NCBI GenBank assembly: GCA_951406725.2
Contig: OX597830.1
Span: forward strand, 75,578,001 to 75,642,000
DNA: 64,000 bases
Direction of reading: 5' to 3'
Source of the DNA: Octopus vulgaris
Lineage: Eukaryota
Shown here: piece after piece, positions 1-64,000 of the stretch
How the letters are laid out: each line of letters opens with the position of its first letter
Position numbering within the stretch: the stretch's first letter is position 1
The notes under the pieces: generated by a model
What the model saw: only the letters and a program-made list of their open reading frames with translations
Told to the model about the DNA's origin: nothing
Database searches by the model: none
Translations under genes and position numbers: made by a program

Positions 1-332
1 TCAGTCCCACTGCATGGCACCTTGGGCAAGTGTCTTCTACTATAGCCTCGGGCCGACCAAGGCCTTGTGACTTAATTTGATAGACAGAAACTGAAAGAAG
101 CCCGTCGTATATATGTATATGTGTGTCAGTGTTTGTCCCCCAAAAATCGCTTGACAACCGATGCTGGTGTGTTTACGTCCCCGTAACTTTGCGGTGCGGC
201 AAAAGAGACCGATAGAATAAGTACTAGGCTTACAAAGAATAAGTCCTAGGGGTTGATTTGCTCGACTAAAGGCGGTGCTCCAGCATGGCTGCAGTCAAAT
301 GACTGAAACAAGTAAAAGAGCAAACGAGTAAA
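1..332 (+). mobile_element. tRNA-derived SINE family A (octopus OR-type/CORE-like), 5' end cut by the window edge
   Basis: Contains 'tcagtcccactgcatggcaccttgggcaagtgtcttctactatagcctcgggccgaccaa', an internal TA/TG microsatellite, then 'cgcttgacaaccgatgctggtgtgtttacgtccccgtaac...gactgaaacaagtaaaagag'. More than 10 homologous copies occur in the window. Confidence 0.85.
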
Positions 333-914
333 GACTTAACCATTAATAGAAGCTTTACGTCATAAGATTATAATACTTATAACACTATTAACAGCAGAAG
401 TGTATTAACAGAGCAAGCAGTAAAAAAATAAAATCGTGGTTTTTCCTGACATGTACTCTGCAGTTCTTAAGGAAATTACCGGCAGCAACAAGATAAATAT
501 GAACGTAAACACCAATTACAGTGAGTGGTTATTGCAAGGAACACTACAATAATAACAGAATACATAAAGAGCATCGTATACAGACCGAAGAATTTCTCTG
601 GAGGTCGCAAATAAATGTTTTGCCGTCACTCGGAAGAGATCATGTTTTGATCGCATGTAGCAAGTATTTGTTATTTATTTTCGGCATCCGTGAAAGTCGT
701 GAGCAGGCATAGATATTGTATCGACCTTTCTACTCTTGACCCAGTGGGACATCTAAGTGTGGCAATTGGAAAGAGGGAAAGAGGGGGAGAGGGTGAAAGG
801 AAGAGATACAAACGCACAGACAGAAAGAGATGGGAAAAAAGATAAAGGGAAAAAGAGAGAATGGGTGCAGCACAGGATTTGAGCTGTTAATGCTTTTCAT
901 ATGAGAAATTTTGG

Positions 915-1020
915 CTGCATAAAATAAAGTGTCTTGCTCTAGGAGATAACGATCCGCACAGTCTAGGAATCGAACCATCTAACTTATAATCGAATAGTTA
1001 ACCATTAAGCCATGTGGCTT
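915..1020 (-). mobile_element. Degenerate head of SINE family C
   Basis: 'aaataaagtgtcttgctctagg...ggaatcgaacc' matches 1868-1922 and the reverse complement of 61795-61850. Confidence 0.55.
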
Positions 1021-1035
1021 TGCAGCTTGAATATC

Positions 1036-1104
1036 TATAATTAAGAATGCACTGGAGATTTAATTCTTTAAAAATGCATGGAAGGTTGCATATATACATA
1101 CATT

Positions 1105-1163
<59 letters not shown>

Positions 1164-1220
1164 GTATGTATATATGCAACCTTCCATGCATTTTTAAAGA
1201 ATTAAATCTCCAGTGCATGC

Positions 1221-1229
<9 letters not shown>
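1036..1229. repeat. Near-perfect 70-bp inverted repeat enclosing a (TA)n tract
   Basis: 1036-1105 is the reverse complement of 1160-1229 with one mismatch. Confidence 0.95.
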
Positions 1230-1271
<42 letters not shown>

Positions 1272-1342
1272 TATATAATGCATGTATATGTACGTGCATA
1301 CACATATACACACATAAATATATATGTAAGAGTGTATAATGC

Positions 1343-1398
<56 letters not shown>

Positions 1399-1575
1399 GT
1401 AAATAAATGGAGCTGAACGAAGATATTAAAATTCTTTTACTTTCGACATATGTATCAAAGACAACATTGGTTTTATTCCAAAGGAATATACGGTGTAAAA
1501 TGCAATTTTCTCACCAGAAAAAAAAGAGAGCCTATTCCTCCGTCTTTCTTTTCTCTTGGACTTTCCTCTGTCTCC

Positions 1576-1612
1576 TGTTTCTGAAGAAGAGCTTTGCTCG
1601 AAATGTAAAACA
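1576..1612 (+). ncRNA. Minimal type I hammerhead-like motif in a dispersed repeat (Penelope-like terminal repeat type)
   Basis: tgttt-CTGAAGA-a-gagc(ttt)gctc-GAAA-tgta-aaaca: helix I tgttt/aaaca, helix II gagc/gctc, essentially no helix III. A homologue lies at 59176-59210. Confidence 0.55.
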
Positions 1613-1685
1613 ACCTTTCTTTCCTTCCCTCTACATAGAAGAAGGGGGTGACCCATTCGGTCTCGAATGACCGTGGGATTACACA

Positions 1686-1963
1686 TAGAAAGTTTCTCAC
1701 CGAGGGATAACTCTGGGCAAGGCTGCGGAAGGCCAGCAGTTGCCCATGCATATCAGGTTCCTCTCTCCACAATTTGGATGTTGTCTAAAAGGGAGGCACA
1801 GGCCGATACATCTTGGCACCAGTGACGTCACAACTCATTTCTACAGCTGTGTGAACTGGAGCAACGTGAAATAAAGTGTCCCGCTTAAGAACGCAGCTCA
1901 CAGCCCAGTCCGGGAATCGAACTCACCACCTTATGACTCTGAGCCCGTCGCTCAAACGACTGA
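1686..1963 (-). mobile_element. tRNA-headed SINE family C variant
   Basis: The reverse strand has a B-box-like 'gttcgattccc' (from gggaatcgaac) and the 'acactttatttcacgttgctccag' body shared with 61737-61978. Confidence 0.75.
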
Positions 1964-3145
1964 TATATGTATATATATAGATGTATATATACGTACATAT
2001 ATATATATGTGTGTGTGTATGTATGTATATATATATATACATATATAGATAGATAGATAGATATAGATGTATTTGTATATGTATAAGCATATATATATAT
2101 GTATATATTTATATATGCGTCTATGCTCCTGATGGTCTACTTTTGTGTGTGTGTGTGCGCGCGCGCACGCATGTGCTAGCGTGCGCGCGTTTCGTGCGTG
2201 TTTTCATGTGTATGTATATAACAAGCATAGAATTCTTAACTGAGTAGAATATGCTTCGCTGGGGAGGTTTAATGAGATCGAAACACCTTCGTTGTTTCCA
2301 CAATTTGGCTTTCAAGATCAAAACTACACCATTCTGCATTGTTTATTTTATCAAATCTATCGATCTACTGATTGTATTAGCGTTATACATGGCGCTTGTT
2401 GTTTTTAGAGTTTTAAACACTTCTAGAGGGAGATTTTGTTTACGAATTGCTTGGATAACCTCAGTTGTTAGAAGTTTTTCAACTCAACTCGCTCTATTAC
2501 ATAGAGGAGCGGCTCTTCTCATAAAACAAGCTACGGTTGGAGTAATAACAATATCTATATGCACATTAACACCATGAGTTATGAACAGAACGGACAAACA
2601 AAAATAGTTACAGTTGTAATGATGTTTGCACCAATATATAACATGAACGAAAATACGAACTTTAACAAGAACATGGACATATAAACAACAGCTACAATAA
2701 TAACTGATTATTGCAGAGGTGATGATGGCAGGCAACTTTAAACAGCAACTTTAAATAACATTAACATTATTAACAACAATAACGTGGCCCCCAACAACAG
2801 GAGCAACAGTGATTTCAGCCGCAAGTATTATCATTAACACGAAAAGAATTAACGAATAGAACAGGAAAATTCCATCACCAAGAAACATCAACGCTAGCAT
2901 CGATATAGATGTATCAATACGCATCACCAACGCCATCGCCGTCGTAATCATCATCATGATCATCATCATGATCATCACCATCATCACCTTCAGCAGCAAC
3001 AGTGGTAACAGCAGCAGCAGCAGCATCGGCTATAAATGGCGGCTTCGCTTGTGATGGTGGCCATGTCAGATACTAACAGCGTCAATACATCAACAATTAC
3101 ATATTTCAATTTCTTTCCACTCTAAAGAATATTTTGATAACAACT

Positions 3146-3197
3146 GATAATAATATTAATAATAATAATGACAATAATGATATTAATAATAATAATG

Positions 3198-3288
<91 letters not shown>

Positions 3289-3340
3289 TAAAAACTGCAA
3301 CAATAACAATATGAAAAATAATGATAATAATAATAATTCA
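3146..3340. repeat. (TAA)n microsatellite
   Basis: Direct inspection. Confidence 0.95.
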
Positions 3341-3971
3341 TCAACAATATCCTGATAGTTTTTCGAAGCCAAGATCTTGTCCAGTTTAAGCGTTAGCTTT
3401 CGAATTGTTAATTATATAACTAATCTACGGCTAATGTGGACATGATGTCTCCTGTTGATTAGTTTACCGTACAGAGTTATTCAATTCCTTGGAACGCGAT
3501 CATTCTATGTTTGGTAAGCATGGTTGTTTAGCCAGTTCATATGTTCTTTCAAGTTTTGGGATATATATGAATTTTTATATATATATATATATATATATTT
3601 GTACATCTACATCTACATACATATATATATATATATGCGCATTGGCAAGCTAGATATCAACGAAACAATGTCACAAAAGGATGTAAAAGTTTATATAACT
3701 ATTATTATTGTTATATTATTATTTGATCAACGGTAACAATTACGTTGGCTTACATCTGTCAGTCCACCACTAAAGCGAAGATGAGGGCGGGAAGGAGAAG
3801 GAGTCGGGGAAAGTGTGGGTGAGTCGGAGAAGGAAGGTGTGTGGGGGACACGTAGTGGTGGTGGTGAAGGCAGTAGCGGCGGTGGTGGTTTTTAGTGGTG
3901 GGGGCGGAGATGGGCGGGAAGTGCACGCGGGTGAAAAATGCAGTTTTTAGTTTGGAACAAAAGACAAAGAA

Positions 3972-4262
3972 ATATGTATGTGCATGTATGTGCGTATGTA
4001 TATATATATATATATATACGTATATATATATGTATATATATATACGTATATATATGTACATATATAAACATATATATGTACATATATAAACATATATATG
4101 TACATACATGCATATATGTATACATATGTGTATATGTACACATACATGCATTTATGTATACATGTATAAATATGTGTATATATATGTATGCATGTATATA
4201 TATATATATATATATATATACATACGTACATGTATATGCATACATATATGTCTGTGCGTGTG

Positions 4263-4315
<53 letters not shown>

Positions 4316-4456
4316 TGTGTGAAAGAGAGAAAAGAGAGAAAGAGAGAGAGTGGGTGAAATAAGTTAGAGAAGGAAGTAAAGAAAAATGGAAAGAAAGAAA
4401 GAAAGAAAAAATAAGTAGAGTTAATGTTGAATAGATTTATAATACAATGTAATACA

Positions 4457-4547
<91 letters not shown>

Positions 4548-4570
4548 TGTATATATATGTATATGTATAT
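3972..4570. repeat. Compound (TA)n/(GA)n microsatellites
   Basis: Direct inspection. Confidence 0.9.
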
Positions 4571-5029
4571 GCCATACAGTTGATCTGTAATATTTCATTC
4601 ATAATTTTTCCGGTACTTTTTGACCAGAACTCATTGCAAACCACAAAGTTTGTTGTTGCCTTTCTGTCTTTTTCGCTGTGTATACCTATCTGTTTATCTA
4701 CTTCACTCACGAATTACCTCTCTCTCTCTATCGCTTTGTGTTGTCCTCTCTATCTACCACTCTTATCTATCTGTCTTTCTTTCCATCTATCCGTTTATTT
4801 ATCTGTCTCTTTCCCTCTCCTCACTACAACACGGCGGACAACAAAAGTTCGTCTTGAAAATTTTATTTGATATCCACAGTTTCATTTGATCGCTGGCAAC
4901 ATAGTTAGATAATATTAAATAATCAAGTTATTAAAGAAATGCAATGTAGTGCGTCTACAATTAGCACAAACCAAATTAATTAAATCAAATTAGATCGGCT
5001 CTGCTACACTTTAGCTTAGTGAGTTGTTG

Positions 5030-5128
5030 TACTCGTTAGCGGGCGCGTTGATGGCGCAGATTCGGGTTTGCGCGGAGCGGAGCGGGCGGGTGGGAGGACG
5101 GGCTGACGATGGTCGCCGCGCGGTGGTG
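5030..5128. promoter_or_regulatory. Short CpG-rich, GC-box-containing island (candidate promoter or regulatory element)
   Basis: 'gcgggcgcg...gcgcggagcggagcgggcgggtgggagg...cgccgcgcgg' is CpG-dense non-repeat sequence in an AT-rich background and includes a GGGCGG box. Confidence 0.35.
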
Positions 5129-5399
5129 TATGTGTGTATGTGAATGCGATGTGATGTGGGATAGTAGTTTGGTTGGATGGTTCGTCAATTCAACGCTTAA
5201 AAACTGTATGTTGCATAGAATTCAATAAACATCATTGTTTAGAGAAAACATCTAAAGAAAACACATTGAATTCTAACATGAACAATAAGCCGAAATGACA
5301 AGAGAAAATTAGTGTGGTGTGTATAACGGAATGAACGAGAAGTGTTGGCGTCGATGGTGACGCCACGGGTGGCAGTAGCGGCAGCAGCAGTGGTCGTAT

Positions 5400-5819
5400 G
5401 CATTATGTAGTTTATCATTATAGTTGAGGTTGTGTTGTTAGCGGTGATGGTGTGCAGGCGTTGTTCTTTTATTAGTGTTGTTATTGTTGTTGGAGGAGGG
5501 GGAGGAGGAGGAGAAGATAGTGGTGATTGTAGTAACGCTGTTGTTATTGTAGTTTTAGCTGTGGTGGTGGTGATGGTGGTGACGGTGGTGTGTTGGTGTT
5601 CTTCATGATGGGGGTGGGGGTGGAGGTGATGATGGCAATACAAGCAACTGCGTTATAAGTAGTGGTGGCGATGTTGTTGGTGATGATAGTGATGATGGTG
5701 ATGGTAGTGTGTTGTTGTTGTTGTTGCTGGTAGAGGTAGTGGATGCACTTGTAGAAGCAGTAGCGGCTGTAGTAATGTAGTTATTATTGTTGTAGTTTCG
5801 GTAGAGCTGTTAGTATTAG

Positions 5820-5899
<80 letters not shown>

Positions 5900-6300
5900 G
5901 TGGTGTTGATGGTAGTGCACTGGCTTCGTTTTTTCTTAGTGCTATTGTTGTTGTTGGTAGTGGTGATGAAGCACGGTTGTCATCGTTGTGGTTTAGGTAG
6001 TAGTGTTGGTATTAATAGTAGTGATGTTGTTGGTGTCGCACCTATTGTTGTTGCTAGTGATGGCAGTGGTATTGGTGGCAGTGGAGGTGGTGGTTGTTGA
6101 ATTTGTTGTAGCTTTTAGTGGTGGTGTTACCATTAGCAATTGTGTTGATGCTATTAGCAGTGATGTTGGTAGTCGTGTTGGCGGTGGTGGTAGCGGTAGT
6201 AGTAGTGACAGTGTAGAAACTAGTGTTGGGTGGTAGCAGTGGTAGTGGTGGTAACGGTGGTAATTATTATAGTAAATGTGGTAGTGGTGAAAGTGGTATA
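5400..6300. repeat. Degenerate (GGT)/(GAT)/(GTT)/(GTA) trinucleotide low-complexity block
   Basis: Direct inspection; pure (GAT)n at 5821-5898. Confidence 0.9.
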
Positions 6301-6389
6301 GTGATTATCTTTATAGTTAAGGTCGACAAGTAACAAGTAGTTGTTGTTCTCGTTGCTATTGTTGTCGTTAATATTTAGTCCAAGGATAA

Positions 6390-7135
6390 GGCGGCGAGCT
6401 GGCAGAAACGTTAGCACGTCGGGCGAAATGCTAACCAGTATTTCGCCTGTCTTTACGTTCTGAGTTCAAATTCCGCCGAGGTTGACTTTACCTTTCATTC
6501 TTTCGTGGTGGATTAAATATGTACCAGTTACGAACTGGGGTCGATATAATCGACTTAATCCATTTGTCTGTCCTTGTTTGTCTCCTCTCTATTTAGCCCC
6601 TTGTGGGTGGTAAAGAAATAGGTATTTCGTCTTACGTTCTGAGTTCAAATTCCGCCGAGGTTGACTTTACCTTTCATTCTTTCGTGGTGGATTAAATATG
6701 TACCAGTTACGAACTGGGGTCGATATAATCAACTTAATCCGTTTGTTTGTCCTTGCTTGTCCCCTCTGTGTTTAGCCCCTTGTGGGCAGTAAAGAAATAG
6801 GTATTTCGCCTGCCACTACGTTCTGAGTTCAAATTCCACCGAGGTTGACTTTGCCTTTCATCCTTTCAGGGTCGATTAAATAAGTACCAGTTACGCACTG
6901 GGGTCGATATAATCAACTTAATCCATTTGTCTGTCCTTGTTTGTCCCCTCTGTCTGGGCAGTAAAGAAATAAGTATTTCGCCTGTCTTTACGTTCTGAGT
7001 GCAAATTCCGCCGAGGTTGACTTTGCCTTTCATTTTTTGGTGGTCGATAAATTAAGTACCATTTGCGTACTGGGATCGATCTAATCGTTTAGCTCTTTCC
7101 CCAAAAATCTCGTACATTGTGCCTAGAGTAGAAAA
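6390..7135 (+). mobile_element. SINE family B with one head and four tandem body units
   Basis: Head 'ggcggcgagctggcagaaacgttagcac'. The unit 'tacgttctgagttcaaattccgccgaggttgacttt...gtaccagttacg...aaagaaatagg' recurs about every 170-185 bp. Flanking direct repeat taatatttagtcc at 6369-6381 and 7136-7148. Confidence 0.85.
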
Positions 7136-7140
7136 TAATA

Positions 7141-7406
7141 TTTAGTCCCAGGTCTGACCTATGATCGAAGCAATTCCAGTCGTGACCATCATGTTTTTTT
7201 CCTTTAAAAGTAGCCATTCTACTAGCGATCATTATGGCTTTAGTAAACGTGCCCGTTGTCCCTGTAAATGCTATGATTTAGCCCCAGGTCAGATCTGTCT
7301 GACATATAAATCAAGACATTCCAACAAAGACCATCCCACACATGCCAATTTCTATTGCAGTAGGGTATGATATGAAGGGAATTTGGTTGCCATTTCTAAC
7401 CAGCTA

Positions 7407-7464
<58 letters not shown>

Positions 7465-7920
7465 CGTATTGATGTTATCTCCGATTGTGATGACGTATTA
7501 ATACCGTTTTTGTTTATACGTCAGGTTTGATCAAATAAACCTATGTCCAAAGTGTTCCAGCCACGACCAACACATCTTATTTTCAGGCAATATACACAGA
7601 ACAACTCTTTCCACTCCTTACCCACATTTTTAAGATGCGTTTTCCTGGGAATCTGACGGCTACTTCTAGTGACCATGCCGAGGTCCCTTCATTGGTTATT
7701 ATCCTTGTTGTTTAACTTTCAGATCATCTCTGATCATTCAGCCCTCTGATCAAAGACATTCCAGCTGTAACAAGCCCGTTCGCTTTTTTTTTACGTCCCG
7801 GAAATCCATGATCATGTTATTCAAGTGAATCCAGTTTTAAGACACATATATGTCTTAAAACTGGTCACGTCTGGGTAATGCAGTACATGATTTGTGTGAG
7901 ACTTGGCTGCAATTTCTAGC
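7141..7920 (+). repeat. Degenerate tandem array of an unclassified repeat (units about 140-250 bp)
   Basis: Recurring 'tttag(c/t)cccaggtc...attccag...gaccatc' near 7141, 7277, 7520 and 7710, and 'tttggctgc(t/a)atttctagc'-like motifs near 7381, 7655 and 7901. Confidence 0.55.
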
Positions 7921-7964
7921 CGAATGGTACATTTTGTGGACATTACAAAGAATCAATACACTGT

Positions 7965-8440
7965 AGTGGCTTAGCAGCATTTCTTTCAGCTCTTTACATT
8001 CTGAGTTCTAATCTCGCTGTGGTCAATTTTGTATTTCCTCCTTTCCGTTTGATAAAATAAAATACCAGTCAAGTATGGATCGATGTAATCCACTGAATCT
8101 TTTCCATCTTTTACTAGCCTCGTGCCAAAATTTGAAGCAACTATTCTACTGCTTCGAACGAAATGTCTAGCAGGGTCTCTTCTGATACGAGGCTCTCAGA
8201 TTAATTCCCGCCGGAGAACAAGTTTACTTTCCTAGGGAGGGGGTCGATAAAATATAAGTGCTTGTCAAGTACTTATCTCGCGGCTAACGATTTACCCGTC
8301 CTCAAAAAATTGGCTCGCCTTGTGACTAAATTAGAAACTGAATGAGAATTGTTAGAGCGTCGGGAAAAAGTACCTTGAGGTATTTGTTCCATCACTCTTT
8401 CTTCTGAGCTCAAATCAAGTCAGGGTTAACATTAAATCGA
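7965..8440 (+). mobile_element. Cluster of old degenerate SINE family B fragments
   Basis: 'tttacattctgagttc', 'gataaaataaaataccagtcaag', 'gggtcgataaaa' and 'gccaaaatttgaa' motifs. Confidence 0.55.
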
Positions 8441-8449
8441 CCCCATGAC

Positions 8450-8580
8450 ATATTCTTTGTAAGCCTAGTACTTATTCTATCAGTCTCTTTTGCCGAACCG
8501 CTAAATTATGGGGACGTAAACACACCATCATCGGTTGTGAAGCGATGTTGGGGGACAAATACAGACACACAAACACACAC
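8450..8580 (-). mobile_element. SINE family A, 3' half
   Basis: Reverse complement of 133-245. Confidence 0.8.
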
Positions 8581-8582
8581 AT

Positions 8583-8631
<49 letters not shown>

Positions 8632-8659
8632 CATATATACGACAATAATACATAGGTTG

Positions 8660-9899
8660 AACAGCATGAACGATGTGCGACATTGTTGTTGCAAAGAAGG
8701 TGAAATTAACAGTAAAGCAAAATTCGCTCGAAAATTTGGCTGATAGGTGGGAACAAAAGCTTTTACATGGCAAATATGTGGCCTGTAGCAAACAAGCTGA
8801 TGTAGATTATTGATATTATTTACATTTCACGGATATTTGTTCTCATCTTGTTTGTTGTTAACACAACGTTTCCGCTGATATACCCTCCAGCCTTCATATC
8901 AGCGGAAACGTTGTGTTAACAAGAAACAAGATGTGGACAAATATCCGTCAAATGTAAATAATATAAATAATTCCGCATCTCTTCAATATAGAACTGTAAA
9001 CTGATGTAGACCAGAAGCACAAATATCAGTGGCTACGGAGCTCAGGTCTACAGGCAGAGAGTGAAGGCTTTACCTTGGCTGCCCAAGAACAGAGATTATT
9101 GATCCGGAACTATAAAGCTAGTGTGATGAAAAATGGTGTAGACCCAAAGTGCCGATACTGCAACGAGGAAATCGAAACAGTCTACCACCTAATCTCTGGA
9201 TGTAAGGTTTTAGCACCTACAGAATACAAATCAAGACACGACAGAGTTGGCCAATATCTACATGTTCGGCATCATTTAATCAAAACTGCTGACAAATGGT
9301 ACAAGCACCACCCCGAAGTTGTAACTGAAGGAGAAAATGTAACAATTCTTTCTGACATCCCAGGATGTTCAGATCGAGCCATCAAGGAAAATAAACCAGA
9401 TATTGTTGTGAAAGACAAAAATAATCTCTGTTTCTTGATTGACATGAGCAAATACTGTGACCATAATATCTCGGCAAAAAAATTTGATAAGCTCAGAAAA
9501 TATAAAGATCTGCCAATCGAAAACGAAAAGATTAGGCATCACAAGACGGTTACAATACCAATGATTGTAGGAGCACTTGGAATGTTAAAAACATGAGCTG
9601 AAATTATTTAAGAATGATCCTTGGCTTACCATCCATGCATGAAGTGCAAAAGATTGTCTTAACTCGTGCGTTTCTTTCCTCCTCACTCCCTTATTTTATT
9701 TGTTTACTTTTCAATCCTTTATTTTTCCTTTTTCTCTCTGTCTTCCCCCGTTTCTCTATTTCATGACTCTTTAAATAAACAATCTGATATGCTTCTTTTA
9801 GTGACCAACCAATGTCTAGAGGTACGTTTCGCCTCCCTAGTTGTCAGGAAGACACTCGGCAAGAAATGGACATAGAATTGAAAGGAGATGCTAATGAAA

Positions 9900-9900
<1 letters not shown>
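8660..9900 (+). mobile_element. Decayed R4/Dong-clade non-LTR retrotransposon, 3' part (CCHC knuckle, restriction-like endonuclease, 3' UTR)
   Basis: RWEQKLLHGKY...WLRSSGLQAESEG..LAAQEQ..CRYCNEEIETVYHLISGC..RHDRVG..KPDIVVKD..LIDM..KLRKYKDL..IVGALG. Interrupted by an insertion at 8807-9000 and ends at (TAA)n. Confidence 0.88.
8807..9000. mobile_element. Fold-back insertion (69-bp arms) with a 10-bp flanking duplication; Penelope-like terminal repeat derivative
   Basis: 8813-8881 and 8896-8964 are inverted with a 14-nt loop. 'ctgatgtaga' is duplicated at 8797-8806 and 9001-9010. The minus strand reads atga-aggctg..cagcg-gaaac-gtt, a partial hammerhead. Confidence 0.75.
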
Positions 9901-10991
<1,091 letters not shown>

Positions 10992-11194
10992 AAAGAAGAA
11001 GAAGAAGCAGGAGAAGAGGAAGAAAAAGAAGAAGAAATTAATCCAGCAGATTTAGGGAGAAGATTAGTTAATTACATCGACCCCAGTAGTTGACTAGTAC
11101 AATCAGTATGATAAGAGGCATCGTCCATGTAGAAACGGGGTGTGGGGAAATAGCAACAATGACGACGATGACAATAACAACAGCTACAATAATA

Positions 11195-11400
11195 CTGGTT
11201 TCTAATTGAGGCGTAAGCTTAGCAATATTTAGGTGGAATGCGACGGCAGTATTTCGCTGGTATTTTATTTTATCGAATCTGAAAGGTAGAAAAACGAAGT
11301 TAAACTTCGGCTCTATTGGAAGTGGGAACATTTTAAAAAGCCGCAAGAAATGCCGTTAGAACTATTTTCTTTCATGCGCTGACGATGCTGCCAGCGCGTA
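11195..11400 (-). mobile_element. Degenerate SINE family B
   Basis: 'ctggtattttattttatcga..gaaagg' and 'gctgacgatgctgccagc' match family B in reverse. Confidence 0.55.
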
Positions 11401-11504
11401 ATGACAATGACGATGACGACGACAAAGATAATAGAAATGACAACAATGATGATGATGTTGACGACGACGACGATGATTGATGATGGTGATGATGATGATG
11501 GCGG

Positions 11505-11542
<38 letters not shown>

Positions 11543-11546
11543 GTGG

Positions 11547-11593
<47 letters not shown>

Positions 11594-11751
11594 GTGATGT
11601 TGACGACGACGACGATGATTGATGATGATGATAATGATGATGATGATAATGATGATGATGATAATGATGATGATGATGATAATGATGATGATGATGATGA
11701 TGATAATGATGATGATGTTGACGACGACGACGATGATTGATGATGGAGATG

Positions 11752-11805
<54 letters not shown>

Positions 11806-12013
11806 GCGGTGATGATGATGGTGATGATGATGGCGGTGATGATGATGATAATGATAATGATGATGAAGACAACGACAACGACGATAATGAGGATAATGAT
11901 GATGATGATGGTGAAGATGATGAAGACGACGACGACGGCGATGATAGGAGAATGACGATGATGTTGATGGTGGTGGCAGTGGTGGTGATGGTGACGGTGG
12001 CGACGATGATGAT
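11400..12013. repeat. (GAT)n/(GAC)n compound microsatellite with a higher-order repeat
   Basis: 'gatgttgacgacgacgacgatgattgatgat' recurs three times (about 11454, 11596 and 11713). Confidence 0.9.
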
Positions 12014-12029
12014 GCCTAATAAATACGCT

Positions 12030-12620
12030 GAATGATATCTGCGAAGGTTATATTTACAACAGAAAAGTTAGAACTATCTTCCGTGTGTAGACGACTTCAA
12101 AATATTTAGAAGTGACACAAATAACCAGCTGTGAAACCTATTAAAAATTTGTTCATCAGTTCGGTCCGGTCAAGACATAAAATTGAGTATGGAATTAGAC
12201 AAATATGCCAAAACTACTAAGAGAGAAATTAATTAAAATTGAGAAGAATAAATTGGATACGGACGCAGAAATCAAAGAATTTGACCAGAATCACCCATAG
12301 AAAGAGTTAGAAGAATGAAACCGATGAGATATAACACACAGAGAAATGAAGAAGAAAATTAGATAAGCATACTACAGTAGAATTAAATATATTACTAAAG
12401 ACAGAACTCAATGCTAGAAATAAGATAATAGGTATAAATACTCTAGACGTCGACATCCTCGTGATAAAGTGTAACTTCAATGTATTAAACTGCAAGTTAA
12501 ATAAATTTATTGAAGAGCTTTGATAGAAAAACTAGAAGACTGCTTACGGATTTCGGAAGCCATCACGCTGAAGTTGATGTTTATTGAAAAATACTTAACT
12601 GTAACATAGACAAGTTGTGG
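12030..12620 (+). pseudogene. Highly decayed R4/Dong reverse-transcriptase fragment
   Basis: Remnants VDDFKIF (YxDD-like), MELDKYAK and LKTELNARNKIIGINTL with stops and frameshifts. Confidence 0.65.
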
Positions 12621-12705
12621 TCTACGGTCGTGAGCAGAGGTTTGCTGCAGAAAAATGAAAATTTTTATGTTAAATGCTCAAAGTCATGTTTAATTTGCAA
12701 TATAT

Positions 12706-12852
12706 CATTACTTGGCCAAAAGTTTGGAACATATGTCTGAAAATTAGAATTTTTTTATATTAAATGTTCTAAGTTATATTTGAACGGAGCGTATATTGGG
12801 TATAACAATTTTGATTTTTAAACAAATGTTCCAAACATTTGGCCATGTCTGT
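12706..12852. mobile_element. Short Tc1-like MITE
   Basis: Inverted repeat tggccaaaagtttggaacat (12713-12732) versus 12826-12845, 19/20 match; resembles Tc1-type TIR cores. Confidence 0.6.
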
Positions 12853-13031
12853 TGTACAATAGATAGTTATAACAAGGTTAGAAAAGTGGTAAAAGAAAAC
12901 TAAAGAAAAAAAAAACAACTTTGTAAAGATCATTAGTGTTATTTCAGAAAAAAATTGAAAACTTAAGAAAATTCTTTATAAAGTTAGACTAAAATACAGA
13001 TCTGAACCAAGTAAACAGAAGAAAACAGCAG

Positions 13032-13310
13032 GTCGAGTCGCTACTTCTCCGTATCGAGAAGTCAGAGCTTCAGTGCTGCGGACGTGTGATGGAAATGTGA
13101 CAGGAAAGAATCGCAAGATAGACTCGCCAAGCTGAGGCAAGTGACATGAGACCCAAAATTAGACCAAGAACGAACTGGTTCGAGAATATTCATCGTCTCA
13201 GTTTGTTCCGGTTGGGAATCCAACCAGAAGGTCTAGTGATACTTATTTCTAATAGGACTCTATCGAATAAGACCCTGGAACAGAGGGCGAAGAAGATGGA
13301 TGGATGGATA
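13032..13310 (+). mobile_element. RTE-clade LINE 3' end (Expander/Rex3-like), decayed
   Basis: ESLLLRIEKSELQ..RPKIRPRTNW..RLSLFRLGI resembles the RTE C-terminus; ends in a 'gatggatggatgga' tail. Confidence 0.7.
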
Positions 13311-13659
13311 AATAAAATAGTAGAACAACAGAACAGATTAAAAGACAGTAAAATCCAAATGAAAGTTCAAAGTAGAAAGTCCAAACGGAGAGAGAAAACA
13401 CTAGATGGCGTATAATCGGCAAAACTTGATAGGGAGATCAGCGAAAATATTCCTTTAAAAATCTTTTCCTTTAATTTTTCCCAAATTTAATTGTTTTCCA
13501 TACTTAGAATTGAAAAAGTCTCAATGACCGAAACCGGCACTAAAATGTTTTTTATAAAATCACTTTAGCTTTTTTTTTACCTTGACTTTTTTCCATATAT
13601 ATGTATCTGTGTACGCATGTATGTATCTATGTATGTATGTATGTAAGTATTTGTGCATC

Positions 13660-13862
13660 TGTGTTTGTCTCTCCACCATCGCTTAACAACTGATGTTGTG
13701 TTTATGTCCAAGTAAGCTAGCGGTTCGGCAAAAAGAACCGATAAAATACGTACTAAGCTTACAATGAATAAGTCCCTGGCTCAATTTATTTAGCTAAAGG
13801 CGGTGCTCCAGTATGGTCACAGTGAAATGACTGAAACAAGTAAAAGAATAAAAGAATAAAAA
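13660..13862 (+). mobile_element. SINE family A, 3' half
   Basis: Homologous to 133-320. Confidence 0.8.
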
Positions 13863-13885
13863 GTATATATGTCTGTCTGTCTACG

Positions 13886-14412
13886 AAGAAGAAGACGAAG
13901 AAGAAGAAGAAGAAGAAGAAGAAGAAGAAGAAGAAGAAGAAGAAGAAGAAGAAGAAGAAATGAATGAAGAGCACAAAAAAAAACAAAGACAAAAATAAAG
14001 TACATTTGGTGATCATTAAACCGTGACGTTTAATTTACTTTTTTGCAAAAATGGTTGAGTACATTGCGAGCTGGCTGGCTGTTTTGCTGGCTGGCTTCCA
14101 GGCAGGCTAGCTGATCAGCTATTTGGCCGGCACGCTGGCCTTCTTGTTGGACGACTAGCTAACCTAGTAAATCGAATAGCTGTTTGGTTGGCTGGTTAGT
14201 TGGTTGGTTGGATATCGTGCTGGTTGTTGATAACGGTTGTGATGGTGGGCAAATCAACCGATCTGGATGACCCGATAGACTGGATGTTGAATTGAATAGC
14301 TGGAAGAAGAAGAAGAAGAAGAAGAAGAAGAAGAAGAAGAAGAAGAAGAAGAAGAAGAAGAAGAAGAAGAAGAAGAAGAAGAAGAAGAAGAAGAAGAAGA
14401 AGAAGAAGAAGA
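13886..14412. repeat. Two (GAA)n tracts (13886-13958 and 14303-14412) with unique sequence between them
   Basis: Direct inspection. Confidence 0.9.
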
Positions 14413-14873
14413 AAACAGAAAATAATTACGAACAAAGATCTGTGACCACGCTCGTCGTCGGATGGGCAGATCTAGGACGAGACATGACCGAGTGAAAAGC
14501 AGGCTGGGCTGAAAATGGGGTAGATAAGGAAGTGGAGGGGGAATGTAGGGGGTAAATGCAGATATGACGTATAAAGGTGGTAGGAGGAGAAAGTAGTGTG
14601 AGTGAGAGTGTGTGTGTGTGTGGGGGGGGATATCGTAAATTCTTTGTTGTTGCTTGTTTTTTTTATTTTCCATTTTTAGTTTTCTCTGGGAAGTGTTTGG
14701 GGTGTGAAAAGCTTCTCTCTCTCTCCCTCTCTATATTCCCACACACATATATGTGTGTGTGTACATACACATACGTACATGTATATTTATATATGTATGT
14801 AAGTAAGTATATGTGCATGTATGTATGTATGCATACATGTACATATATATGTATATACATATATATATATGAA

Positions 14874-14904
<31 letters not shown>

Positions 14905-15136
14905 GTATATAAATATGCATATATATATGCATGTATGTATGTACACACATACACATATATGTATATATATATACATATACACACACATATATATACAAAT
15001 ATACAACTTATATGCATATAGATATATGCATATAAATGCACATATACACATACATGGATATGCGTGTGGGTGAGAGTTTTTGGTAAACTCCTTGTCATTT
15101 TCTACTCCCACCAAATTCTCTCTCTCCCTCTCTCTT

Positions 15137-15168
<32 letters not shown>

Positions 15169-15319
15169 GTCTCGGCACTCCTGACTCTAATCTATTTCTA
15201 TTTCTCTCTTTCTCTGCATCCCGACCCTGACACCGACCCCTGACGCCCCCCCCCCCACTATCAACCCGCTCTAATCAACCACTACCACCACCACCACCAC
15301 CACCACCACACACACATAC

Positions 15320-15520
15320 ACCGCCTATCCGCGACGCCAACTCTATCAGGAATCGGTGCGCACGATTGAATCGTCTTTTCCGACGAACCCCTGCACCCCA
15401 CCTCACCTACGCCCCCCACCCCCGGTCGCGCTTCGGTGACGCCGGCTGCAAGGCTGCAGCTGCCAACTTGAAGTTCCTTAAGCAATCACATGTGACGACA
15501 AAAATCATACCGTCTACTCC
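15320..15520. promoter_or_regulatory. CpG-rich unique island between microsatellites (candidate regulatory element)
   Basis: High CpG density, E-box-like cagctg and cacatg, no homology to repeats seen elsewhere in the window. Confidence 0.25.
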
Positions 15521-15539
15521 TCCGCCTCCTCTTCCTTCT

Positions 15540-16043
15540 CACCACCACCACCACCACCACCACCACCACCACCACCACCGCCGCCACCACTAACCCACTC
15601 AACTTCATTTCACCCCCTCCCTTCCCCCTGTCCAACCCACTTACATCACTCAACTATAAACTTGTCCTCTCTTTCTTCCACCTTCTGTCTGCTGTGTCGT
15701 TTGTCGTTTGTTTTACTGTCCTCACTCTAATTCAACATCATCATCATCATCATTATCACCGTCATCATCATCGTCATCGTCGTCGTCGTCGTCATCGTTT
15801 TCATCAGCATTACCACAATCATTGTCCTCGACAGTTTCGAAGTTATCGTCGTCGTCGCCATCATCATCATCATCATCATCATCACCATCATCATTAACAT
15901 CATCATTATCATCATTATCATCATCATCATCATTATCATCATCACCATTATCATCATCATCATCATTATCATCCTCATCACCATTATCATCATCATCGTC
16001 ATCATCATCGACGTCATCATCATCATCATCGTCGTCGTCGTCG

Positions 16044-16082
<39 letters not shown>

Positions 16083-17560
16083 CCATCATCATTATCATCA
16101 TCATCACCATTATCATCATTATTATCACCATCATGGCCGTTATCATCATTTTCGTCGTCACCGTAATTATTATTCTCATCGTCGTTGTGGTGGTCCTTGT
16201 CATCATCGAAGTCAACATTGATATCATCGTCATCATCATCATCATTGTTATTCTCTTCATTTTCTTCATCTTGGAAACAACTACCCACCCCTACTAACGC
16301 CACCACGGTCAGTACCACCACCACTACCACTACCACCAGGAATCCACTATCACCACCATCATCACCACCACTATCATCTTCATCTTCATCATCATCATTA
16401 TCATCATTGAGGTAATGATCACCAGTCTCCTCTTCCGCATCATCAATCGTTGTCGCCATTGTTACCGTCGTAGAGAACGCTACTACCAACATCGTTTTCA
16501 TCTTCATTTCTTTCATTTCACAACCACTAGCAGTTACAAAATAAGCACCATCACCACCACCACCACCATCACCACCATCACCACCACCACCAACATCACC
16601 ACCACCATCACCACCACCACCATCACCATCACCACCACCACCACCATCACCACCACCATCACCACCACCACCACCACCACCACCACCACCACCACCACCA
16701 CCACCACCACCACCAACACCACCACCACCACCATCACCACCATCACCACCACCACCATCACCATCACCACCACTACCATCACCACCATCACCACCACTAC
16801 CACCCCATCACCACCATCACCATCACCACCACCATCACCACCACCACCACCACATCACCACCACCACCACCACCATCACCACCACTACCACCATCACCAC
16901 CACCACCACCACCACCACCACCACCACCACCACCACCACCACCACCACCACCACCACCACCACCACCACCACCAACACCACCACCACCACCATCACCACC
17001 ATCACCACCACCACCATCACCATCACCACCACTACCATCACCACCATCACCACCACCACCACCCCATCACCACCATCACCATCACCACCACCATCACCAC
17101 CACCACCACCACATCACCACCACCTCCACCACCATCACCACCACTACCACCATCACCACCACCACCACCACCACCACTACCATCACCACCACCACCACCT
17201 CCACCCCACCATTACCTACAACAACAACAACAACAACAACACCAGCAGCAGGATCATCTTAATCATCACCATAATTATCGTCAGTGTTCCCCATCGCCAT
17301 CGCCAACGGGTGTCATCAACGTCGCAAACGTTTCAATCGTAATCGTCATTACGGCCATCAGCAAAAAGTGCCAACACTACAAATCGTCATAAGCATCTTC
17401 AAATGGCATCATCATCATCATCACTGTTATCCTCATCACCGCCACCACCATCACTAATCACCAGCACTGCCATGACCACCACCACTGCCAATACTTCCAA
17501 CTTCATCATGATCACTATTATCATCATGATCATCATCGCCATCATCATCATCATCATCAT

Positions 17561-17604
<44 letters not shown>

Positions 17605-17830
17605 CCACCATCATCATCATCATCATCATCAACGTCGTCTTCGTCGTCATCATCATCATCATCATCATCATCATTAACCAATATCGCCGTTTCTTGCGCG
17701 TATCCTCCTCAGTGATTTTCTTCCGGTACTCTTTCCTGCTGAAACCACCACCACCACCACCACCACCACATTCATCAGCACCGCCATGACCATCAAATTC
17801 CTCATCATCATCATCATCAGTAACGGCAAC
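15540..17830. repeat. Large (CAT)n/(CAC)n trinucleotide mosaic
   Basis: Direct inspection; source of the poly-His/Thr/Ser ORFs. Confidence 0.92.
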
Positions 17831-17997
17831 ATTATTAACCAATACCGTCGTTTCTTGCACGTGACCTACTCGGTTATGTTTCGTCTGGTACTCTTTCCTG
17901 CCGAAACCACCGCCATTTTTCAATGTGCATTGTTAAATATATGTATATATGTATGTAGATAAATAGATAGATACATAATATACATACATATATACAT

Positions 17998-18133
<136 letters not shown>

Positions 18134-18147
18134 GTGTATATATATAA

Positions 18148-18199
<52 letters not shown>

Positions 18200-18604
18200 T
18201 GTATACAACGGCAAAAGCACTCCAATGCGAAATATAAAATAATATTGTAGCTAGCTGAGAGGATATCACAAACTGTTACGCAAAGTTTCATGTAATCGAT
18301 CACAACACTCTGTGAATTTTTTTCATAATGTTGTCATTTAGAAAACCTTATAAAAAGTGTAGTGATTATTATTTAGTAATACAATCAAAAGATTATTTAA
18401 AGATAATTTGACTAGAGTATTATTTCTATTCCACATAGAGGGAAACTTTTGGATGATATATGACTGACCGTAAAGGAAAAACTTTAGCATGTTGTCATAA
18501 TATGATTACCACAATGCTTTAGAAAATCCGTTATCCATAGCAGTGTTCAAAATAAACTCGACTGTCAGTTTGTCGGTTACGTGAAACTCTGAGTAACTGC
18601 GAAA

Positions 18605-18710
18605 GATCAGCCGATGATCTTGCAAAAAGCAAAGTCGTTAGTTCTTAAACCTGTATAAGACACACACAGACACAGGCACAGACAGACAGACACACACACA
18701 CATACACACA

Positions 18711-18744
<34 letters not shown>

Positions 18745-18820
18745 TATGCGTGTGCGTGTGTGGATCTTATAGAGATTTTAGAACTAGCAACTTTGCATGT
18801 TGCAAGATGAGCGGGTGAAT
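18605..18820. repeat. Imperfect ~55-bp inverted repeat flanking a (CA)n tract (MITE-like)
   Basis: 'atcagccgatgatcttgcaaaaagcaaagtcgttagttcttaaacctgtataaga' versus 'tcttatagagattttagaactagcaactttgcatgttgcaagatgagcgggtgaat'. Confidence 0.7.
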
Positions 18821-18852
18821 CTAGCTTATTATTCTATATATTGCGAACTAGC

Positions 18853-18913
18853 GGACGAGTGTTAGGTACTGAAGAAGGGAAAATACCCTGAAACCATAGT
18901 GGTCTACTTGTCC
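18853..18913 (+). ncRNA. Type I hammerhead ribozyme (complete core, GUC cleavage triplet)
   Basis: ggta-CTGAAGA(18869-75)-AGGG[aaaata]CCCT-GAAA(18890-93)-CCA[tag]TGG-TC(18904)-tact; distal helix I ggacg/tgtcc. Confidence 0.8.
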
Positions 18914-19649
18914 TATCAAATCGGTAGATGGTAGGGATTCGCTCCCCTGCTCGCAGTATATTGGACACAGGCTGTGTCATTAAACAGCTTGAGGTGTTCT
19001 CCTGGGATTAAAAAGTAGTAACGTAGTTCCATACAGAGCAGCCACATTGAAGTAGCAATAAACATGTGTGTGTAAATAAAAAATTGTGGCACAACAAGGC
19101 ACCAATGTTTGCTGGAAATAGCAGTCGATAACCGTACGACGCTATGTAAAGCGTCACTGAATCCATACAGGCAAAGATGTGAGCGGGCGGAGAACATAAA
19201 AAACGTTCGTCTTACCTCAAGGAAGAACAATCTAGAATGAATAACCTAGTATTCAAATTTCAAACTTTCAAAAATACGTTTGTTATCGTAAATTATGCCA
19301 GTGATCTTCAGCTAGATTCACTGAAGACGGATTTTTAAAATATCAGCAACATTAATGCCAGTATATTCGGCCATAAACAGGACCGAGATTAGTGGAAAAA
19401 AGCTTTATAGAAAATTATATCATTGTATTGCATTAATATTTATAATTTGTGTGTGTGTGTATGTGTGTGTGTGTAATAGTGCCTGCCGTAGACGTGGAGC
19501 TGTATATGTGTATTTGTCGTTGCAATCAACAACACCCTCACACTTCAAATACTTATCGTTTTCACTCCTATTTTAGTTGTAGCTGATCTCCGGCAATTTA
19601 TATACCTACATGCCCTCACAAACCACCAGCTACCTCTTCGATGTCGTCG

Positions 19650-19650
19650 C

Positions 19651-19703
<53 letters not shown>

Positions 19704-20460
19704 CCTTCTTCTTCTTCTTCTTCTTTTTCTTCATCTTTTTCTTTTTCTTCTTCTATTACTACTTCTTTCTTTTCTTCTTCTCCTTCGTCCTTCTCCATCA
19801 CCTTCTATCTCCTCCTCCTCCACCTTATTTTCTTCTCCTCCACCTCCTCTTCTTCCTCCTTCTCCACGTTCTTATTCCTCCTCCTTCACCTTCTTATTCC
19901 TCCTCCTCCGCCTTCTTTTTCTTCTTCTTCTACTTCTACTTCTTCTTCTTTTTCATTTTCTTCTCCTTCTTCTTTTTCTTCTTCTTCTTCTCCTTAATCT
20001 TCTTATCATTATTATTATTTTTCTTCTTCGTCCTCCTCCTCCTTCACCTTATCCTTCCTCCTCCTCTTTCACCTTCTTTTCTTCTTCTCCGCCTCCTCTT
20101 CTTCTTCTTCATCGTCCCCACCGACCTTCTTATTTCTCCTCCTCCGCATTTTTCTTCTTCTTCTTCTTCTTCTTCTTCTCCTTCTTCTTTTTCTTCTTCT
20201 TCTTCTCCTTAATCTTCTTATCATTATTATTATTTTTCTTCTTCGTCCTCCTCCTCCTTCACCTTATCCTTCCTCCTCCTCTTTCACCTTCTTTTCTTCT
20301 TCTCCGCCTCCTCTTCTTCTTCTTCATCGTCCCCACCGACCTTCTTATTTCTCCTCCTCCGCATTTTTCTTCTTCTTCTTCTTCTTCTTCTTCTTCTTCT
20401 TCTTCTTCTTCTTCTTCGGCGTCTTCTTCCTCTACGTCCTTCTTACCTCCTTCTTCATCC
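19650..20460. repeat. Pyrimidine-rich (CTT)/(CCT) block containing a 215-bp tandem duplication
   Basis: 'ccttaatcttcttatcatt...ccccaccgaccttcttatttctcctcctccgc' at 19992 and again at 20207. Confidence 0.9.
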
Positions 20461-20567
20461 CATTGTAGTTGGTGAATATAATATCCACGTGTTATAATCG
20501 ATCGTATTATGATTTCATTCCTATTAGCAATTTTTCCATCCAACAAATGACAGTTAATCATGGCGGT

Positions 20568-20598
20568 TTTTTATTTTTATTATTATTATTATTATTAC

Positions 20599-20662
<64 letters not shown>

Positions 20663-20942
20663 GTTATTATTATTATTGTTGTTGTTGTTATTGTTGTTGT
20701 TGTTAGTATTATTTTTGTTGTTGTTTTTGTTGTTATTATTAAAAGATTATTATTATTATTACTCTCATCATTATTATTATCACAATGTTCGTAATAATAT
20801 TAATAATACTATCGTAATTATTGTTATCATTAATATTATTGTTGTTATTGTATTCTATCCTAACCATTATTATTGTTATTGTTATTGTTACTGACGTTGT
20901 TGTTTATATTATCATCATTATTGTTGTATATTTTCTATTGTC

Positions 20943-21030
<88 letters not shown>

Positions 21031-21124
21031 ATCTCTCTAATTATTATTATTGCAACCACCACCATCATCATCACACTCATCATCATCATCATCATCATTA
21101 TCATCATCATCACCATCATAATCT

Positions 21125-21176
<52 letters not shown>

Positions 21177-21195
21177 TATTATTATTATTATTAGT
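20568..21195. repeat. (TTA)n/(TTG)n/(CAT)n microsatellites
   Basis: Direct inspection. Confidence 0.9.
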
Positions 21196-21766
21196 GTTTT
21201 TTCGTTCTTTGTGGTATTGTACAGATTTTTGTTATATATATTTTTTTATTAGTTGTTATTGTTATCTTCGTTGTTGCTCTGGGTATTGTTCTTCTTCTGG
21301 TACCAGAAGTTCCTCTGTAATTGTTAGATATGTTTGTCTATATATAATACATAAATACATGCACGCATAATATATATATATCAATGCGTGCGTGCGCGTG
21401 TGTAAAAGTGTGTAAATTATATAATATTCAAGCAAGCACCCACACACATACAAACACACACACATATACACACATATACACATTCATAATAACTGTTTGA
21501 TGATATATATATATATATTTATTTCTTCATACACACACACACATATATACATATACATATATGTATGTACGTGTATAAGTATATGTATATACATACATAC
21601 ACACACATACGTATATCTTATATATATATATATATATATATATATTAATTCTGCATTTTTGTATATATATTTCTTCATACACATACATATATACATATAC
21701 GCATATGTATGTAGGTGTATAAGTATATGCATATACATACATACATGCATACATGCATACGTATAT

Positions 21767-21812
<46 letters not shown>

Positions 21813-22259
21813 TTTTTGTATTTTTCCTCAACAATTCCTCGACTTTCATAAATTCTCTTGCACTACGTTCACCGCTATCGCTACCACTGCTCCCACCATC
21901 ACCACTACCATAAGCACCACCATTACAACCACCTAGACTATCACAACCACAACCACTAGAAAAAAATCACCAACAGCGCTACCACCACCAACACCACCAC
22001 TACTACCTCCTCTACTACTATCACGCTCCTCCGCCACCAGCGCCACGATTTCCACCACTAACACCATCGCCACCATTCTATACTAGCGCCTTATTTCTCT
22101 GTTTCCATCATTTAATTACATCGCAATACATTCTGTGTCGGAAACAATAATATTAAGTTTGTTTTAACCAGTTCCCTTGTTTTTCGCTTATGACTGTTCG
22201 TCTATCAGTTGCTGAACACATTCTAATTATGGCTGCATAGTTTCATAGCCACAACAATT

Positions 22260-22292
<33 letters not shown>

Positions 22293-22477
22293 GCAGCAGT
22301 ACGAGAACAACGTTAAACAACAACACGCGGAAAATCGCCAGGAGCAATAACGATAACTCGGACAACATTAATTATAGTGATAATGATGACGACGACGGCT
22401 CCGTCGTCATGATGATGGTGATGATGGTGGTGGTGGTGGTGGTGGTGGTGGTTGTAATTATGATGATGATAATATTA

Positions 22478-22855
22478 ACAGTAAATATTCTGCTCAATAC
22501 CACAGATTTGCTTGTCAGTTGCTTGACCATAACTAGTTGAGCATGTCCCTTGGTGGCTGAGGATATGTGCATCTCTGATCACGAGCAGAAGTAGTGGGAA
22601 AGCATCATAACCGTGTGTTGAGAGGAATTTTTTTTGAGTTTGAATAATTCACCTCGGGAAACATGGGTGTTTCGTTCAATATTCTTAAAAGCCCTTATTC
22701 AGGGATCCTTTGGGCGGGATGGGCTACTCGACTTGAAGAAAATTCTAACTAGGGCCCCTACCTGCAAGGTCATGCGCTGTTTATCTTGATATGATGATGA
22801 TCACCAAGTCGCACACATATGGTTGTGATTCATATGCCTGGTATATTTCCCTTCG

Positions 22856-22856
<1 letters not shown>
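22478..22856. mobile_element. Unclassified interspersed-repeat-like block abutting (TAA)n, possibly a LINE 5' region
   Basis: Complex, higher-GC block with sharp edges inside simple repeats; no second copy in the window. Confidence 0.35.
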
Positions 22857-22902
<46 letters not shown>

Positions 22903-22973
22903 TTCTAATAATATTGATAATAATAATAATAATAATAATAATGATGATAATGATAATAATAATAACAATAATG

Positions 22974-24130
<1,157 letters not shown>

Positions 24131-24394
24131 AGAAAGAGCTGTAATTTCAGAATGAATTAGAGGAGCAAGTATAGATTTAAGAAAACTAGTAAGAATAATA
24201 TCATAAATTTTCACCCAGTAGTAGTAGTAGCAGCAGCAGCAACAATATTCAAGAATCAATCCACAAATAACAGCATCAACATTGACAGCCACCCACAAAA
24301 CTAGAACTATGACAACACCTGCAATTGCAGCAGCAAGAATAACAACAACAACAACAACAATAAAAGGCACCCAATAACGTTGCCAGAATTAATC

Positions 24395-24830
24395 CTTTGT
24401 ACTGAAGGTACAAGGCATGAAATTTTAGAGGAGGGGACTAATGGATTACAATATTTTACTGGTACTTAATTTATCGACCCCAAAATGTTAAGTCGAACTC
24501 GGCGGAATTTGAACTCAGAACGTAAAGACGGACGAAATGCTGCTGAGCAATTTTGCCCGGTGCGGTGACGGTTCTGCCAGCTTGCCTCCTTGCTCAATGC
24601 CGTAATTTATACTAATAATAAATAGAACAACAACTACCACAATAATATTGGTTTCAAATTTTGGCACAAGTCCATCAAGTCGATTACATTGACTACACTG
24701 TTCAACTGGCACTTATTTTATCGACTCCGAAATGATAAAAGCCAAAGTCGACCAAGGCGTAATTTGAACTTGAAACGGGACGAAATACCTAAGCATTTCA
24801 CCCGGCGTGCTAACGATTCCGCCCTGCCTG
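24395..24830 (-). mobile_element. Two adjacent SINE family B copies
   Basis: 'ctcggcggaatttgaactcagaacgtaaagac...ttctgccagcttgcc' and a second degenerate copy at about 24650-24830. Confidence 0.75.
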
Positions 24831-24907
24831 CTGGCCGAACCACCACAATAATACTGACAGGTTGGGCAACAAGAACAAAACTATGACAACATCATTTAGA
24901 ACAAATA

Positions 24908-25126
24908 CTTTTTTTATTCTTTTACTTGTTTCAGTGATTTGACTGCGGCCATGAGGGAGCACCGCCTTTAGTCGAGCAAATCGACCACAGGACTTATTCT
25001 TTGGAAGCCTAGTACTTGTTCTACTGGTCTCTTTTGCGGAACCGCTAAGTTACGGGGACTTAAACACGCCACCATCGGTTGTCAAGCGATGTTGGGGGGG
25101 GGGGACAAACACAGACACACAAACAT

Positions 25127-25210
<84 letters not shown>

Positions 25211-25373
25211 ACATATATACGACGCGCTTCTTTCAGTTTCCGTCTACCAAATCCACTTACAAGGTTTTAGTCGGGCTGAAGCTATAGTAGAAGACACTTG
25301 CGCAATGGAAATGAACCCGGAACCATATGGTTGGTAAGCAAGTTACTTACCACACTGCCACTCCTGCACCTAT
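24908..25373 (-). mobile_element. Full-length SINE family A with internal (CA)/(TA) expansion
   Basis: The reverse strand begins 'ggtgcaggagtggcagtgtggtaagtaacttgcttaccaacc..ggttccgggttca' (A/B-box-like head). Confidence 0.88.
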
Positions 25374-25839
25374 GTAGTACATTTAGAAATATACTTTTAC
25401 CACTATAAATAGTATCGAGTATTGGTGCCCTAATAGAAAATGCATATTTTTTTTTTAAATTTCATGGTACTTATACAATATAATGTTAATAATTCTCGAA
25501 ACGCCAATATTTATTAAATTAATTATTAAATTCATTAATTTAAAATTTAATTTAAAAACAAAATTCTCACTTTTATATTTGCAAAAAAAAATATGTTATC
25601 ATTAACCAAACTAGTGATTAATTATCAATTAATCGCACATGTAAATTATGAATTCCATATTAAGTAGCGAGGTGCGTTTAGCGTGACCAAGCCACTATCT
25701 CTTGTGATATTAGTATTCTGGTTGCATAGTTTCATAACACCAACAACATCAATGACAAAAATAATAACAATAATAGAAACAGCAGTAAAGCAGCAACAAT
25801 AACAATAATATCACCTTTTAAATAAGTATTAATCCAAAG

Positions 25840-26500
25840 GTAGTGAGCCTGCAGTGTCGTTAGCGTGTCAAAACGGCTTAGTATTTCTTTCTGGTCCTTT
25901 ACATTCTGAGTTTCATTACTTTCGTGGTCGACTCTTCTTTTATTCTTTCGGAGTCGATAAAATATCGTAGCAGTCAAGCACTTAGCTCGGTACCATTGAC
26001 TATCCTCTTCGTCCTAAATTGCTGGTTTTGTGCCAAAAAATTGAAACAATATTGGTAATACGCTAAGACAGCATGATGTCAGAATCGTTACCACGTTGAA
26101 TGAAATATAATTACACCTAACTAGCCCTACGCCGTCAAATGTGATGGCTAATTGAAGTATTTTATACATAAATAAGATACAAAATATAATAATAACAGAT
26201 ACAAACATTCACATATTTCCCTTGTACACGCACACACATACAAACATATACTGACACGTAGTTGAAACGCTGTTTGATTTTTCTTTTCAGTGTTGAATGT
26301 TCACCATTCCACTTCCATTTTTTACCAACCCTTCCTTTCTCGTGCTTATATTGTGACGAAGAAATACACATGAGTATTATTATAGTAGATTCTTCCAGAT
26401 TTTGCGTTCTGAGTTCAAAAACTAGCGGAGTCAGCTTTGAGTTCCATCGTTGGGGATTGATAAAATAAAGTACCAATCAAGTACTGGAGTAGATTTAATA
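25840..26500 (+). mobile_element. Two degenerate SINE family B fragments (25840-26050 and 26395-26500)
   Basis: 'tttacattctgagttt', 'gcgttctgagttcaaa' and 'gataaaataaagtacc'. Confidence 0.55.
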
Positions 26501-26560
26501 AAACAGACGGACAGACATACAAGCAACCAGGCAGATAGATAGATAGATATATCTATATAT

Positions 26561-26651
<91 letters not shown>

Positions 26652-26658
26652 GAGAGAC

Positions 26659-26744
<86 letters not shown>

Positions 26745-27419
26745 TGAAAAATAGATAGATGGACAAATAGTTAGAAATGTCTAACAATGCATGTTGTACA
26801 CAAAGTGTAACGAATGGAATGAATCCTTGCTGTCTTACAGAATTTCATTGCCAATAAATTTACGGATTTCAATCTACTGAACTCATCCTTGTTCTACCAG
26901 CTTCCGTACAGTTTCATTCTACGAAATTCTCCTCTACACTATATAAAATACTCATTGATGTAATTTGTTGCTCCGATGACTCGAAACCAGTACCACGTGC
27001 TTTGAATCCAAACTTGTTAAACACACGTGTAAGCTTTACGCCTACGTGTATATTATCTCCTATGACATATCCTTGTTGTTATTTCTTCATTAACGCTTTT
27101 CACATCAGAGCAAAGACGTTAAGCCGTACCCCTATCTTCTCCAACACCTTACCCCCCCCCCCATACCCACCCATATATAGCCATTATTTTATAGGTTTCA
27201 TCGTTCAATATCCACGTTATGTATACCTTTGTTGTGTTTGATATTGCTATTGTAGATGATGATTATACGACTAGATCTTTCTTTTGACGCTTTTGATATT
27301 CAAGTAAGTGTTCATGTTATTGTTCATGTTCTTGTTCTTCTTCATGGCGTTATTGTTGTTGCAATTATTGTCGTTATTGTTTTTGTTCTTTTTTTTGTCA
27401 TATATATAGCTGTATTTTT

Positions 27420-27445
27420 ATGCGTATGAATAAACATAAATACAT

Positions 27446-27481
<36 letters not shown>

Positions 27482-27529
27482 TTATGTAGATACATGTACA
27501 TATATCAATATAAGTATATACATACATAC

Positions 27530-27577
<48 letters not shown>

Positions 27578-27657
27578 TACTGTTGCTATCGTGGTTATTG
27601 TTCTCCCTCTATATTTTTGTATTTGATATTTTCATGTTTGCATTGTTAGCATGCATG

Positions 27658-27707
<50 letters not shown>

Positions 27708-28016
27708 TATATATATATACATATATATATATACAAGTCTGTATACACACATATATATACATATGTATATATATATATATATGTGTGTGCGTGTATATAT
27801 ACATATATATACATGTACATACATATATTACTGGCTTGTATTTCTTACGTTTTCACACGCACAAAACTCAACACAAGAATTCCCTCTAACACACTTATGT
27901 ATATATATATAAGGAAAGAGAGGGGGAGAGATACAAATACATATACATACATACACACATATATATATGTGTTTTTATATATATATAATATATATTAGAT
28001 ATATATTTTATACACA

Positions 28017-28055
<39 letters not shown>

Positions 28056-28308
28056 CTGTTGTTCTTCCTCTATTCTGAATATACCAGGAGCAGCAAAATG
28101 TTCACTGATAAGAGAAAGACGGAGAGAAAATAGAAAAGCTCAACAAAAAAGTTAGGAAAGTTGCAAAATGAATCCCTGTAATCGCTGTGCGCGATCTCAT
28201 CTTGTAATATAACAAAAAGTAATAACTTCAGCAGCATAGAGAATAAGATCCAGATATTTAGACAAAACGCACAGAGAAACGTGTACACATCTACGTGTAT
28301 GAATACGT

Positions 28309-28358
<50 letters not shown>

Positions 28359-28583
28359 GTATATATGAGTGTATACATGTGTATATGTGTATCTGCGTAT
28401 GATCTTGCGAGTGTGTGTGACTGTGTGTGTGAGTGTTATACTCATCGTTTAGGTAGCTTGCATACCACCTCGTTTATCTACAGATCCACGTATGGCCGTC
28501 TGTTTATAAACGCATACATATACGGATATATGTATTAGTGTGTATCTGCGTATGCCACGATGTATGTGCGCACGTATGTATGC

Positions 28584-28650
<67 letters not shown>

Positions 28651-28659
28651 AATATATAT

Positions 28660-28691
<32 letters not shown>

Positions 28692-29014
28692 GGATGGATG
28701 TATATATATATATATATAAGCCTATATACAAGCATATATACAGAAGTATACATATATATACATATACATATACATATACAAAGTACGCTAGAAAATACAG
28801 AGGTAGGTAGATACATAAGGAGTTGTGTCGATATCTAGGTATGTATTTATGCATATATATATATATTCGTGTATATATATAAATATATCACATATACTTT
28901 CAGCAAGCTTGTGTTTATACATATCACTAGTTTTAGGCATTTAATCAAACTTTGTAGGATGAACGTATGGTATATAAGAATGCCAACAAACCGACATACA
29001 TCTTCATATATGTA

Positions 29015-29096
<82 letters not shown>

Positions 29097-29914
29097 TAAG
29101 TCTAAAGCAGGAATGCATACTGAACCTTCGTAAAGCATGCGCGTGTTGATCTTCATGTTCTGAGAATTTTGTAGTTTTGCCGTTGTTCTATTATGCGTAT
29201 ATATTTATATACAATTATTCTTATATTCACAGGATTATGTATACGTGTGTGTGAGTGAGTGCGTGTGTCAGTGTGCAAGTGTATGTGTATGTGCATTTCA
29301 TGTTTCTGCAAATGTTTATGTGAGTGTTTCTTTCCTTATGTATATATATATATATATATATACAAACACACATATATATATACATATGTATGTGTGTGTG
29401 TATGCGTGTGTGTGTGCTTGTGTGTGTATGTGAGAATGTATATATATATATAAATAAATACATATTCATATATTTATATATACACATATATAGATATACA
29501 TATACTCATATGCCTATGTTTGTGTATATATAGCATACACCCATTTATGCATATAAGCATATATACATCTATGCGTACGATCTTGCTAACGCGTAGGCAC
29601 ATCTGGATATAAACGTATACAAACATATGTACATGTACTTATATATACAGTAATTGCACTGTTGCATATGTGTATATATATATGTGTGTGTGTGCGTGTA
29701 CATATATGTACTTAGACACACACACAGACATATATATATGAGTACACACCCGAAAATACACACCCACGCATACACAAACCTCTTTATGTACGTACAGACA
29801 TCTATGCATACCAGCATTCAAGGGGACATACATATATATTTTCATACATATGTACATACATACGTACATTCTTATATTCATACCTACACACTCATATATA
29901 TATATATATAAATT

Positions 29915-29960
<46 letters not shown>

Positions 29961-30686
29961 TATATACATATATATGTATATATATACATATACGAAGCAG
30001 ATGTATCACGTACGATTCCCCACAAGCAGTAATTGCATCGTGTAGACATTATTAGACATAAGTTTTAACCAAAGAAACACCAGCAATAATAGCTTGTCGT
30101 GGATGGAAAGACGACAGGGAAGCGATTGGTGAGTGAGTAGAAAGTGTGCGGAAAGTTAGTGAAAAGTGAGTGGAACGTGGCTGGAATGTATGTGGAAAAC
30201 AACATGGCGGTTCTTGTTCATTCATTTCATTTTCTTTCTTCGCCATTTTATTTCGTCTTTACTTTATCATTCAATGTATATTAAGCGAACCTACCTTATT
30301 TTCCAACACACCCTTGATGTTTTCATTAACTATCTTACCATTATAAGACTGTTTGTATTTTTGCTTCTTGTTTAGGGTTATATTTGTTTATTATTTTTTG
30401 TTTGTGTGTTGTTTGTATGTAGGTATCTTTGTTATTTTGTTTCTTGTCTGGTTTGTATGTGTGTTTTTTTTCACTTCTGTTGCAATACTGCTGTTTTATG
30501 TCTTCATTGCTTGGTTTTTCGGACTGTTATTGTTGTTGTTGTTGTTTTTATCAATATACGCGTATGTATTTTGATGCATACACACACATACAGACACACA
30601 CACATGTAGGTATGCATATACATAGAAACATATCTGTATAAATACATATATATATATATATACAAATATATACTTACACATATATC

Positions 30687-30726
<40 letters not shown>

Positions 30727-30879
30727 TATATATACATATATATACTTGCATACATATATATATACTTACACACATACATGTACAAAGATATATATATATA
30801 AACATATACGTAAATACATGGATGTGTATCATTGTGTGTGTGTGTCTGTGTCTGTCTGTGTGCGTGCGTTTGTGTAGGC

Positions 30880-30929
<50 letters not shown>

Positions 30930-31198
30930 GTGTTTGTCTTTGTATTGTTGTGTGATAATGTGTATGTTCAGTTGATATTAATATGTATGAAACTATGTTT
31001 TTGTTCACATATATCCATACATAATACATATATACGTACGCATAACGCATGTATGTAAGTATATATGTATGCACGTATATATGTATGTGTGTACTATGTA
31101 GGTACGTACGTATCTATGTACAAGCATATTCCAAAACAAAAACATCATAAAAATGTGTATGTACGTGTCGCTGTCCATATACATATGCATGTATCTGT

Positions 31199-31241
<43 letters not shown>

Positions 31242-31830
31242 ATCATTGTTAATGTTGTTTCTACTTTTATTACAGCAAAACGTCATATGGAATCATTGCG
31301 TACATTAAATATTGCATTCATCTTGTGTGACAGACACACACTTGCTTAAACAACACGCACACACACACACACACATACACAAGCACGCACAGATACACAC
31401 ACACTACTCGTGCACACACAAGCAAATACGCATTCGCACAACCGAAAATATATAATCACACACACATTTTCATTAAGCGCAATATTTTCCTTATAAAGCT
31501 TACTTCTTTGGAATGATGCAAACAGAATATTGTGATAGATATATATACATTTTGTCTCTCACATTATATATATATACGTATATATATATATATATATATA
31601 TACTCACACACATTTATATGTATATAGCTAAGCATTTATATATGCATACATATGTCTGTGTGCATGTATAACTATATGTATATGTATATATAGATATATA
31701 TAAGTATATATATACATATATATATGTTTATATATATATATTTACATATGCATATATACACATATACATATATATATTACATATATATATGTATGTATAT
31801 ATATATACATATATATATATGTATGTATAT

Positions 31831-31897
<67 letters not shown>

Positions 31898-31900
31898 GAG
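27420..31900. repeat. Dense (TA)n/(CA)n/(TATG)n microsatellite field with short unique islands
   Basis: Direct inspection. Confidence 0.9.
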
Positions 31901-32279
31901 ATAAAAGACAAAGACCATTACTTCCTGTTCCTTAATTTGAACTGTAACATATGTTTCTGTATCCGGCAACACATGACGTTACACTAGATATGCCACTAGG
32001 AGATGCCTGTTATAGGACTCTAAGGCTGTGTTTCCTCCATACTCGCCCTGTAAGTTGTATTTCCTTTTCTATCTCCATCGTGTCGTAGTGTCTTGCTGAA
32101 TACCTGTCCAATTTATAGCAATTGGAATAAAATCGGACCAAGGTATGCCCATTATTTTTTCTTGAATTATTATTGTTCTGCTTCTATGACGTCATAATCC
32201 ACGTTCCGATACAGATAAATTGTGTACAAGCGACGTTTGGAGTGTAACGCAATTAGCATTTGGGTTCAAACCTGAATTA

Positions 32280-32655
32280 TTTAATTGTCACTCGTTGAGC
32301 GCATCGAGTTATAGGTGTCTATCTATCTTCCTCTTCGGTTCATCTGTGTGTTTGCAAAATTACTGAAAACCGGCTCAACGGATTTTCTCCAAATCTGGCA
32401 GAAATACTCATTGGGTTAATGGCCTGAACACATTAAATTTTGGTTTAATTATCTTCAAAACTGGCGGATGGATGAATCAAAATGTCTTTTTTTCTTTGTT
32501 ACATATGCTGAAACGATAAGCAGGGTAAATAACACTTGATATAATTTTGATGAAATAAGAATTCATCTGAGAATATATTTATTAAGGTATATTTTATTTT
32601 ATACTTGTGTGTGCGCAGGGTATGCATCGATCATCCGATGCCTTTTCTTTTTTTC
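32280..32655 (+). mobile_element. Possible non-autonomous Helentron/DINE-1-like element
   Basis: Core-like 'ctcaacggattttctccaaatctggc'; 3' 'cagggtat' followed by the stem-loop gcatcg-atcatc-cgatgc and a T-run. Confidence 0.45.
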
Positions 32656-33009
32656 ATTATGATCGTGGTTTCCTTCATCAGTTATCAACTCCAACAATAT
32701 CTTGTACGAGCATTATTCACAGAATCACACAGGATAGAAAACTCTCGCAAGATCTTATACTTTTTATTCTAGGTGACATTTTCTGGTTTAAACATCTACC
32801 ATTTCAACGTCCTTTCAAAACGTTACTTCTTACACAATCTCCAATGAACATACCTAGGTAGGTTGTCATACCTCATTTCACAAATTTTCTGCGCGCACTC
32901 ACACTATGTGAGACTTGAACTTTTGATACCACACATCCTATAAAGGTGTGATTCAGTACCTTTATCTGTATAATATCGACTTTAATTGCATCATTTCGAG
33001 GACTGGTTA

Positions 33010-33285
33010 AATAATTTCGGGGTCGATGTAATCGACTTCCCCGTATCCTCAAAAACTGCTTTCCTTGTACCAAGATTTGAAACTGTAAGGCGGCAAGCTG
33101 GCAGAATCATTAGTACCGGGCAAAATGCTTCGCAACATTTCTTCTGGCTTTACGTTCTGATTTCAAATTCCGCCGAGGCCATCTTGGCATCTATAAAATA
33201 ATCCTCAGTTTACAGTGGAGTCGATTGACAGGACTCCTACATCCACTACCATTTCAAGTCATGTGCTTGAAGTAGAAACAATTAT
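33010..33285 (+). mobile_element. SINE family B (tail fragment plus one copy starting at about 33089)
   Basis: 'ggcggcaagctggcagaatcattagtaccgggcaaaatgc..tttacgttctgatttcaaattccgccgagg'. Confidence 0.75.
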
Positions 33286-33859
33286 TATTTTAGCAATTAC
33301 GAAATACATCTCATTGAATATATTTGTTTTATTAAAACCTCATGAGTAACTGGTTTAGCAGATACTGATGAGGTTTCGTACACACTACGTACAAAAGCTA
33401 TACTCTTTCCTTTACTTAGTGTCACTGAGACAGATGTACCAAATATATAAATGTATTTCCTAGCAACAAAACACTTTGATTGCCATCGCTGGCTGAAAAG
33501 TCTTTGAGTACGGTTTTTGTGAAAAACTGATCTATTGTTCTTTGATTCATATCACAGGTGAGCGAGACAATCTATGAGCAAATATTTTCCAACCGTGAAA
33601 TTCCCATATGTTTCAAGACATATTATATCTAGGAATCACGCTATTAAATGTTTTATTATTATTTTACAGGATGTATCTACAGACATATCTGTGTGGTTGA
33701 GAAGTTTGCTGTGGAAACACCTTGTTTCCAGTTCAGTCTCCTACACAACAGTATATATATATATATATGTGTATGTGTGAGTGTGTGTGTGTGTATGTGT
33801 GTATGTGTGTGTGTGTGTGTACGTATGTGTATAATATGTATGTATGTATGTATGTATGT

Positions 33860-34240
33860 GTGCTAAGTAATGCTTGCCAACCACATGGTTACGGGTTTAG
33901 TTTCACCGGGTGGCGCTTTGGGCAAGTGTCGTCTACTATAGCCTCGAGTCGACGAAAGCCTTGTGAGTGGATTTGGTAGACGGAAAGTGTAAGAAGCCCG
34001 TCGTTTATATATGTTTATACATGTGTGTGTGTGTGTGTGTGTTTTGTCCCCCAACATCGCTTCACAACCGATGCCGTTTTGCTAACTTCTCCGTAGCTTA
34101 GCGATTCGGCAAAAGAGACCAATAGAATAAGTACTAGTCTTACAAAGAATAAATCCTGGGGTCGATTTGCTCGACTGAGGGCGGTGGTCCAGCATAGTGC
34201 AGTCAAATGGCTGAAATAAATAATAGAACAAAAGAATATG
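33860..34240 (+). mobile_element. SINE family A
   Basis: Homologous to 1-330. Confidence 0.82.
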
Positions 34241-34639
34241 TAATTACACACGTGGGGTGTTTTGGGGTTTTTTTTTCTTTCTCTAGACTTTCACACAAAT
34301 GCCAGTTTAATTTAATTCGTCCTTAATCCTGTTATTTGCATTTGTTGTTGTTAATGTCCTGTTATTTGCATTTGTATTTGTGTACCATTTCTCTGTATTT
34401 TTTCCGTCCTTGTCTTCATATACATTCACTGCTTTCTTCAAAGGTGTCTAGTGCTTTCAGCATAGTTTTTCTTTGAGGCTAGCTAGATTGGAGCAATCAC
34501 GAGTACAAGCAGCCGAAATTGCAAAGATAATCAAGAATTCGACTGAGGAAAATAAACTCCGAATTACCTGTCTTTGTTTTTTCTTTTCCCTTTTTGCATC
34601 GTATAACTGTCTGGATGTTTGCGCTCCTGTCCCAATTCT

Positions 34640-34686
<47 letters not shown>

Positions 34687-34731
34687 ATGTATGTATATAT
34701 ATATATATATATATATACATATGTATGTATG

Positions 34732-34778
<47 letters not shown>

Positions 34779-34826
34779 GTATATATATATATGTATATTT
34801 ATATATATGTACATATATATATATAT

Positions 34827-36000
34827 GGTGTCTCTGGAAAGTTACTGAAATGGATCAAGTGTTTCCTAACAGACAGATCTCAATATGTTGTAGTTGAAGG
34901 GGTAAAATCAAGCCCAGCCAAAGTCAGTAGTGGCGTTCCGCAAGGCATTGTGCTGGGCCCACTTCTTTTCATCATTTACATTAATGACATTAATGACATC
35001 ATCAAGCACAGCAACATAAAAATCTTTGCAGATGACTCCAAGCTACAAAAGGTCATAAATGAGGCGAGTGACCGGACATGCTTTCAGTCAGATCTACTGG
35101 CTGTTATCCAATGGGCAGAAAAAACAATATGCTGCTGAACGAGGATAAATTTGAGCTAATCCACTTTGGAAAAGAGGATGCCCTGAAACTCCCATACTCC
35201 CTGCCTTCAGGTGAAACTCTCGCGGCGTCCAACAACATCAGAGACTTGGGAGTAACTGTGGACAACAACATAAGCTGGGCCACTCATATAAACACCAAAG
35301 TTGACATGGCCCGCAGAATGTGTTCCTGGATTCTCAGAACTTTCCAGTCGAGAGATATCCACACCATTATCCTTCTCTTCTCCACTTTTGCCCGACCCCA
35401 CCTTGAATACTGTTGTCCACTGTGGTCTCCCCACACAATACAAGGTATCATAAAAGTTGAAGCACCTCAAAGGGCAATCACAAAAAAGATAGATGGCATG
35501 AGAGGCCTCGACTATTGGGGTCGACTAGAAAAGCTAAAACTCTATTCTCTCCAACGTCGTCGTGAGCGCTACATCATCTGCATGATGTGGAAAATATTCC
35601 ATCAGCATTGCCCAAATGATGTTGGCATCACCTTTAAGGTACATCCAAGGCTTGGGCCCCGTGCCATCCGCCCAAAACAAAAATCGCACTCTCATCTCAT
35701 AACAACAATACGGCACAATTATTTCACCTCAATTGGCCCCGCTCTCTTTAACATTACACCAAAACACATTAAAACAGAAACTGACCCTATAGGGTTCAAG
35801 AAGTCTTTGGACAGATTCCTTCAAGAAACCCCGGATAAACCCCTACACCCGGATATGTCTCTGTAAACAATAACTCTCTACTTGAGTGGGCCATAGTGCC
35901 CAAATTCTGACTTGAAAGACTTCACCAGGTGGTGCTATTAAGTTAGACATGGCCTGGGCCAATAATGGCCGAAACCTATCAAAGTATCAAAGTATCAAAG
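34827..36000 (+). mobile_element. 5'-truncated CR1-group LINE (RT C-terminal half plus 3' UTR) in TA-rich microsatellite
   Basis: [56 protein letters not shown]. Two single-base frameshifts, a 3' stem-loop ggcca-ataa-tggcc and an (AAAGTATC)n tail. Confidence 0.93.
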
Positions 36001-36169
36001 TATATATATATGTATATATATGTATATATATATATATATGTGTGTATACATATATATATGCATAAACATATATATATATATGCATATATATACATATATA
36101 CATACATGCATACATACATATGTGTGTGTGTTTTTGTGCGTATGTACGTGTGTGTTATTTGTTCATTGT

Positions 36170-36352
36170 GTTGCTTGACAGCCGGTGTTCGTTTGTTTAC
36201 GTCCCCGTAGCTTAACTGCTCAGCAAAAAGGACAGGTAAAATAAGAACCAGATTTTTAAGAAATAAGTAGAGGTGTCAATTTTTTTTTTCTTTAACTCCG
36301 TTAAGGCATAGTTGATCTTGTATGACTGAAACAAGTAAAAGATAAAAGATAA
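36170..36352 (+). mobile_element. SINE family A, 3' half, degenerate
   Basis: 'gcttgacagccggtg..gtttacgtccccgtagc..gactgaaacaagtaaaagataaaag'. Confidence 0.7.
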
Positions 36353-37251
36353 ATACAAAGTGTTATTTGACGTAGATTCAGCTGCTATTTTTAGCCTATT
36401 GAGCAGCCACAGTATTTTTGTTGTTGCCGTTTACATTCGAGCATATCCTCTAATTGAAAGCTCTTCAGCCGCCACACGTCCACAGTTTAATTTATCATGC
36501 CATCATTAAAGACTACTAATCACGCTGTAACGTAGCAAATAGTTTTAGGGTGAATTAGCTGCTATTTTTAACAGATTGTTTGACATTGTAGTGGTACTTA
36601 CTTTCCTGTTGTAGTTGTTGTTGCTCTTGTTCTTGTTGTTATGATCGGAAACAATCCAAATATGGCTACGCTGGATCTGAATGATATACAGTTATCTTAA
36701 GTGGCGTTATCCAAAGGCAGAACGCATTGGATACTAGCCAACGGGGGAACCTGCGCTGTACCACTGTTTACTAGATATATATAACAGCAACAACAGACAA
36801 ATTTCCTTCATCACACAATCTACTATCTTCAAAACTAGACAATAAAACACAGAATGTTATATTGATATTTTTCTAGGTAGATAGTACTTACTAAACCGAC
36901 AAGAAAACCTTCAGATCTATTTTAGCGGACACCTGTTGCATATCTGTGACAGATCGATTTAAAAGAAAAAGAAAAAAGAAAAAAAACTCAATAACGTTTC
37001 TAACCGAGAGAAAAAACAACAACAAAAAAAAACACGTAGGGAAAGAATGAGATAGCGAGAGATAGAGACAGAGACCCAAATAAGCCTGTCTTTCATGTAG
37101 AACAAGTCGTGCGGTACATGCAGATAAAACATACGCTAGAAAGCGCCGGGTCACGAAGATCATTTGAATTAATCGACTAAGGATTTATATAATACATGAA
37201 TCAAAAACAAAAACAACAATAAAAGAAAAACACATCCCAGAACAGACAGAA

Positions 37252-37312
<61 letters not shown>

Positions 37313-38229
37313 CATGTATGTATGTATGTATGTATGTATGTATGTATGTATGTATGTATAGATATATATGTACATATCTGCCGTTTTATTTTCAAAGGGA
37401 GATATATGTTCAGTGAAGCAGTAATGAATTCACATATCACGAAAAGCCGATGGAGGAATCTCTATAACAGTGGCTAGAGGTGCTAGAAATAACAACCAAA
37501 TCTAATAGAAATCGTCTGCTACTTCACGTATAAAGAAAAAATCAACAGAAGAAACGCAATCGTTTTCTAACTTCTGGATGAAGTAGCCAAATTCTCCCCC
37601 ACCCCACCCTAATCACCTAGCATTACAAATAAAAAAATGAAAAATCGAATGCCTACGAATGGCATAGGACACATTCGCTTCTTTGCTTCTTTCAGAAGAA
37701 ACCAATAAGTAGCAGGTGTATCCTGTCATTCTATTACCAGATCCAATCATTATCGCGGTGTGATGCCTTGTGTAGCTCATTTACTCTGAGAGCCTTGCCA
37801 ACTGGGTGCAAGCTCCTTGTTAAACTTCTAATGCAGTATAAAGGATACACTAAATATGAACAACGTCTTTCTCGTCATAAACATGGATTTGCGTTGGACC
37901 AATATCCCTTCCAAGTAAAAAAGTATGGTTACGAAAACATCGATGACAATTTAAAGCCAAAGAGACTGAGGAGAATAAGGTTTATTTTCAGGGAAACATG
38001 TGATGCACTGCAACAAAATCCAAATAGAAAGCGTTAAGTAAAGGAAGGGATCGTGGAAGAGGAAAGCAGGAAAAGGCAGCCAAAAGTCGATGGCGAACAA
38101 TGGAAAGAAGTCAGTGATGGCGTATGTTCCAAAGGGAGAGAGTGATTTAAAGACAAAAAGAAAGTATCCTTTCTTTGGTAAAGACGGTAAGCTTTGTTAT
38201 GAGGGACATTTTAGATTCTAACACTATAA

Positions 38230-38635
38230 GGCGGCGAGCTGGCAGAAACGTAAGCACGCCGGGCGAAATGCTTAGCGGTATTTCGTCTGATGTTACGTTC
38301 TGAGTTCAAATTCCGCCGAGGTCGACTTTGCCTTTCATCCTTTCGGGGGTCGATAAATTAAGTACCAGTGACGCACTGGGGTCGATGTAATCGACTTAAT
38401 CCGTTTGTCTGTACTTGTTTGTCCCCTCTATGTTTAGCCCCTTGTGGGTAGTAAATAAATAGGTATTTCGTCTGATGTTACATTCTGAGTAACATCAGAC
38501 GTTCCGCCGAGGTCGACTTTGGCTTTCATCCTTTCGGGGTCGATAAATTAAGTACCAGTTACGCACTGGGGTCGATGTGATTGTTTGTCCCCTCTATGTT
38601 TAGCCCCTTGTGGACCATAAAGAAATAAAGAAATA
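38230..38635 (+). mobile_element. SINE family B with two tandem body units and a perfect 17-bp TSD
   Basis: TSD agattctaacactataa at 38213-38229 and 38636-38652. Confidence 0.92.
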
Positions 38636-38934
38636 AGATTCTAACACTATAAACTCACGAAGTTCGTGCTACTTGAACGTACATCTTTCTATTACTTCAT
38701 GGCTCATGAAGACACCATTGCCACTCCAGAAAGAGGGCCTATACTAGATTGTGCAACCTGCATTAGAAGCCATATAAATGTCAAATCAGATACTAACGTT
38801 GTAATAAAAGACAGATCATGCAGTGTTGTCCTTGATACCTTGGAAAAACAATAAAAAATTGGAAAAGATGATGCGGTTTATCATCGGTTTCTTACTCAAG
38901 GATTGCTTCGAGTTACGGCAATAATATTACATTT

Positions 38935-39143
38935 TACTATAGGCATAAGGTCTGCTACGTGCGAGGAGAGGGTTAGAGGATTACATTGAACCAAACGTTC
39001 GACTGGTACTTAATACTATCGAACGTGAGGGGAGGAAAAGCTAAGTCTGCCTCGGCGGAGTTTGAACCCACACCGTAAAGACAGACGAAATGACGCTAAG
39101 TATTTCCCCCGGCATGTTAAGGATTCTGCCAGTTTGCCGCCTT
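38935..39143 (-). mobile_element. SINE family B
   Basis: Ends 'gattctgccagtttgccgcc', the reverse complement of the family B head. Confidence 0.75.
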
Positions 39144-39212
39144 AATTAAGGCAATAATAGTAATACCAGTAATATCAACAACACTTCTTAGAATTCAGCT
39201 TGCTGTGAAAAG

Positions 39213-39213
39213 A

Positions 39214-39277
<64 letters not shown>

Positions 39278-39284
39278 GTGATGA

Positions 39285-39327
<43 letters not shown>

Positions 39328-39406
39328 TGTGATGATGATGATGATGATGGTTGTGATGATGATGATGATGATGATTGTGATGATGATGATGATGATGGAT
39401 GTGATG

Positions 39407-39437
<31 letters not shown>

Positions 39438-39484
39438 TTGTGATGATGATGGTGATGATAATGATGATGATGATGATGATGATA
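39213..39484. repeat. (GAT)n microsatellite
   Basis: Direct inspection. Confidence 0.95.
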
Positions 39485-40083
39485 TCATCTAAATGATAAA
39501 ACTTCAGTATACATTAACCAAGCGAATCCAGGTGCTTCGTCTTCGGCTTGATGAAAACCCAAGTTAACAGAGCTAACATAATTATGAAAATTAAGTGTTT
39601 CAGAAATCATATACTGCCTCTGACGTTACACCAACAAATTTACCTATAGTGTAGCGAATGAGGCACTGGGAGACACAAAATGAACCGAGATACTAAAATC
39701 CCGAACAAAAACCTTACCGTCGCCATACTTTTTATATCAGCCTTTCAGTCGGAGGTCGTCTGCACTTCTCTCCTAGCTCACTTACGGAACTCACTGGAAA
39801 ATCATGGCAAATGGATCTGTCATTGTGTATAGTATAAATAAATATTGATACATTAACTAATTTGGCAGGAAGTAAGCTCCAGGAATCGAGGTGTAGGAAG
39901 AAAGTTAGCTTCAAGCAATCCGTAGTAAATATTAAAAAAGAACTTTCAAGGACAATTGATTTATTGAGACAGATGGTTGTGGAATTTTTTCGTGTCGAAG
40001 TACTACAAAATGAAAAATTTTCTTTCTATATATCACGGTAGGCGACCAGGGTTGCCAGGTGCGAAAAAGAATAGAATGGTTAT

Positions 40084-40235
40084 GGAATGGAGTATATAAG
40101 ACCCGGGGTACATATTTTTCATAGCGAGTGGAACCTCAAAAAGTGGTAAATATCCACCTCACTTGGATATTTACCACTTTTGAGGTTCCGCACACAATGA
40201 ATCATATGTAGCCCGGATCTTATGTATACTATTCC
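40084..40235. repeat. Fold-back element with ~72-bp arms and a 7-nt loop
   Basis: ggaacctcaaaaagtggtaaatatcca-cctcact-tggatatttaccacttttgaggttcc, with imperfect outer arms. Confidence 0.85.
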
Positions 40236-40680
40236 GTGTGTATATACGCAAACTCGTACTTTTCTTGCGCTCCGAATTTTTCCATCGTCTAGGCTTAAAA
40301 AAAAGCCCTCAATGTTGGTTTCATTGTCCTGTTTTTATTCTTTATGTGTACTGTATTTTTATTTGTATTGCTTTTACGTCCTGTTCTTGTCACTTTTCTT
40401 TCTTTCCTTGTTCTACCCCTCTGCAAAAGAATTTTATGTAATTCTTTTGCAGGAAGGACTGCTTAGTCGGGATTGTGTTCTGTCCTTACCTTCGAAACAC
40501 GCATTGAGTCGAACCAGGGACAGCTGATGAAGGGGAATATTCCTTGTATTGTTTGTCTTGTACTCTGTTTTTTCGTTGTTAAAAATAGTCCGTTTCCTAG
40601 TTTGTTTTTATGTTTTCGTTTCTCGTTGTGTTCTACGCCTATTTGTGGTGTCCTGTACTCATATATATATATATATATAA

Positions 40681-40748
<68 letters not shown>

Positions 40749-41577
40749 GCATGTATATATACATATAGATGTAGGTACGTACATATATGTATGTATGTAT
40801 GCATATATTTTAATTATTAAATTATTATATGTATATGTGTGTATATAAGGAACATCGTTGATTGGTGTTTAGGAAATTTGTATTTCATGATTGGCAATTG
40901 TTTCCACAATCAGGCGATGGCTCTTCTCACATTATGTTTACAGATACGTATTATTATTCTTAGCGGTTCCGATGAGACAATTCCATAGGCTGTAATGTAA
41001 TACACATTACCTAGACTATATTACTCCAGCATTGCTAAAATACATGTCTATAGACATAATGTGTGAATAGTCATCACTTCTCAACCATGAAATCAATATA
41101 ATATCATAAACTCCAATCTTCAATTTTCATTATTTATACTCTACAACGGAAGTGAAGCGTATGCATTTTCTGTATATTGAAGACCTCAATATACCGCCGT
41201 CTGTGTGAGTGTTTCCAGAGACAAACGCTGAATTATCTTCTACCTACAAATCTACAATATATATACATGTGTATATGCGTGTGTGTGTGGTGTACATATA
41301 TTGTATATTAAGGAAAAGGGGCAGTCAGAATTTTGGAGTCAGAAGCACTCATATTTTTCATAAGCTCTACTAGCAGAAAGGAATTCTTAAAGTAAATCCA
41401 ATGCCATATACTTCCATAATGTTGTTGACATCAGGTGGACGAATTCTGTGAACGGACTTTAAACAGCATACAACAAGGTGTATACAGGAATATAAGATAA
41501 TTATTGCACACAGACACACACATACAAATATACACACACACATATACAAATATATGCAAACATACATATATATATAA

Positions 41578-41631
<54 letters not shown>

Positions 41632-41659
41632 ATATGTATGTATGTATATTACAAAAATC

Positions 41660-41904
41660 TTTTTTTTCGTAATGAGATTTAAAAAAACCAAGGCTGTGTA
41701 GATTTTAGAACATTTATAAATAGGTCTCACAGCTGTTTCTAGGATATTTATTATATCCCTTCATTACTTAACCATTTTCTCACACCGTCTCCGATGAAGG
41801 GATATAATAAATATCCTTGAAACAGCTTCTATTTATAAATGCTTCTATTTATAAATGTTCTAAAATGTACACAGCCTTGGTTTTTATCTCATTACGAAAA
41901 AAAA
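41660..41904. mobile_element. Fold-back of a Penelope-like terminal repeat with a hammerhead-like motif
   Basis: Arms at about 41660-41764 and 41794-41904. The plus strand reads gtct-CCGATGA-agggatat[aataa]atatcctt-GAAA-cagct; the other arm supplies cagctgt-g-agac. Confidence 0.7.
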
Positions 41905-42483
41905 AATGTTTATATACACATGCTGATGTATGACCTAAGTTGGACCCCTTATTCGCATAATCACCGAATTTGGAACTTAACTATGGTCTAGCCATAGCAT
42001 TTATTCAGCATTACCTGACACCTTTGGGTCTCACTGACACCATTACCTCTCATAACCTCATAATCATATATTACAAAAAATCGTAAGATAGTCAGCTGCG
42101 AGACGATTGGAATTAAATTTATCCAAATTCTCGAGCTAGGTGTAGGTATTTAGTACCAAAGTCCTCAACGTCTAGTGTATCGGACCACTATTGTAACAGC
42201 CTAAGGTTCAAATCATACACAGATTTTTAATATCTCAACGAAACACATTAGCCAAATCTTTGGCTAAATTCAAAGAATAACTGGTCAATATTTACGTTGG
42301 ATAACAGACGAACCGTTGTAAGGGCAATAATATCCAATACTGTAATTCACCAGAACCACCCAAGTAAAGGAAATTTATTAAAAAATTACATCAATGGTGG
42401 TGCCCCAGCATGACCAGAACATACATACATGCATATATACATATTACATATAGAGAGAGATATGTATCAATGCACGCTATATA

Positions 42484-42520
<37 letters not shown>

Positions 42521-42655
42521 GTACATAAGTTTAAATATATGTATGTATGTTTGTATGTATGTGTTTATATATATGTACACACATACACACACACACACAC
42601 ACCCACATATATATATATATATATACATACATACATACATGTATGCATAAACAAA

Positions 42656-42697
<42 letters not shown>

Positions 42698-43219
42698 TGT
42701 ATCAATGTATGTATGCATGTATGTATACATATATTCATACTCGTTTGCATATATGTATAGTTATATATAATCACACGCACACATATATTTATGTATATAC
42801 ATATACATATATACATATATATATAAATAGATATGTATATGCATATGCATATATACATAAATATATGTGTGTGTGATTATACATACATATACATATATAT
42901 ATATTTATATACGTGTATATATATACACATATATATATATATATACGCGTATATATATATATATATACGCGTATATAAACACGTATCCTCACGTATGCAC
43001 ATGCTTTGTTTGAGACTAGATTCAACGACAGCTGTAATGAAATATCGTTGTAGTGCTTATGTTCCGTTCCACTTCCTCTACGTTGTCGAGTCTTCCTAGA
43101 TACTCTTCCAAGTGTTGAAATCTACTAATGCAGAACACTGCGATGCAATGAAAACGAAACCAGTGGTACGTAGTATGTAAGTGTATGCGTGCGCTTATGT
43201 GATTAAGTGTGATTGCGTA

Positions 43220-43259
<40 letters not shown>

Positions 43260-43446
43260 TGTGAATGTTGGTGTGCGATTGAGTTTATGTTTGCGAGTGT
43301 ATGTATGTCTATGTGTGTGTGTGCGTGTGTGGTTTCTAGACTTTGTACATATACTCATATAGGAGAATCTGTTCTTTTGCAAGTTCTTTCAAGTCTACAA
43401 GTCTATATTGTATTTGTTGTTATACATACATACTTATATACATGCA

Positions 43447-43495
<49 letters not shown>

Positions 43496-43574
43496 GTACA
43501 CATATATGTGTGTGTATTTGTATGTGAGTATGTATATATGTATACGTATATATATATATATATATTTATGTATA

Positions 43575-43676
<102 letters not shown>

Positions 43677-44999
43677 AGTGTGTGTGTAATCTATATATTA
43701 ACATATGTTTCTATGCATGTACGTATGAACATGTGCATGTCTGGAAGTGAGTGCTAACGTGTGTATATGTGCGTCTGCCTGCCTGCGCGTGTGTGCGTGT
43801 GTGTTTTCCTTTTTACTTTTACTTCTGGACAAGGGAATAAAGGAGAATACTCAACATTTTAAATTTTTATGTATATAACGGAATGGAATTTGAATCTCCG
43901 AATTTGTCGTATTTAATCCTCAGTCAATAATGAACGCATTTGGAAAATAAATATATTTTATATCATCCATACACAATCCTACAGTTGTGCCACTGTACAT
44001 TAGTCAAAGTTGCCCCATGGTATCTACTAAAAGCATTGGCAGTTACTTAAACGCCTGCCACACCGTCGCCTTTGTAATGCAATGTGGGTGGGTTGAGAGA
44101 AGTATTTGACATTGTGTTGTTTTAGGAATACGTTCCAAATTCTTTGTAATTGAAATTGCTTAGTCATTAACCCTTTGACTACTTGATTAAATTTTGTAGC
44201 CATTCCCATAATGACGTTAATTATCAGCAAACAAAACACAAAAAAACAAATAGAATTGCTATTTTAGTTTTCTGCGATACATTTTAGTATCTCGTGTACA
44301 TACGGTTACTGTATCCAACACTATAAACTGTCTGATTTTTGCATTGTAAAAGAGATATTCGATGAAATATACAAAAAAATAAACATAAAGAAAAGGATAA
44401 CTTAAGAAAGTCTGCAAAATTTTCTTTGTAAAAACTGTCTTTATAGGCGTCTGCTTTGCATATAGTATAAGGAGAGATTTTTTTTCAAAGGTATGGAGTA
44501 AAACCACTGTCTGCTGAAAAGGACAATAAAAATTTTGAGCGGATACGTCCGTTTTCCACGATCAATAGGTTAAGGCATAGCTGCAGTTCTTATTTATTTT
44601 AGATCGAAACAGGTCTTTCTTCATGCTAAAATCGAAATCAGTGTGTTCTACATCGACGCGTTTTGTCTGGATCATGGATCGTGACACCATAACCCTAACT
44701 TTTCCATGACACAGTGACATTGATGGATCAACATCCTCCTCTTTTTCATTAGCATGTCCACCAACTATCGACTGATTTGGACCATCAGAGCTCTTTTTAC
44801 CACTAAATGTCAAAGTTAAATCGATTCATTTACTATTTGAAGTTACTGTCTGAAGGAAAATTCTCATGTAACATCTGTAACTTTGTTTGCATCCAGTGAC
44901 ATAAGCTAGATCGTCTTTTAGGGCAAATGCACACGTTGTTTAGAGGCCCTCAAGGCACATACCTGCTTTTTTAAAACATTTTTTTTACATTATCTGTTC

Positions 45000-46105
45000 C
45001 ATAAAATGACTGGTCATAACCGGTAAAGGCAAAAAGTTTTAGTAAAAATTCCGTAATGGAATGAAGGCGCGTCAGTTTGGGCACTAAGCTGTGTGAAAAC
45101 GTACTGCAACATCAGCGCAGAAGTGTGTGAGTCTGTAGTATCTGGGCTGCATATGTTTCAAAGAATCAATCAGGGCTCGAAATCAAATTGTTTAAAGATA
45201 GTTCAAAAGCTCTCGTTCAGGAGATGATAGCCTTGAAATTAAATCAAGGGGTAGGCCAAAATAAGTTAGTCGGCACGATGGATTAATTGATTTGGTTGAA
45301 CAAAATCCAAAAACAAAGGTTCGAAAACTTTAATCAGAATTCCAAACATCTAGCACAACTGTTTTTGGACACCTGTAAAAAATTGGAAAAGTCAAGAAAG
45401 CGGATCGGTTTGTTCCACATTAACTGAACGAGATTCAAAAAATTAGACGTCTCGAAATATGTTTCTTATTGCTTTCTCGACTCGAAAAAAAAAAACCATT
45501 TTTGCATCAAATCATGACTTGTGATGAGAAATGGATACTCTTTGACAACAGCAGGAGAACAGGGCAGTGAGTAGATACCTAAACATTACCCAAACCCACC
45601 ATTACACCCTAAAAAGTTAGTGGTCAATGTATGGTTGTCTGCAACAAGGTAAAACCGTATTGCCAGGAAATTGATTGTATGCTTGAGAATTTGAAAAAGA
45701 AGCAATCCAGACTAGTGAATAGAGATAGCCCAATTTTGCTCCACGACCTTGCGTGTCATCACACACCTCAAGCTACGGTCCAAAAGCCTGAATTATGAGA
45801 TTTTGCAACATCCTCCCTATTCGCCTGATATCTCTCCTACTGTTTTTCATTTATTTAAGCATTTTGAGCTTTTCAAATCTATAAACTATTCATAAATAGA
45901 GAAGAGGTAATTCAAGCATTCGGACAGTGTATCACAGCAGATGATTTTTTTTTTAAAGATGGAATGTATGACAGAGAGAAACGTTGGGTAAATATCATAA
46001 ATGAACATGGATCATACTTTGATTAAATAAATCGTTTTTTTACACTTCTGAAACATTTTATTTTTATCTTTCAAATACGACATTTCGTGGGGAAACAACT
46101 TGATA
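45000..46105 (+). mobile_element. Decayed mariner DNA transposon
   Basis: RSGDDSLE..GRP, KVKKADRFVPH, IMTCDEKWILFDN, PILLHD, HPPYSPDISP; multiple stops and frameshifts. Boundaries approximate. Confidence 0.88.
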
Positions 46106-46156
46106 TATATTTATATATTTATTTATTTATTTATAAACAGACATAAGTGTGAATTT

Positions 46157-46546
46157 GCTTACCAGCCACATGGTTCCGGGTTCAGTCCCACTTCGTAGCA
46201 CCTAGGGCTAGTGTCTTCTACTATAGCCTCGGGCCGACCAAAGCCTTGTGAGTGGATTTGGTAGACGGAAACAGAAAGAAGCCTGTCGTATATATCTATA
46301 TATGTGTATATGTATGTGTGTGTATACGCTTGTGTGTCTGGGTTTGTCCCCCCCTCCAACATCGCTTGACAACCGATGCTGGTTTGTTCACGTCCCCGTA
46401 ACTTAGCGGTTCAACAAAAGAGACCGCAAGAATAAGTACTAGGCATACGATAACAAGTCCTGGGTTCGATTTGCTCGAATAAAGGCGGTGCTAAAACATG
46501 GCCGCAGTCAAATGACAGACACAAGTTAAAGACTAAAAGAGTAAAG
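46157..46546 (+). mobile_element. SINE family A
   Basis: Close match to 1-330. Confidence 0.88.
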
Positions 46547-46548
46547 AT

Positions 46549-46625
<77 letters not shown>

Positions 46626-46864
46626 GGGAACAGTCAGAATTTTGGATAATTCTTTATAAGCGCTATCATTCTTTTATCCAACTCGTGAAGACAAAATCAC
46701 AATCAAAATGGTAAAAATAGTTCTATTTATCTATCTACCTATCTATCCTTTCTCCACCCATTATTTATTATTTTTCTTCATCTTTCTTGATTGTCCTGAA
46801 ACCTCTCTCTCCGTTAATTTCCCATCCCTCTTTGCTTTTCTTTCTCTCTTTCCTCCTTTCTCCT

Positions 46865-47220
<356 letters not shown>

Positions 47221-47767
47221 CAAAATTTATATGTATTTAAATATATGCACACATACGTTCATAGACTCATACATACACACACACGAAGGCTTGTGCGCAC
47301 AAAAACATATGCATGCATTCACACATACATATAGACACCTAGCCGTTTCACATAATATATGCATTTTACATTCATTAATTCACGCACACATACACACACA
47401 ATCATACACATACGCAAAGTCCAACAAACACACACACACACACACACACCATATATCTCGTCAATCGTCTAGAAAGTGACACAGCAAAAAGCAGATGTAT
47501 GCTTAGAATACGGCCATATGTGGCTATTGTGTTTGTGTAAAACACCATGCGTGTGTTTGTATACATACAGGGAGCCTCTGACATTGCACACGCATTCTCA
47601 ATGAACACTCATTCAAAAGACTCTTGTTATTTCATAAAAAATCGCACAAAGATGCGTAGAACACGGACATGAATATATGTGTTTTTGTCCGTCTATGTCT
47701 GTGCATATGTTTGCATATACATATATATATATGTATGTATTATATATACATACATATATATATATGC

Positions 47768-47836
<69 letters not shown>

Positions 47837-47843
47837 TACATAG

Positions 47844-47895
<52 letters not shown>

Positions 47896-48385
47896 TAATT
47901 TTCGATTCGCCTATGTATGTGTGTGCGTGTGTGTGAGTATGTGTATACACATATGCATACATATGCATACATATCCACACACATAACATTTACATGTGCG
48001 TAAATAAACACACGCATCCACACACACATAGATATATACTTCTGCTCGTCTGAATAAGTTTATTATGGGCAACTACATGTTCTTGTGTGTATATAGACAC
48101 GCATGAATGTCTCGAGGATCAATGTTTTAGGAAGAGCACTTAGTATTAAACACCCCTGTCCGAAGGGGGCCGAATATTTGCAAAAATAGAGTGGGTAGTG
48201 TATATAATTCAATGAAAGCTGCAATGTATCAACATAGATACATAGCTGCAACATGCAATGCAGATGCACACATCCACATACGCACACCTGTACACCAACA
48301 TTATACACTCACATATGCACACTCTTACTCATATATACATACAATTATATATATATATATTTATATATATATATACATATATATG

Positions 48386-48421
<36 letters not shown>

Positions 48422-48427
48422 TATATA

Positions 48428-48461
<34 letters not shown>

Positions 48462-48818
48462 CATATATACTACCAAACACATGATTTATATTGAACTCCT
48501 AATACTTTTGGTTGAATATTTTCTTAAATACTTTCTTGTTAACTGTTTTTAACATTTTCTCATTATTTATGTATTTCATACCTTTGTGACAACCAGTACT
48601 TAACACAACAAAGCTTTTACAAACCTTTACATTTTACTTTTGACATTTTTTTTCTAAATAAGTGAAACCGGTGAAGTGAATAAACATCTTTAAAATTGCA
48701 ATCAGGCTGTTACACATTTTCGATTGCATAGACGGTATAATTACAATTGCAACGCGTCCCAATAGTCTTGGATTAGACCTTACGATCTTAAAAACATCTG
48801 CCCAACAAAGTAGCTACA

Positions 48819-48863
<45 letters not shown>

Positions 48864-48932
48864 TAGATAGATAGATATATATACTTAATAAATAGGGTTC
48901 AGCAAAGATTTGCTTTACCACATACCGAAGTT

Positions 48933-49002
<70 letters not shown>

Positions 49003-49003
<1 letters not shown>

Positions 49004-49680
49004 GAGGGTAATTCCAAAAGTAAGGTTTCCAAACCGCTGGGGAAGCAGGGAACTGTGCGTGCGGCTATTGGCAACACTGTGGTGTTTGTTGTGCATGCCC
49101 CTGCGACTGCGCCTGCCCCTGACCCTGTGCGCGCCTCGCTGCCACGCTCAGCCTTGGCTTGACAGTCGTATCTGATGGACCTTCCGATTGACGCTACGGC
49201 CAAATGTGAAGTTCGCTAAATTATCCGGTTTTTGGACACAAAACCGATTGAAATTCATCGCCAATTAACTGAAGTGTATGGCAAGTCGCGCATGGATGTC
49301 ATAAACGTCCGTAAATGGTGTAGAGTGTTGTACTAAAATATATGACGAAGAAAGATGCAGCGGCCATCAATTTCCGACGAGACAGTCAAGAAGGTTGAGC
49401 AAATTCTGCGTGAAAACCGGCAGATCAATCTGGATGATGCTCGCATTTTGGTTCCTGAGGTATCCCGAAGCAGCATTCATAGGGTTTCGAGTGAAATGTT
49501 GCAATATCGGAAGATGTGCGCAAGATGCCCACAGAAGACCATAAACGGCAGCCTACCTAATAGTTCGGAATTTGGCACACAATGACTAACAGTCTGTTCC
49601 CTAAGTTGAATGAACATTTGGCCGGAATGTGCTTCAGCAACAACGGCGCTTCCTCAAAGACATGGCGGTGAGTTGGTATG
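49003..49680 (+). mobile_element. Internally deleted mariner transposon (left TIR, N-terminal HTH, C-terminal remnant)
   Basis: TA|cgagggtaattccaaaagt TIR in (TA)n; ATG at 49175 giving [36 protein letters not shown], then a YSPDLAP-like remnant and LFPKLNEHLAG. Confidence 0.82.
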
Positions 49681-49976
49681 ACTTATTCTTTGTAATCCTA
49701 GTACTTTTTTGCCGAACCGCTAAGTTACGGGGACGTAAACATACCAGAATTTGTTGTCAAGCGATGTTGGTGGGGACAAACACAGACATACAAACATATA
49801 TATACATATATACGGCGGGCTTCTTTCAGTTTCCGCCTACCAAATCCACTCACAAGGCTTTGGTCGGCCCAAGGCTATAGTAGAAGACACTTGCCCATGG
49901 TGCCCTGCAGTGGGACTGAACCCGGAACCACATGGTTCGTAAGCAAGCTACTTACTACACACCCAATCATACGCCT
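49680..49976 (-). mobile_element. SINE family A abutting the mariner remnant
   Basis: Reverse complement of the family A head and body. Confidence 0.85.
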
Positions 49977-50489
49977 ATATATATATATATAGAAATGTGG
50001 CTGGCTTCCATGCAGTGTTTCCTTGTAGTAAATTCATTCATAAAGCATTCATCGGCCCGTTGCTCTAATAGAAAAGACTTGCCTTATGGGACTTAGCGGA
50101 AAACAAGTTGATTGCAAACGAACTTCTTACTTAGACAGCCATGCTCGTGGGTGCTTTCGTATGCGAGTGTATATATTCATGACTGTATGTCCTGAGTTTG
50201 TCTTGAATCTGCAGTCCCAGCAGTCTTAAGTGAATCGCGGATTTCCAGTATTTAAGCCATTGAAAACAGAAGACTCACACACGAACGACGCGCCGGTGCT
50301 CTACAGAACTTACTCCACAGGCGTAGCTTGTACTCAATTTCGGTTGAGTGAGCTAGAACGTAATGAAATGAACCGGGGTATAAATGATCCATCGAGCTGC
50401 ATTCTGAGAATCGAACCGACAACCGATCTTCTGTACACCCAATAGCCACACGATTTGGTCATACGCCTTCAAATGTAAATCTAGACACT

Positions 50490-52075
<1,586 letters not shown>

Positions 52076-52639
52076 TCTTTTCCTAACAATCTGTATTTCT
52101 GCCTCTAAGCGTAGCTGTCCTTCTGTCCGCCTATATATTCATCTCTCTTTCACTCTGTGTGACTGTTTCTCTGTTGTGTAGCGGTATACAAAATCCAGTT
52201 CCTCTCTGCTGAATCATTTACCAAAGATATTCACTTAGCTATTACAAATGATATAGCTTGTTACGGCAAGAACTCTCCAGCCATCCTCCTCTCATACAAA
52301 ACGCCACTACTTTCACAATGACCCTCCAAATATCTATACACATTTGTAAACAGGGCAGAAACATACTACATCATGTTCGTTCCCTATGGTGCCAGCGAGG
52401 TCGAGTGTGTGTGTGGTCACTAGATAAGACGGATACCAGAGTCTACATTCCCAATATTAGGAAAAATAGACGGAATGTTTACATCGCATAACTCAGCATG
52501 ACCATGGCTAGAATAGATACATATATTCTTCTGTTCTTTTATACGTTTCAGCCCTAAGGCTGTGGTCACGCCGGAGTACCACCATACATTATATCAATGG
52601 TGTTAGTGTGTGCTGCATGAATTCAAAAGCGGATATTCA

Positions 52640-53530
52640 GCAAGGGAAGCAGCAAAAAGTATTCGTTCTTTCAATGGAAATGAAGTATTAAGTGTCCGGA
52701 CAGGTCAACAGTAGTTTGGCTAATTTCGGTCGGAAACCTTCTCTCTCGCAGGTTCCCATTTATTCAGACGAAAAAGTTCTGTTCGTAAGTTAAAGAAAAT
52801 CCAATTATACCTGCCCAAGAATTAGCAAAACAGTTCAAGTTAAATCTCGATCTTAAAACACCTTCATGAAAAGGGAAATTTGTATAAACTTAGTGAGTGG
52901 GCTCCGCACTTTTTTGTCTATTTCTCAGTTTAATCAACTCTGTTAGTCATTGAGGACTAACTACGAAACATTTCCTGGGTTCAATCGCCACCAGTGAGGA
53001 AATGTGAGTAATCTATAATAATATCTAAAAAAAGCAGCAATGTTTCATACCCAATCATAAAGTAGAATTCATTCCTAAACTTGGACGATAGCTAAAAAAA
53101 TTAAGCGATGATTTCCGTGAGATATACAGGGTACGGTTTATCGTGAAGTTTTAAATGAAGTATTGTGGTATCTGAAAACATTACGCAAAATTTGCTGAAA
53201 AATGCCCGACATTGACTAAAGATGTTGAACTTAGACGATAAGTCAAGAAAATATAATGCCCAAAGAACTCAAGAAAAGATTAGGGCACTAAATATAAACC
53301 TTTTGCTTCTTCTTCCTTACCTTCTTAACTTTGCACCGAATGACCAAAATCCGTTTAGATCACTGCAATACTATTTAGGGGAAAAACAGTTCATACAATC
53401 TGAAGTGGCCAAATGTGATACTGATTGTTTCTTTGCTTCGAAATATGAAGGATTTTGGGTCCGGGGCATCAGCAAAACTAGATGGGAAAATAGTGTCAAT
53501 ATCTACGATAAACAGGCGAAGTTTTGATAA
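52640..53530 (+). pseudogene. Highly decayed mariner transposase
   Basis: KENP..QELAK, KLSEWAPH (WVPH-like), IATSEEM*VIYNN (TGDEKW-like), PYLLNFAPND..FRSLQYYLGEKQF, FFASK..FW..GI. Confidence 0.7.
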
Positions 53531-53582
53531 GATATACTAGTTAAATCCAAGCAGCAAATGTTTCTTTCCCGTCTCGAAATGA

Positions 53583-53674
<92 letters not shown>

Positions 53675-53682
53675 TAGATAGA

Positions 53683-53880
53683 TAAGTTTCTTTATTGGCC
53701 ACACAGGGCTGCACACAGATGGGACAAGTTACAAGGTAGAGCTTTTCTTTTGGGGGATGAAAAAAAACAAAAGACAAAAAACAAAAGAAACAAAAAAAAA
53801 GAAAGGTGGTGTAGGTTTTCGATCAAAAGGGATCGTAAAAGGGGAAAAAAGAACAAAAAATAGAAAAGAAGAAAAAAAAA
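53683..53880 (-). mobile_element. Probable LINE 3' terminus (possibly Tx1/L1-type)
   Basis: The minus strand is T-rich and ends 'gcagccctgtgtggccAATAAAgaaact' directly before a microsatellite. The clade assignment is from recall only. Confidence 0.4.
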
Positions 53881-54405
53881 GATAGATACATAGATTAAAA
53901 GAAACATACATACATACATATATATATATACACATATACATACTTACATATCTGTCTGACGGGTCATCCATGTTGCTATGCTATTTATGGATGCGAAAAC
54001 ATTGGTCACTCTATAATCAGACATATACTTAACTGCATATAGATAACACACACACACACACACAAACACACATACACACACACACATAGATATATTCAAT
54101 AATGCATGTGCGTCTGAGTGCATTCTAAGAAGAATATACGTTCGTTAAAGAACTAGAACAATTTGAGTCGTAGACAAACTCACACACAATACCGAATTTC
54201 CATATATATAATGTTCTAATTCGAACATATAGGTTAAGCAATTTTCAAGGCTGACCACTCGGATGAATTTAACGTTATGTGATGCCATGCTAGTAATAAA
54301 GAGTAATGCTCTTCAGTGCGGACGCATTATCCTCGAAAATTATAAAACATACACACATACATACATAAAAAAAAAAATATATATATATGTAAGTATTTAA
54401 CTATG

Positions 54406-54443
<38 letters not shown>

Positions 54444-54529
54444 ACATAAAAGGTATAGAGACATTCAGTACCATACTGAGAAACCAAATCATACATTTTG
54501 TATACATCGATTTCTACACACACACACAC

Positions 54530-54592
<63 letters not shown>

Positions 54593-54800
54593 TGGCCTAC
54601 ATAACCAGTGGAACCCTTCACTCGTATGCACCGTCTTTTTACATTGTGTTTATGTTCCTTTACGTTTTTTTTTATCTTTCTAAATATTTTTTGTGTGTTT
54701 TCAGTATATTTCTTTCTCGATATATAAGCCAATACATTTTTGCTATCTCATTCATATGTATATATGTATATATATACACACAAACTCACACAAGCACACA

Positions 54801-54856
<56 letters not shown>

Positions 54857-54875
54857 TATATATATATATATATAT

Positions 54876-55316
54876 AGGCGCGGGCGTAGCTTTGTGGTAA
54901 GAAGCTTGCTTCCCAACTACTTGGTTCCGGATTTGGTCCTACTGCATGGCACCTTGGACAGGTATCTTCTACCATTTGCCTCGGGACGAACAAAGTCTGG
55001 TGAGTGGATTTGGTACACGGAAACTGAAAGATACCCATTGTATATATATATGAGTGTGTATGTATTATGTATGTCTGTATTTGTGTGTGTGTCTTCGTGT
55101 CTGTGTATATTCCCCAATTACCGCTTGACAATCGGCGTTGGTGTGTTTACGTCCCCGTAAGCTAGCTGTTTGGCAAAATAGACTTATAGAATAAATACTG
55201 GGTTTTAAAAAACTTCTAGTGCCAATTTGTTCGACTAAAACTCCTCGAGGCGGTGCTCACGGATGGCCGGCGTCAGGTGACTGAAACAAGTAAAAGAATA
55301 AAGAAATAAAAGAATA
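54876..55316 (+). mobile_element. Full-length SINE family A
   Basis: Head 'ggcgcgggcgtagctttgtggtaagaagcttgcttcccaac' through the 'gactgaaacaagtaaaagaataaag' tail. Confidence 0.85.
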
Positions 55317-55343
55317 TATATATACAAATGTGTACTTACCTAC

Positions 55344-55376
<33 letters not shown>

Positions 55377-55671
55377 CATCGAATTCTTTGGGTCTCGAGC
55401 GGCCTGAGTATATATCCGCGTTTCAACCTATGTATGCAAAAATATACATAGACTGAGACACACACTCACATACGCACGAATCGAAAATAAGAATTCATAT
55501 ACACACTTCACAGATATAGATACTTTCAAATATATGTATACATATTTTCGGCATCTCATATATATGCACACACACATGTGTATCTGTATTCGTATTAATG
55601 TGTATGTGTGTGTGTCTATTTAGATATTTATATCCATACATGTATATATCAGTATACGTATGCATGCAAAT

Positions 55672-55754
<83 letters not shown>

Positions 55755-55883
55755 CGATATGCTTGTATGTGTGTATGTATATATATTTATATATATATTA
55801 AGCTACATATCAATCTATTCATCTTTCTCTCTATATATATATGTATGTATATATATGTGCATAGATATGTATATATACATATG

Positions 55884-55941
<58 letters not shown>

Positions 55942-56007
55942 TATATATATACATATATATATATACACATACAAACACATGTATATATGTATATATATAT
56001 GTATGTA

Positions 56008-56109
<102 letters not shown>

Positions 56110-56617
56110 AATTGGTTAAAGAGTTCTGGAGACAGAACCATTTCCACCTCAGTTGTTATTGTGTTAGCACTGACCAGTGATCTTGCACATTTGTTTACTT
56201 CTGGGTTCACTGCGTCTGTCTTTTCCATACACCCCTACTCCAACACACACTTGTACACACATACACTTAGAGATAAACGCTGATATACAGCCTGAAACAC
56301 ATACATATCTACGCTTCCTTGTTTCTTGTCAACATTTGGAACTACTTTTGGAATACACGTGATGATGTCGATTTTGTTAACCTTTTCAACATCGGGGCAG
56401 TCTTCGTTGGCATTCATTTTTACAATTAGAGCAGTGAACTTCCTTATTTATATAATTTCATTGCTATATACGTGTGTGTTTGTGCGAGCGTGTCTGTGTC
56501 TGTGTGTGTATGTGCGTGTGTGTGTTTGTGTGTGTGTGTTTTTGTCGGGTTCATTAACAAACTTGTACTGTTTTCTTTATGAACCCGAAATTTAGCAAAC
56601 ACAAACAGAAAGATACC

Positions 56618-56662
<45 letters not shown>

Positions 56663-56739
56663 AGTAAGAAAATTTTTTTAAAAATATATATATATATCAT
56701 TTCTCCACGTGCGGTCAACACAACCCCACCATTTATTGA

Positions 56740-56769
<30 letters not shown>

Positions 56770-56772
<3 letters not shown>

Positions 56773-56936
56773 GAAAGGCTTCTTTCAGTTTCCTTCTACC
56801 AAATTCCCTCACAAGGCTTTGGTCGACCCGAGGCTATAATGGAAGACATTTGCCCAAGGGGCCACGCAGTGAGAGTGAACCCAGAACCATGTGGTTGGGA
56901 ATCAAGCTTCTTATCACACAGCCACTCCTGCGCCTG
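56770..56936 (-). mobile_element. SINE family A, 5' half
   Basis: Ends 'cacacagccactcctgcgcc'. Confidence 0.82.
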
Positions 56937-57359
56937 TCAAAGGATTGTTTTAATTAATGAGTTTCTCTCTCACACTAGGTGAGTATATTCAAAATCTTTA
57001 CTATAACTCTCGAAGGCAAAAATTGTACTTTTACCCAAGTGAAGGAATGTATTAAATACTACGGATTTTGATGCCAAAATTGCTAAATAATGCCAATCTA
57101 CAAAGCTCCAGCGAGGCTCACTGGCGCCCTATCCCTTTGCTTTACCTTTTAAACATTGCTATCATCATTGTAACTGCCTATTCAAAGCAAACTGAATTCA
57201 CATCGTCACTATACAGTCATTCCCGACCCCACGGATTTTCGCCCATCCTCTCTATTGCTGTGTCGAACCCAATAACTCTGCACTAAACACTACGCTCTTA
57301 CTTAATTTTCTTTCTTAAACGCTGGTCGTATAAATTTTGTGATTTCTTGCTTGTATGCA

Positions 57360-57600
57360 TACAACTTTATCTTTTACTTGTTGCAGATATTTGAATTTGG
57401 CCACGGGTGGGTACCAGCTGGATGAGTTTAGTAAAACTAAATCCAAGGATTTATTTTTAAAATCCGGTAAATAACTATCCATTTTAGTGTTTGCTGAAGC
57501 GCTACGTAAGGCGGGGACATAAACACAACAGCATCGGTTACCAAGTGGTAATGGAGACACAAAGACACGCACATTCAAACACAGATACAAACATATACAC
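57360..57600 (-). mobile_element. SINE family A, 3' half, degenerate
   Basis: 'ttttatcttttacttgtt' and 'ggggacataaacacaacagcatcggtt'. Confidence 0.65.
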
Positions 57601-57603
57601 ACA

Positions 57604-57673
<70 letters not shown>

Positions 57674-57680
57674 TACATAT

Positions 57681-57809
<129 letters not shown>

Positions 57810-57850
57810 TATATACATATATATACATATATATATATACATATATATAC

Positions 57851-57890
<40 letters not shown>

Positions 57891-58711
57891 CATACATGTG
57901 TGTGTGTATGTATGTATATACGTATAAATATATACATGCATATATGCATAACGATATATAAAATATATGTGCGCGCGCGCTTGTGCTTGTGTTCATAAGT
58001 GCCTTAGTGCGTGTTTGTGTATAAGTTCATGTGTGTGTGTGTGCGTGCGTGTGTATGTGTGCGTGTGTGTGTATGCGTGTGTGTGTGTGATTCACCTTTT
58101 GCTAATTCGCAGTTTCAAGTCTTCAATCTTCAGACAAAATAGGAAGTGAGCAACATGGAGTCCGTTATAGTCAATTCATCGGAAAGCTGGGATAATAAAA
58201 TATCTTTTGGGTGGGTCCGGACTGATATTTCGAAATGATAAAGAAATTATAAACAACTAATAGTAAAGGACTTCTATCAGATAACAGATAAAATTGCAAA
58301 AATATTTATTACGATAAACCATAAAATAATGTGAAAATGTAAATGTGAAAATATATTTATGTAATACAAAATATCAAAAAAAAAAAAATATATTAAATCG
58401 TTGAAAGAGCCACGGATTCGGAAAGGCGATTTCTTTTTATATTTTATATTCGTTATCTGTTATATTTTATACCTATATATCTCCATTATGTTATCTTTTA
58501 TCGTCCTAAGTATTTTCTAGTCTTTTATTTTTTGTTTCATTTCGAAATGTTTTAATAATTTCTTCACGTTTCCTTTTATTTTATCCTTCTACACACAGTT
58601 TCATTATCAACACATTTCTTGTACCTCTCATCATATTTTGTACGAGGATCGGATGCGAGAAACTTTGAGTTAGTCACTGTGGTTAGTTGGTGTCCAGATT
58701 TATCCGTCTGT

Positions 58712-58823
<112 letters not shown>

Positions 58824-58841
58824 CTATCTATCTCTCTATCG

Positions 58842-58905
<64 letters not shown>

Positions 58906-59058
58906 GTCTGTCTGTCTCTGTCTATCTATCATGTGTGTATCTATACACACACACACACACACACTATCTTCATCTGTCTGTCTATCTCTCTATCGATCTA
59001 TCTATCTATCTATCTATCTATCAACTACATATTTGCATCTCTCTCTCTCTCTCATACT

Positions 59059-59091
<33 letters not shown>

Positions 59092-59104
59092 CATATATAT
59101 ATAT

Positions 59105-59304
59105 GTGACCGCGTGCGCACCGTTGGCGATTTTTTTTCCTCTGTCTTCCCTTCTCTGGATCTTTCCTTCTCCTATGTTTCCGACGAAGAGCTCCGCTCGA
59201 AACATTAAATCCTCCTTCTTTCCTTCCATCTGAGCGTCCAATAATACTATATTTGTTCCACGTCCTCGCGTTGTTGTGTTTTTTTGTGCTTTTTGTTTGA
59301 TTAA

Positions 59305-59308
<4 letters not shown>
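59105..59308 (+). mobile_element. Short element in (TA)n carrying a minimal hammerhead-like motif; same family as about 1530-1630
   Basis: gttt-CCGACGA-a-gagc(tcc)gctc-GAAA-catt-aaat; flanks are homologous to 1550-1630. Confidence 0.6.
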
Positions 59309-59395
<87 letters not shown>

Positions 59396-59398
<3 letters not shown>

Positions 59399-59607
59399 TC
59401 TGTTTGTTCCCCCAACCTCGCTGGAAAACAGATGCTGGTGTGTTTACGTCCACGTAACTTAGGAGTTCGGCCTAAGAACCTATAGAATAAATATTAGGCT
59501 TACAAAGAATAAGTCCTGGGGTGAATTTGTTCGACTCAAGGCAGTGCTCCAGCATAGCCGCACTCAACTGACAGAAACAAGTAAAAGAGTAAGAGAATAA
59601 AAGAATA
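59396..59607 (+). mobile_element. SINE family A, 3' half
   Basis: Homologous to 133-330. Confidence 0.8.
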
Positions 59608-59936
59608 TACGTGTATATATATATATATAATATAAGGGATATTAGCCAACTGAATATGGCTAGGGACAGGGCAGGGTGGTGGGGGTGTCACTGTTGCATT
59701 TAGCCCCAGGCGAACATCAACGTCACCAGATAGGCCGACGCCATCACGGCGTCCTCTATCTTGCAAAGGGAGATCATTCACCAAGAAGCGGATACCACAC
59801 ACGGACCTAGGTTTCAAGGTGTATTGCCTATTATCAACGTGTGGTAGGCATCGCTTCTCGATGAACGACCAACCGTGCAAGATATCTATATTATGGAGCA
59901 GTCACTGTCTATATCTCATTTAGAGAATTATTATTG

Positions 59937-59969
<33 letters not shown>

Positions 59970-59975
<6 letters not shown>

Positions 59976-60278
59976 AATCACGTGACTGACCAGTCCATCA
60001 GATGTAGTTACACATCGCTGGTCACAATGCGCTCGTATTGTTTTAGCCTTTGAATGATGCCACCCCGCTGGCTAAGCGAGCAGGCCAACAGAAGAAAGAG
60101 TGGGAGAAAAAGTGGTGATAGAGTACAGCAGGAATCACCACCTCCCTGCCGGAGCATCGTGGAGCTTTTAGGTGTTTTCGCTCAATAAGTACACTCACAA
60201 CGCCTGGTTTTGGGAATCGAAACCGCGGTCCTACGACCGCGAGTCCACTGCCCTAACCACTGGGTCATTGCGCCTCCA
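59970..60278 (-). mobile_element. tRNA-headed SINE (family D)
   Basis: The minus strand starts 'ggaggcgcaatgacccagtggttagggcagtggactcgcggtcgtaggaccgcggtttcgattccc' (A and B boxes). Confidence 0.8.
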
Positions 60279-60625
60279 CACACACACATATAAATATATA
60301 TATATATATATATATACATATATACACATACATATATACATACATGTATACGTATATATACACATACATATATACATACATGTATACGTATATATACACA
60401 CGCAAGTATGCATCGGCGTTTATAAGCGAGTGCGTTTGAGTGAATGCTGTAAAGTGACCGAAAGTAAGAGGTGCCAGAGATGCAGTATGAGCTATTCTAT
60501 GTGAGTAGGTACCGGTGTTTTTATTAGTGTACGTGCGCACAGTCACGTTTAGTAACATCGAAGAAGAAAAATATATGACAGATATCAATGCTACTCTCAG
60601 TGTTTGTATGTGTTTGCAGGAGTGC

Positions 60626-60661
<36 letters not shown>

Positions 60662-60677
60662 CTGTGTGTATGTGTGA

Positions 60678-60709
<32 letters not shown>

Positions 60710-60969
60710 AACTGCGAGGTGAGATTTAAAGAAGTAGGATCAAACGCGTGGAGAGACAAGAGCAAACGAGAGTTCGAGGGAGATAAAAATAGAGAGAGAG
60801 AGAGAGAGAGAATGGGGGCAAAGAGAGAAAAAGAACAAAACGAGAGAGTGAAGTCAATGTAGAGAGAGTGACAATTAGATAAGAGAGAATTATAAGAAAG
60901 AGCGCAGTGAGAGTTTGATCTCCTTAATGATACGTAAACATATCTACAAGGTATGAGAGACAGAGACGA

Positions 60970-61001
<32 letters not shown>

Positions 61002-61736
61002 TACGCAGAAAGACAGATTGAGGCAATGAGAAAGAAAGAAAGGAAGAAAGAAAAAGAAAGGAAGGAAGGAAGGGAAAAGAAAGACGTAAAAGCAGAAACA
61101 GAAAGATAGATAAAGGCAGATAGTGACAGAGAGAGAGAGAGAGAGGGGGGGAGAAAGAGAGATGTGAGTGAGTGAGCGAGTGAGGGAGAGAGAGATACAG
61201 TGATAGAGAGACACAGAAAGAGGCAGAAAGGAAAAAGAATGGAGCCGGTGAGAAGGAGAGAGAGACAAAAAGGGAGAGAGAAGGAGAGGGGTCGAGTAAG
61301 AGACGTGAGAGTACTTAAATAGTCGCAAACAGAGATAGAAAAATATAAAAAAATAAGTGTGATGACTTGTATGTGTCTGTTGTTGAGTTTGTATATGTGG
61401 GATCTTGTGCCTATGTGTGTGCGTTTGGCATGCATGTGTATGCGTATTTCTAGTATGTGTATGTGTTTTCGTAGTATTTTGTTTTTGTCCTGCTTTCTCA
61501 GTGAGTTTATGTGTAAAGGTATGTGTCTGTCTACATGTGAATATTTGCATCCTATGTTCTTATCCGTACATATACATATACCCGGTATATATGTGTGTAT
61601 GTATGTATGTATGTATGTATGTATGTATGTATGTATGTATGTATGTATGTATGTATGTATGTATGTATGTATGTATGTATGTATGTATGTATGTATGTAT
61701 GAATGTATGTATGTATGTATGTACGTATGTATTTGT

Positions 61737-61978
61737 GGAATCGCGTAGCTTAATAGTTAGGGTGTCAGCCTCATGCTCGAAAGATTGTGGTTTCGATTCC
61801 TGGACCGGGCGATGCGTTGTGTTCTTGACCAAAACATTTCATTTCACGTTGCTCCGGACCACTCAGCTGGCAAAAATGAGTAACGCTGCGATGGACTGAT
61901 GTCCCATCCAGCTGGGGAACACATACGCCATTGAAACCGGGAAACCGGCCCCATGAGCCTGGCTTGGCTTTAAAAGAG
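61737..61978 (+). mobile_element. tRNA-headed SINE family C
   Basis: 'cgcgtagcttaatagttagggtg..ggtttcgattcctggaccgggc..gttgtgttcttgaccaaaacatttcatttcacgttgctcc'. Confidence 0.8.
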
Positions 61979-62013
61979 ACCCCCCCCACACACAAATGTA
62001 TGTATGTATATAC

Positions 62014-62265
62014 TTTTATTCTTTATACATTTATTTGATTTAGCCACTTGAATGCAACCATGCCTGAGCACCACATTAAATGGTTTTAGTCGAAGAAATT
62101 GACCCTAGGACTTATTCTTTGTAACCCTAGTACTTATTCTGTGGGTCTCTCATGCAGAACCACTAGATTACGGGGACGAAAGCACATCAGTATTGATTGC
62201 CAAGCGATGGTGGGTCGGGAAAACGATCATAGTCACAGAGACACATAAATATATACATTTATTTA

Positions 62266-62300
<35 letters not shown>

Positions 62301-62464
62301 GACGGGCTTCTTTCTGTTTCCGTCTACCAAATCCACTCACAAGGGTGTGGTCGGCCCGTGCCTATGTTAGAAGACACGTGTCCAAGATGCCAGGCAGTAA
62401 AACTGAACCTGGAAACATATGGCTGGGAAGCAAGATTCTTACCACACGAATACACCGGCGCCTA
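62014..62464 (-). mobile_element. Full-length SINE family A, diverged
   Basis: Reverse complement of family A with an internal (TA)n. Confidence 0.82.
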
Positions 62465-62465
62465 T

Positions 62466-62498
<33 letters not shown>

Positions 62499-62520
62499 TA
62501 TTCTCATATATATATATATG

Positions 62521-62576
<56 letters not shown>

Positions 62577-62587
62577 CATATATATAA

Positions 62588-62621
<34 letters not shown>

Positions 62622-63712
62622 ATAAATATATATATATATATATATATTGATATATATTATATATATATATATATGTATGTATACGTATATACATATATGC
62701 ATATACATATATATATATAAATATATACATATGCATATATATATATATTAATATATATGTGTGTGTGTGTATACATATACGTATACATATACATATATAT
62801 ACATATATATGTGTGTGTGTGTGTTTGTGTATTAGCAAATGTATACGCGTAGGTCTTCGTGAGGTCTTGTGTTGGTCCGTGTGAATGAGAAACTGCGCGC
62901 GTGCGTAGTGTTGGCGATTGTATGCGTCTTGTAATAGAATTATGTCAAAAATTATATTCTTGACTTCAACTTTGTTTACAGCTCCATTAAATTTAGTTTG
63001 GAAACTTGGTATCTATAAATCAATCAGGTGATAGATCGATAAACCATATAGATAGCTAGATAGATCGATTGATAGATAGACAGATAAATCGATAGATAGG
63101 TAGATACAGAAATGGATAAAAACACAGACTGGTTGGTAGCTTCATAGCTACTATTACTGTACTCAGATATTTTGTTTTATAGATGCATACACACGCACAC
63201 ACACACACACACGCACACACACACACACACACGCACAAACACACATACGCACACACATACGCACATGCACAAGCGCGCGCATAAGTACATACACATACAC
63301 ACGAGAGCACGGACGCACACATATGTATACGTACACACACATATACTTTCAGACATTTGAGCATGTACACACATACTCATCTCTGTGTGTGTGAGCATAT
63401 ATGTATTCCTGTGTGCGCGACTAAGTATAACGTCAGTTCTAAAACCTAGATTATTTTGCATGGTAACATTCCAACACATATATACATATACATATACGTA
63501 AATAAACACACACATATATATATACACATCCACACATATATATGTTTGTGCGTGTGTGTTCGTGAGTGTGTACCTATGTGTGTGTGTGTGTATATATATA
63601 TATATCACTTTCATGCGAACACACAAGCATGCCTATACTATATGCACACATATGTTTCCCACGTGTATGTAAATATGCATGTATGTATATATATATATAT
63701 ATATATTCGTAT

Positions 63713-63773
<61 letters not shown>

Positions 63774-64000
63774 TATATACATGCATGTATGTATATATAT
63801 TACGTACGTATGTGCATGTATGTGTGCATGTGTGCACGCGGTTTCGTCTCTGCATGTAACTGCTCTTTCTGATCATGTATATATAAATGTGTATATTTAT
63901 ATCAGAGGGCACACTCGTATTCAACAGATATATATGTGTGTGTATGCGTGTGCGTGTATGTATGCATATATATAGATATATATATAGATATATATACATA
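62465..64000. repeat. (TA)/(CA) microsatellite field
   Basis: Direct inspection. Confidence 0.88.

Follow-up and report, generated by a model that had tools for sequence, protein, structure and literature searches.

A type I hammerhead motif in Octopus vulgaris is one copy of an old, scattered repeat family of about 355 nt

The hammerhead motif and its surroundings

The window analysed here is a stretch of 64,000 nt from Octopus vulgaris (assembly GCA_951406725.2, contig OX597830.1, positions 75,578,001 to 75,642,000 of the forward strand), and all coordinates given below refer to it unless stated otherwise. It consists of microsatellite-rich eukaryotic DNA. A Pfam search for host genes among 85 of the 93 most complex open reading frames (ORFs) of at least 70 codons, in which short exons would be missed, returned only fragments of LINE-type reverse transcriptases (RT). 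These lie at 9000-10823 and 34452-35863 on the plus strand (zf-RVT twice, RVT_1). At 6438-7086 we found 3.6 tandem copies of a 179-nt unit, presumably a common SINE-type repeat, and at 19939-20417 there are 2.2 copies of a 215-nt CTT-rich block with 98% identity, which represent either a recent local duplication or an assembly artefact. At 1581 (plus strand) of the window and at two other loci (L024 and L071), CUGANGA...GAAAYGU occurs as a short motif with a small helix II; possibly these are minimal Penelope-type hammerheads of another common repeat.

A type I hammerhead had been proposed for positions 18853-18913 of the plus strand in the initial annotation. Re-reading of the sequence bore out this call: the core is complete, all three helices are present, and no other site on either strand of the 64 kb matched our hammerhead descriptor. 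The core had been placed exactly, with CUGANGA (C3-A9, here CUGAAGA) at 18869-18875, GAAA (G12-A15.1) at 18890-18893 and the GUC triplet at 18902-18904. Helices II and III had likewise been drawn correctly. Helix II (18876-18889) pairs AGGG 18876-18879 with CCCU 18886-18889 around the loop AAAAUA, sibling copies carrying mostly (C)AAAUA, and has an A-U pair at its base, where hammerheads prefer G-C. Helix III and the triplet occupy 18894-18904, with CCA 18894-18896 and UGG 18900-18902 enclosing the loop UAG, which is mostly GRC in the siblings. By the established hammerhead consensus, cleavage would be expected after 18904. For helix I, the annotated register (ggua/uacu plus ggacg/ugucc) is possible, but the family alignment described below gives another one. 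Here, the proximal helix is formed by 18863-18868 and 18905-18910 (6/6 paired, three of them G-U), a UGU bulge at 18860-18862 faces the unpaired U 18911, and the distal helix joins 18854-18859 to 18912-18917, with four of six pairs left and two mismatches; the 3' strand of helix I thus covers 18905-18917. On the model of the Schistosoma mansoni Sm-alpha hammerhead, the UGU bulge would be the likely partner of loop 2. Of the elements of this putative contact, AAAUA and UGU are kept in the window copy, and the distal helix closing the bulge is the one with the two mismatches.

With 6 bp in helix I, 4 bp in helix II and 3 bp in helix III, helices II and III being closed by loops and helix I open, the motif is not a chance match. 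Among 150 windows simulated with an order-3 Markov model, none contained a motif with helices of at least 4/4/3 bp and seven did so at the looser setting of 3/3/1; a separate run at 5/4/3 gave one in 150. A comparison with Rfam yielded no hammerhead match at this site, either at the gathering score or at E≤10. This miss says nothing about the window copy, because better-preserved siblings and loci of the second family introduced below went unmatched too: four loci with well-preserved motifs of either kind gave 0 hammerhead rows among 113 weak matches.

The ribozyme lies in the main arm of a repeat (18765-19065, plus strand), which corresponds to unit positions 1-326 and ends at the first of two fixed 3' ends of its family. 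An inverted short arm at 18607-18660 (minus strand, unit positions 1-54) stands head to head with it and lacks the ribozyme; over 72 nt the two arms share 79% identity. At the inversion junction, sequence and repeat scan identify a (CA)n/(GT)n microsatellite at 18660-18764. The earlier statement that the window holds no second copy is right for the ribozyme, which is single and not in tandem, but not for the repeat, of which the 54-nt inverted arm is a further piece and the genome holds many copies.

Directly downstream, at 19073-19400 on the minus strand and tail to tail with the first, lies a copy of a second, unrelated hammerhead repeat. Its ribozyme remnant (19243-19318) is broken in the window. 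A genome search with this repeat gave at least 60 matches (best 40 of 978 candidates scored), and a joint between copies suggests a period of about 296 nt; this family likewise shows inverted arms and partial tandems. The hammerhead of its siblings is of the dimer-cutting amphibian type, with a 7-bp helix I and a structured helix II insert of about 35 nt; its helix III consists of a single pair closed by a palindromic UCGA loop, and its cut triplet is GUA. GAAACUCGAG was counted by eye in 9 of 36 rows of this repeat, some rows being duplicated.

A dispersed family and its insertion footprint

Searches of the 2.8-Gb assembly revealed many copies of the first repeat on many contigs. With 18770-19070 as query we obtained at least 51 matches of 69-84% identity (best 40 of 463 candidates scored), and with the full unit of a reference copy (L005), to which the main arm is 73% identical, at least 76; among the best 40 of 2,186 candidates scored in the latter search, no long non-self match exceeded 87%. 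A 31-nt piece of the unit with up to two mismatches matched the genome 222 times (12, 60 and 150 matches at 0, 1 and 2 mismatches), its reversed control not at all. These counts fit an estimate of about 1,350 segments diverged by some 13-14% from the family majority, a figure that ignores indels and subfamilies. The core pattern occurs at 22 places in the genome with 21 distinct sequences, family membership of all 22 being judged by eye.

Copies of the unit are circular permutations of one another with a period of about 355 nt: what lies behind the matched stretch in some of them stands in front of it in other ones. The unit has a majority length of 356 nt, one type I hammerhead and a GC content of 44%, and the ORF over it has no Pfam match; in these respects it agrees with non-LTR retrozymes, which are non-coding repeats of 150-450 bp with one such ribozyme each. 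The window motif is therefore one copy of an old, scattered, non-coding family of repeats of about 355 nt carrying a type I hammerhead, and its main arm differs from the family majority at 36 of 300 positions (about 12%). Judged from sequence divergence, the family is old, with no sign of a young burst. All four DNA read sets compared, labelled with four other organisms, contained contigs matching the family. In two of them, near-identical contigs of the window copy were present among the matches listed (2 differences in 185 nt and 6 in 222 nt); this insertion therefore predates those splits. No RNA data set was among the 24 runs listed as carrying the sequence, which speaks neither for nor against transcription. 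In the main texts of the openly accessible papers listed on hammerheads, retrozymes and Penelope elements of octopus and cephalopods, we found no description of the family.

For the insertion footprint, we removed duplicates by hand from an initial 79 loci and mapped the remaining 59 distinct ones onto the unit. This gave 103 pieces, a sample which was found with pieces of the unit and is biased towards long, well-kept copies. In the sense of the ribozyme, 3' ends fall at unit positions 321-340 (36/103) and 21-40 (34/103), about 57 nt apart on the circle, so that 70 of 103 pieces end in 2 of 18 bins, while the 5' ends scatter over 16 bins. Both orientations are present at 30 of the 59 loci, mostly head to head. 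Thirty of the 103 pieces exceed one unit, the longest measuring 614-616 nt (about 1.7 units), and four span the cut site (after unit position 161) twice; whole-unit arrays of at least two units were absent from the 103 pieces at the 59 loci (best 40 candidates per search). Tracts of (TA)n or (CA)n are frequent next to the 3' ends. Taken together, 5' truncation, partial tandems, inverted arms and a tail make up the footprint of a Penelope-like insertion with a unit of retrozyme size. The suggestion of the initial annotation that the motif is part of a retrozyme or Penelope-like family is supported by this footprint, by the dispersal of the family and by the hammerhead in its alignment. Since the ends of copies lie far from the cut site, which a single copy may traverse twice, we infer that the template would have been a circle or an uncut multimer and not the cut linear monomer. 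The first fixed 3' end (unit position about 320-335, window 19055-19065) follows an AC-rich run; this recalls the AC-rich stem-loop at which the anole Penelope enzyme starts reverse transcription according to PMC11167929, and is a resemblance only.

The constant 3' ends, the scatter of the 5' ends and the microsatellite flanks would be compatible with LINE-type priming too, and fragments of LINE RTs are present in the window. It is nevertheless hardly conceivable that we are dealing with an ordinary LINE-mobilised SINE in which the hammerhead is a mere passenger. Neither a fixed 5' end nor an A-tail was seen in the mapped copies, and the permuted and over-length copies already largely refute the proposal: circular permutation, over-length copies, two alternative 3' ends and frequent inverted arms, here at half of the loci, are not traits of SINEs.

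Penelope-like element (PLE) machinery is present in this genome. At one locus (L077), pieces of the unit lie about 350 bp upstream of a frame with RT and GIY-YIG (L077:3972-6298). It is part of a young PLE family, for which we obtained at least 112 matches of 93-100% identity on many contigs, many of them with open frames of at least 776 codons. The unit is absent from 29/29 other loci of this young family (reach about 1.5 kb past the ORF) and from the 3' region of L080, and the canonical hammerhead core pattern occurs in none of the 29 within about 1.5 kb past the ORF. The L077 ORF was consequently rejected as the autonomous parent, since its family is young and the unit occurs neither at the other 29 loci nor in the 3' region of the family itself; we interpret the adjacency as the result of two insertions that hit a single (TA)n tract. 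The 3' region of the young PLE family is long and microsatellite-rich. PLE-like frames (open frames of at least 130 codons, judged by eye) stand beside the unit at 1 of 79 loci. The window locus has no ORF with RT and GIY-YIG, and an autonomous partner of the 355-nt family was not found.

These data also bear on the idea that the unit is the 3'-terminal pseudo-LTR (pLTR) of an autonomous PLE that has since died out, the copies being heavily 5'-truncated insertions of it. The insertion footprint would be the same, 10.64898/2026.07.22.740005 describes pLTRs as carrying hammerheads and Xenopus retrozymes as matching pLTRs, and at L077 the unit does lie upstream of a PLE ORF. However, the 30 pieces that extend 5' past one unit enter another copy of the unit and not an ORF, and the only PLE frame found beside the unit is that of the young family without it. 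Moreover, the ribozyme has the canonical architecture (tertiary loops and a helix III of 3 bp) that PMC7229834 assigns to retrozymes, as opposed to the minimal hammerheads of PLEs. We consider this origin improbable.

Decay of the ribozyme and predicted folding of the window copy

The majority of 30 aligned copies is a textbook type I hammerhead. Its proximal helix I reads CCAGUA/UACUGG, followed by the UGU bulge opposite U and the distal helix GACAGG/CCUGUC, and helix III is CCA/UGG. Loop 2 is (C)AAAUA, which we take to be of the kind found in the Sm-alpha hammerhead. In these 30 copies the 19 pairs hold in 86.9% of the cells, as opposed to 24-42% in slid controls. Covariation did not exceed that of shuffles, of which 215, 347, 185, 409 and 153 of 500 reached the observed values. 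High pairing without covariation is expected from independent decay of one structured ancestor; as such decay breaks some pair in most rows, it also accounts for the lack of any predicted pair when RNAalifold was applied to the 30-copy alignment. Relative to the majority, 44 other copies diverge by 10.4% in the core, 13.3% in the remaining ribozyme and 12.7% in the rest of the unit, and all 12 core bases are kept in 10 of 43 other covering copies. As far as sequence divergence can tell, the family decays neutrally, without sign of selection.

In the window copy all 12 core positions equal the family majority. Its intact core is unremarkable, because 10 of 43 siblings share it and because the copy was picked for being intact. 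Outside the core, 10 of 51 ribozyme positions (20%) are changed, compared with 26 of 237 (11%) in the rest of the unit; the copy has diverged as far as its siblings have, and the earlier option of a retained host element finds no support. We nonetheless considered that the host might have kept a working ribozyme here, for example one cutting an intron or a non-coding transcript that runs through the locus. Apart from the complete core, helices II, III and proximal I are fully paired, the latter 6/6 despite four substitutions, one of them a two-sided change from C-G to A-U, and near-identical contigs exist in two other organisms. Drift, however, predicts an intact core in about one fifth of the copies, and the ribozyme outside the core is changed more than the rest of the unit. 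Two mismatches disrupt the distal helix I, the predicted misfolding described below is the worst among comparable copies, and the copies of the two relatives differ by no more than 1-3%, too little for selection to become visible. Retention by the host is thus very unlikely, and we would be equally surprised by a domesticated retrozyme, i.e. a working hammerhead with its helix I rebuilt by compensating changes, which cuts a transcript of the locus in several related species.

The initial annotation had considered the ribozyme possibly active and had named one alternative fold as evidence against this. Precisely this fold, with ggacgagug paired to the 3' strand of helix I, is the predicted minimum-energy structure, which weakens the case for activity. 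In 18853-18913, positions 18853-18861 are predicted to pair with 18905-18913, and C3-U4-G5 of the core with the changed loop 3. Forcing the catalytic fold costs 9.0 kcal/mol in contexts of 61-76 nt and 4.5 kcal/mol in contexts of 160-301 nt, but when the 5' side is trimmed to the proximal helix I, it lies only 0.2-0.3 kcal/mol above the minimum. Among 21 core-bearing rows (one of another family), 14 have a broken helix pair and seven retain all ten tested pairs; the predicted penalties of these seven are 0.1, 1.2, 2.2, 4.2, 5.0 and 7.9 kcal/mol and, as the worst, the 9.0 kcal/mol of the window copy. For the family majority, a circle is predicted to fold with -128.9 kcal/mol (z -6.0 versus 60 shuffles) and 65% paired positions, and its catalytic fold to lie 0.8 kcal/mol above the minimum. 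All these energies ignore Mg2+ and tertiary contacts. For this reason, and in view of the sibling penalties of 0.1-7.9 kcal/mol and the small penalty of the trimmed core, slow cleavage of the window copy is conceivable; that it would cleave detectably in vitro in its native context appears somewhat doubtful to us. On these predictions we regard the copy as misfolding and, probably, as a dead fossil. Shorter than a unit and equipped with a single ribozyme, the insertion cannot release a monomer circle.

Proposed history and relation to known systems

We favour, with a probability of roughly 0.8, the explanation that the repeats form an old hammerhead family of about 355 nt, which likely was a non-LTR retrozyme and relied on the enzyme of a Penelope-like element for its copying, and that the window holds a copy of less than unit length, about 12% diverged, predicted to misfold and probably a dead fossil. 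According to this proposal, the ancestral unit would have given rise to multimeric transcripts that were cut by their own hammerheads and closed into circles of about 355 nt. A Penelope-type RT/GIY-YIG protein would have nicked AT-rich or microsatellite DNA, and reverse transcription would have begun at one of two fixed internal sites about 57 nt apart (unit position about 330 or about 35), running for a variable distance and sometimes more than once round the circle. Priming may often have occurred from both DNA strands, giving rise to inverted arms. At the window locus, one arm, which includes the ribozyme, would have reached a length of 326 nt and the other one of 54 nt. The copy would then have drifted, its 12 core bases surviving by chance, and the competing fold would have arisen through changes in loop 3 and in the distal part of helix I.

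The window element is a real hammerhead in a fossil copy of an already known class (retrozyme/Penelope-related). As a single copy it matters little, since decayed retrozyme monomers are to be expected wherever the class occurs. The family adds an old layer to the record, with two unrelated, diverged hammerhead repeats standing tail to tail. Its two-site Penelope priming footprint lends support to the proposal that Penelope-like enzymes move animal retrozymes and, being found on an old family, suggests that such movement has been long-running in this lineage. There is also a caution for ribozyme calls based on motifs: a drift of about 13% leaves a perfect core in about one fifth of the copies.

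Retrozyme units of mussel, coral and axolotl occur as circular RNAs, and PLEs have been proposed as their movers (Cervera and de la Peña 2020, PMC7229834). The unit sizes given in this paper are 350-390 bp in mussel, 220-240 bp in coral and 330/350 bp in axolotl, and canonical hammerheads are assigned there to retrozymes and minimal forms to PLEs. The octopus family resembles these metazoan non-LTR retrozymes in its non-coding unit of about 355 nt, GC content of 44%, canonical type I hammerhead, predicted self-paired circle and the presence of PLEs in the genome. It differs from them in that it is old, dispersed in pieces of 0.1-1.7 units with no whole-unit arrays found in our sample, and represented in the window by a single ribozyme. 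Retrozymes have further been linked to pLTRs, and solo monomers, which are spread over chromosomes, are counted as members of retrozyme families (Li, Clavereau and Pollet 2026, 10.64898/2026.07.22.740005); in the same work cleavage was observed for only one of nine predicted elements.

PLE insertions are described with 5' truncation, partial tandems, an inverted 5' copy and a tail of 30-40 bp (PMC8557442; see also PMC4209133), and two internal RT start sites define this tail (PMC11167929). Like PLE pLTRs, the octopus repeats combine 5' truncation and partial tandems with an inverted 5' arm, two fixed 3' ends and AT-rich or microsatellite targets, and the hammerhead precedes the 3' end in the sense direction. 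Unlike PLE pLTRs, the unit has no attached ORF and its hammerhead is canonical instead of minimal; its tail measures about 57 nt, compared with the 30-40 bp in the PLE papers (PMC8557442, PMC11167929). With the Schistosoma mansoni Sm-alpha hammerhead the ribozyme shares the type I topology, as defined in PMC6155905, and an internally looped helix I; the window copy departs from it by its A-U pair at the base of helix II, its loop AAAAUA and its two distal helix I mismatches.
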